Assembly: GCF_006345805.1 (NCBI RefSeq)
Contig: NC_042997.1
Coordinates: 104,842,001-104,906,000 of the forward strand
Reading direction: 5' to 3'
Source: Octopus sinensis
Taxonomy: Eukaryota
Length of the DNA stretch: 64,000 bases
In this document: one piece after another, positions 1 to 64,000 of the stretch
How positions within the stretch are numbered: the first letter of the stretch is position 1
How the letters are laid out: the number at the start of each line of letters is the position of its first letter
Notes under the pieces: generated by a model
What the model was told of the DNA's origin: nothing
Databases searched by the model: none
What the model saw: the letters and a program-made list of their open reading frames with translations, nothing else
Program-made: the position numbers and the translations under genes

Positions 1-505
1 TCTGATTGCAGCTCCTGTGAAATCCGGCTTTGTGAACAGTTTTTGTGGAAACTGGGTTTTCGAGGTCGTCATTATGCTCCGCACTAATTTTTGGAGTTGT
101 ACTTTAGTGATCCTCTCTAACAATTCGCGTAAGCGTCCGACGGTCCCAATCTGAAAGTTTTGGTTTTCTTCCGGAGTTCTCTTTTGACGAGCAGGTTTTT
201 CCCTCTTTCTCAAAGGCTGCCATTACTTTCGAGACAGTACTTCTTGATACATCAAATATTTCGGCTGTTTTCGTTACACTAGCGCCTGCCATACGAGCAC
301 TAACAATTTGACCTCTTTGAAAGTCCGATAGATCTGTCAAATGAATTTTAATAACCCTTTTCTGATGATATCTGAAAAGAAACAGAAATTTTGCAAAACA
401 TATTAAGTAACACTAATCATAATTTTTTTTAAAAAGAAATAAACAAGTATTTCATGGTTTTATAGATATTTCAAAATTGTGATGCTATGTTGCTAGGTTT
501 TTCCC

Positions 506-509
<4 letters not shown>
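1..509 (-). mobile_element. Tc1-like DNA transposon remnant, running off the window start; transposase N-terminal HTH region at 104-340 with premature stop
   Basis: ORF MTDLSDFQRGQIVSARMAGASVTKTA...SGRKPKLS...RTLTRIVREDH is a typical Tc1 paired-like/HTH N-terminus. 330-505 aligns by eye with 53820-54000. The terminal repeat is degraded and runs into (TA)n. Confidence 0.85.
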
Positions 510-560
<51 letters not shown>

Positions 561-562
561 TG

Positions 563-638
<76 letters not shown>

Positions 639-664
639 TATAGATAGATAGATAGATAGATAGA
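510..664. repeat. Compound microsatellite (TA)n-(GA)n-(GATA)n
   Basis: Read directly from sequence. Confidence 0.97.
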
Positions 665-864
665 TGATACAACTTAGTGGTTTATCAAACATTGACTGAG
701 GCTTGGGCTTATGTGCGATATACATCACAAGTTCTTTATCACTGCAGACAATATAAACAGAATGAATAAACAGAATAAATAGACTGCCGGCAGAGAGGTT
801 CTAAGAGCCAAACGCGTCGTGTTCGACGCGCGGGAGCTACAGGTATGGGACAAAAATAAGGTAG

Positions 865-1419
865 TCAAACATGTATCGGCGGGGAAGATATAAGTAACAG
901 ACGATGAGTTAGCCGGCCTAAAGATGAATACTGGTGTAGAATCGGTAAGTCTAGAATCGAATAAAGTAGAGGTAGAAAGTATGAAGATGAACTGAGAGCA
1001 TGTATATAGGTAAAAAAAGTCGTGAGTATTAGAAAGGACTTCAAAGCTAATGTCTTAACTATGAGAATACTTCTCCCCAGACTCTTCGACACTACGCTCG
1101 TAGTGTACTTTATCCGAATTTGTCCGAAATTTGACAAGTGCGCCAAGGTATGACGTAGTAAAACACTCGATGCGCTCTTGAGGGAAGACAAGTAACGTAA
1201 ATACCGAACAACCATACACCCTTTGAAAGACTGCATTAAACTGCGTATATCTGATTCCAGGCAGATAGGTATATATGACTTTTCAACGGCACTTCCCGAA
1301 CTTGCTATGAGGCACCCAAAATTAAAGACTGCGTTTTCGAAATCTTGGATAACTCTATGTCGCGAAAGGCAGTGCAAATATTCGATGTCATCTAAAATGA
1401 CAGGCGGTATGTCCTGACA
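865..1419 (-). other. Unassigned non-repetitive open frame (185 codons stop-to-stop; annotated start is TTG)
   Basis: Stop-free frame CQDIPPVILDDIEYLHCLSRHRV...SSPPIHV* in complex sequence; no family recognised. Confidence 0.25.
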
Positions 1420-1529
1420 TTACGATAAGTCAACGGGAGTGAACCTACACACATATGCATATTCAATCATGGGATTGTTGGCCCTTTTGCCAAGCTGGAT
1501 ATTAAGAAAGCATCGTGAAATAACCCAGC

Positions 1530-2135
1530 GAAGTGAGCTGGTACAAGGAATACTTACCAAATGTCTCAAAGAATGACAAGATGACTACGTTCTGGGAAAT
1601 TCAAACTAATAAGAATAAGGAGATCAGGCAACTCATCTAATTCAGTGGTTCTGAGTCAGTTTTTACTTATGGACAACTTTAATGCCTATTTTAACGCTAC
1701 TGGACTGATAGAGCCATTTGCTGTATATAAAAGGATCTTATTGTAATTTTGTAATTAAATATTATTCGAAATTGCATAAAAATTAGAATATTTTGTGCAT
1801 TGTATAAGTATAATGAATTTATTGAACACAAATTTTAACAACAAAATCATAGATGGACCTTCAAAGGCATATGAAGCAATGACTGTATGAACCCCAGTTG
1901 AGAGGATCTGGTGTATATAATTATTGTTAGCGTCCATAAAACTCATAAATGTCTCGCTACTGTTGTATCAGCTCTACCGTTTAAGATATATCTAAAAGAA
2001 ATACTCAAACGAATCTAATATAAATATATGTACATAGAGATAAGCACGAGCTGGAGACTGGAAACAAAAATCAATCCCTATAAGAATAGGTGCGTTTGGA
2101 ATAATTGAAAGGAAAATGCAGATAAAAGCATAACC
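1530..2135 (+). mobile_element. Decayed C-terminal restriction-like endonuclease region of an R4/CRE-type non-LTR retrotransposon, interrupted by a MITE
   Basis: Translated pieces WYKEYLPNVSKNDKMTTFWEIQTNK, IIVSVHKTHKCLATVVSALP and KYMYIEISTSWRLETK-IPIRIGAFGII resemble the RLE consensus W.EH.P..V.EN....LWD..IQTD / PDIVV.D.....C..IDV / Y.DL.IE....W......P..VGALG. Confidence 0.5.
1643..1910. mobile_element. Degenerate hAT-like MITE
   Basis: Left end CAGTGGTTCTGA; right end agttgagaggatctg is a degenerate reverse complement. No intact 8-bp TSD. Confidence 0.45.
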
Positions 2136-2569
2136 AAAAGCACAACGCTTGCACACATAAACGACATAAAGGAAATATAAGAGACAGTGCACAGAGAATG
2201 TCAATATAATAAAAGCACAGCCAGAAAAAAGGAAACACTTTTTTATACTCTGCGCGCAGTGACGCGCTCAGCGGTGCAGTGAAAGCACGCAATAAAATAC
2301 GACTGCTAAATAACAACAACAACAACAACATTGATAGTGAATCTAATTTAGGCATATGGCTTGAAATTATTAGAGAAGAGATTTGTTTGAGTGCATCGGG
2401 CACAGAACTTGCCTCTCACTTAATTTATCAAGCCCGAATGAGACGAAATCAGAAGTTTACCTCGCGAGAATTTGAACTCAGTGCGTAAAGGCCAGATAAA
2501 AATACTGGGAATCATCTTCTTTACTGGCGGTGTTAACGAATCTGCCAATCGATCTTACTTCTTTAAATT

Positions 2570-2938
2570 GGGTAAAATACCAGATTTTAACATCGACCCC
2601 ACTAGTATTTGATTTTACTTTATTTCATCGATGAAAAGTAAAGTTCATGGCAGTGATACTGGATATCAGCGCGTAAAGAGCCGCAAGAAATACTGCTAAT
2701 GATTTTGTCTGGCGTTCGAACGTTTCTTATTTCTTTTTCGCCCATAAGGGGCTCAACATAGAGGAGACAAACAAGGACAGATAGACGGATTAAGTCGATT
2801 ACATTGACCCCAGTGAGTAACTGGTACTTAATTCATCGACCTCGAAATGATGAAAGGCAAAGTCGATCTCGGCGGAATTTGAACTCAGAACGTAATGGCA
2901 GACGAAATGCCGCCTGGCGTTCTACTGTTTCTGCCAAC
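2570..2938 (-). mobile_element. tRNA-derived SINE family A, two abutting units (one well preserved, one decayed)
   Basis: B-box-like GAGTTCAAATTCC, central GACTTTGCCTTTCAT..CGAGGTCGAT block, tail ...CCCCTTATGGGCGAAAAAGAAATAAG joined to a second head at ~2726. Confidence 0.85.
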
Positions 2939-3437
2939 AGGCAGCTTTATTAATAATCCTTTCTATTATAGGCAAAACACCTGAAATTTGGTGGCAGTGG
3001 GTAAGTCATTAATATCGCCCCTGATGCGGTACTGGTATTTCATCGATGCCAAAAGGCTATAAGCCAAAGTCGGATCCGGCGTAATTTGAACTCAGAACTC
3101 AGACGGACAAAATGCATTTAAGCATTTTATCCGCAGTACTAATGATTCTACTAGCTCGCCGCTTTAACAATAACAACAATTCTTTTTTACTGTAGGCACA
3201 CAGACTGAATACAGCTACCCAATAGATACTTATTGTATCCACCCCGAAAGGATGTGGAACACTGAACGTAAAGACGGACGAGTTTACCAGCCTACTGCCT
3301 TAACAATAACGTATCTTTACAGGCAGGCATGTATGTATGTATGTATGTATGTATGTATGTATGTATGTATGTATGTATGTATGTATGTATGTATGAATGT
3401 ATGATGTATGTATGTATGTATATATGTATGTATGTAA

Positions 3438-3745
3438 AAACGTCGACCTTTTCGAGCCTATCCAGGGACCAGGGCCCGGTTTCCCGGTTTCTGTGGCGTA
3501 TGTGTTCCCCCCAGCTGGACGGGACGCCAGTCCATCGCAGCGTTACTCAAGAAACAGGAAGAGAGAGTGAGAGAAAGTTGTGGCGAAAGAGTACAACAGG
3601 GGTTGCCACCACCTCCTGCCGAAGCATCGTGGAGCATTTTAGGTGTTTTCGGTCAATAAACACACACAACGCCTGGTCTGGGAATCGAAACCGCGATCCT
3701 CCGACAGCGAGACCGCAGCCCAAACTACTGGGCCATTGCGCCTCC

Positions 3746-3747
<2 letters not shown>
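3438..3747 (-). mobile_element. tRNA-derived SINE (family C body, GCGATGGACTGGCG tail) between (TATG)n and (TA)n
   Basis: Head GGAGGCGCAATGGCCCAGTAG...GGTTTCGATTCCC with A/B-box-like motifs. Body shared with 47232-47497; tail shared with 46336-46595. Confidence 0.8.
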
Positions 3748-3825
<78 letters not shown>

Positions 3826-3850
3826 TATTATGTATATATGTATATGTATA

Positions 3851-3906
<56 letters not shown>

Positions 3907-3908
3907 TA

Positions 3909-3985
<77 letters not shown>
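3748..3985. repeat. Long (TA)n microsatellite, representative of many (TA)n, (CA)n and (TATG)n tracts in the window
   Basis: Read directly from sequence. Confidence 0.97.
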
Positions 3986-3989
<4 letters not shown>

Positions 3990-4594
3990 TGTGTGTGATG
4001 TCTGCACGTATTTATCTCTGTGGGTTCGCGAGCATGTTGCTGGCGTGTGTGCATGTATTTTGTTGTTTCATATTCTTTCTCATACACAGTTCCGGATATA
4101 TCGTACTTCTATACGGTGACAACTTCCAAAGGAATACACATACAACAGAAATTTCAAAGCGGAATAAATATACGCCACACCATACAAAATCTCAAAAGAA
4201 TACGATAAACATTTCATTCAGATCCTTATTTGATTTCTTTATCATTTGTTATATTCTCTGCTGTTGTGTTTTGTATTTGTTTACCTCACTGAAGTTGAAC
4301 TGCAAACATCTATTTGATTTTAATGCACGAATATATTGTACGTGAGTATACGCTTGTTTGTTTATTTGTTCGCTTGTTTGTGCGTGTGTTTGTCTGTTGG
4401 GGGGGGGGCATAAGTGTCTGTGTGTGTGTGTGTGTGTGTGCAAGTGTGTGAAATTTTGTTTAAATTGTTTGTTGAGAGCTAATTGGTTCCTGTGAATCTT
4501 TACATATTCATTTGCGATTGTTTTTATTCCATTTGTTTCACTTTCACTTTTGCGTGTTTAGTTATTAGTTATTTAATATATAAATAAATATACG

Positions 4595-4631
<37 letters not shown>

Positions 4632-4656
4632 ATATATGTATATATATAACACTGTA

Positions 4657-4699
<43 letters not shown>

Positions 4700-4790
4700 A
4701 TAGAGGATATACACCTCGATATAATGAGCTCAGGATCGAGGAGCAAATATCAGATGTCTCGCCATGGTAATCTGAATGAGAATATAGTAT

Positions 4791-4838
<48 letters not shown>

Positions 4839-5186
4839 ATACACACACATGCACACACACACATGCATACACACACACACACATGTAAATGTATTTATTC
4901 TCTGTTGTTTTCCTTTTTCTCTTAGCTTTATTATTTCTTTTAGTCTTCTTATTTCGTGTTTAAACCCCTGTTCTTCGAATGCATATTTGCACGTATGTAT
5001 CAGTGACTCTGTGTGTATGCGTTTGCGTATACGTTAATGTATGTGAGCATGGCTGCACATATAAATACATATAAAAAAACAAAACACATTACGAATATGC
5101 TTTTGAAAGTAGACAACGTTAGGATGAAAATCGTCGTACTCCCCTCTCCAACACCTCCTCCTTCTCCACATCCACCTGCTATTCAT

Positions 5187-5187
<1 letters not shown>

Positions 5188-5235
<48 letters not shown>

Positions 5236-5317
5236 GTATTATTATTATTATTATTATCATTATTGCTGTTGTCATCATTATTATTGTCATCATCATTATC
5301 ATTAATATCACCATTAC

Positions 5318-5363
<46 letters not shown>

Positions 5364-5404
5364 TTTGTTATTATTATTATTATTATCATCATTATTATTA
5401 TTAA

Positions 5405-5464
<60 letters not shown>

Positions 5465-5467
5465 CAT
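5188..5467. repeat. (AAT)n tract joined through a single G to an (ATT)n tract
   Basis: (ATA)n 5188-5235, G5236, then (TAT)n with interruptions to ~5467. Confidence 0.95.
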
Positions 5468-6533
5468 TGAGACAGAATAATGGAACCGCCATAGAGAGGG
5501 TAGGGTTAGAGTGGGAAATCAGGAACGCTTAAAGGCTCAGGCTTTTCAAGTGCAGGGGCGAAGTAAATGAAGCGGTACCAAATAGGTATCTAAATGGATT
5601 CAGTTTTATGAACATTTAAGATCTTTTGTCATTGTCATCGACAATAATTGCAGTGACAAAAGGATCACTAGGTGGTCAACACGACCTCCTAGAAACAAAA
5701 GTTGTATTTCTCTCAAATCACATTATATCATGTCAGATAAAAGAAAAGAAAGGGTTCATGGGATAAAGTAAAAGTTAGATATAAGATGGCTGTAAAGCCA
5801 AATAAAATTAAAGGATGGATTGGTTACAGTTGAAACAGTCTGTTGCCCTGGAGTAACAGGAAATCTTAGCACCGATAAGTATTACATAAGCAATGGAATA
5901 AGAAGATTTTATAATTATAAGTATCAGGACGGACCACTATTCGAAGCAAATAATCTGCAAAGGTAGAACTAATGAAGAGGCCTCCTTGTCGCTCAATCTG
6001 ATCGAAATATCAGCTATCTGTTTTGCTTCACAAAACATCGAGTAACTTAAAGAAAGAAGCTTTGGACAATGTAATCTTTTACGGGATGGTCACGGATGGA
6101 ATACATTTATTCGTTGGTGGCCTCAATAATTTTTGAATTGGTGTAAAACAGCCACACCCGTAACAAATCGCTTACTTTGTCACCAGTCACACAAATTATG
6201 TGACACAGATGATCGTGTTGTCGCGTATTCACCGGTTTCAGCTCAGAAACGTTATCATCTGACTATGTATATATAATAAGCTAGTGTCTTTAGAATGTAC
6301 TGAACATACATATATCGTATGGCTAATGCTAGATTTTTTAAGTAATATACTTGAGTAATTGTATCATGTATTTTTATTTTCTATCCAGAATGATCCAGTG
6401 TGGAATACTTCCCTCAACTCTACTGTTATGTTCATGGTCTTTAAACGATACTTTGTTACATCATTTTGAGCCCTGAATCCAGCCCGGACCTGCTTTAATC
6501 TGATGGCCGATAAAATAAATCAGTAGTTTATGA

Positions 6534-6665
6534 TGGCTTAGTGGTCAGGGTATTCGGTTCGTGATCGTAAGATTGTGAGTTCAATACTTGGCGTACATTG
6601 TGTTCCTGAGCAAGATACTCTGTTTCACTTTGCTCCAGTCCACTCAGCTGGCTAAAATGATTTTT
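6534..6665 (+). mobile_element. tRNA-derived SINE head plus family D body, 3'-truncated
   Basis: TGGCTTAGTGG...GAGTTCAATAC head; body TGTGTTCCTGAGCAAGATACT...CTCCAGTCCACTCAGCTGG as in 46336-46595. Confidence 0.7.
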
Positions 6666-6877
6666 TTGTTTAACCCCTCGCCCTCTCAAACGTATGTACT
6701 ATCAGACGTTGCTGAATATTTATTTTGCAGTTTTATGACTGAATGGTTGAATCGTCAGAGTGGCGGAGAGGATTTTGCTGAAATTGCTCATGCTCCCGCA
6801 GATTTGTGTTCAAATGCCGCCATGAACTTTGCCCGTCTTCCTCGTAGGGCTGATTTAGTTGCAGTCTAGTACAGCTG

Positions 6878-7100
6878 CTTCTTCTTCTTCTTCTTCTTCT
6901 TCTTCTTCTTCTTCTTCTTCTTCTTCTTCTTCTTCTTCTCTTCTTCTTCTCTTCTCTTCTTCTTTTTCTTCTTTCTTTTTTTTCTTTTCTTCTTCTTCTT
7001 CTTCTTTCTTCTTCTTCTTTCTTCTCTCTTCTTCTTCTTCTCCTTCTTCTTCTTCTTCTTCTTCCTCCCCCTCCTTCTCCTCCTCCTCCTCCTCCTCCTT
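6878..7100. repeat. Polypyrimidine (CTT)n/(CCT)n tract
   Basis: Read directly from sequence. Confidence 0.95.
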
Positions 7101-8049
7101 TCTCACACTTTCTCTATCGCTTCCATAATTGAGTATGGCTAACAAAGATGGTAGCTTGTACAAAACACAACAGTAAAAAAAAGAAACCCCACCCACCAAA
7201 GAAAACACCCAAAGAAACAAAACAAACCTTCAAAAGAAAGCAAACAAGAATCTAACATTTTAATACTCCCATGAAAACTGCATGAGATGCAAAATGGTAT
7301 TTGTCGAATAAATAAACAAGAATTGTCTCATCAATCTGAAGGCAAAAAGATGGACGTGGTCACAAATTAGGCGCGGTGGTGATGTCCTGAATAAATCGAC
7401 TCTTTATTTGATTGTTAGTTATTTCATCTTCCCCTTCTTCTCAACTGATGAAGGTAATAGAAATTGATCCTGTTCGAACTCATAAAGTAAAGAGACACAA
7501 CTAAATGTTTCGTGGTATTTTAACTAGTAGTCTACTTATACTACGATACAACATTGCTATCTTTTTCAATAATAATTTTCTAAGTTGTTACATAATCTAA
7601 CCCATGTGTTTTTATTTCCAACTTTCAAAACGGATTCGAAATGTAAACCATTGCACTGTGAGGGAGCTTCAAAGATTTAAGTCTGTTTAATAGAACCAGC
7701 AACCAAGTGCGTCCAACTCACAGCTGTCTGTCTTGAACTGAAGTCTCAGTAGATAAAATAGATAAGGATGGACTTTTCCTGAAGCAAATATAAGTTGGTT
7801 ATGACTAGAATGTGCATGATCATAGGCTTACTCAATAGCGGCTTCGCTGGCACTATTCACCGCCAACAACAACTAAGACAACAACAAGAATCTCAAAGCT
7901 TACATAGCTATTTCAATCCAGAATTTGCCACTCTTATATACATATGTAAGGTTTAAACTAGCATTGAGATCTGTAATACTTTTAACTTAATTCTTCGCTA
8001 AACGGTTTTACAGAAAAAAAGGGAAAAAAGAAGAAGAAAGAAGGAAAAG

Positions 8050-8400
8050 GAAAGAGAAAAGAAGAAAGAAGAGGTGAAGGGAGACATACTGAACACTTCC
8101 GAAAAAGAAATAAGGGAAAACGAAACAAATGTCATGCGTATAACATATCTAAAACCTACTAGTTCTGGAATGGAGTATTTCAAAGATCCATCCTCTATCG
8201 CACAATATTTCGCTTGTGCATGTTAGACTTCTATCACACTAACTCAGCATATGCAAAGTTCATATTTAGTGGACATCACAACACGTAACCCATCACCCGG
8301 CTATTCTCCTGACCCAACGGCACAACTAACTGATCTAATCTGGCACCAGGACAGCAATTGTAAAGCAGCACTTACCAAATTACCATCGATCCTTCGTTGA
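8050..8400 (+). mobile_element. Possible decayed gag-like ORF1 fragment of an I/Nimb/Jockey-type LINE
   Basis: GDILNTSEKEIRENETNVMRIT resembles the ORF1 D.L..SE.EI.....V..V.RI pattern; downstream GHH and HQDSNCK resemble eroded CCHC knuckles. Weak. Confidence 0.3.
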
Positions 8401-8493
8401 ATACATTTTTAGAGAACATCGAATACAGCTAATTATCACAACCAACAACATATACATACTACACAATTAACGAAGACAGATATACCACACACT

Positions 8494-8649
8494 GAGTGGC
8501 TGTGTAGTAAGTAGCTTGCTTACGAACCACATGGTGCCGGGTTCGGTCCCACTGCGTGGCACCTTGGGCAAGTGTTTTCTACTATAACCTCTGGCCGATC
8601 AAAGCCTTGTGAGTGGATTTGGTAGACGGAAACTGAAAGAAGCCAATCG

Positions 8650-8711
<62 letters not shown>

Positions 8712-8913
8712 CCTGTGTTTCTCCCCTAACATCGCCTGAAAACCTATGCTGGTTTGTTTACGTCCCCGTAACTTAGCGGTTCGGCAAAAGAGACAAATAG
8801 AATAAGTACTAGGCTTACAAAGAATAAGTCCTGGGGTCGATTTTCTCGACTAACGGCGCTGCTCCAGCATGGCCACAGTCAAATGACTGAAACAAGTAAA
8901 GAGAGTAAAAGAG
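8494..8913 (+). mobile_element. tRNA-derived SINE family B, near full length, with internal (TA)n(TG)n
   Basis: Head GTGGCTGTGTAG...GGTTCGGTCCC, CACCTTGGGCAAGTG block, GGAAACTGAAAGAAGCC, internal microsatellite, 3' end CAGTCAAATGACTGAAACAAGTAAA. Confidence 0.9.
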
Positions 8914-9800
8914 TATAACACATCCACAACATTAACTTAGTATGTAGGGAAAGAGTAAAGACATCAAAACGATGAACAAGCATAATTAGAACCGCCCACA
9001 GGCACTCAATTTGACCACACACATCACACACACACATCGACCACCAACAAAACGAAAGAAAGAAAAATACTAAAAGTGAAACATCAACCGGATATGAGAA
9101 AGATACAATTAATTGCTGCAGAATACCCTCCCTCGCCGCCGCCGCCACCACCGCTGCCATAACTACACATATGCCGCACACACAATAACATTACATTCAT
9201 GTTCATATATATATATATATATATATGTAAATTGAGAATGTACATAGTCATTGCACTAAGTTCCATCATACCAATTTTCAGCACGACTAAAATTTAGCTA
9301 TGAAGTTTTAGTCGAGGCGGAAAGTGGTAACGCAAAAACTCTACGTCTTTAAAAGAACCTTCCCTAGATAAGATAGCGTAGACTAAATGCGTTTAACAAC
9401 ATAAAAACATTAACTATGTGACATTGATGATGTCTACACGATAAACTACGTCTAACGCAAAATTCTAAATGCATAAAAGTGTATAAAATTTGAGTCCTTG
9501 ATTGTGGTAATTATCTGTATGTTTTCTATTAATTCTTCTGTCCTCGCGTTTGAATATATGTATATTAACTTTTTCGGGTCCCAAAGAATGTGTGAACATG
9601 TATACTTGCAACTCACCAGAAGAAGAAAACATAATCGTAAAAACTACTACTCCTATTCACGCTGAACAAATATGAAAGCCACATAGACAAATGTAAGTAG
9701 CAGCAGCTCCCCAAAATCCTCAATAGTCGCAGAATTGTGAAAATCAACACTACTTAAAAAAACATTCGCAGAACTATATATATATATATGTTTATATATA

Positions 9801-10180
9801 TCTTTTATCTTTTTTATCTTTTACTTGTTTCAGTCATTTGACTGCGGCCATGCTGGAGCACCGCCTTTAGTCGAGCAAATCGACCCCGGGACTTATTCTT
9901 TGTAAGCCCAGTACTTATTCTATCGGTCTCTTTTGCCGAACCGCTAAGTTACGGGGACGTAAAAGCACCAGCATCGGTTGTCAAGCAATGCTAGGGGGAC
10001 AAACACAACACATATATATATAAATATATATACATATACGACGGCTTCTTTCAGTTTTCCGTCTACCAAATCCACTCACAAGGCATTGGTCGGCCCGGGG
10101 CAATAGCAAAGACACTTGCCCAAGATGCCACGCATGGGACTGAACCGGACCATGTGGTTTGGTTAGCAAGCTACTTACCA
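9801..10180 (-). mobile_element. SINE family B, head truncated
   Basis: Reverse-complement match to 8494-8913. Confidence 0.9.
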
Positions 10181-10184
10181 ATTT

Positions 10185-10358
10185 TTACCTCCCTCTTCCC
10201 TTCTTGGGATCTTTCCTTTTCCTATGTTTCTGACGAAGAGCTCCGCTCGAAACGTTAATCCCTCCTTCTTTCCTTACTTCCTGAGCGTCCAATAATACTA
10301 TATTTGTTCCACGTCCACGTGTTGTATTTTCTTTTTGTGTTTTCATGTTTGGATTAAC
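10185..10358 (+). mobile_element. Short solo Penelope-pLTR-like element carrying a hammerhead motif
   Basis: Contains CTGACGA-A-GAGC-TCC-GCTC-GAAA-CGTT and ends in (TA)n; same layout as the pLTRs at 49207 and 51237. Confidence 0.6.
10225..10260 (+). ncRNA. Minimal type-I hammerhead ribozyme motif, canonical CUGANGA core, weak stem I
   Basis: Core 10230-10236, 4-bp stem II, GAAA 10249-10252, palindromic ACGU helix III, predicted GUU cleavage triplet; stem I only 2 bp. Confidence 0.55.
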
Positions 10359-10415
<57 letters not shown>

Positions 10416-11800
10416 GAATGTATGTATGTATATATCTATCTATCTGTCTATATGTACATATAATTGATGTTTGTATTACAGTCACGATGAGAATCATAAA
10501 GAATCATTATCTGCTGCAGTAACATCAACAACTACAACGACAAACATCTGTATATGTACATACTACTTTTTAAACACTATTTGTCACATGCTAAATAAAA
10601 ACATTGCTTGATTTATTCTTTTACTAATTTCTTTTTATTTACTACTTTTCTTACCTTCAATTATTTCTTTGTTTATACGTTCCTCAATTGCTGTCCATAG
10701 AGATGACAGTGTGTCCTTCACATGAAATCTGACTCCTGTTTCAAAGTTCAACTATTTCATTTCAAGTTAAAGTAGTTCGTCGTATAGAGTAGCATAAATG
10801 AAGACATAAATGGCCACTAAACAAAGAAAGATAAAATGTCGGCTACTGAACATCTCTCCACACTTTCACACTAATTACCATTTCTGACAATTTGCTGAAT
10901 ATTTTGTTTCGTCAGGAGATCAGACCGAGATTTTTTCTCTTTGGTACGCTAAAATAAAGAGATTAGACGTGAAATAAAGAGATGAAGAAAGGGGATGAAT
11001 AGGCAAGAGACATTTAAAGGAATTCTCATTTCTAGAAGAACTTTAATATACACTGGTTATATATTTTACAATGTCCTCTGTAAATCATTCCACAAATAAA
11101 TAAAATGTTAATTACGGGTCGTTTGAGGAAGAGAAAATCATTTTACAGTTAGCTCCATTAAACACTGAAATTCCTCCTCGGGCACTTGCGAAATTCTTCC
11201 GTTCTTTCTTTCACATCTTCCATCCTTCTAATTTTTTTTAATTTCTATATTATTTGTGTGGTTTGTATACGGTGCAGTGGTTGTGAGGACTGAAAAAGGA
11301 GACGGACAAATTGCCGTTTAATAATAAAAATAAAACTAAAGCAGTTTTAAACTTTTTAACGTGTCCACACCATGGCCATACAAAAATCTCTGTTCTGACT
11401 TCTCTTAGACGTTCAGTTGAGGAATATAAATATGTTGACTAATATGTGTTGGTAGGGTAAGGCAGTGAGCTAGCAGAATCGCTAGGATACCAGCCAAAAT
11501 GATTAGCGGTATCTCGTCTGCCGTTACGTTCTGAGTTGGTTTAATCGACTTATCCGCCTCCCCGCAAAACTGTAGGCCTTGTATCAAAATTTGAAGTCTT
11601 TATATTTTGGTAGGGTTGGAGCTGGTATCAACATATTCATGTCAACGATCTTAAACACATGATGGAATGGAAGGATTATTTAAAATTCTATTTGATTGAG
11701 AGGATAAAAGGTTGTTGAGCCTAAACTTAGCTCTTATCGCCAAGATTTATAACCAAAGAGTCCTAGCCATGACCATTCTATTTCATTTTCAAATAATGTG

Positions 11801-11836
<36 letters not shown>

Positions 11837-11852
11837 CATGTATATCTATCTA

Positions 11853-11939
<87 letters not shown>

Positions 11940-11945
11940 TATATA

Positions 11946-11986
<41 letters not shown>

Positions 11987-12108
11987 CATACATGCACATA
12001 TATATATATATATATATATATATACAACATATATATATATATATAGATATATATATATATATATTATATATATATATATATATATTTATATATACGAGAG
12101 AGACAGAA

Positions 12109-12157
<49 letters not shown>

Positions 12158-12294
12158 AAATAACATATACATATAGCGGATGGTTATAGATATCACTCTA
12201 GTGCAAGAACAGTTATATGAAATGTATTACTTAATACTGTTTGACAGAATAGAAAAAATCCAAGAAACTTGAGTTAGAATGGGTTGAGGAACTA

Positions 12295-13567
12295 TTGGGC
12301 TGGCAACTAAGTTCCCGCCATTTTTTTTAAATTTTGGAATTTATTGTGTTTCTAAATTTTGGAATCTATTGTTTTCGAGAATTCTCTTTTTGAATCATTT
12401 TAGAATCTATTTTGCTTTTTTCTTTCTAGTTAATTTTTGTCAATTTTTGTTTATTTTCAGATCATTAACATGGAATGTCAAGTTAAGAAAAACGAGCATT
12501 TTCGACACCTCCTCCTTTTTGCTTTTAATCAAGGTTCTAAGTTCCGCAAAAGCTGCTCCCAACATTTGTGCTGTGTATGGAGAGGGTGCCATAGCTGAAA
12601 GAACCGCTCGTGATTGGTATGCCAAGTTCAAAAATGGAAATTTTTACCTCAAAGTCTCACCTCGTTCTGGCCGTCCAGTTGAGTTCGATGAATAACGATT
12701 ATACCAACTTTTGCACGAAAATTCTCGTCAAACGACAAGGAAACTCACACTGCTATAGAGAAGCCTCTTCACGCGATGGGAAAGTTCAGAAGTATGGAGC
12801 ATGGGTTCAGCATGCTTTAATTGACAACAACAAAAATCAGCGAGCCATAATCTCCGTTAGTTTGTTTGCTCATCACAGCTCAACTCATGGAAACAAGCAA
12901 CGATTTCTTTACCAAATCGTTACTGGCAACAAAAAATGGTGCCTGTACATCAATATGAAGCAGAGTAAGGGATGGTTTAGCCCCAGTAAACAAGCACACC
13001 ACGCGTGAAACAAGATCTTCATTCACGTAAAACTATGTTGTGCGTATGGTGGGACTGGGAAGAGATTATCCATTACGAATTTCTTGAACTGAACAAACGT
13101 TCAACGCGGAACTCTATGTTCAACAGATGGAACGACGCAACACGTCTATTCAAGAGAAAAGACCTAATCGGCAGCATGGCGTTCTTCTGCTGCACGACAA
13201 CGCCCGCCCTCATATCGTCAATATGACCAAGGAAACCGTCCAAACACATGGCTGAGAAGTGCTGCCACACCCGCCGTACTCTCCTGATTTGGAACCAACG
13301 GATTTCCACCTCTTTCGATCTCTTTCAAATGCTATGCTCGGAGTTTCGTTCAATAATGATGCAGAATTGAGAGCTTGGTTGGATCAATTTTTCGAGTCGA
13401 AATCGGGTGATTTCTACCAACGAGGTATTGAAAATCTTGTTGAACGTTGGGAAGAAGTTATAAACAACTAGGGTGAATACATTATTGATTAATTAGTTGT
13501 TATTTTTTATTAAACCTTTTAAAACAATTCAATTTAAAAAATGGCGGAAACTTAGCTGCCAACCCAA
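12295..13567 (+). mobile_element. Full-length mariner (DD34D) transposon with inactivated transposase (12470-13492)
   Basis: ~31-bp TIRs (TTGGGCTGGCAACTAAGTTCCCGCC vs TTGGGTTGGCAGCTAAGTTTCCGCC), TA on both sides, 1273 bp. Motifs MECQVKKNEHFR, RSGRP, AWVQHAL (WVPHEL), IVTGNKKW (D to N), HDNARPH, YSPDLEPTDFHLF; several frameshifts and stops. Confidence 0.95.
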
Positions 13568-15594
13568 TACTTAACTTGGCTTGAATGCCCTTGTTATAAT
13601 CAGATATACATTTACTATATAATCATTTCCACAGAGCTATTTTTATATAGATACAATGTTATTTTTTTAATAGACAAATTCAAAATAGATGCAAGTAAAA
13701 ATTATATTTTGGGCAGCGTCCAAATCCAGTTGACAAAGCAACACCATAGAAACTCCACAACAACTCCACTTTTCACAATATTTTTATTTCCCTTCGAATC
13801 TAAATCTGTAAGGTTATGAGTTAAATGAAAAATCGATGTTCCATTACGGCGTGAGAGGAGTAAATTGGTAAGGCATAACTAGACAGGATGATGACGTGTA
13901 AGATCTTTGTACTTCAACATTCTATGTTCTCTGGAACTTTCTTTCGCGGTTGATATTAAGGTACATTATACAATGCTTTTGCAAAAACTGTCCTTATATC
14001 TAAGTAAGAATCAAAAACTCTGTCACTGAAGTATCTCAGAAAAATGGGTAAGACGCCCATCGGATGCAGTTGATTATTGATGTAGCTCATCTGGAGCTAC
14101 ATTATACAGTTTTGTGGGTCTGTGCGCGATGTACAATGACAATCAAATTACACAAATGCATTTTTAGTGTCATAAATATATTCCTTTTGGTACCAGTCCA
14201 GATTCTGGAATTACGGGATTTCCACCATTCAGATATATGTAAAATCAAATTCTTCTCTTTACTTTGGTAATAATATTCTTTTCAACTACAATAAAGCATC
14301 CGTGAAATAAAGTTGATGAACTTGTATTTTTTCGCTGATCTGTTGTTTTTTCCTGTTGTTTCTCCTACAACTGTAAAATGAAGAAAGTTATCTTTTTTCT
14401 TTAAAAGTTGATAAATGTTTTGCTAATGTTGCATTATATCACGAACAAGCGTATCTTAAATACATCGGTGGTTGAATCAAATGTCACATTACTGTTTGCG
14501 AGTTACATTATTTCTGATGAACACTACATTAACACTACTGAAATGTGAACTCAAATTTTGTTACAGTAAAGAATTTAATCAGCTTTTTGGTTCAAAATTT
14601 CGTTCTGTCCATGGCCCTTTTATTGCAAATACACTGATACGAAAATTGGTTTTCAATACACATTTCTTTGTGATGCTGGTAGCGATATGAGGAAAAGGCA
14701 CTTATATACAACAAGAGAAGAATGGATTAGCATTAAACAAAGTGTACGAAAGAAGTTTAAAGTTCACTTTAATATTTAGAGAGTAAAGTGAAATTAATGA
14801 GAAGAAGCTGATGTTTTATAATTGGCGTCAGCTTCGGGGGTCATTAGGAACTCTGTTATGTCGTAAAAGTAATAATAATAATTTGTTAAAAAGAAAATAA
14901 TGGATTATATACCAATTAGTCTTGTAGCTCCCCATCTGGAGAAATTGTTGCATCACTGTCGCAGAAAAGAAAAGAAGAAAGAGAGGATTGTACTTGTTTT
15001 ACATAGCAAGTACAAAGAATGTTTTGATCATTAAGAATTCAGCTATTTTAAATGGCAGCTGAGAATTCTTACAAATTGTTTTGACATGTGTGCTCCGATT
15101 ATTTCAACTGCAATTATGACACGTCTAGTTTATCTTGATATTATTCTTGTAATAAGCTCTCAAACATTAATTTAGTGGCTATAACATTTTTTTCCTAGTC
15201 CTTCTCTGACAATATCAAGCTATGAAACAACATGCTGTTAATCCTGTTCACTTGATTCAATGTTAACACTTTGGCATACCTATTTCGAGAGTTTTACAAG
15301 AATTTATGTGTACATGTGTGCGTGTGAGTTTGTGACTCTGTGTGTGAGTGTGCGTAAGGGGTTGAGCGAAGGTGCGTATGTGTGTGTGTAGGCATTTATG
15401 CATATTTCCAGTTAGTGTAGAATAGTGTGCACTTAATAGACTCAGCGCATTGTCTGAATGTGGACATCTTTCTATCAACCAATCTGTCTATTTAACTATA
15501 TCTTTCTTCCTCTTTCTTTCTCTCTCTCTGTATATGTGTGTGTGTAAATCTAAACATATATATGTATGTATGTGTGTGAGTGTGTGTGTATGTA

Positions 15595-15644
<50 letters not shown>

Positions 15645-15672
15645 TGTGTGTTTGTAAATACATAGATATATA

Positions 15673-15952
<280 letters not shown>

Positions 15953-15962
15953 TATATATATA

Positions 15963-17050
15963 GGCTGAGTAAAAGTAAGCAACGTTTTGAAACATGAAAG
16001 TCATCACAATATATTTCAGCAATGCAGAAATTTTATTCATCAAATTAAGTACCATTACAAGCAATACATTTTACCGAGTTACAACTTTGTCTATTCCGAT
16101 AAAATCCAGAGTTCTAGAGTGTATGAACTCTTTGAATGCACTTTCAGTATCGGTTTGATTTTTGAACTCCTCTCTCAGGAAACCATTAGGGTACTTGAAA
16201 AGCAGTAGTCGGTAGGAGAAAGGTCTGGGAAATAAGCTAGGTGGGGAACAGGACATTAGAGAAACGTATGGTCGAGCAATGTCATGAAGAATGATTGGCC
16301 CTCTTTTGTTGACCAGTCTGGGATGGAGGACTATCAGCTTTTCGTTCGTTTTGGCCATTTCATAATTTTGCAGTAATATTTTTCCCGGTTTTTAAGAAGT
16401 TATAGCGTATGAGTCCTGCAGTACACACCAAACAGTCACCATAACCTTCTTTTTGAAGATCACGAGTTTGAGGAAGATTTTCGCTACTTTATTTTGGTCC
16501 AACCACTGCAAAGAACATTTTTTAAATTATTGTACAGAATCACACTTTTCATCGCAAGTTACAATACGGTAGAAAAATGAATTGGTCTGGTTATAAAGAA
16601 GCGACGAGCAAATTTCACATCTGCGCATTTCTGATTTTCATTCAAATCCTGTGGTACCCATTTTTCTAGACTTTTTGAATTTCCGATCGGATGCAAATTG
16701 TTGCAGGCAGTTTTCTGGCTAACTTGAAGTTCTTTTGCCAGATATCGAGTGGTTTTACGTGAATTTTTCTCATTGACGTTCTGTAATTGACCGTCATCGA
16801 TGACAGATGGGCGTCCAGTACGCTCATGATGTTCAAGTCCCAGGTCTCCACTTTAAAATCGTTTAAACCATTTCCGAGCTGACCACTCACTGGTCATTTC
16901 CTCACCACACGTTCCCTTGTAATCCGAGCAGTTTCAACTGCTTTACGTCCTTTTCTGAAGTTGAATAGCAAAATGGCTCGAATATCGCGCTTTGATAGTT
17001 CCATTTCAGATGATTGTAATAACGGTGAAAAAAATGTCAATGTTAATTTA
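15963..17050 (-). mobile_element. Decayed mariner, Hsmar1/cecropia-like, only one TIR seen
   Basis: MELSKRDIRAILLFNFRKGRKAVETAR starting at 17004; LHDIARP; C-terminus VTR..CI.CNGT.FDE* near 16033. Terminal GGCTGAGTAAAAGTAAGCAACGTTTT after (TA)n; partner TIR not found. Confidence 0.85.
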
Positions 17051-17902
17051 TTGATGTATTTGGGTAAGTGTGTGTGTATGTGTGTGCGAATTGTATGCAC
17101 ATATGTATGCATGTACTTGAAAGAATAGATATCAAAAAAATTCTATGTTATTCGAAAATTTAATTTGATTTGCACTACAGCTGTTTCAATGGCTGAATTT
17201 CAATTAGTGAATAGTTAATTTATTTATTTGAATGCAACGGGCAAATCGCTTCCTCAGGTACAAGTTTTGAAATTAAAATATCAGTATAGCTATTTTGAAT
17301 ATAACTGAAAATGCAAATAAGACTATGGCCTAGCTCTGCCCATCATTTTCAGCAGTACAAAGTAAGAACAAAGTGTCAGTTAAATCACTTTTTTCATTAG
17401 CTTCGATTTCATATGCAGTAGCATAAGTGTTGAAGTTAATGTAAAAGAAATTTATATTTTCGTATAAGTGATACAATTCAGATACAACAGTTTAAAAACA
17501 TTACGAGCCAGAAGCTGGACTAAGATTTAAAACAATTTTTATGCCAAACTTAAATGATACAAGTGAATATATAACAAGCGGGTTATATAGTATATTGATA
17601 TAGTTATTTGTATAAACTAAAAGAGTGCACTTAACGAAGTCTTTCTCCAACAATAGAACAGTGTTCAAATGAAAGCTGACAGCAATAAAACATTAAAGAC
17701 GTAATACCGTTAACGCCAATATTAAACCTTTTTCATCTATACATTCAGACTCAAAATCGATCAAAATAGAATTATTTCAATACAGATGCAAAGGTTTTTT
17801 CTTTATTATTTTGCTATTGAGTTTGTAGTGCATTTTTTTTACTTATTTGTTCTTCAATCCTTCTCCTGCATCACCTCCCCCACTTTCTTCTTCTTCATTA
17901 AA

Positions 17903-17904
<2 letters not shown>

Positions 17905-17966
<62 letters not shown>

Positions 17967-17998
17967 GTTATTATCATATTATTATTATTATTATCATC

Positions 17999-18048
<50 letters not shown>

Positions 18049-18093
18049 GTTGTATTATTATTATTATTATTATTATTATCATCTTTATTATTA

Positions 18094-18133
<40 letters not shown>

Positions 18134-18205
18134 GTTGTTATTATCATTATTATTATTATCATTATTATTATCATTATTGTCGACGTCATCATCATTATCA
18201 TCATC

Positions 18206-18249
<44 letters not shown>
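17905..18249. repeat. Long interrupted (ATT)n microsatellite
   Basis: Read directly from sequence. Confidence 0.95.
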
Positions 18250-18462
18250 GGCGAGCTGGGAGAATTGTTAGCCCTTCGTGGAAAATGCTTAGCGGTATTT
18301 TGTCCGTCTTTACGTTTTGAGTTCAAATTCTGCCGAGGTCGACTTTGCCTTTAATCCTTTGGGGGGGAGGTAAATAAATTAAATACCAGTTGCGCATTGG
18401 GCTCGATGTAATGGACTATCCACCTCTCCCAAATTTCAGGCCTTGTGCCTATATTAGAAAGG
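18250..18462 (+). mobile_element. SINE family A (GGCCTTGTGCC tail variant) flanked by (ATT)n
   Basis: GGCGAGCTGG...GAGTTCAAATTC...GACTTTGCCTTT...GGCCTTGTGCCTATATTAGAAAGG(ATT)n. Confidence 0.85.
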
Positions 18463-18474
18463 ATTATTATTATT

Positions 18475-19232
18475 CCTCTTTATCATGGGTTTTGTAGGAG
18501 TTCCTGGAGTCTCGCATGTGTAGTGGCCAAAGATTGGTCTTGCGCTGCTAGAATAATGCTCTCGGTCTCCTTTTTTTTAGCGTTCCTTTCATCAGTCAAT
18601 CCCACTTAATTTTTCTAGCAACTTCTGTTGTGCCTATATGGAATCGATTGTATAGTCCCTTCTTACGTAATTCTTCTTCGTGTTCTTTTTGTACTTCTTC
18701 CTTTGTTTTTCCTTCTTGCTTTACTTTCAATACTCTCTCGTTCCTAATTGTTACTATGAAGTCTACCTTACTTTGGGCAAGGTATCTCATTAAGCACTCG
18801 AGTTCAATACGCACGCAATCTTCCACACTTATGTGTTCTCTTCCTGTATTTGCTCTCTTCACGTATAGGAGATCAGTGTCTGCACGGGAATGATGGGCTC
18901 TATGCATTATTTCGAGCTTTCTTCGCTTCCTGTCCATCTCATTTAGCTCTTCCTCTGTCCACTTCAGGAATCCTGCGTTTTACCTAACTACAACGACTGT
19001 ACGAGGGTTTATTGCCGAAATTATGTTTCTGGCATTCAATTTTGAAGCCAATATTCTTCTCACTCGCAGCAGATACTCTGTTTTTGTTTTTCTTTATGTC
19101 GTTGTTTTGATTCCATCTGCCTCAAGTATTACTATGTGTATATAGCTGGGTTGAGGTTGAACTGCCTTCTTCATTTCACCACTGGCAACCATATGTCTTC
19201 ACTCCTGACAAGCCTTCATTGTCTCATCGCCA
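18475..19232 (-). mobile_element. R4/Dong-like LINE fragment: late RT/thumb region joined to 3' UTR and (TAA)n tail
   Basis: LEADGIK, KLNARNIISAIN, WTEEELNEMDRKRRKL..HRAHHSRADTDLLYVKRANTGR..ISVEDCV, WDWLMKGTLKKETESIILAAQDQ; then an abrupt jump to the 3' UTR. Confidence 0.85.
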
Positions 19233-19546
19233 TCGTCCCCTTTTCTGTTTTAGTCTTCTGTTTTCTGTAAATTTCATGTCTCTGTCTCTTACTCACTTAC
19301 TCTGTCTGTCTGTCTGTCTTTCTCTCTCTCTCTCTCTGTCTCTCTCTCTCTCTCTCTCGCTCTGCATATATATATATATGTGTGTGTGTGTATAGATAGA
19401 TACATAGATATATATATATATACACGCACACATACATAAATATATATATATTAAATACCAGTTGCGCACTGGGCTCGATGTAATGGACTATCCACCTCTC
19501 CCAAATTTCATGCCTTGTGCCTATATTAGAAAGGATTATTATTATT

Positions 19547-20225
19547 CCTCTTTATCACGGGTTTTGTAGGAGTTCCTGGAGTCTTGCATGTGTAGTAGGC
19601 TTGCTATCTGCAACCTACGGTACCATGCTATTTGTTCTTTACAGCTATCTAATACTTTCCTGATTATTCTGACGAGGCTGTCCGTGTCTCCTTCAGTTTT
19701 TTATGAATAGCTTCAGGTCGTCCGTGAACAGCAAGTGGTTTAGTTTTCCTTTACCACTTCCCAGATCGTAACCAAACTTTTTTGTTCTGTAGTATTTCAT
19801 TCAAGGGGATCATTCCCAGCACGAAGATCAGTGGGGATACAGTGTCCTCCTGGAAGATTCCTCTCTTGATTTTCACCTCTCCTAATATCTGATTTCCAGC
19901 TGTTAATTCCGTTCTCCAGCACTTCATGCTATTCCGTATAAGGCTTCTCATATTTTCTGCTACTCCATATATTTCCATTGTTCTTATTATCCAGAAGTGT
20001 GGTATCATATCGTATGCTTTACGCTCGTTAACCAATGCTACGCTCAGGCTAGTATGTCTTCTCGTTCAGTTCCTGATAAGGAGATCATCAATTAGGAGCT
20101 GATCCTTCGTTCTCACGGCTCCTCTTTTGGCTCCCTTTCGGTTCAACAGGTTGCAGCCCAATTTTTTCCAAGTGTCCGTACAGCTCACCGGCTAAAGCAT
20201 CTGACATTAGTTTCCACATTAGCGG
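19547..20225 (-). mobile_element. R4/Dong-like LINE fragment: core RT joined to ORF C-terminus, 3' UTR and (TAA)n tail
   Basis: KAYDMIPHFWI, KRGIFQEDTVSPLIF (GIFQGDSLSP), NHLLFTDDLKLF (FMDD; 19717-19728), then RIIRKVLD and the same 3' UTR as at 18475. Confidence 0.9.
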
Positions 20226-20376
20226 AAGGTTCGTTAGTTCGTTCGAAGGTTCGTTCGAAATTTGGATTCAACATTTCCCTTGTCAGGATTCTTGGCACAT
20301 AATGTCTTTCCCTTTGTCATCCAGATGAGTACTGCGCCTTCCAGCAAGTACTCATATACTGTTGCGCTATCCTTTC

Positions 20377-20430
<54 letters not shown>

Positions 20431-20767
20431 GTAAAGACGATGAGATGGCAGAATCGTTTGCACGTGGACAAAATGCTTCACGGCAGTTCTTTGGCTCTTG
20501 ATTTCTAAGGTTAAATGCCCCTCTCCCTAAAAATACAGGCCTTCGATCAAAATTATCAGGATCGATGTTAATATTTTCTTCGTTGCCCCTTTTGCATATT
20601 TTGAGGATGAAATAGAAAATATGTGTGTATATGTGTATGTATGAATGTATGCATGCATGAATACATGCTTACATGTGTTTCTTTGTGTATGTGCGCGTGT
20701 GTGTATGTATCTATTTATAAATATATATACATGCATATCTCTATCTATAAATGCATATAAATATATA

Positions 20768-20996
20768 TTTCTTTATTGCACACAAGGGGCTAAACACAGA
20801 GAGGACAAACAAGGACAGACAAACGGATTAAGTCGATTACATCGACCCCAGTGCGTGACTGGTACTTTATTTACCGACCCCGAAAGGATGAAAGGCAAAG
20901 TCGACCTCAGCGGAATTTGAACTCAGAACGTAACGGCAGACGAAATACCGCTAAGTATTTCGCCCGGCGTCCTAACGTTTCAGCCAGCTCGCCGCC
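20768..20996 (-). mobile_element. Full-length SINE family A with 15-bp TSD
   Basis: TGCATATAAATATAT at 20752-20766 and 20998-21012. Confidence 0.92.
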
Positions 20997-21121
20997 TTGC
21001 ATATAAATATATGTATAAATATTATGTAAACATATCATCTCAAACATACAATCAATATTCTGTTTTATATACATATTTGTGGTACATAGCAGTCATCCAC
21101 CTACACAATAAAAGCTACAAC

Positions 21122-21153
<32 letters not shown>

Positions 21154-21233
21154 TCATGTATGTGTGTGTGCATACGCGTGTATATATGTATATATATATC
21201 TATGTATCTATATATATCTATGTATCTATCTAT

Positions 21234-21279
<46 letters not shown>

Positions 21280-21404
21280 GCAGAGCGAGAGAGAGAGACA
21301 GAGAGAGACAGACAGAGAGAGAGACAGACAGAGAGAGAGAGGGAGAGAGAGAGAGAGAGAGAAAGACAGACAGACAGACAGAGTAAGTGAGTAAGAGACA
21401 GAGA

Positions 21405-21570
21405 CATCAAATTTACAGAAAACAGAAGACCAAAACAGAAAAGGGAACGAGCAGGTATATTAGCCCCACGCTCGGGAAGAATGGAAATGTCTTTGACATC
21501 AGATGCCAGGGCCCTTCGACATAAAGGGTTCAGAGCAAATACATGGAGAGAGAACGAAAAAACCGAGAGT
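21405..21570 (-). mobile_element. Decayed solo pLTR-like element of the same family as 49207-49777
   Basis: TATTAG....ACGCTCGGGAAG....GTCTTTGAC matches the pLTR block; eroded hammerhead ATGTCGA-A-GGGC....TGTC-AAAGA. Confidence 0.5.
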
Positions 21571-21813
21571 AAAAATGGGTAGGGATAAACTGTGCAACAT
21601 GATAGGTATATGTGTCTATATATATGTGTGTGTATCTATAGATATGCATTTATATTTATATGTATATATGTATCACTTTCCCTCTCTCTATATATATATT
21701 ATATGTATATACATATGTATAAAATATATATAGACTATATATACATACATATATAATATATATATATATATATCATATATTATATATATTATGTTATATA
21801 TATATATTATATC

Positions 21814-21845
<32 letters not shown>

Positions 21846-21888
21846 TATATTATATATATATTATGTTATATATATATATATATTATAT

Positions 21889-21933
<45 letters not shown>

Positions 21934-21959
21934 GCAAGGAGAGAGAGAGACAGAGAGAC

Positions 21960-22031
<72 letters not shown>

Positions 22032-22066
22032 ATATAATATAGATATATAATATATCTATAATATAT

Positions 22067-22179
22067 ATCACCGTGACCGACCAGCCATCAGATGTTGCTA
22101 CACATCGCTGGTCACAATGCGCTTCGCATTGCTTTAGCTCTCAAATGACTCCACACCGCTGGCTAAGCGAGCAGGCCAA
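22067..22179 (-). mobile_element. Short structured insert in (TA)n, probably a 5'-truncated SINE/LINE 3' tail
   Basis: 113 bp GC-rich block between (TA)n tracts. Stems GACCAGC/GCTGGTC, GATGT/ACATC and AATGCG/CGCATT. Confidence 0.5.
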
Positions 22180-22658
22180 TAATATATATATATAATGTAG
22201 TATATATATATATATATATAATATAATATATATATATAGTAGCTATATATATACTATATATATATATACATAATGTATATAATATATATATAAACGCGCA
22301 CACACACACACACACACACAAACACACATATATATGTATGTATGAATGTACGCTTGTATATAAACATACATACAATCACTCACAAGTATATGCTCCTCTC
22401 ATAACTTCGAGCTTGATACATATGTGGTTTTAATGTAATGCACATGCACAGAAGAACATAACATAGGACGTGTGTTGGTGTATACACGTGCATTTGTGTG
22501 AGTGCATGTATACATGTATATATATATATATATGTAGGTCCCGGGTTGAGTCGGGGTTAACCACAGTAAATAAGGTACTCAATACATAGCAGAGTAAAGT
22601 AATTTATTTTATAGAAGGAGCTTCTACAGGACTAGAACTCATATATATATATATATAT

Positions 22659-22735
<77 letters not shown>

Positions 22736-23069
22736 AAGGGATAGGTAGTGGTAAAGAGTGTGAGCAAGAGGGTGAAAGCGGATCGGATAGATAGATCGAT
22801 TGACAAATATACAAACAAATAGATGGTTGAATGAGCCTTCATTTGTTGATGTGTTCTCATGTATACAATAATAGGCTATGTATGTATGTGTGCTTGCATG
22901 TATATATGTGTATATGTGTGTATGTATGTATGTTGTATTAGTGCATCTATGTTTATTTTTATGTGCTTTCCGAGGAAACACAGATCATTTACCATATAGC
23001 ATTCAGTGACTCGTCTGATAGAGTTAAAAAAAAAATCATTCCTTTGATCTTTCAGGGGAACCTGCTGAA

Positions 23070-23209
<140 letters not shown>

Positions 23210-23210
23210 G

Positions 23211-23274
<64 letters not shown>

Positions 23275-23673
23275 TGTATGTATGTATGTATGTATGTATG
23301 TACAAAGAGAGTGAGAGAAAGAGAGAAAGTGAGAGAAACGTATAGGATATAGCAAACTTTTGTGCACATACAGACACACGTGCGTGCACTCATACACACG
23401 TCTACACACACGCTCATATACATACACGTAAAGCATAAAGAATGAAACTCATCAAACGACCGGTCACAGCTTGTTTTTTTTTTGTCTCCCACTCTGCCTC
23501 TTTTTAAAATAGATAAGTGCAAAAATATATACATAGTGGCATATATTCATTTAAACACACACACTCACACACACACACACACACACATACGCACGTGCAC
23601 ACGAGATATTTACTTGTTTGGAAATCTATCTTCGTCTGTGTGTATGTATATATACATATATAAATATACATAC

Positions 23674-23737
<64 letters not shown>

Positions 23738-24135
23738 TCGGAAAAAAACAGTGAAGATTTTGAGGATGCGTTAAATTTTAATATAAATTTATATTTTTCG
23801 TGTTTTTTAAATTATGTTTAACGTTTTAAGGATTTATATTATGTTTAACTTTTTAAGGTTTATGTTATGCATTTGAATGTATGAAATTTGTAAACATAGG
23901 GAATATATGAAAACCTATACAAATGTAGTTCTTCATACATTAAATATGTTTTCATTATAGTTTTGCTGAAAATATGTTGCTGGTATTCATAAGCCAAGTT
24001 AGACATATATAACGCAAGTTAAACGGGGAGAAATCTTTTTTTATACAGAAACATTTCGCATATACATTTTTGAGTGTGATAAGTCTAAAAGAGATTTTGA
24101 AAAGACCCCCAAAAATATTTAACATTTCACACACC

Positions 24136-24205
<70 letters not shown>

Positions 24206-24225
24206 ATATATATATATATATATAT

Positions 24226-24773
24226 ATCCAAAAGTTAAGGAATGGAGTAGATGAAATCCAGGTTACATATGTTTCATAGCAAGCGGAACCTCGGAAATAG
24301 TAATTATCCAAGCGAGGTGTATCCTGCAGGCTATTCTTCAGGTCAAGGGTATCTTGACTATATGAAGTTTACTTTAATTTTGGGAGGCCCATGTTAACAC
24401 ATGGTGGATTCGTTCAGAATCCTAACGGACACCACGACAATTTCGAACAGGATCTTACCACTATTATTAAAAACATAAAATTTAAACCCACAAACAGAGC
24501 ATCTAATCCTCGCCTAACTAAAATCGATGAAATTATTTAAAAACTCCAGATATAGCCTGGAATTCTCATCCACGCTTAAAAGAGATATTCTGATCAAATA
24601 TTCTGTGTGTTAACATGGGCCTCATGACAACAATATAAACTTCTTATACCCAAGATACGTTTGGCTTGAAGAGTGGCCTGCAGTATATACCTTGCTTGGA
24701 TAATTATTACTTTCGCTCGCTATGAAACATACGCAACCCGGATTTTATCTGTTCCATTCATTAACTCTTAGAT
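24226..24773. mobile_element. Fold-back element or long-TIR MITE (~175-bp imperfect arms, ~205-bp spacer)
   Basis: 24226-24401 is the reverse complement of 24606-24773 (e.g. TATGTTTCATAGC/GCTATGAAACATA, TAATTATCCAAGC/GCTTGGATAATTA, GAGGCCCATGTTAACACA/TGTGTTAACATGGGCCTC); TA-rich flanks. Confidence 0.85.
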
Positions 24774-24981
24774 TTATATCCGCATACCTAGCAATCCTGG
24801 CAGCCTACTGCGAAATATAAAATAATTTTTTTCAGGTTGTCATATTTGGATACGGGAAAAATTCACAATCTTCCGCACCAATAAAGCACTACTGTTCCTG
24901 AGAGTTGTCTTTTCTTAAATATTTTCTATCGAGTGCTTGAAGCTAACTTTCTTCTTACACCTTTATCCTTGAACTTACATT

Positions 24982-25049
<68 letters not shown>

Positions 25050-25503
25050 CACAAGCTGAAAGGTATATGAATAGATATACATATATATATACATACTTAA
25101 TGTATATACATACATATAAATATATATATATATATAAATATGTATATATATATACATACATATATATAAATACATATATATATTTATATGCATATACAAA
25201 CCTACATATAATCATAAATATAATAATCTTATAATTATAAGCATAATTATAGAATTTTTGTATAAGGTTACTGATAAAGGTTATTTTAACATGCCGAACT
25301 ACTTGGTAAAATTATTAATTAATTAATTAGTTTTACCCTTTATTATTATTATTATAAACATAAATATATATATATATGTATATATAAAGTATATATATAT
25401 ATATGTGTGTGTATATATATACATACATATCTATATATCAATATATATATATATGTATATGACTGTATATATGTGTATGTATATATATATATGTATGTAT
25501 ATG

Positions 25504-25568
<65 letters not shown>

Positions 25569-27328
25569 TATTATATTATATTATATTATATTATATTATA
25601 TTATATTATATTATATTTATTATATATGTTACATGATACTTTCTAATGTTGAAGAAAGCCAAGTAGATTTTCTCAGCTTATTTCTTGCAATATATTACGA
25701 ATTGTTTTCTTTCTTTTTTGTTCGCATTCTGCATTTCTTGTCACGTGTTCAATAAGTTTCTTTTTTATTTTATTTTTTGACAATGTAAACAATTCTTTAA
25801 TAAATACTGATGGCATGAACTGAAATTGTTTTTGCTTATACTTTAGTACATTCTGCACCAGTTTTTCAGATTCTTTACGACGTGGTTTTCTCGTAAAATT
25901 CAGATATACTATGCAAATATTGTACACCCGTCCATTATTATACATAATATATTAAAATATGTATAATTAGCATTTTTGCATGATATAATGTTGTAATGTA
26001 TGAACAATGTGGGACATTGCTCATTTTTACAGGTTAAATACAATGAGAAGGGCTGCGCTTATGACACTGTCTTCTAAGCAATTCCACACTGGAGGTAGGA
26101 AAGTGAGAAGTTATCTTCAAGCCAGAGACAGACCCAAATGCTCTTAGCAGTAGAGATACTCAAGAATTAGACATTGGTATTAAATCGGGAAGTTTGTTTT
26201 CATTTCCCTAAACCCGCAAAATTTTGTGTTAAATTAGATTCCGAGGAGTGGTAGAATATTCTTCAGATGTAATTTAAACTGTCCTGGCTATGTTTGATTA
26301 TATCTTAATAATACTAAAACTCTAGATGTTTGTTTTTACCCGAAATATCTCAGAAATAGTATATTTTATATTAATTTTGTTTTGCATGTATATTTTGATA
26401 CTTATGCAGTGCAATACAAATGTTTCTGATATGTGGATCTCTATTAAGAATGCAAACGATTAAACAAAATTTTTGTTTGTTATTTCTTGAAGAAATAACA
26501 AAAGACGTTAACAATAACAAAATACGTCAAGAAACATACAGAGTACACACACATAATGGATGTCATGGCCTGGGAATCAACACAAACACACGCCCGCTAT
26601 CTGTGACATATATACCCACAGCGTTTTCCCGCGCTCTCTATCACTCCGTAAAAAAAAGACGTCGACTCTTTTTACTTACACAAAATTTTAATAATTTCGA
26701 AATATTTTTAAGTGAATATTATTTCAAAAATGTAAATTGTTTGTACAGTAAGTATTTATATTTTAGCTTTCTTTAAAAACAATAATTTAATGGGTTTTTT
26801 AAAATTATTTTCAAGTGAATACCACTACAAAAATTTTTTCGAGTGCATTCAACGTATCTCAGCTCCAAAGATTTGGTTGCTTTTTCTCGCACGCTCTGCT
26901 ACCACGTAACAGCTATTTACGATAAAGACCCCCAACTACCTGTTAAGTGGTTGCAGGGCGTGCAAGAAACAGCAGCCAAATCTTTCCTATTTCTGGGAAA
27001 TGGGCCGTTTCCGCGTGATTTCGATGACACATTCGTTGAAAGCATGCGAAATAACCCAGAAAGAAAAACATCCACGAAACAAAACTCCGTTGCTGGGAAA
27101 TCATCAAAATGTAATTGTGACAACAACATTCGGTACTATGAAAAACTCATCAAATATTATTTCAACTTATCAATTTATTTTATGTCCATTAACATACTTC
27201 AGGCTGCTTTCCGTGCGTTTTTCACTAAATATGAACGTGTTAATTATTATGAATATGTAGTCTTCTTTTAGAAATGATGAAAGAAATTTTTAAAGTAATG
27301 TTCTAATATCATTATTATTTTTTTCAGC

Positions 27329-27375
<47 letters not shown>

Positions 27376-28566
27376 AAATAATTTTTGCCTCTTTTTATGG
27401 AGACAAATGGGTTTATGAGTGCTCAAATGAAATTGAGACACAGATAAAAACATTGATCAGAGAACAAACATCAAGTTCGAGTCAACGACTTCAAATATAA
27501 CACCACACCTCCAAACATTTGATCATATATAAGTATTACTATGGCCTTTAACATATAAAGAATACATATATAAAAATAAACACAGAAGGTAAAAAATATA
27601 TATGCAAATAAAAATACAGATATATAGAATGGTCTAACAAGAAGGTATATACAATCGACTAAAAATCCGAAAGCGTGTCATACGACTAAAAATCTAAATA
27701 AAATAACATATCAATCGACTTATAAAATTTTTTCTTACTCCCCTCAAACCAAAAATTATGACCAAAAAGTTCATTTCATAAAAACCATGATAGTTTCGAG
27801 TGCAGAAGCGTAAAATTGTGCCATAAATTCAAGCCAAACATATCTATGGCCATTTCGGGAGTTCACTTCCGCGGTGCGATTACGAGTTAAGATGCATCTC
27901 GACAATGACCCCCTCATCCGGATGAACAGGAATCGCGCGCGTGTGTATTATTGCTTCGAAAATTTACTCAGAATCTATATCAATATCTTAGAAAATTGAT
28001 GCATTTCACAATAGAAGACAAGTTCGCAACATCCCGAATCTATGATATCCTATATCATTTTCTACTTTTCTACTCTAGGCGCAAGGCCCGAAAATTTGGG
28101 GCAGGGGGCCAGCCGATGAGATCGTCTCCAGTACGCAACTGCTACTTAATTTATCGAACCCGAAAGGATAAAAGGCAAAGTCGACCTCCGCGGAATTTGG
28201 ACTCAAAACGTAGGATTTCCTATATTGACTGAAATCTCCCCTACTTAATCCTCTTTCTCTTATTTTATTCCCGCATTTTACTATTGTTAATTCCACAGTT
28301 AAGAATTTAAAAGTTTCTACACAATTTTAGGTGTGCGGGGCAAGTAAGAGATGATTTGAAATGAGACCAACGAATTTGCCGTTTCTATAGAACAATGTCA
28401 ATATAAATACTTAATCGAGTATCGAAATTTACCTGTAAATTTTTCCAAGCATACTTTGACTTTATTAAGAAAGTTGCATTCTCTAACGCTCTTTTTTCGT
28501 TTGGTATCTGAAGCATCTCAGCATAAACAAGATCTTTAAAAACTTTCTCTTAAAAATCCTGAAGTA

Positions 28567-28672
<106 letters not shown>

Positions 28673-29767
28673 GTGTGTGTGGACAGACTCATCGAAAGCT
28701 TAAGAAAATGAAGGGCAATTATTAGAAGAAGTTTTTCGTGAGAGTGTTTTTCCCAGTGCCTCTCGTAATTATTTGCTTCGACAGCAATTTCCTTTCCACA
28801 ACCTATTTTCGATATTTTTATATCTAACTTACATTTGAAAACAAGGCGTTATAATTTATTCTCTATCAGAGAAAGTGTTACGTTATGTTTTTTCTTTCTT
28901 TCTTGGTTAAAAATAAATATTTTCATAGGACACTACTTTCAACAATGAACTTTCACAACTCTCGACATATAATTTCTCTTTGTTGGTATATGTTTTTAAA
29001 CACGTAAACTTTTCGTAACTTAATCCAAAACACCAGCTTCAGTTCTCTTTCTGTCTTAGTCTGATGTATTTTTCAGAGTATATTAAGATCTTTTCTTGTA
29101 TTAAGAGAGAAAGAAATTTAGCTAACAATCAGCAATTATCCTGAATAAATAAGATCTTATTTTGGCACTGTTCCTTGAATTAACCATCGCATTCTGTCTT
29201 TCTACTTCATATTTTTTTATTGGGATGGAGAAAATAATAACAAAGCTCAATTTTCAAAACATAAAATACAAGCGCGCTAGTATCACAAACTACGAACATA
29301 GGAGAATTCTGTAGAATACAATTATCAATTGTAAACTACCACTTCAGGATTAAACAAATATCAAAATTGTTATTTGGAGAATTACGACTGAATGCGTTAT
29401 GGAGCATATTTAATTATCCAATGCAGCGCACTTGCTACATGCGCCATATTTTGGTCATCAGTTTTTCATACTTTAGATTCTGAAGGAAAATAATACCGAC
29501 TACAGTGAGCAGTACATATAAATAAATTGTGTGAGATTACTATGTAACTTTTGAAAACACAGTCTGTACATGCCTATGGCATGGTGGTAAAACAATCTGA
29601 TGTAAATCAGAACGTTACAATAATAATAAGGATGAGAATTTCAAGAGCGAATGCTGATTAAGTTGGAAGAGATTTCGATCACTGGACATTGTGTTAGCCT
29701 TATGAAATACAAATAAAGAAGAGATGGTAGCATGAAGCAACGTACAGAGAGTTCTAGTGCATTAGTC

Positions 29768-30088
29768 CGGCCGGATGTTATTGTCAAGGATCTTCAAGAT
29801 AAGATGTGTCCCGAAAGCGAGTTATCATTCCCGACTGGCGATAAAGTATTTCTGAAAGAAATGACAAAATTTATTCCTAATTTTCTTGAAGAGAAAAGAG
29901 AATAGTCAAAACAAAGAACTCTAAAAATAGAGATTGAATTTTGGAACAAAAAGGTGAAAACAGTCCCCATAAGAGCCATGAGAATTATTGAAATAGATAT
30001 AGATAAATACATAGCCCGAAACCCAAGATTTACACTTATGCACAACACCGACAGAATAGTTTCACTAAGCGCTCAACATATGGTATAA
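29768..30088 (+). mobile_element. Restriction-like endonuclease C-terminus of an R4/CRE-type LINE (pseudogenic)
   Basis: RPDVIVKDLQDKMC...SFPTGDKVFLKEMTK...LKIEIEFWNKKVKTVPI...DKYIARNP...RIVSLSAQH follows the RPD..(D)..K RLE pattern; same type as 1530-2135. Confidence 0.65.
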
Positions 30089-32112
30089 AATATCGCTGTT
30101 AGAATAAGAAAACGAAAGCAAATCCAAGCACGGGCCTAAAGCACACAGAGAAGTGATAGATTATGGTGTGAAAGAAGGCAGTAATAAATATAAAACTACT
30201 GCAAGTTGACAGTATTATGACAATTTCTAAGGTGGCAACCCGCAAATGATCTGGAAGGGAATTGGTAATTACAATTACTCTTGAGAGGAGAAAATGCAAA
30301 ATGTACATCAGTTTTATTTGGACACAGGGCTTAAACAGTGCAAGGAATTCTATCGGACATGCTGACGCTACAGTTTTTATAACAATGATTTATATTTATG
30401 TATATGTATATAAAGCTGGTGAGCTGGCAGAATCATGAGCACGCCGGGCAATATGCTTGACGGCATTTCGACCATCTTTACGTTCTGAGTCCAAATTTCA
30501 CCGAGATCGACTTTGCTTTTCATCCCTCGGGGTCGATAAAATAAGTATACTATTTAATGACTGGGGGCTATGTAATGGACTTAATCTTTCCCCAGAACTT
30601 TCTAGTTTCGTGCCAAAATTTGAAGTCAATATATGTATATCTATAATTCTTTGTTTCTTTCGAATGTGCTTTGTATATTAGAATGAGGAATAAAAAGTTT
30701 TCATGCCATATCTAATAAGTTAATTAAATGAAGTGTTTATATCTGAAACAAGAATGGGAAATATGTGGTACAGGTCATTTGTAATAGGTACAAAGCTAGC
30801 AGTTTTCAGAGAAGGCTTAATCGATAACATTTGCCCCAGCGCATGACAAGTATTTTATCGACGCTGAAAAGATGAAAAATAAAGATGAACCTTTTCGGAG
30901 TTTGAACGTAAAACGCATAAATCAGTACTAAAATACCAAAAGCATTTAAAGCATTTTCTGCGAAGCCTAAAGTATTCATTCAGGTAAGAATTTAATGATA
31001 AAAATGGACTGTGACTGAATGCAGTTCTTGAACTCAGAACTAAGTGCCGGCGATATAAAGATTCTGCCAATGCACCCATTAGGATAATAACCATTTCTAA
31101 CATACACCCAAAGCTGGGAAATTGAGGAAAGGAGCGAGTTGAATATATACTGAACTAGAACATTGTTTTATGGATCCTGGGTAGATGAAAAAGCAAGCTG
31201 ATTAGTTGGAATGTAAATGCAGTATAAACGCTGTAAGACTTTTCTCTGCCATCTATGACCTCGATAATGATTTCTGATATAGTTACAAGGCCATCAATTT
31301 TGAGGGCAGAGAATAAGTTGATGCTATAGGCATTAGTACGTGAATATAATTTATTTTATCGCTTGTGGGATGAAAAGCGAGTTTGACTTCGGTGGGATTT
31401 GAAAATAATGACCCGAAGGAAAATTTCCGCAGACCCTTCCTTTTTTTCCCGACGTACAATCACCAACCTTATAATGATTACGAATGTAGAAACACAACTT
31501 GAAATTTAGACAAGAATATCACAAACATCCCATTGTTAAACTAGGGCATACCAAAATGTCTTGTAAAGCAGAAATGAAATTTCAATCAGCGAAAAGAAAT
31601 AAAGAAAGAAAAAGAAAAACAATTGGATAGATGTAGATTTGAAATTCCTAAGTTCCTTTTCCAATAAATAGCTATCTATGAAACAGTGGTAAGGTACAAT
31701 TTAGCTTTAAAACAAAAAAGGAAAGGAAATGGTTGACATTCGCAGTTAGACATAATGTAATGTTTTTCTTAAACTTTTCCTTTCCAGTTTGATAAATAAC
31801 ATTGTATATTTCCGTTTATCTTGCTCCAATTTTTAAAATAAATATTCTCTAATTAAAATAAACAAACTAAAGCAAATTAAACACACACACGCACGGACAC
31901 AAAAACATATGCATATGTATATGCTGTACATACAAATAAGCATACACATGTACACACACATGCACACATATATATGAATTTATGAATGCATATCTATGTA
32001 TGTATGTATGTATGTATATATATATGTATATGTATATATGTATATGTATATGAGCGCATATACACACATGCATACACACACATGGAATTATAATTATAAA
32101 TATTATCTATAA

Positions 32113-32144
<32 letters not shown>

Positions 32145-32722
32145 TTGTAAGTATGCATGTTTGTATACATGCGTATATACAGATGTGTGTATGTTTATAT
32201 GCCTATATACTATACATAAATATTTATAACGTAAAATAATATTTTTTGGTATCGACGAAAGCTAATTCAGTTTCTCAATAAACGAAACCGCAACATCTCT
32301 AAATTATAGTTTATGTGGTCGAGTATTCCACTGACTTGCGTAAACATTAATATAAGCCACCGACAAAATTTTCATGACACACTCAGCATCTGGCAAGGCG
32401 GACGTTTTGAATAACAATTTCAAGTTCATTTGACAGTCATCCACAGTTTCCGTTCACTAAATCTCAGTCGCAACATTCATGCATGTCAACATACATACAT
32501 ACATACATACATACATACATACATACATACATACATACATACATACATACATACATACATACATACATACATACGTACATACAAACATACAGACATACAA
32601 ATATATGTGTATACATACATACATACACATATATCTATATATATATATATCCATCCATCCATCCATACACACACACACACACACACACACATACGCACGC
32701 ACACACACATATACATAACTTA

Positions 32723-32941
32723 CGAGGCGGCGCTGAAAATTTTGTCTGGAAGGTTATCGCGAAAGGCCTGGCAGAAGGCCCAAGCTTCCGATTTCTTTCA
32801 TAGGGCTTAGAAAAACTGAAGGACCGCTGCAAGAAGTGTGTGAATATAAGAAGGGAAAATGTTGAATAAAATCACAACTAACTACTGATCATCCCGTATT
32901 TTCTTTTACCCAAAGTCAGAAACTTTTTCAGCACCCGCTTG
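32723..32941 (+). mobile_element. Internally deleted mariner (irritans-like) MITE, 219 bp
   Basis: TA-CGAGGCGGCGCTGAAAATTT ... AAACTTTTTCAGCACCCGCTTG-TA. Retains the transposase C-terminus SDFFHR..EKLKDRCKKCVNIRRENVE*. Confidence 0.75.
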
Positions 32942-35057
32942 TAGGCCGTCTTCTTCAGCTGATGATCGAGATTGAAAGTGCTAACAACAACCACTTTTAT
33001 ATTCAGTAAATTCTTCATATAATTTTTCGAGTTAGAACAAAGAAAAGTGAGTGGAGTAATGGTAGTGAGGGAGGAACTTACTCTTCAATATATTTGAGGG
33101 AGAAACTTACTCTTCAATATATATATATATGTGGCGATTAGCTGAATATGGCGACTGTGACTAGAATGAGGGAACCTACTCTGAGCATTTGCCAATAGAT
33201 AATTTCTCTCTCTCTCTCTCTCTCTCTTTCTTTTTCGACGCTGATGTATCTCACCGCTCTTTGCATGCCATCTTCTTTTGAATATTCTCCATTTGGTGCT
33301 CTGTTGCATGTATCTATACCACAAAACAACATCAGTTGTATCAAATATCTTTAATTCTTTTCTGCGAATCTTCATGCTATTATATTTTTACGCTCAGATA
33401 GCCACTGCATCGTAAGTGTGATTGTGCTCGCTTATTTCTTTTACTATAATTTGGCCACTTTTACTCCATTCGCTCATGAAACTTAATCTTTATATTTTCC
33501 ATGTATTATCATTATGAATTAAATTTCTCTAACACTTGTGTTACTAAATTTCTGTTGCCATGTTCTAATTACCCTTCAATGAATTTTCAAAATACTTCAG
33601 AATTTTGTAAAGTAACTATCGTTAACCGAAAATAAAGGTGGCATGCAAGCAGAGTCGTAAACGAGTCGGATATCATGCTAAGCGACATTTCTTCTGGCTC
33701 TTTATATTCTGGCACCAAATTCTGCCGATGTCGACTTTGCCTTTCATCATTTCGAGGTCGATAAAATAAGTATCACCTGAGATCTGGTGTTGATGTTAAC
33801 GAATTACTCCTGGACAGAAAATTACTAGCCAAGTGCTACAAATGGAAATTTATTAACCACGAATTTGGAAGATATATAACTATGGACGTTTGAGGGAAAA
33901 TCTTCAATTCAGATCCTTTTAATGAACAAAGTTTATATCCTTTTTATGCAAAGTAGAATAGTATGTATGGTAGGCAAATTCATTACGTAAAAAAATAGGC
34001 ATTGGGTCAAGACTAAAAATGTGAAGACTTGGCAATAACCTAGGCAATAACTCAAACAAATTTTACTTTGACTTTGTTGTTATCTATAGATTTTACTGTT
34101 ATATATAACTATTTTCTCTATTATTCTATTTATTGTACTAACTAATTATGTACTGCTATTATTTTTATAACCTATTTTCAAATTCATAATTATTAATTAA
34201 TAATTTAAAAAAGTGAATTTTATAAAGAGCAAAAAATATTTCAATTTTCAATAGAAGTAACAAGTAATAACAAATAGAAGTGATGACTTGTAATAACATT
34301 TTTAGTTTCAATAAAAGCTAACATTTTCTAAATCTAAATATTTTATTTGAAATCAGATCTCTAGCTGCAATGTTTTAAGTAAAAGTTTTCTTGCTCTGTA
34401 ATTTACCAGATGTGATAAGTTATCCTGAACTTTTCCAAGAGTAATAACTTGTTCTAAACTTTTCCAGGATTATAATCTTATGATTTCTCTTGCTCGCATT
34501 TTTTTAAGTAATATGAAAATGTGTTCATTGGCCACAGAATTGCGGTCAGTATCGTGTTATTAATGAATTCCTTCCGGCAATGATTCTCTTAAAATGATAG
34601 TTTTGTTAATTACTGTTGTAATTTCATTTCACCCATCTCCATATTAACAAAGTAATAAGATTCTATTCTTCCCATTCTGAGTTCAAATATCAAATATCAA
34701 TATTGCTTTTCGGTATCCTGGATCTATAAAAAAGGTAGAATTCAAGTAGTACTGGCAGTACATTCAATCGTCCCCTTCTCTCAAATATCAGTGGTTTTGC
34801 TTCTGTTAATTATCATAATAAGTAATTATGGTTATATTTTGTATCTCCCTTTATGTGTATCTATTTTACTGTGAATCTATTCGTGCGTGTCTAACCCTTC
34901 ATGAATAATTCCTTTGTACAGTATTTTGTATACAAGTTGGTCAGTGGGTGATAAAATCTACTAAACATACAGGTTACTGCGTATGTATGTGCCAAGACAC
35001 ACACACACACACACACACGCACCTATCTACACAATCATACGTATATATGTGGAATAT

Positions 35058-35107
<50 letters not shown>

Positions 35108-35584
35108 GTGTGTGTGTGTGTGTGTCTGTGTAAGTGTATATGATGTCATTCCCTTTAATAATTTATTTTCGTATACATAAACTACATTTGCATAGATTTG
35201 TATGCGAAAAGGATTTTTTTAAGTACAAGTTACCTACCGCTGAGCACTCACCGTTGCGTGTGCGGCCATTTGTGTGCAACTCTATGCATACATAGAATTG
35301 TAATACATTCATAAAAAGACGCACGTATAATCACACAAACAAACAGAGATACACACACACACACATGCACAAGCACATAATTGCAATGCAAGGCGGAGAA
35401 AGTAGTACCCGAATATCAAAGGTAATGTACTATTTTGTTGACGACACAAAGAACATCACTAATACTTACCCGGGGTTTCACGTAAGCGTTTACTAGACAG
35501 TTGTCTAAAAATTGAAAGAATTGTTGTCGTATGAAAGATTACAAGAAACTCTGAGGATAGTTTGTAATACTCTCCTCGGCTTCA

Positions 35585-35665
<81 letters not shown>

Positions 35666-36384
35666 GAATTTTGTAGAGTACAAATTCATTATTCATAGTT
35701 GTTGATAGTGACTTCGAATTTTCGGCCTGGCCGATACATCTGAACAACATCCTTGTATAACTGTTTTGTTCTCACTGTTCTGTTCTAGTTACCACTTTCG
35801 CCCACCGCAAACGTTCCCAAATTTTATTTAATTTGCTTTGCGGGAAGGATTGTTTCAACGAAGTCGCGTCTTGTGCTTGCCTTCGAAACGTGGAGTAGTT
35901 GATACAGGGACAACTGAAGAAGTGGAATATTTTTTATGTTGTATGTCTCATTTCTCTGTTTGTTTCTTTTTTTCCTTGCTCGAAAAAAGTTCCTTTCTAT
36001 GTTTTTGTTTTTATGTTTTCGCTTCTCATTGTGTTCAACGTTTTTTTGATGTCCTGTACCCATATATGCATGTATATATACATATAAATGTAGGCATGTA
36101 CATATATGTATGTATATATGCATATATATGCATATGTTTCATTTATTATTTTGTTATTATATGATCGAACGCCACGCATGTTTTTCCAAGTAAGTTTTAT
36201 CTTAATAATTACGAAGCGCACTGCTCAATCTTTACTATCTCTTCTCTATCTATCTCTCTCCCCCTCTTGTTCTTCATCATTTCTGGTTTTCTCTCCCACC
36301 CATCCCTATTCTTCTCCTCTCCCCTTCACTGTTCCCTCTCTCTCACTCATCCTCCTCGACTCTTTCGTCGTTGACACGAAATTG

Positions 36385-36582
36385 TATCGCCTCCAGTGCG
36401 TAACTGGTACTTATTTAATCGACCCGGAAAGGACGAAAGGCAAAGTCGACCTCGGCGGAATTTGAACTCAGAGTGTAACGGCAGACGAAATACGGCTACG
36501 CATTTCGGCCGGCGTGCTAACGTTTCTTATTTCTTTATTGCCCACAAGGGGCTAAACACAGAGGGGACAAACAAGAACAGAC
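36385..36582 (-). mobile_element. SINE family A: 3' end of one unit fused to a head-clipped second unit
   Basis: Junction ...AATAAAGAAATAAG|AAACGTTAGCACGCC at ~36526. Confidence 0.85.
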
Positions 36583-36655
36583 ATATATGCATATATTTAT
36601 ATATTATTTATATTATTATATGATCGAACGCCACGCATCCTTTTCCAAGTAAGTT

Positions 36656-36775
<120 letters not shown>

Positions 36776-36834
36776 AGGTATAATTATCAGTACAGATATT
36801 ATACATATATATATATATAATATATATATCTATA

Positions 36835-36898
<64 letters not shown>

Positions 36899-37626
36899 TA
36901 CACACACACACAAAATACACTCGTAAACACATACATAAAACACGTGCACACACATACATACGCACAAATAGATATAAACTGGGATCTTTCTAAGAATATA
37001 TCTACGACGCCACCGTGTATAAAAAGTTTATGAATGAATGATGTGACAGAGGGAGGGAAATACAGATTGTTGCATCAAAAGATTAAACCCACTGGACTAT
37101 GTAATCGCTGGTGAACATGATGAGCCAAATGTACACCTGGTCCGTGTCTGCTGTAGTGCGGAATGTTAGACTGATCATAAACTTATTCAGGCTCGAAATT
37201 AAGTATTTAACCCCCATCTATCTAAAAGAACATTTCGATAATAGGAAGATTCCCCCTAAAGGAATCAAATTATGGGTAAGTCGAGTGCAGAGAAATTCAA
37301 ATTGAAAGCAGTAACTGCGTCTATTTATTTATTTATCTATCTATATATTGCTTTAATCTATACATCCTTCCACTTTTCATTTGTTTAATGTTTTATCAGT
37401 CTAACATGTTCTTATTTCCTGTTCTATTCTGTTCAATTCTGTCATCCTAGCATCGATCGTTTGTAAGAGCGACTGCCTTTATTTGCTGGCTATTTTATTC
37501 GTTTGTTGTAGTGTGCTGTTTAATAGGTTACATGTATATGGGGGTTCGTCCGAGTAAGAACCCAATCTTGTACTGTGAACGTACTCAATGGTGACTGGGG
37601 AAATATTAGTGTAGATGTAATATTAC

Positions 37627-37682
<56 letters not shown>

Positions 37683-38409
37683 ATATCTATCTATCTAATT
37701 AAATAACTAGTTATATAACTAATTAAATAATTAATGAATTAATTAGCTACAAATACATAAATAAAAAGGGTTCCATATCTAAGCTAAGTTATCAGCCCAA
37801 ATTAGTATAAACTCTGCCTAGAATTATTATTTATAGTAATTTTTGTGGGCTGCTGGCTATTCTTTGTGCTTTCTTTTGTTCCAATATGGGATATATTTCT
37901 GCATTTATATATAAAATCTTGTGCCTTTTTTTTTAATTAAGAGGGGTGACAGTACTAATCGACTTCCACATTTCTCTGAAACTGCTGGCCTTGTGCCAAA
38001 ATTTGAAACCAATATCAGGTGACATTCAATACAACGTGGGCTTCTCACCTGTCTTATCGAAGTACCGTAATACACTAAGACGAACCTTTTTGCCCTTGAC
38101 AAGTCGACGCTCTAAGTACCAATTTTTTCCATTCACCAAAATCTGTGGAAGAGTTGCTGTTTTTTTAATGCGAAATTCGGAACGACCTAGCAAGTAAACA
38201 CTAATAAATTCTATTTTTTATAACACGAACCAACATGGGGTTTCTACGCGATTGCCAAACCCTCGAGAAATTGCATCTAAATCTTCTCTAAATTTCACGC
38301 ACAGACATATACATATAAAAAATTATTTATTCAAAGCTGAATCACTGTGGGGCGCAATTCGAAGTCTCTCGCTACTAGGATTTAGTCATAACTCCCTGTT
38401 GCGTCTAAC

Positions 38410-38996
38410 TTACAAATTTTGGGTGAGGGGTCCAGTCGATTAGATCGACCCCAGTACGTAACTGGTACTTAATTTATCGATCCCGAAAGGACGAAAGGCA
38501 AAATCGACCTCGGCGGAATTTGAACTCAGTACGTAGAGGCAGACGAAATACCTATTTCTTTACTACCCACAAGGGACTAAACACAGAGGGGACAAACAAG
38601 GACAGACAAACGGATTAAGTCGATTATATCGACTCCAGTACATAACTGGTACTTATTTAATCGACCCCGAAATGATGAAAGGCAAAGTCGACCTCGGCGG
38701 AATTTGAATTCAGAACGTAACGGCAGACGAAATACGGCTACGCATTTCGCTGGGCGTGTTAACGTTTCTTCTTTCTTTACTGTCCACAAGGGGCTACACA
38801 TAAAGGGGACAAACAAGGACGGACAAACGGATTGAGACGATTATATCGACCCCAGTGTGTAACTAGTACTTATTTAATCCACCTCGAAAGGATGAAAGAC
38901 AAATTCGACCTCGGCAGAATTTGAACTCAGAGTGTAACGGAAGACAAAATACGGCTACGCATTTCGCCCGGCGTGCTAACGATTTTACCAGCTCGT
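38410..38996 (-). mobile_element. Head-to-tail array of three SINE family A units
   Basis: Three successive GAATTTGAA(C/T)TCAG cores; junctions at ~38552 and ~38768. Confidence 0.9.
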
Positions 38997-40761
38997 AGGA
39001 GAGAAAGGATGAGAAAAGAAGAGAGTAAATGAGGGTTGAAGAGAGAGAATGACTGCTCGTGAAAAATTAATTGGCGATTTGTCTGGTCCACTTCACAGCA
39101 GTTTAGAATACCAGAAATAAATTAACCAGGCTTTAGAGCATTTATGCTGACATAATAAGTGCGCATTCTAGCTGTAGGTGAAACTACCCTTTAGAATATC
39201 AGTGAAAGTCACTTAAGAACTCATTTTGAATTTCTGAAGAATTAAACATTTTACTTCCCTCACTCATGTTCTGGTACCTTTGGCACCACATTTCTTATAC
39301 CGAATATTGCTGTAGCAACAAGGATTAGTAATTAGAAATTCTGGCCCCAGGCAAATGTTTTTTTAAGGGGAAGTGGTGAGTCGATTATATCGAACCAACC
39401 GATCATCGAAAATATTATCGATACGAAAGGATAAAATGCAAATACACTCGGTATTTGAATTCAGAACAAAATGAGACGGAAGTGTTTTACAAAATTCGAT
39501 AAAGCTAAGCATTTTTTCCGACGTGCTAACGATCTGCCTGCCCTCTCACCAATTTTTGTTTCAAATTTTGGCACAAGGGAGCAACTTTCGAGGGAAGGGT
39601 TAAGTGATTGCATTGACCCTACTACTCAACTGGTATTTATCGTCCCTGAAAGAATGAAAGGTAAAACTGACCGTAGCACTTTTTGTACTCAGAACATTCA
39701 GAGCCATAAGAAATGTCATTAAGCATTTTGTCCAACGCTCTGACCACTCCGCGAGCTCATCACCCAAGAATCAAGTACTGATTCAAAATGATAGTCTATG
39801 TTTTTCTTTCCAAGGTATATAAGTAAAGGATAAAGTTTGTTGGAATGCACACATAAATCAAATCAAGAATAGCGAAACATTCCTTTTTTATTCATCTCAT
39901 ATATACCACATCTGAATTATATAATGTCGTCTTTATGACATAAAGTGTTAAGCTACAATGAAAAATTCTATTGAAATTTCAGTGACTGTTAGGTACACTA
40001 ATACCTTAATTATCGTATAGAACCGAAAATGAAGAAGGCTCCCATGAAGCATACAACCAACGATTTTCTACGTACAAAATTACTTAATTGATAATATATT
40101 GGTTTCGAAATTTGGCAGAAGGTCAGCAATTTAGGGAGCAATTAAGTCGACCCCAGTATTTAACAGGAAAGGGATGAAAGGCAAAGTTGACTTTGGCAAA
40201 ATAAAAACAACAATGAAAAAAGAACGAAATGCTGATTAGCATTTTGCCCAGTGTCCTTACGATTCTGCAAGTTCATCACCTGATATTTAGGTATATATTA
40301 CAATTTGTTTTTAGAATAATTTTTGTGAAGTACAGACTCCAAATCAATCAATCGAATAAACTCGTAATTTATGCTAGGTGTACATTATTGATTTATAACG
40401 TTGGTTACACGGCCACTCGATGAGGCGAACGGGATTTGAGCATAAAACGTGATTCTGTCTATTCACCGGGGTTTTTAGTAAGAAATGTTAAATTGAACAG
40501 GAGTTGTATTTAGACAGACACACACACACTTACACACACACACATAAACGCGCGCGCACACAGAGGAAAAACGAATAAAGAGTCGCACGGGCACTCGCCT
40601 CTGATGAGCGTAAATTAATGAAAGTGATTGCGTAAGAACTATTCTTTATTCGTTAACAGATACCATACGGTGTACTGACGTTATGCATGGAGCAGTGTGT
40701 GTGTATTCATATATATATATACATATATACATATATGTTGTTTATATATACATATATATAT

Positions 40762-40793
<32 letters not shown>

Positions 40794-40797
40794 TATA

Positions 40798-40847
<50 letters not shown>

Positions 40848-40866
40848 TATATACATATATATATAG

Positions 40867-41034
40867 CCACTACACATTCTTTATTTTCTCTCCTTGTTTC
40901 TTTCTGTGTTGCTTTCTGTGGGAGAGCGTAGGCTCGAAACGTTAAATACTTTTTCACTTCCCGGCGTTAAACTAATACATCTGTTTGTTTTCCTCACCAC
41001 CTGTCTTCGTCTTTTGTTTTTGTAAATTCTCCCT
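40867..41034 (+). mobile_element. Solo pLTR-like element in (TA)n with degenerate hammerhead motif
   Basis: CTGTGGG-A-GAGC-GTAG-GCTC-GAAA-CGTT-AAA at 40916-40946. The 3' part CTAATACA..TTTGTTTTCC..CCACCTG.CTTCGTCTTTTGTTT matches the reverse complement of 49211-49278. Confidence 0.75.
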
Positions 41035-41041
41035 GTATATG

Positions 41042-41101
<60 letters not shown>

Positions 41102-42203
41102 CGAGAGATAGAGGAAGAGAAGAGAGAAGAGATTACAGTGTTTGCTTAAGTCGCTGGATGACCTACCTCGTCAAACGATTTCCGTGGAATGGAAGTATTG
41201 CGGCAAGTTTCCACTTTAAATATGCAGTAAACATTGACGTCGATTATTATACATAGTCGAGAATATGAAACGAAACGGAGATAAATTTCAACAATTCTGT
41301 TTAGATGAGATGTTAATCAAATTTAGGGAACTCAAATGTTCTCGTAATTTATTCCGGTTCAGTAATATTGTATAATATTGTATACTATTTAGTAATATTG
41401 TATTATATTGTATGCTTTAAAGCCGCGGACCGTACGGACTTTATACACTGGCTACTGCGGAGGGCTAATTGTGCCTGTGGCCCCAAACTAAAGTGATCTA
41501 AATCGCATAACTATATGTGTATAATGAATATATGCCCCAGTGGTGTTTGATCAGAGGTTAAGGACAGATGAGAATTAATTCTGTAATGCAAACGTACTAT
41601 TATTCCAGTCCCAATTTGAAATGCAACTGTTGACCGAAAGTTCTTATCTCGACGTAAAGTTAACGAAGCGAATGTCATTAATCTCCCTCTTGATCTCTGG
41701 CATGATATGACAAACGCCAACCAAGAGGGAGTGAAGCATCCAAGCTAGAAATACTAACCCATATGTTTTTAAATCAGATCTCAATGCTGGATATTCAACA
41801 ACCAAATAAAGGGCAGATTTTCAAAAAGGCATAACATGTCTATGTAGATCAAACGTAGGCTGAGATGCAGTGTAATCAGACGGCCAGACAAAATTTCGTT
41901 TTTATTATTATAGATAAGTTATAGACATATTTGCTTTTATATCACACAACGTAGTTCGTCCGCATTTGATGTAAATTTATTCGAACGAGCTCAGTGGTCA
42001 GTAATTTACAGTTTCGATAGACTCCAAATGAAAAACATGGAAGAGAGTTTCCATACTCACCATATATTATACAAGACTTATATTCAGTGTTACTGATTGG
42101 CATACATCGATCCATGCATCAGTAATCCCTAGGAAGATCTACTTGACGGCAGATTTTTCAGAGAAGAGTTTTGTCTAGTTTTTATTTAGATTAGATATTA
42201 CTA

Positions 42204-42499
42204 CCGTAAATCCTCGAGTATAATCCGCCCTTGAGTATAATACGCAAGGGATTTTTAGGGGGCTGTACCTCTGAAAGACCTAAACCTTGCGTATAATACG
42301 CACCCCTTCTCTAACTTGAATCAAGGAGGTCTATATAACGTCCTTGGTTTGTAAATGCGTCTGAATAAACATTGCCGGAGACTCGGACATTGCTTAGAAA
42401 ATAATTTTCATTTTTAACTTTGTATATAGTACGCACTAGGGATTTTGACCATTAAATTGGGGGGGGGGGGGAATGCGGATTATACTCGAGGATTTACGG
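42204..42499. mobile_element. Tc1/mariner-superfamily (Tc2/pogo-like) MITE, 296 bp, perfect 25-bp TIRs
   Basis: CCGTAAATCCTCGAGTATAATCCGC (42204-42228) and its exact reverse complement (42475-42499); TA on both sides; subterminal G(A/C)GTATAAT(C/A)CGC repeated three times. Confidence 0.93.
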
Positions 42500-43784
42500 T
42501 ATTCATTAACATATAAAACACGTGTAATGGTGATTAAATAATACCAAAAATATATTCCAATCACCTGTTTTGATTTTCAAATATATTTTCCAGTATTTTT
42601 CGACCCTAATGCATAATTCTCATAATATAACATTTACGATTTTGGAGTACTGGAATAAGCAGATGTTTTACAAGAGGAAACAGTGAGCGTTAGATTGAAT
42701 ACTTCCCAGTATATATTCCGAATCACTGTGCTCTGCATTCAGATCTCATTAAGGACATCGTTACTCTTATCAGAATCGTTAAAAAAAAGTGGAGGATGGA
42801 TTGATTGAAGATCAGTTGAGATGACACAAAAGAAGTCGCAACTCATTTCTACAGCTGATTGAAATGGAGCAGCGTGAAATAAAGTGTCTTGCTCAAGAAC
42901 CAGTGGATCGACGCACACATAAAGCTATAAATAATAGCATATGAATATTGGGTTGAAACCACTTTTGGATCGAAAAAGTCAATGGATGTCTTAGAATTAA
43001 ACACTCTAAAATAATTTCTTCAACCAAATATTTACTGTTATTTATAGTAGCTTTGTGATCTACTATTCCAAAAATGAATTATTTCACGTTCTCACGAAGA
43101 TTTATATGTTCTTTTGACATCCTCAACAACACACATACATACATAGAAACACAAACACACACGCATGTATATATGTATGCATGAATGTATGTATGCATGT
43201 ATATGTATATGCGTGTGCATATGCGTGTGTGTATATATGTGTGTATATATATATATGTGTGTGTATATATATAGACATATGTATATATACATATATATAC
43301 ACATAAATAAAGATATTATTATGAATAAACAATAATAATACTAGTTTAACCCCAGGCAGGAAGACCCAGTGTAGAGAACTAAGAGTCATATCTCAGAGTT
43401 CGAAATCACGTAAGAGGGTTATATCTGCAAATTCATTTGCGTTTTACCCCTGCAATGGTAGACTGGGGTTGTACTTGCTCCTCGATTTCGTCAGCTTCTT
43501 AACTTTTTAGTCTTGTGGCTTATTTGAATATTTTGCGACTCTTAATTCTAGCAACGTGGTACTAACTTGTACCCTAATTTATAAATTTATGTTTGTGCGT
43601 GTGTGCGCGCGCGTGCGTGCGTGTATTTACTGATAGATTATATATATACACATACATATATATGTATATATATATAAACATATACATATACATATACATA
43701 CATAATATATATATATATATAAACATATACATATACATATACATACATATATATATATATATATATAAACATATACATATACAT

Positions 43785-43838
<54 letters not shown>

Positions 43839-43872
43839 GAGTGATGGGACGTGCGGATTTATTTTCTGGCAC

Positions 43873-43916
<44 letters not shown>

Positions 43917-45514
43917 TTACTAACACATATTTTTTTTTTTCTTTTGCAAAATATTCTGAAATAAAACTAAGGCTAAGTGACACTATTTTTCGCAGGTCAA
44001 ACTTATTAATTGCATTAGGAAAACAAAGTAAACCAATTATAATTAATGAAGGACTGTATTAATGATGTATATAAACAATCGATAAGTATAGAATGCGAGG
44101 AAAAAATGAAAGGCGGAAAAAAAATTATCACGTAGGTATTATCTGCAGGTGTTCTATTCTCTTCAATGATGCTTATCAGTAATTGTATATACATCGTCAT
44201 ATTAAACAAATTGTATTATCTCGTCTATGCGTGGAGTCTTTTGATTCTAAACACCTCAACACTAGCACACATATCTACAATAGCACACACTCGTATATGG
44301 ATACATATAGTGATAGACAGATCGAATGCCAGACAGAGAGTTAGCCACATAGCGGTAAAGTTATATATACACATCAAAGTTAAAGTTCATAGATATATGC
44401 AGATATATGTGCATATCTTTCACATATGCATATATATATACATATGACCAAATATACGCATTGAAACCTCTATAGACTTCAAGTATATTCATATACATTT
44501 ATACATACTTTCATGCATATAGACATTCATATAGAAATAGATATATACAAAATCTGTCACTTCAAAGTGAAACTACAAATAGGGAGGTCCGCCCACTTGA
44601 AGTCATGTTACAATCTATAACCGCAAGCTTTCCCTCTTTCAAACGACTTAAAGGTCTAAGGACTGTAAAAGAATCATTGACCATAAAAATGTATAATTTA
44701 CCAGGTGATATGAGCAGTACTTTTGCTTCATTAACTTATCTTTTAGTATTCAGAAGACGATAGACCTATCAAATATACTGATGCACATAATTATATTGAG
44801 GTCCTTTATTGTAGAAGTCAAGCTCTCCACTAAGCTTCTTTTGCGGCCGGATTTCAATTCTTGATTGAAGTCATTTTGATTCACTTATGTCACTATCTTC
44901 GAGGTGGGAATATATTACATATGCTAAGTTCTAGCCCCTCCCCGTCATATCTACAGGATTCAGTTTGGTTTACAGAATAACTTAAGCGTTCACTGAAGGT
45001 TTGTAACCAGCTGACGCATTGTATACGTTTTGACAACGACGACGACGACAATGATGATAATAATGATGAAGAAGCGGAAGTATAGGTTGATGATGATGAT
45101 GATATGGAGGAGGGGGGAGAGGAGGGGATGATAATGAAGTCGATTAATTAAAATTTACGTAATACAAAAGAGATATACTTCTAATAGTGGATACAATAGA
45201 CAATAAATGGAATGGGTTGGTATTAGTGTCCCGAGACCTTGCTCACCTCGATAACTTAAACTCATTATCGGAAGCTTGTTGATCAACTAATTAATTAATT
45301 ATGGAGATTAATGGCAGTTGATTTAGGTGCCTTATGTGATCCTCGATTACAAGTGAGATCTGAGTCAAACTCGACATATGAACTCATTATGTATTTTGTC
45401 ATTATCAGGCCATCTTCAATCGATTTTCAACTGTGATTCCCAGTTCGATTTTACTGCGCCTTGGGAAAAAGCCTGCTACCATAGCTCTGGGCCAAACAAT
45501 AACTTGTAGGTGAA

Positions 45515-45658
45515 TTTGATACACAGAATTTGTTTCTGTCAAAGTGCGTAGGCTCGAAACATAAAATACTTTCATGTTATTCCCGAGCGTTACATTAATA
45601 CACCGTGTTGTTCTTCCTACACTCATCTTCGTCTTTGTTTTTTCTATAAATTTGAACT
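45515..45658 (+). mobile_element. Decayed solo pLTR-like element with eroded hammerhead motif
   Basis: CTGTCAA-A-GTGC-GTAG-GCTC-GAAA-CATA-AAA at 45536-45566, followed by the same downstream block, ending at (CA)n. Confidence 0.65.
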
Positions 45659-46335
45659 GTACACATACACACACACACACACACACAGACACACACACAC
45701 ACACATATATATATATGTAAATATATACGTATATTATTTTATGCTCTTTCTTTTACTTGTTTCATTCATCAAACTGGCAATGCTGGAGCAAAATAGAAAG
45801 TTTGTGATATTGGTGATTTTGTAGAGCCGTCTGAGCGTTAGCTTTAATTACCTCCCAGTATATTCCGAATCAACTTCACCCTTATCGGAATCGATTAAGT
45901 AGAGGAACCAGTCCAGAAGGATGAATTGATAGAACTCTTAAAAAGTTCAGGTGAGATGTCCTGCAGTGTCCATTCCACATCTTTCTAAACTACAATGGAA
46001 AAGTTACTTTTTGTTGAGTGGTAAACGAAGCGTAACAAAATCGTTATCAATATAAATTAATTCCCGTATGTGAAGCTAGAAGGTACTGAAAAACTAGAAG
46101 GTAGTGTTTTCGTCCGACTAAATCCATTTATAGACGCATCGTATTAAAAATTAAAACAATATACTCTTGAGCTAGGCGAAACGAAATCGCTCAGATTTGA
46201 ACACGAGAGTAAAAAATACGTAGTTCGTTGTTTTTGTGGCTATCAATGTCAGGTATGTCACATCGGAAACGAAATCGACTCTGAAGTATATAGTAATATA
46301 ATCTGAAGTATATAGTAATAGTATATAAACCATAC

Positions 46336-46595
46336 GTTGGAGACGCGTGGCTTAGTGGTTAGGGTGTCAGCACCATGATCGTAATATTGTGGTTTCGATT
46401 CCTGGACCGGGCGACGCGTTGTGTTCTTGAGCAACACACTTCATTTCACGTTGTTCCAGTCCACTCAGCTGGCAAAAATGAGTAACGCTGCGATGGACTG
46501 GCGTCCTGTCCAGCTGGGGAATACATAGGCCATAGAAACCTGGAAACCGGTACATGAGGCTGGCTAGGCTTTAAAAAGGGCGCATTTATTTTATT
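46336..46595 (+). mobile_element. Full-length tRNA-derived SINE (family D body plus GCGATGGACTGGCG tail) with perfect 14-bp TSD
   Basis: TATATAAACCATAC at 46322-46335 and 46596-46609; head TGGCTTAGTGG...GGTTTCGATTCC. Confidence 0.92.
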
Positions 46596-47182
46596 TATAT
46601 AAACCATACAGTGGTTTGTAAAGACACATCCGTAAAGGGATTTTTCCCGGATCAAAACTGTAGCTTCAGGTTGCTCAGTAACACACATACTTTAAGAATG
46701 TTATATACAGTTTTGATTAGAGAGCTGCTGGAAAAGCATAATTTCAAAATATAACTGTTTATGATAAATAGTTTAACGATTTTCAAGCAAAGAATGGATA
46801 ACAGTTATTATTCAAATTTGAATACATATATTACCTTATGCGTCCTTGGGAAGTAAACCTTTAATTTATACCTTATGCTAGCTTAAAATGCGATTTGCGA
46901 AGTATTATTAACCATTATACTATAATGTAAATAGCGACTGTGTATGTTTGCAATGATAAGTGAAATTAAATCATTAGTTGTAATTCTAAAGGATTTTGCT
47001 ATATAATTTTTTATTATATTATATTGAAAATTAATAATTTTACGCTTGAAGTGGCTCAAAAAAATCTATTGGAAACAGAACAAAATGGGTATTAAGCATG
47101 AGTATTAGTTGGAAATTGTTTTTGAGGATTAATTTTTATGTCTGGAATTTTCTGGTAATTAAGCTTACAAATGTATGATATA

Positions 47183-47662
47183 CAGGGTGCGGCAGAAGTA
47201 ACGGCCTTTTTGCATTTAATAACCTTTATTATTTCTGTTGCTGTTCCCTGGCTCATATGGACTGGTTTTCTCGGTTTCATTGGCGTATAGGTTCCCCACC
47301 CGGACCGGCGGCCCGCCAGTCATTCACAGATGAGCTGCTAGATGCAGGAGGAAATAGTGAGAGAAAGTTGTGGCGAAAGAGTTGGCAGAAGTTCGCCATT
47401 ACCTTCTGCCGGAGCCACACACATCGCCCGGTCTGAGATTTGAATCCGTGATCCCTCGATCGAGAGTCCGCTGCTCTAACCACCAAGCCATATGCTCTAC
47501 AACTTTTATTAAGTAATTTTTTATTGGACAGAAATTTATTGCTTTACTTAAAGAAACAATAAACTAATAAAAAAAATCGCAGAAGTTTTAGGATATAAAA
47601 AGAAAACTCAATAAGAAACTAGAAAACTCAAATATAAAGAGCGTTACTTCTGCCGCACTCTG
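47183..47662. mobile_element. Tc1/mariner MITE (21-bp TIRs, TA TSD) carrying an inserted SINE
   Basis: TA-CAGGGTGCGGCAGAAGTAACG ... CGTTACTTCTGCCGCACTCTG-TA (1 mismatch). Confidence 0.88.
47232..47497 (-). mobile_element. tRNA-derived SINE (family C body) nested in the MITE
   Basis: TGGCTTGGTGGTTAGAGC...GGATTCAAATCTC head; imperfect 11-bp TSD AACCTTTATTA (47221) / AACTTTTATTA (47501). Confidence 0.85.
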
Positions 47663-48139
47663 TATATTAGATAGAAATAGATGCTTTATGACAATATAAT
47701 GGTTAGGATTGTAGGCTCACGGTTGTAAGTTTGTGGATTCGAATCTTGGACTGACTTGCGCGTTGTCCTTACACAAACCACTGCATTTCACTTTGTTCCT
47801 GTCTACTCAGCTGAAAATATTGAGTCTGGTGCTCAGGCAGTTAACCTTCCCTCCGTCCAGTTATCAAATCCTAGATATAGATGAAAACAATAAAGGAATA
47901 ATGTGGAGAATTTCTAACAATGCCCAGAAATAATTTAATGCTTTATATTTAAATCTCCGACCACCATAGGAAAAAGCGTTTAAGAAATTATCTAACACCT
48001 AAGATCGTCATTTCCCATCTTAGGCGAAAAACAAGACAGCCATATATAGATTCTGATAATTCATTAACTGCTTTTAGGTTGGTAGGTGGAGATTAACACA
48101 AGTAATATAACAAATTAATAAATTAATACTTCTCTTTTC

Positions 48140-48250
48140 GATTTGTCCTCCGACTTCCACCTGTTCAGGCCCTTGAGGGATAGTGTTCGAGGACATGGTT
48201 TTCCTGATACAGGAAATGGTTATGAAAAAGTGAAGAGTTTGTTACAGTAT
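48140..48250 (+). mobile_element. Small mariner transposase fragment around the third catalytic Asp
   Basis: SSDFHLFRPLRDSVRGHGF resembles PSDFHLF.PLK..LRG..F. Confidence 0.55.
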
Positions 48251-48573
48251 CTGAACTTTTTCAACGAGAACTCAAGAGCTGAGTTCAACCACAGTGCAAA
48301 TACATTTCTTTTGATGGAGATTATGTTTAGTTGTTCCGTTGTATAGAAACACAGTTACTCACCAATCCATACATTTAGAACAACTTTTGTCAGTTAATAA
48401 ACCAGTCATCCTCCGCCTCCAGTGATGCATTGTGACCACAGCCCAGTTGTGCACCTGTGTTACATGTCGTGGCTCGTCTGTCCGCACGAATCAATTCATG
48501 CGTTCGCTGGTGATGTATGTCAGTGGTCGCAGCTGATAATTTATCATTGATGTTGGTTCCCTGATCGTATAGG

Positions 48574-48626
<53 letters not shown>

Positions 48627-49036
48627 AGATAAATAGATAATCATATGTATATAATATGCATTCAGATACATACGCATGCGCGCGCACTCCCACATACATA
48701 CATACATACATACACACAGATATATACATACATGCATATTCATATAACTGTATATGTGATATATCATAACAATATATATATTTAAATATTGTCGCTTCAA
48801 ATCCATAGAATATATATTATTGTGATATATCCTTATGCAGTTATTATTATACTATTAGTCTTCCGTAGTAGCTTTCTCTCCGTAACTTACAAGGCCTTTC
48901 TAGTTTGTTTACAAATATTATGTGTAGTGTAAGCGGAAAGCAGGTATATCAGTGTGCAAAGGAGTTCGCTTGCCCACCACATTTTTTTGGGCTCACTCCT
49001 ACTGTCTGGCACCTTGGGCTAGTGTCTTCCACTATA

Positions 49037-49180
49037 GGCGCAGGAGTGGCTCTTTGGTAAGTAGCTTGCTTGCCAACCATATGGTCCCGAATTCAGTACC
49101 ACTGCGTGGCATCCTGGGCAAGTGTCTTCTAGTATAGCCGCGAGCCGGATTTGGTAGACGGAAACTGAAAGAAGCCTGTC

Positions 49181-49190
<10 letters not shown>
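49037..49190 (+). mobile_element. 5' half of a family B SINE split by the Penelope-like element; preceded by an older family B head (48940-49036)
   Basis: GGCGCAGGAGTGGC...GGAAACTGAAAGAAGCCTGTCG then (TA)n; the 3' half resumes at 51814. Confidence 0.88.
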
Positions 49191-49206
<16 letters not shown>

Positions 49207-49212
<6 letters not shown>

Positions 49213-49580
49213 CGGGAAGCTTTATGAAAATAAACAAAAGACGAAGGCAGGTGGAAAACAAACGAACAATTGTATTAGTATGGCGCTCAGGAAATATAAA
49301 TAAAAGAAGTCTTTAACGTTTCGAGCCTACGCTCTTCAACAGAAAGATACACAGAGAGAGAAAAACACAGAAAGAAGGAGAGATAAAAAATGCGTGCAGT
49401 AGCTAACGAATCAACATGGCGATCTGATTTCGGCCAGAGGTCAAAGATCAAACATGAGACGCGAGAGAGAAATAAGGGGAGATAATAGGGCTGATAAAAT
49501 GGTTGAGGGACCAGCTAAAAGTGCGTGGGAGGGGTCTGCATGTGTGTATGTATAGGGTTGGTGTATGTATTAGTATGTAT

Positions 49581-49629
<49 letters not shown>

Positions 49630-49777
49630 AGAGAGTATTAGTGCGTAAGATTGGTCTGGACGTGCGTATGTATGGGGTTGGTGTATGTATTAGTATGTAT
49701 TAGTACGTATTGGTATGTATAGGTATGTGTGTGTGTGTGTGAGAGAGTATAAGTGCGTATGCGGGGTCTGGACGTGT
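49207..49777 (-). repeat. 3' pseudo-LTR (about 570 bp)
   Basis: Near-identical to 51237-51813: about 8-9 point differences plus microsatellite indels, counted by eye. Confidence 0.95.
49310..49347 (-). ncRNA. Minimal hammerhead ribozyme motif in the 3' pLTR (A6U core variant)
   Basis: UCUUU-CUGUUGA-A-GAGC-GUAG-GCUC-GAA-ACGU-U-AAAGA: 5-bp stem I, 4-bp stem II, palindromic helix III; same strand as the RT. Confidence 0.7.
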
Positions 49778-49894
49778 GTATGTATAGGGTTGGTGTAAGT
49801 ATTAGTATGTACTAGTATGTATTAGTACGTATTAGTATGTATTAGTTGGTGTGTGTATTAGTATGGCACATCATATGTGATGTGATGTGTAAAG

Positions 49895-51237
49895 TCATGT
49901 GGTGTAGTGAGGAGAAGAGGGGGAGGGGGAGAAGAGGGGTTGGGAGGTAGGGTCAGGGAAGGAGCTATGGACCAAAAGGTCTCGAAGGTTGTGGGCTCGT
50001 TTGAAAGAGGGGAGGGGTCGGTTAGGGAAGAGGTGTGAAGTGGACGGGTCGGACTGGAGATGACGGAAAGCTCGAAGAATGGTGCGTTGGAGACGTAGGG
50101 TCGTGGGGTGGTAAGTGAGGGGAAAAGGGAGGCGGGAGACAACAGGGCGGGTTCGGGGAGAGAGAGCAGATACACGGTCCACGGACCGTGCTCTGGCAAG
50201 GGCGGTGTGGATAGTGGTGAGGGGGTATCCACGTAGGGTGAAGTGGTGAGCCATACGTTGAGACTGAGTCTCAAAGTCATGGTCGTCACTACAGAGCCTA
50301 CGTAGACGGAGGAATTGGGAATAGGGGATGGAAAGCTTGGTGTGTTCTGGGTGGGAGGAAGAGAAGTTGAGGTATGAGTGTGAGTCTGTGTGTTTGTAGT
50401 GAATGGAGGTGGTAAGAGTGGAGTGAAGAATGCTAACCGAAATGTCGAGGAAGGAGACAGAGGTTTTGGAGATAGTGGAAGTGAAGTGGAGGGCTGGATG
50501 GAAAGATTGGACGAAAGAGAGGAAGGAATCTAGATGTTCGCGGGAGTGAGGTGGCACCGATAATGTCGTCAATATAACGACCATATAGTTCAGGAGTGGG
50601 ACCAGTGAAATTAGAGAATATTTGGGCCTCAACATAGCCAACGAACAGGTTCGCATAGTTGGGGCCCATTCGCGTTCCCATGGCCACTCCTGAGACCTGA
50701 TGGTAGAACTCGCCCGCGAACGAGAAGCAGTTCAGAGTAAGGACAAGTTCGGCCAGACGAATGAGTGTGGAGGTGTCAGGTACAGGGTTAGAGCGGAGGT
50801 CAAGAAAGTGTCGAAGGGCCTGTAGTCCTTCGTGGTGAGGGATAACAGTATAGAGGCTTTGGATGTCCATAGTAAAAAGGATTTTGGAGGAGCCGGGAGG
50901 AAAGGAGAAAGAGTTGAAAAGCCGGAGAGCATGGTTGGTATCGTGGATGTGGGAGGGAAGAGATGCCACTAGGGGGGGCAAGGACACGGTCGAGGTATTT
51001 AGAGATGAGCTCCGTGGGGCAGTTACAGGCGGAGACGATGGGGCGGCCAGGGTTGTTGGGTTTGTGGATTTTGGGGAGGAAGTAAATGGTGGGGGTACGT
51101 GGGGTTCGCACAATTAGGTTGGATGCGGTGCGGGGGAGACGGGAGGACGAGATGAGGTCTTGGACGGTAGAGGATACCGTCTGTTGGTAGCTACATGTGG
51201 GGTTAGAGGGCAGAGGGGAATAGAAGGAGGTGTTACA
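49895..51237 (-). pseudogene. Penelope-like (Neptune-type) reverse transcriptase with two frameshifts (G7 run 50972-50978 and ~50555)
   Basis: YFLPKIHK, PGRPIVS, TMDIQSLYTVIPH, QVSGVAMGTRMGPNYANLF, RYIDD, FLDI, SSHPEH..SIPYSQFLRLRRLCS, RGYP, NLRDLLVHS. No in-frame stop seen in the stitched reading until after NLRD. Confidence 0.95.
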
Positions 51238-51812
51238 TATAACGGGAAGCTTTATGAAAATAAACAAAAGACGAAGGCAGGTGGAAAACAAACGAACAAT
51301 TGTATTAGTATGGCGCTCAGGAAATATAAATAAAACAAGTCTTTAACGTTTCGAGCCTACGCTCTTCAACAGAAAGATACACAGAGAGAGAAAAACACAG
51401 AAAGAAGGAGAGAAAAAAAATGCGTGCAGTAGCTAACGAATCAACATGGCGATCTGATTTCGGCCAGAGGTCAAAGATCAAACATGAGACGCGAGAGCGA
51501 AATAAGGGGAGATAATAGGGTTGATAAAAGGGTTGAGGGACCAGCTAAAAGTGCGTGGGAGGGTCTGGATGTGTGTATGTATAGGGTTGGTGTATGTATT
51601 AGTATGTATAAGGGTGTGTGGTGTGTGTGTGTGTGTGTGTGTATGAGAGAGTATTAGTGCGCAAGATTGGTCTGGACATGCGTATGTATGGGGTTGGTGT
51701 ATGTATTAGTATGTATTAGTATGTATTAGTATGTATTAGTACGTATTGGTATGTATAGGTATGTGTGTGTGTGTGTGAGAGAGTATAAGTGCGTATGCGG
51801 GGTCTGGACGTG

Positions 51813-51813
<1 letters not shown>
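51237..51813 (-). repeat. 5' pseudo-LTR (about 577 bp)
   Basis: Direct repeat of 49207-49777. Confidence 0.95.
51340..51377 (-). ncRNA. Minimal hammerhead ribozyme motif in the 5' pLTR (A6U core variant)
   Basis: Identical to 49310-49347. Confidence 0.7.
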
Positions 51814-51873
<60 letters not shown>

Positions 51874-52071
51874 CTGTGATTTTCCTCACCATTGCTTGAC
51901 AACCGATGTTTTGGTATTTACGTCCCTGTAACTTAGCGGTTCGGCAAAAGAGACCGATAGAATAAGTAGTAGGCTTACAAAGAATAAGTCCTGGGTTCGA
52001 TTTGTTCGACAAAAGGCGATGCTCCAGCATGGCCGCCGTCAAATGACTGAAATAAATAAAAGAATAAAAGA
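51814..52071 (+). mobile_element. 3' half of the family B SINE split by the Penelope-like element
   Basis: (TA)n(TG)n, then GCTTGACAACCGATG...GGTTCGGCAAAAGAGACCGATAG...GTCAAATGACTGAAA. Confidence 0.88.
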
Positions 52072-52088
52072 ATATATATATGTGTATA

Positions 52089-52164
<76 letters not shown>

Positions 52165-52213
52165 CAGACAGACAGACAGATTGATAGATAGATAGATAGA
52201 TATACATATATGC

Positions 52214-52247
<34 letters not shown>

Positions 52248-53004
52248 CCCCGCATGATGAATTAGTTCCGTCAATGAAATAGAGCAACAAAATTATGATG
52301 CCAAAGTTACTGGCATCTTCCTGAAACCGCTACAAAATATGAGCGTACAGGTTTTATCTGAGGACAAATCGTTGCGAAAGCATTTTTGGTTCATTGTTGA
52401 GTCACAGTCAGATGTGATTGGTAGGGTATGCTAAGTGGGAGGATGTCGGACGACTCTCAAACGACTCTTTAAACCGCACTTGAATTCGGAGAGAGTTAAT
52501 AACATTAAAAAAAATCTCAATACTACATAAAATACCAGCTAAAAGTTTTATAAAAAAGATATATAAGATTTCGATACGGAAAAAGCAGGAGATAAACTGA
52601 AATGGTAAACAATATTCTGTGATGAAGGTATACAATGTGTTTGAGAACGGTCGGATTTAATCTAGACGAACTCATATGTAGTTTGCTAATTCCGAAGCTA
52701 ATTCCGAAATTGACTCGATGTCTAAAAAACTTATAATGTAGAAAGTAAGAAAAGTAAGAAAACTTTGAATGTAAGGTCAACCCATAAAATCTCAGTAACA
52801 CTTATATGTCTCCAAAACACTACGTGTGCAATGTACACCGAAGTATGTAAGTTCAAGTTTGAGGTACAAAGACATATGATAGTACATTAAAATGCCGTTC
52901 AATGGATAGCTCCAATACATGCTACAGAGATTTCCTAAGCCACTTCAAAGCACCATACCCGTATGGCAGTCACCAGGTATTGACTGCATAGTAAATAATT
53001 GTGA

Positions 53005-53154
53005 CTGTGTTGTAAGTAGCTTGCTTACCAAGTACATGGTTCCGTGTTCAGCCCCACTGCGTGGCACCATGGGCAAACGTTCTCTGGTATAGCCTCAGGT
53101 CGACCAAAGTCTTGTGAGTGGATATGATAGACGGAAACTGAAAGAAGCCTGTTG

Positions 53155-53160
<6 letters not shown>
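53005..53160 (+). mobile_element. 5' half of a family B SINE; matching 3' half at ~54250-54450
   Basis: GTAAGTAGCTTGCTTACCAA...GGAAACTGAAAGAAGCC followed by microsatellite. Confidence 0.8.
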
Positions 53161-53232
<72 letters not shown>

Positions 53233-53241
53233 GTGTGTGTA

Positions 53242-54016
53242 CAGGGGTTGGTCAAAATAATGGAAACACCTTAAAATTTTAAACAAATTTCTTTTAATAT
53301 GGGGTAGGACCGCCATTGGTAGTAATTACAGCTTGAATTCTACAAGGTATCGACTCGTGCGAAGTTTGAATTGTTTCCAAAGGAAGTTTTTGCTATTCTT
53401 CGGCTAAAACAGTCTCCAGTCCTTGTAGTGATGATGGTGGAGGATATCGACTACTTGTTTTTCTAAAATGCACCATAAATGTTCAATAATATTGCAGGCC
53501 TCCTGCGAAATCTGGCTTTGTCCAACTCCTGGCGAATAGTTTTGTGAAAACTGGGTTGTCGAGGTGGTCATTAAGCTCTGCAGTAATTTTTGGAGCTATA
53601 CTTTTGTGATCCTTTCTAACAATTCGCGTAAGAGTCCTATTTGAAAGTTTTGGTTTTCTTCCGGAGTTTTGATTCGACAAGGCGGTTTTACCCTCCTTCT
53701 TAAAGGCTGTCATTATTTTCGAGACAGTACTTCTTAATACAGAAAACGTTTTCGCAGTTTCATTACGTTAACACCTGCCATACGAGCACGACAATTTGAC
53801 CTCTTTGAAAGTCCGATAGATCTGTCATTTTAATGAATTTTAATTTCCTTTTACTGATGATATCTGGAAAGAAACAGCAATTTAGCAAAGCGTATTAAGC
53901 AACACTAATAATAAATCACAACACATAAAAATTAACAAGCTCTTGACGGTTTTATAGATATTTCAAAATCATGATGCTATGATGCTAGGTGTTTCCTTCA
54001 TTTTGTCAAACCCCTA
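53242..54016 (-). mobile_element. Internally deleted Tc1-like element, 775 bp, both TIRs and TA TSD
   Basis: CAGGGGTTGGTCAAAATAATGGAAACACC and GGTGTTTCCTTCATTTTGTCAAACCCCT(A). N-terminal HTH joined at ~53491 to C-terminal IEHLW...IQAVITTNGGPTPY*; most of the DDE core is missing. Confidence 0.92.
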
Positions 54017-54185
54017 TATATATATATAAAAGTAAATAAATGGTACAACGAAGTACCGATATTTACTGGAAAATAGCGATCGTAACAAATACGACGCTAT
54101 TGTATAGCTTCACTGCGTATATACTAGTAAAGAGGTGTGTGCAACAAACATGAAAATAAAATAGTCTTACCTCTATCTCTCTCTC

Positions 54186-54249
<64 letters not shown>

Positions 54250-54979
54250 TGTGTTTGTCCCTGCACCATCGCTTGACAACCTATGTTGGTGTGTCTTCGT
54301 TCCCGTAACTTAACGGTTTCGCAAAAGAGATCTATAAAATAAGTACTAGGTTTACAAAGGATAAGGTCTGGGATCGATTACTTCATCTATAGGCGGTACC
54401 CCAGTATGGCCGCAGTCAAATGACTGAAACAAATAAAAGAGTAAAAGAGTAAGACAATCAAGACACCTTCCTTCTGACGCAGAGAAATAGTGTTTATCAA
54501 AATGAGATAAGATATATTTTGTACAAAAACTGAACCCTTGAAACTAAAGGAAAACTCTAGTTCACTGTGGTTGCGCAGTTTTCAGTGGTAATCGCCTTCT
54601 TGAACTGAGATGAACTCGCATAATTAACTGTAGTAACATCGATTACAGTGACAATGATATGATGGAAGCCATCTGACTATATTGTATTTTGACAAGTCTG
54701 AAATCCTGTAAATAATCATGTCTCTCCCTCGCTATTACTCTCTCTTCCTCTGTGTTCTCCCTCTCACTTAGCATATGCACCGCGAACTCAATGAATTGTG
54801 TATATGGACACATACACTCACATACAGAAATACATACATACATACATGCATACATACATACATACATACATACATACATACATACATACATACATACATA
54901 CATGCATACATACATACATACATATATACATACATACATACATACATACATACATACATACATACATGCATACATACAT

Positions 54980-55376
54980 GGTGGCTGCCCCCTCGTTATC
55001 GAGTATGGCCATTGCACGAAGCTTAATCAATGTTGTTATCGTGCAATGCCTGTGCAAGAAGAATTTTTTAAAGTGAAGAAAGGCTGTGCACTGAGTCAAT
55101 CCCACTCACTAAGCAACAGCAGCCATAATCCGAAAAGAAGAACAAGTCAACATCATCGGTAACCACTGAGCCGCAGGCTTATGTCGGAGTTATCCCAGTT
55201 ACCTGAGTTATCTCCTCCTAGAAGGATGCCCTAACAAAGGCTAGGAGTCTTTCACTCCCAATGGTTTAACCGCGCGATCGGGTATTCAGTCCGATTATTT
55301 CTATGTCCCCGCGCATGATATAGCCTTAAGACATTTATTGGATGGCCGTTGACTCTCAAGAGTTCCTCCGCCCTTC
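54980..55376 (-). mobile_element. Non-coding RTE-like retroposon with (ATGT)n tail
   Basis: About 400 bp complex insert between two (TACA)n tracts. GGGCATCCTTCTAGGAGGAGATAACTC (55205-55231, minus) resembles, from memory, the RTE 5' UTR block GGCA.CCAGTCTAGGAGAAGGA.AACTC. Confidence 0.4.
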
Positions 55377-55388
55377 TATATACATACA

Positions 55389-55424
<36 letters not shown>

Positions 55425-55429
55425 TATAT

Positions 55430-55756
55430 GTGTGTGGACGTACGGAACGGAGACACCCTTCGGTTACGAATGACCATAGTATTGCACCTAGAAAGTTACC
55501 CTCCGAGGCACAAGTACGGGCAAAGGTTGTTTATGGAAGACCAGCAGTCGCCCATGCATAACGGCCACCCCTCTCCACGACACAAATGTTATCCGAGGGA
55601 AAGGCAAAGACCGATACAGCTTGGCACCAGTGACGTCGCAACACTTTTCTACAACTGAGTGAGCTGGAGCAACGTGAAATAAAGTGTCTTGCTGAAGAAC
55701 ACAACACGCAGCCCGTCCGGAATTCGAACTCACAACTTCTAGGTCGTAAGCTCAAC
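55430..55756 (-). mobile_element. tRNA-derived SINE, family D body with a third tail type; head abuts a plus-strand family A SINE (55757-55885)
   Basis: GAGTTCGAATTCC B-box, TGTGTTCTTCAGCAAGACACTTTATTTCACGTTGCTCCAG body; tail differs from 46336-46595. Confidence 0.75.
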
Positions 55757-55886
55757 GCTGGCAGAATTGTTAGCATGCCGAGCGAAATGCCTAGCGGTAT
55801 TCCGTCTGCCGTTACGTTCTGAGTTTCATCTTTCGGGGTCGTTTAAATAAATACCAGTTACGCGCCAGGGTCGATGTAATAGACTT

Positions 55887-55919
<33 letters not shown>

Positions 55920-55925
55920 GCATAA

Positions 55926-56098
55926 TAGAATTTACAGAAAAACAAAAGATGAAGACAGGTGTATATGCAACTTGCAGGTGTATTAGTTTGACGCTCGTGA
56001 AGCTAAAAATGGTTTTTACGTTTCGAGCTTACGCTCTTCAACAGAAAGGAACACGATGAAATAAACACTAGAGAATAAAAACTTTTGTAGTTAGCGGT
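55926..56098 (-). mobile_element. Solo pLTR-like element between (TA)n and (CA)n with hammerhead motif (56012-56048)
   Basis: CUUU-CUGUUGA-A-GAGC-GUAA-GCUC-GAA-ACGU-A-AAA; flanks match the pLTR family. Confidence 0.75.
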
Positions 56099-56198
56099 CA
56101 CTCACACACACACACGCACACACACACAACACACACACACACACACCACAACACACACACACACACACACACACACAAACCACACACACACACACACA

Positions 56199-56247
<49 letters not shown>

Positions 56248-56513
56248 ATATATATATATATAATATCATATATACGCCAGGCTTCTTGCAATTTCCGTCT
56301 ACAATCCCACTCACGGCATTGGTCGGCCCGAGGCTATAGTAGAAGACACTTGCCCATAGAGATAGATATTCAGCATACATATATGTTTATGTATGTTATA
56401 TATATATATATAGATATATTAATATATATTATATATATACACATATATATATATGTATATATATGCATATATATATATATATATGTAATATATATATTAT
56501 ATATATGGATGTA

Positions 56514-56571
<58 letters not shown>

Positions 56572-56585
56572 ATATATATATGTGG

Positions 56586-56617
<32 letters not shown>

Positions 56618-56635
56618 TATATACATACAACACAA

Positions 56636-56667
<32 letters not shown>

Positions 56668-56677
56668 ACACAACATA

Positions 56678-56716
<39 letters not shown>

Positions 56717-57113
56717 CCACATATTTGCATGCTGAATATCAATCTATGTGTCTGTGTGTAATGTATATGACTGCGCTTTTACAAGCGACAAGGCATGGTT
56801 GTTGGAAAGCCGGATAATGCAACTTACGGTATGCCAATCTGGCTATTTGCTTGATGTGTTCAAATTTAGCCTATTTTATCCCCATCACCATTCCTACAAC
56901 GAAGGCCTGATGTTTTGGGTAAAGTAAATCTTCAAAACTTAACCAACAGTAAATGGACTTTTTCGGTCGGAGTCAAAAGTGGAGTCTCTTCTGCAGAAAT
57001 GACATGTAACTTGTTAACATTAAAAACACCCGAGCACACACACACTCTCCTTCGCCACAAACACACACATGTATATTTTTCAGATTTATTTATCAGTTTC
57101 AGCTCAAAGCTAT

Positions 57114-57187
<74 letters not shown>

Positions 57188-57213
57188 TACTCTTAAACCA
57201 TCTACCCGATACA

Positions 57214-57440
57214 TTTTTATTACCCACAAGGGGCTAACTATAGAAGGGACAAACAAGGATAGACAAAGGGATTGAGTCGATTGCATCGACCCCAGTGCGA
57301 AACTGTTAATTTATTTATCGCCCCCGAAATGATGAAAGGCAAAATCGACCTCGGCGGAATTTGAACTCAGAACGTAACGGCAGACGAAATACCGCTAAGC
57401 ATTTCGCCCGGCGCGCTAACGTTTCTGCCAGCTCGCCGCC
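57214..57440 (-). mobile_element. Full-length SINE family A with 14-bp TSD (1 mismatch)
   Basis: CCATCTACCCGATA at 57198-57211; CCATCCACCCGATA at 57443-57456. Confidence 0.92.
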
Positions 57441-58483
57441 TTCCATCCACCCGATATATGTTTATATATTTGGTGTATATTTGTGTGCGTATGTCAGTGT
57501 GTTTATGTGTTTGTGTAGTGTGTGTGTATGTGTGTGTGTGTGTTTAATGTGTGTGAAAGAGAGAATATGCATATGTTTATGTGTGTGTGAGTGTGCGGCT
57601 AAAATTTTGGCACATCGGAAAATAAAGTAAAATGAATATAACAGATCTTTGTGTTCCTACAATGATAAAATGATTCTTCGACGATGTAATTGCTTCAGCT
57701 TCAATAGATACCTCAGGTAAAAATCAGTTGCCAGACAAGTGTGTGTGTATATATGTGTGTGTGTTTGTGTGTATAACCATGTGAGTCTACCTGTGTGTGC
57801 GTGCCTGTATGTGTGTGCGTGCCCGTATGTGTGTGCGTGCCCGTATGTGTGTGTGCGTGCTCGTATGTGTGTGCGTACATAAGTACGTTCGCGGGTAGAT
57901 AGTTACGCAGGTACGAATTCAATTATCTGTCGCGCTTATCTCTCCCCTTCTCATCCCATCACCTTTTCCTTCCCTCTTACATCTCTCTGTCTTCCTCTCT
58001 CTCACTCTCACCACACACACATACACATACACACACATACACACATACACACTCACACAGACACGTACTCATACAGAACCACACACGAGGACACACGGAC
58101 ATAAACATACAACACCGACACACACGGAGTAATACAAATTCGTCACGGTCCACGCTCTTATTTATGTAATTATTCATTCAATCATCTATTTCTGATGTAC
58201 CACGAATATATATACCAATTTCTCACGGATCAACGGACATGATTCCAACTCATGTAACATCTAAAGAAAATCTATGTATATATTATAGATTTACAGCTAT
58301 CGGAAATTCCATATTGTTCTGTGTTAATACAGAAATTGAATGGAATATAAAAAGCTTTCAGTGATGATATACAAATCAGATTTAGGTACTCAACTTCCTG
58401 AGTCAAATTCCATCCTAAATGTGACACCATAGAAAATTGTTTATGTTATCCTGCTTATATCGTACATTATATCACATATAGGT

Positions 58484-58535
<52 letters not shown>

Positions 58536-58946
58536 ACAAACACACACGGCGATAGCCATATGTGCATAATGTTAATGATCATATGTTGTACGTGTGTATG
58601 AATGTGTACGTATGTATTTCTACACACTCGTTCACACGTATATTCGCATATAAATATATATATATATATACATAGAGAGAGAGAGAGATCATTATATTAC
58701 AAGTATGTTATAATGTTATATACATACGTACATATACATATATGTGCATGTGTGTATGTATGTATATATAAACACAATATTTTGTGAATATGTATGTGTG
58801 AGTGTGTTTTAAATTATTGAAAGCAAATTTTGCATATGTAAATGCGTAAGTAAATGTTAACACAGCTGTAAAGGAACACACACACATACACACACTCAGC
58901 GCACATTGTAAGTATGCACATGAGTGCATATATGTGCGCTTGTATG

Positions 58947-58979
<33 letters not shown>

Positions 58980-59051
58980 CTATGTATATATAGTGTGTGT
59001 ATATACATATATAAATACTTATATATATATGTATATATATTATATATTATG

Positions 59052-59111
<60 letters not shown>

Positions 59112-59126
59112 ATGTATATATATATA

Positions 59127-59176
<50 letters not shown>

Positions 59177-59599
59177 GTGTGTGTGTGTGTGTATAATACA
59201 TATGCCTCATGCATTTTACATATATGGAAACCTGTGAGTTTCTCTGTATTTATTGCTTTCAGTATATCTTTCCGACATCAGATGTACACCTGTATTGTTG
59301 TAAATATATTGAATATTCATACAACTCTTTTATATATTATATTTCATATTCTATATATTTTACAAATTTATAGTTTGTACTTCAAGTGAAAGGATAAAAC
59401 ATTAACAATTTGTGAACGTTAAGTATCAAATTTTATACGCTACTATATAAAGGAGAAAAGTAGGTTGCATGTATTTAAAGAGTAACTTTTCATTGCCGAG
59501 GTTCTCGTTGTTAATTGCTGTTGTTAAAACTGTTGCTTTTGGCTCGTCTTTGCAATGGCTTCTGCTTTTTGTGTTTCTTATTTTTGTTGTCACTGCTTT

Positions 59600-59778
59600 C
59601 TCCCCTTCCTCCTCCTCCTCCTCCTCCTCCTCCTCTTTCATCGCTTCCACCACCACCTACTCTTCCCGTCATCTCTTCTTCTTCTTCTTCTTCTTCTTCT
59701 TCTTCTTCTTCTTCTTCTTCTTCTTCTTCTTCTTCTTCTTCTTCTTCTTCTTCTTTCTTCTTCTTCTTCGTCTTCTTC
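59600..59778. repeat. (CCT)n and (CTT)n polypyrimidine tract
   Basis: Read directly from sequence. Confidence 0.95.
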
Positions 59779-60320
59779 AGATCGGCAACTCGAGGGCTAA
59801 CGTCGATGAATCAAGACTCTGGTTAAATCGATTGGTTCAGGTTCGGCCTACATCAGAGATTTGAAAACTAGGGCAATGTCAAGAACAACGTAAGCATGTC
59901 AAACAGAAATTGACCTAGAGAAAGCTGTCTCTCAAAAAGTCGAGCAGAGGTGGAAAATGCTTTCACATCCTTTTCAATATACCATCGCCCAGCTGCTACG
60001 CCTTGGCGCGGGCGGTATTTTTTATTTCGTTTCTTTTAGAAGTGGTGTGTTCCGCTATTCAAAAAAAATAGATAAAATAAAATAAAACTGTAAATTCAAA
60101 TGAGCTCAGAATTCAAGATACTGTAGTTAATGGTGTGTGCAGGCATGCATTAAGGCTGCCACATCTGCAAAGTGTCTTGACCTAGACTGTAAGCAGGTGT
60201 GCTCGTTTTCTACAATTCGTCTCATTCACTGAGCTATACTCCTAGGTCAAGGTTAGATAAAGAATGGGCCTCTGCTATCTTGATATGTTCTCAGCAGCTC
60301 ACAGTCGTTTACTAATCGAG

Positions 60321-60376
60321 AAATATTCACCTCTAAATATTCACCTGTAAATATTCACCTCTAAATATTCACCTGT
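60321..60376. repeat. 14-bp tandem repeat x4 (AAATATTCACCT[C/G]T, alternating)
   Basis: Units start at 60321, 60335, 60349 and 60363. Confidence 0.95.
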
Positions 60377-61553
60377 GGAGACTATATGTAATTTATGCGT
60401 CCCAAATGTTGGTAAAAGGCCAACAAATTCGGAGGAGGGGCAAATCGATTATATCGACCCCAGTGTTCCACTGGTACTTATTTTATCGACCAGTGCTCCA
60501 CTGCTTCTTATTTTAGTAACTGAAATCGACCTCGAGGGAATTTGAACTCAGAACGTATTGGTGGACGAAATGTCGCTAAGCATTTTACCCGGTATGATCA
60601 CGTTTCTGCCAGCTCGCTGCCTTACTTTAGGTATTTGGTTAAGAAGGATTTTGCTTTTATTGGTCAAAGTCTGCTGTGTATGATGACTTCCTTGATAGGC
60701 ACGGAGTCGATGTTCTGCTTCACACAGACACACACACAAACTCACACACTCATATTTCACACACACACATACCTCGCATACGTTACACATCATCCCACAC
60801 AAGTTAAGTCTACAAGAGATCATTGTGGGATATGAGCTTAGAACGCAAAGATCTCGCTCAAATACAGCAAGACACTTCGTCCAATGTACTTGCATTTTTG
60901 CTAGTTCATACTCTGTATATTTATTCTTTCTTTATCGATCATCCTAGGATGAAAGGCAAGGTTCATTTCGGTCTTAGCATAGTTAATTTAGGGAGAAAAA
61001 AAAACTGTTTTTGAAATCTACTACCTACAATAGTTTTTTTTCTGATTTAGGCACAAGGCTAGTAAATTTGAGGGGTGGGCAGCAAATCGATTGCATTGGC
61101 CCCGAAATGATAAAAGGCAAGGTTAACCTCAGTAGAATTTTCAGGGTCAGAACTTAAAAAGCTGGACGAAATGCATTAAACATTTTGTCCGATGCGCTAG
61201 CGATTCTGCCAGCTCACTATACAGACATTGAGAACCATTTTTCAATAATATTCTTTACTTGTTTCAGTCCTTAGGCCGCTGCCATGCTGGGGGGGGGGGG
61301 ACACCACCTTCAAGAATTTTTAGTCGAATAGATTGAACTCAATATTTACCTCTTTCTAAGACTGGTGCTTATTGTATCTTACCTTTCCGCCGAGCAGCAT
61401 GGTTGTGCGGTCGTAAACAAACCTACATCTAATGCAAAGCGATTGTGGGACACAAACACACGCCGAAGATGCACAGATGGACACACGCATACACACGCAT
61501 ACACACATACACACACACATACAAACACACACACACACTCACACACACTTACA

Positions 61554-61841
61554 AAAATTGAAGAAATTGGAGTCAACAAGTAGTAGGGCTGGATAGTTAT
61601 TTTTTAATCGCTACAATTGTTTCAAGGAGGGGATAGCCTTGAAATCGACGATTTTCAACTAACGGAGACTGCACACAAATATCGCCTGAGGAAACACAAT
61701 AGTATCTCATTATGCAAGCAAACAGCTGTATAATCAAATGCCTGTATTCCTGGAGAACTACGTTGCGTCGAAACAATTGTAGCGATTAAAAAATAACTGC
61801 CCGGCCGTACTTCTTCTTGTGACTATGATTTCTTCAATTTT
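61554..61841. repeat. Inverted repeat, ~70-bp arms with a perfect 29-bp inner core, 146-bp spacer
   Basis: AGTTATTTTTTAATCGCTACAATTGTTTC (61595-61623) is the exact reverse complement of 61770-61798; outer AAAATTGAAGAAAT also matches. Confidence 0.9.
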
Positions 61842-61999
61842 AAATCCACACAGAACGAATGCCCAAGCTTAAATTTGGAAGTATACAACAATATTACCGG
61901 ATAGTACGGGGCAATTCTGAAGGTGGATGAGCTTTATACTGTACTTTACCACGTTTCTAACGAAATATACCATAACTATATATGATGATCGTGTTTCAG

Positions 62000-62165
62000 T
62001 TTCCAACTATCCACTCACAACGCTTTGGTCGTTCCGAGGTTATAGTAGAAGACACTTGCTTAAGATGCCACGCAGTGGGAATGAACCTGGAATCATGTGG
62101 TTAGGTTCACATGTGGCTAGGTTCACATGTGGCTAGGTTCTCACCACACAGCCATGCCAACGCCT
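62000..62165 (-). mobile_element. SINE family B 5' part with a 16-bp triplication in the head (62095-62142)
   Basis: ATGTGG(T/C)TAGGTTC(A/T)C x3 within the tRNA-like head. Confidence 0.8.
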
Positions 62166-63189
62166 AATGTAATTCAGATACTTTTTTTTCGAAACTCTTG
62201 GCACCGGCTGCCATGAATATGACAAACAACAGTTATAAAAGAATACATCACTCAGTTTATTACGTGCGTGTCATAGAACCATTTCTATTTATACTCACCG
62301 CTCCACTGTTTTATGTTTAATAATGGGATTTTTTGTCTTTTTTTGAGAATCTCAGTCAAAGGTATTTCCCATGTCAGTATTGACATTACTGAATTATACA
62401 CCTGTGCTCTTTACTTGCCCCATTTTTAGAGCCTTTGCTAATTACCTCTTTGCATTTAATGGACGCTTGTGTAGGTGTAATGTTTGTTTTACGGTGATAC
62501 GGAACTGGGTTTAGTAGGTTAGTGAAAATATGCATGTGTGTATTTATGTCTTTATGTACCTATGAATGCGTCTATTCATATACTTACATATCTGTGAATC
62601 TATCACTCTAAATATATGCATGTATAAATCGAAACAAGATTATTGCAACAATGAGTGCAACACCCTAACCACTAATCACACGTCTCACACACCCACACGC
62701 ACATATTCACACACACACAGAGAAACAAACACATAACCCCCCCCCCACACACACACAAACGCATGAACATCGCATTCCACTCTATCTTTCTCTTATTATA
62801 TATATATATATGTAGCTTCATTAAGACTTATATATGCATATATTGAAAATAAATATATACATAGATATACATACACACACACACACACACATATATTACT
62901 ATTAGAACTAAATAACAATCTATATAATCAACTTAGTGGGGACATGCTTTAAGAATGCCATAAACCTTTCGTATTCATCCTAAGAAAGTATATCCCATAG
63001 ACGTATACCAGGGAATATCAGCAGCAGAAAAAAGAGAGTCCAGTACCGGCGTGATTTCAACGCCTTTGCTCTTCGTTAGAAGCTATCCATTATTATCGTC
63101 TCTAGCCAAATCTCGTCCCTACTGAAATGTAGAATAACAGTGACTAATTTTCCACGTATCACAAATAGTTAGTGGGTTATATATACTGT

Positions 63190-63330
63190 TGTGTCTGGGG
63201 AGAGTCATTTTCTTTTTTTTGCCTTATAATGCAACACACTCACCGGTAAAATTTCCACTCTTTTCTTATTTTTATTTTCCTAAAATTTTCGTTGCGTCTT
63301 GCAACCTTTTCAATAGTTTTGACTCTGTCC
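63190..63330 (-). mobile_element. Solo PLE-terminal-like element of a different family with hammerhead-like motif (63280-63316)
   Basis: CUA-UUGAAAA-G-GUUGC-AAGAC-GCAAC-GAA-AAUU-U-UAG; next to TA and TG-rich simple sequence. Confidence 0.5.
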
Positions 63331-63599
63331 GTTATTTACACTGTGTTCCCTTTTGTTTGTTTGTGCGCATGTGTGGGGGTCAGTGTGTGTGTGTGTGTGC
63401 CTATGCATGCATGTACGTATGTATATATGTGTGTGTATGCATATGTATGTATGTGTGTGCATCTGTATGTACGTATCCTGCATATTTATGTGCTTGCATG
63501 TCCGTCTTTGTGTGTTTTCTATGTATGTGTGTGTGTGAGCATGTGTTTGTATATGTATGCACCTCTGTCTCCTTGTGTGTACGTCTTTGTGTGTGTGTG

Positions 63600-63631
<32 letters not shown>

Positions 63632-63920
63632 CGTTATGCAACTATGTACCATGCTTATATGTATGGATGTGCATCTTTATATGTGTGGATCCGTGTCTCC
63701 ATATGTGTCTGTTCTTATAGCCTATATACCTATCTGTCTATATGTCGATCTGTTTATTTTCATATCATATGCTTACATACAGAAATAAAAGTGCATAAAC
63801 ACACTCACACCCACACACACATACATACATTTTTCTACCTAACAGTCCACTAACTGTTCTACTCCACCTGTGTAAACTGTGGGTATGGAGGGTTATATAT
63901 ATGTATATATACATAAATAT

Positions 63921-63959
<39 letters not shown>

Positions 63960-64000
63960 AGAGAATCAAATATCCTTATTGAGTCATAGCTAATATTTTT

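What the first reader, a model, noticed from the sequence alone, without database searches (positions are those of the whole stretch)
49207..51813. Young Penelope-like element with RT but no GIY-YIG endonuclease, bounded by hammerhead pLTRs
Seen: the RT is well preserved (two 1-nt frameshifts, no stops) through thumb and NLRDLLVHS, then ends after ~20 Ser/Pro-rich residues. The Cys-rich linker and GIY-YIG domain are absent in all minus frames; instead there are TATTAGTATG/(TG)n subrepeats leading into the pLTR. The RT starts abruptly at the 5' pLTR (5' truncation). Established: Neptune/Poseidon-type PLEs have a C-terminal GIY-YIG; endonuclease-less PLEs (Athena, Coprina) are known mainly as telomere-associated. 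Inference: either an endonuclease-free, ribozyme-processed PLE family that primes on (TA)n microsatellites or breaks at internal sites, possibly seeding new simple repeats, or a deletion derivative mobilised in trans. Best candidate here for an undescribed system.
Basis: partly seen in the sequence, partly recalled or inferred. Interest (0 to 1): 0.82.

Follow-up and report, generated by a model that had tools for sequence, protein, structure and literature searches.

The report
Dead, truncated Penelope-like retroelement copy
This is a broken copy of an ordinary endonuclease-type Penelope-like retrotransposon that has lost both ends of its gene and sits in a (TA)n tract inside a SINE; nothing here shows a new endonuclease-free mobile element.

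Summary
A 1.3-kb RT remnant with two 1-nt frameshifts and no stops lies between two 98.5%-identical direct repeats. Each repeat consists of CATACTAATA/(CA)n subrepeats plus a 324-nt core. No GIY-YIG or Cys-rich linker occurs anywhere in the 64-kb window. The "hammerhead" gets no Rfam hit. It does fit the published PLE minimal hammerhead, except for U instead of A at core position 6.

The headline interpretation is not supported. [quoted passage not shown] This copy aligns only to residues 187-612 of a 759-aa relative, so it also lacks the N-terminal domain. Paralogous empty SINE copies show that the composite sits exactly in a (TA)n tract, the known target of linker-bearing endonuclease PLEs. 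Five more solo 3' modules in the window also end in simple-sequence repeats.

Best reading: a 5'-truncated, endonuclease-deleted partial-tandem insertion made in trans by an endonuclease-bearing relative. Secondary endonuclease loss and non-autonomous PLE derivatives are already described. Whether other copies share the deletion junction could not be tested, because no same-family sequence is in any accessible collection.

The parts
49044..49181 (+). Left half of the host SINE-like repeat (tRNA-like part ending ...GGAAACTGAAAGAAGCCTGTCG)
   Evidence: blastn and alignment to uninterrupted copies at 8494-8917 and 10181-9794
49182..49206 (.). (TA)n of the SINE's internal microsatellite. This is the target-site flank at the element's 3' end.
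   Evidence: TRF (TA)15 at 49182-49211; empty-site alignment
49207..49530 (-). 3' pLTR core (324 nt), ending ...AAGCTTCCCGTTATAT. This is the 3' terminus of the unit and the presumed reverse-transcription start.
   Evidence: Direct repeat D4, 98%; alignment A1. All seven 3' modules in the window stop at the same relative position.
49310..49347 (-). Minimal hammerhead-like motif (A6U variant) in the 3' pLTR
   Evidence: Read from the sequence; features compared with PMC4209133; box enrichment; no Rfam hit
49531..49894 (-). Subrepeat region between the ORF stop and the pLTR core: about 110-nt units built of (CATACTAATA)n, (CA)n and GTCCAGACC blocks
   Evidence: the repeat finder D1/D3/D5; TRF periods 10, 2 and 112
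49895..49936 (-). Non-homologous ORF tail LFSPSPSSPHYTT plus the TGA stop. The deletion breakpoint lies at its upstream edge.
   Evidence: The HMM of relatives aligns only up to ...TSQP; protein alignment A4
49937..51236 (-). RT remnant (fingers, palm with YIDD, thumb, up to NLRDLLVHS). It equals residues 187-612 of the 759-aa relative P0003. Frameshifts lie near 50975 (+1) and 50545 (-1).
51237..51560 (-). 5' pLTR core, the 3' part of an upstream 5'-truncated partial copy
51340..51377 (-). Minimal hammerhead-like motif (identical A6U variant) in the 5' pLTR
51561..51813 (-). Subrepeats of the upstream partial copy, 5'-truncated inside a subrepeat unit
   Evidence: Alignment A1; blastn
51814..51871 (.). 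(TA)n(TG)n, the rest of the SINE's internal microsatellite and the flank at the element's 5' end
   Evidence: TRF; empty-site alignment
51872..52076 (+). Right half of the host SINE-like repeat
   Evidence: blastn 83-86% to 8664-8917, 54191-54451 and 10007-9794

Best explanation
The locus is one insertion of a canonical C-terminal-endonuclease PLE of Neptune-like type, meaning the RT-EN linker of its relatives has the CX2-5CxxC motif. The insertion has the usual partial-tandem (pseudo-LTR) layout.

Shown:
- The composite (49207-51813) interrupts the (TA)n part of the internal (TA)n(TG)n microsatellite of a SINE-like repeat.
- It consists of a 5'-truncated partial unit (subrepeats plus pLTR core) joined head-to-tail to a second unit.
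- The second unit's ORF begins at residue ~187 and ends 18 residues into the EN linker.
- Both units end at the same nucleotide (...CCCGTTATAT).
- The copy has no start codon, no N-terminal domain and no endonuclease.

Inferred mechanism:
- An RT-EN protein from an intact relative, acting in trans, nicked the (TA)n tract.
- It started reverse transcription at the fixed site about 110 nt downstream of the hammerhead-like motif and copied the 3' module, the subrepeats and the RT region.
- It stopped early (5' truncation) and jumped to the 3' end of a second RNA, creating the upstream pLTR.

The missing endonuclease is a secondary internal deletion of about 135 codons or more. I lean about 60:40 towards a deletion already present in the RNA template or made by template switching during cDNA synthesis, which would make this a non-autonomous derivative. 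The alternative is a genomic deletion after insertion. The hammerhead-like motif is a family heirloom that may be catalytically weak (A6U). It is not needed to explain the structure.
For: - Relatives. The best 120 homologs are PLE ORFs. Those complete at the C-terminus carry about 146 further residues containing GTFxCxRxRCxTCPF ... NVIYCIxC..LYIGETGRRL, with Pfam GIY-YIG hits. Truncated relatives stop at scattered positions, not at a shared one.
- Collinearity. The element aligns to residues 187-612 of P0003 and 132-562 of P0004. Homology runs into the linker start and then stops.
- Empty site. The joined flanks align contiguously to SINE copies at 8494-8917 and 10181-9794, and the insertion falls in their (TA)n.
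- Literature. PMC8557442 reports that Neptune/Nematis have the CX2-5CxxC linker, with (TA)n as the preferred target tied to the linker. It also reports frequent 5' truncation, partial tandems forming pLTRs, that 'EN losses are not unusual' (Neptune-like MjPLE01), and non-autonomous derivatives sharing 3' ends. PMC11167929 reports that a PLE RT initiates at a fixed internal site downstream of the HHR and that the EN prefers AT-rich DNA.
- Solo modules. Five further solo 3' modules in the window (about 74% identical) stop at the same relative position and abut (TA)n, (CA)n or (CT)n-type repeats. This shows that this 3' module is what gets mobilised.
- Full-length relative. A full-length relative forms tandem arrays with a homologous HHR-like box between ORFs.
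- Age. The two repeats differ by K2P 0.0145, which fits a single recent event.
Against: - No other copy of this exact family could be retrieved, so the timing of the EN deletion and the existence of an intact EN+ master in the same genome are inferred, not shown.
- No GIY-YIG-encoding PLE occurs in the 64-kb window, so the trans-acting source is hypothetical.
- The RT remnant is unusually clean (no stops, only two homopolymer indels). That would also fit a recently active RT-only lineage.
- Assignment to 'Neptune' rests on the linker motif of relatives about 60% identical, not on a phylogeny with named references.
Confidence: 0.8

Rival explanations
1. A genuinely endonuclease-free, self-sufficient PLE lineage. 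Its RT would prime on pre-existing 3'-OH ends in (TA)n microsatellites or at breaks, with hammerhead processing of tandem transcripts.
For: No EN in any frame of the window. The RT remnant has no stop codons. Hammerhead-like motifs lie in both pLTRs. There is a literature precedent for EN- lineages arising inside EN+ clades (MjPLE01, PLE-X; PMC8557442).
Against: This copy also lacks the N-terminal 186 aa and any ATG, so it encodes no functional protein. RT homology continues into the EN linker before breaking, the mark of a deletion rather than a native terminus. (TA)n targeting is what EN+ linker-bearing PLEs do. There are no telomeric repeats. The HHR core carries A6U in both copies. Among relatives, the C-termini that lack EN are scattered decay products.
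Confidence: 0.04
2. The EN region was lost by an ordinary genomic deletion after a full RT-EN (but 5'-truncated) copy had inserted. That would be a private lesion of this locus.
For: The breakpoint lies inside coding sequence with no obvious functional logic. The region downstream is slippage-prone simple sequence, which favours replication-slippage deletions. The two repeat units already differ by three simple-repeat indels.
Against: The insertion is recent (K2P 0.0145), leaving little time for a deletion of at least 0.4 kb. Deletion derivatives and 3'-module-only copies are clearly being mobilised in this genome. This cannot be decided without other copies or an orthologous locus.
Confidence: 0.3
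3. A Naiad-type PLE whose GIY-YIG is N-terminal and was removed by 5' truncation, so the absence of a C-terminal EN would be native.
For: Craig et al. 2021 describe exactly this trap for 5'-truncated PLEs lacking a C-terminal EN, and Naiads occur in Octopus spp. and target (TA)n.
Against: The nearest relatives all have a C-terminal EN and an EN-free N-terminus with ADKGG, whereas Naiads have DKA. There is no extra roughly 20-aa insertion (IFD) between RT motifs A and B relative to canonical relatives. The ORF carries the NLRDxLV entry into the C-terminal linker. A hammerhead-like motif is present, whereas Naiads lack canonical HHRs.
Confidence: 0.01

Closest known systems
Neptune-type (CX2-5CxxC-linker) C-terminal-EN Penelope-like elements
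   Same: RT sequence is about 60% identical to such ORFs. It enters the linker through the same NLRDxLV motif. It also shares the pLTR partial-tandem layout, 5' truncation, a minimal hammerhead-like motif in the pLTR and insertion into (TA)n.
   Different: This copy has lost the linker, the GIY-YIG and the N-terminal roughly 186 aa. A minisatellite of about 360 nt lies between the ORF and the pLTR core. Clade assignment is by linker motif of relatives only, not by phylogeny.
MjPLE01 (Neptune-like EN- PLE of kuruma shrimp) and Chlamys PLE-X. These are secondary EN loss inside EN+ clades, as cited in PMC8557442.
   Same: An RT of EN+ ancestry without an endonuclease, at internal genomic sites.
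   Different: Those are described as families. Here only one copy is seen, and it is also N-terminally truncated and frameshifted. I did not read the primary MjPLE01 paper.
Athena/Coprina EN- PLEs
   Same: No endonuclease; a hammerhead motif next to the 3' end.
   Different: Those are deep EN- clades that attach to telomeric overhangs through reverse-complement telomeric repeats. Here there are no telomeric repeats, the site is the interior of a SINE, and the RT is nested in the EN+ group.
Solo min-HHR modules, non-LTR retrozymes and non-autonomous PLE derivatives (PMC4209133; bioRxiv 10.64898/2026.07.22.740005; MRC1-like Chlamys derivatives in PMC8557442)
   Same: Elements that keep the PLE 3' module with its hammerhead and are copied by PLE machinery in trans. 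Five such solo modules lie in this window.
   Different: This copy still carries 1.3 kb of RT coding sequence. The solo modules here are dispersed single copies, not tandem retrozyme arrays.

Membership tests
Penelope-like elements (general) | PLE-type reverse transcriptase | tested here: met
   RVT_1 at 9.5e-09. There are 933 homologs at E<=1e-10. The best are ORFs combining RT, HTH_animal and GIY-YIG, at 56-62% identity over 96% of the query.
Penelope-like elements (general) | Partial-tandem insertion giving direct pseudo-LTRs, with 5' truncation | tested here: met
   Direct repeats of about 580 nt, 98.5% identical. The upstream unit is truncated in the subrepeats and the ORF starts at residue ~187.
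Penelope-like elements (general) | Hammerhead ribozyme motif in the pLTR | tested here: inconclusive
   No Rfam hammerhead hit even at E<=10. By inspection the motif fits the published min-HHR descriptor apart from A6U. One paralogous module (10230-10253) has the canonical CUGACGA core. Cleavage was not tested.
Canonical C-terminal EN+ PLE (Neptune/Nematis type) | C-terminal GIY-YIG endonuclease preceded by the CX2-5CxxC linker | tested here: not met
   Absent from this copy and from the whole window. Present in its closest relatives. The copy therefore descends from this type but is not an intact member.
Canonical C-terminal EN+ PLE (Neptune/Nematis type) | Insertion preference for (TA)n | tested here: met
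   Empty-site comparison places the insertion in (TA)n. Three of the five solo modules (40885, 56054, 10223) also abut (TA)n; 45533 abuts (CA)n and 21527 a (CTGT)n/(CT)n tract.
Canonical C-terminal EN+ PLE (Neptune/Nematis type) | N-terminal conserved domain with the DKG motif | tested here: not met
   The region is missing. Relatives have ADKGG about 30 aa upstream of the point where this copy begins. The N-terminal HMM finds nothing in the window.
Athena/Coprina (telomere-attached EN- PLEs) | Reverse-complement telomeric repeats next to the HHR, and a terminal location | tested here: not met
   No (CCCTAA)2 even with one mismatch in the window. The insertion lies inside a SINE with flanks on both sides.
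Naiad/Chlamys (N-terminal EN PLEs) | N-terminal GIY-YIG with CxC motif, DKA, an IFD between RT motifs A and B, and no canonical HHR | tested here: not met
   There is no IFD-length insertion relative to canonical relatives. Relatives carry DKG and a C-terminal EN, and a hammerhead-like motif is present. The N-terminus of this copy itself is not available.

The most novel reading that the evidence does not exclude
The RT / Ser-Pro tail / subrepeat / pLTR architecture is the consensus of a recently active cephalopod PLE lineage that has dispensed with its own endonuclease. It would spread at (TA)n tracts either by borrowing an EN in trans as an RT-encoding semi-autonomous parasite, or by using nicks and breaks in unstable microsatellites. 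The amplified ACTAATACA box of the subrepeats would act as extra RT-binding or priming sites.
Probability: 0.08. Interest if true: 0.5.

Novelty: new member of a known kind. Interest (0 to 1): 0.15.

Why it matters
As it stands, the locus matters little. It is a textbook example of PLE insertion anatomy: 5' truncation, a template jump giving a pLTR, and a (TA)n target, proven here by paralogous empty sites. It is useful for annotating cephalopod repeats.

It also illustrates how a doubly truncated copy can mimic an 'EN-less' element. If the same junction proved to be family-wide, it would add an animal example of secondary EN loss inside an EN+ clade. That has a precedent in MjPLE01, so even then it would be an increment rather than a new class.

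Tried and rejected
- Rfam scans of the window at gathering score, and of the locus at E<=10, gave no hammerhead. The only hits were (TA)n/(TG)n artefacts to miRNA models.
- A look-up of the exact 253-aa ORF in public assemblies found nothing on record.
- A second protein search with the last 130 aa, meant to surface short same-family fragments and the junction, gave no hit. An exact scan of metagenome contigs for the 20-nt hammerhead box gave 0 hits. The family-level test was therefore impossible.
- MAFFT aligned the tail 'PSSPHYTT' to the EN motif 'PVSRHFN', which looked like an EN remnant. A profile search of all three frames downstream of NLRD, with stops masked, did not support it, so I rejected it.
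- The Craig et al. 2021 supplement, which would have given named reference sequences for a phylogeny, is not held.
- Minimum-free-energy folding of the 56-nt motif as monomer and dimer recovers helices I and II but also pairs core nucleotides, so it is uninformative for so small a motif.
- No inverted 5'-truncated copy and no 30-40-bp 'tail' could be recognised at either end.

Full report
**Observation**

Read on the minus strand, the region 49207-51813 is laid out as follows:
- (TA)n(TG)n flank, 51871-51814
- partial unit: subrepeats 51813-51561 plus a 324-nt core 51560-51237
- RT coding remnant, 51236-49937
- 13 unrelated codons and a TGA, 49936-49895
- subrepeats, 49894-49531
- second core, 49530-49207
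- (TA)n flank, 49206-49182

The RT joins across three frames into 447 aa with no stop. The shifts are a +1 in a C7 run near 50975 and a -1 next to a C3 run near 50545. Pfam RVT_1 matches at 9.5e-09. The two repeat units differ by 8 substitutions in 557 aligned nt (K2P 0.0145) plus three simple-repeat indels.

**What the RT is**

A search of 5.8 billion proteins gave 933 hits at E<=1e-10. The best are 56-62% identical over about 96% of the query. The relatives that are complete continue for about 146 residues past the point where this ORF stops. That extension contains GTFxCxRxRCxTCPF (a CX4CxxC linker) followed by NVIYCIxC..LYIGETGRRL..REH, a GIY-YIG endonuclease. Pfam GIY-YIG hits support this at 2e-05 to 1.5e-03.

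tblastn of full-length relatives against the window hits only this locus. It covers only residues 187-612 of the 759-aa P0003 and 132-562 of the 705-aa P0004. The copy therefore lacks both the N-terminal roughly 186 aa (including the ADKGG region) and the C-terminal roughly 147 aa.

A profile built from 51 relatives aligns to ...NLRDLLVHSSFPDPTSQP and no further, in any frame. The same profile and an N-terminal profile find nothing significant in the six-frame translation of the whole 64 kb. The absence of EN is real. However, the ORF runs into the first 18 residues of the EN linker before breaking, which is what a deletion looks like, not a native terminus. Relatives lacking EN in the database stop at scattered positions, so there is no sign of a conserved EN-less sister clade.

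**Insertion site**

The two flanks are the two halves of a roughly 430-nt SINE-like repeat with an internal (TA)n(TG)n microsatellite. Joined in silico, they align contiguously to uninterrupted copies at 8494-8917 and 10181-9794, and the PLE composite falls in the (TA)n part.

Craig et al. 2021 (PMC8557442) state four relevant points:
- Neptune and Nematis PLEs carry the CX2-5CxxC linker.
- (TA)n is the preferred target and is associated with that linker.
- PLE insertions are highly 5'-truncated and often form partial tandems that create pLTRs.

There are no telomeric repeats in the window. That excludes an Athena/Coprina-like mode.

**The pLTR and the hammerhead**

Rfam finds no hammerhead, even at E<=10. 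By inspection, each core contains UCUUU / CUGUUGA / A / GAGC-GUAG-GCUC / GAAAC / GU / U / AAAGA.

This reproduces the features Cervera & De la Pena (PMC4209133) list for PLE minimal hammerheads:
- a G10.1-C11.1 pair
- palindromic positions 15.2-16.2
- no helix III
- a 4-5-bp helix I

The exception is that core position 6 is U rather than A.

The roughly 135-nt 3' module containing this motif occurs seven times in the window: two in this element and five solo copies at 40901-41030, 56060-55928, 45521-45653, 10217-10347 and 21527-21410. The box GCTCGAAAC occurs 6 times against 0.17 expected. Only the 10230 copy has a canonical CUGACGA core.

Every module ends at the same relative position and abuts (TA)n, (CA)n or a similar simple repeat. 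This matches the biochemical finding that a PLE RT initiates at a fixed internal site downstream of the hammerhead, after the EN nicks AT-rich DNA, and that ribozyme cleavage is dispensable in vitro (PMC11167929).

A full-length relative (L001, which encodes P0004) lies in a tandem array. Between its ORFs it carries the homologous box CUCCGACGAAGGGCCAAGGCUCGAAACGUC, again with one core deviation.

**Mechanism**

Shown:
- one composite insertion in a (TA)n tract
- two units ending at the identical nucleotide
- the ORF truncated at both ends
- no start codon

Inferred:
- An RT-EN protein from an intact relative nicked the (TA)n tract.
- It initiated cDNA synthesis at ...CCCGTTATAT and copied the 3' module, the subrepeats and the RT region.
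- It terminated early at codon ~187 and jumped to the 3' end of a second RNA, giving the upstream pLTR.

The loss of EN is secondary. It arose either in the template RNA or during cDNA synthesis (a non-autonomous derivative, which I favour at about 60:40), or by a later genomic deletion.

Three points favour the first option:
- The insertion is young, about 2 My if the JC 0.09 = 25 My calibration of PMC13282606 applies.
- 3'-module-only copies are evidently mobilised in this genome.
- Non-autonomous PLE derivatives are known.

This remains unproven.

**Rivals**

An autonomous EN-free lineage is very unlikely for this copy, because it lacks the N-terminal domain and an ATG, it breaks inside the linker, and it uses the EN-type target. 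As a property of an unseen family consensus it cannot be excluded; I put it at about 4-8%.

A 5'-truncated Naiad is rejected. The relatives have DKG and a C-terminal EN, there is no IFD-length insertion, and a hammerhead-like motif is present.

**Limits**

No same-family sequence exists in the accessible collections. The exact ORF is not on record, the C-terminal 130 aa give no hit, and a scan of metagenome contigs (the only DNA collection scanned) for the hammerhead box gave none. Clade naming rests on the linker motif of relatives, not on a tree.

**Verdict**

This is an accurately observed but ordinary, dead, doubly truncated PLE copy. It is a new member of a known kind and of low interest.

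Noticed in passing
window 40901-41030 (+), 56060-55928 (-), 45521-45653 (+), 10217-10347 (+), 21527-21410 (-): Five solo copies of the ~135-nt PLE 3' module (hammerhead-like box plus tail), about 74% identical to the finding's pLTR. Each ends at the same relative position next to (TA)n, (CA)n or (CT)n-type repeats. Only the 10230-10253 copy has a canonical CUGACGA core. Three of the five solo modules carry U at core position 6, like the finding's pLTRs; the 21527 copy is too degenerate to score.
   Followed up: partly
window 8494-8917 (+), 10181-9794 (-), 53001-53240 with 54186-54451 (+), 56356-56154 (-), 49044-49181 with 51872-52076 (+): A ~430-nt SINE-like repeat with an internal (TA)n(TG)n microsatellite occurs at least five times. 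Its microsatellite acts as an insertion sink: one PLE composite, one solo PLE module (56100-55925) and a DNA transposon are found in it or beside it.
   Followed up: partly
window 53240-54015: An internally deleted Tc1/mariner-like element lies at the microsatellite of another SINE copy. Its terminal inverted repeats are ACAGGGGTTGGTCAAAATAATGGAAACACC and its near-perfect complement, it is flanked by TA, and it carries transposase HTH ORF fragments at 53404-53713 (-).
   Followed up: partly
window 49278-49291 and 49850-49863 (-), and the 10-nt subrepeats 49683-49728, 49795-49846, 51699-51764: The 14-mer GCCATACTAATACA in the pLTR core, conserved as ACTAATACA in all solo modules, recurs at the start of the subrepeat region. 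It is the unit of the 10-nt subrepeat. The subrepeats therefore look like an amplification of a conserved 3'-module box. Its function, for example as a protein-binding or priming site, is unknown.
   Followed up: no
L001 3062-3092 (ENA ERZ26696836 contig, tandem full-length PLEs): A relative only ~60% identical in protein keeps the box GGCTCGAAACGT in its inter-ORF region, within a hammerhead-like motif that has C instead of U at core position 4. Single core deviations may therefore be common in this PLE group.
   Followed up: no
window ~50975 and ~50545: Both RT frameshifts sit in or beside homopolymer C runs (C7 and C3). They could be assembly or sequencing errors rather than mutations, in which case the RT fragment would be an uninterrupted 447-codon reading frame.
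   Followed up: no
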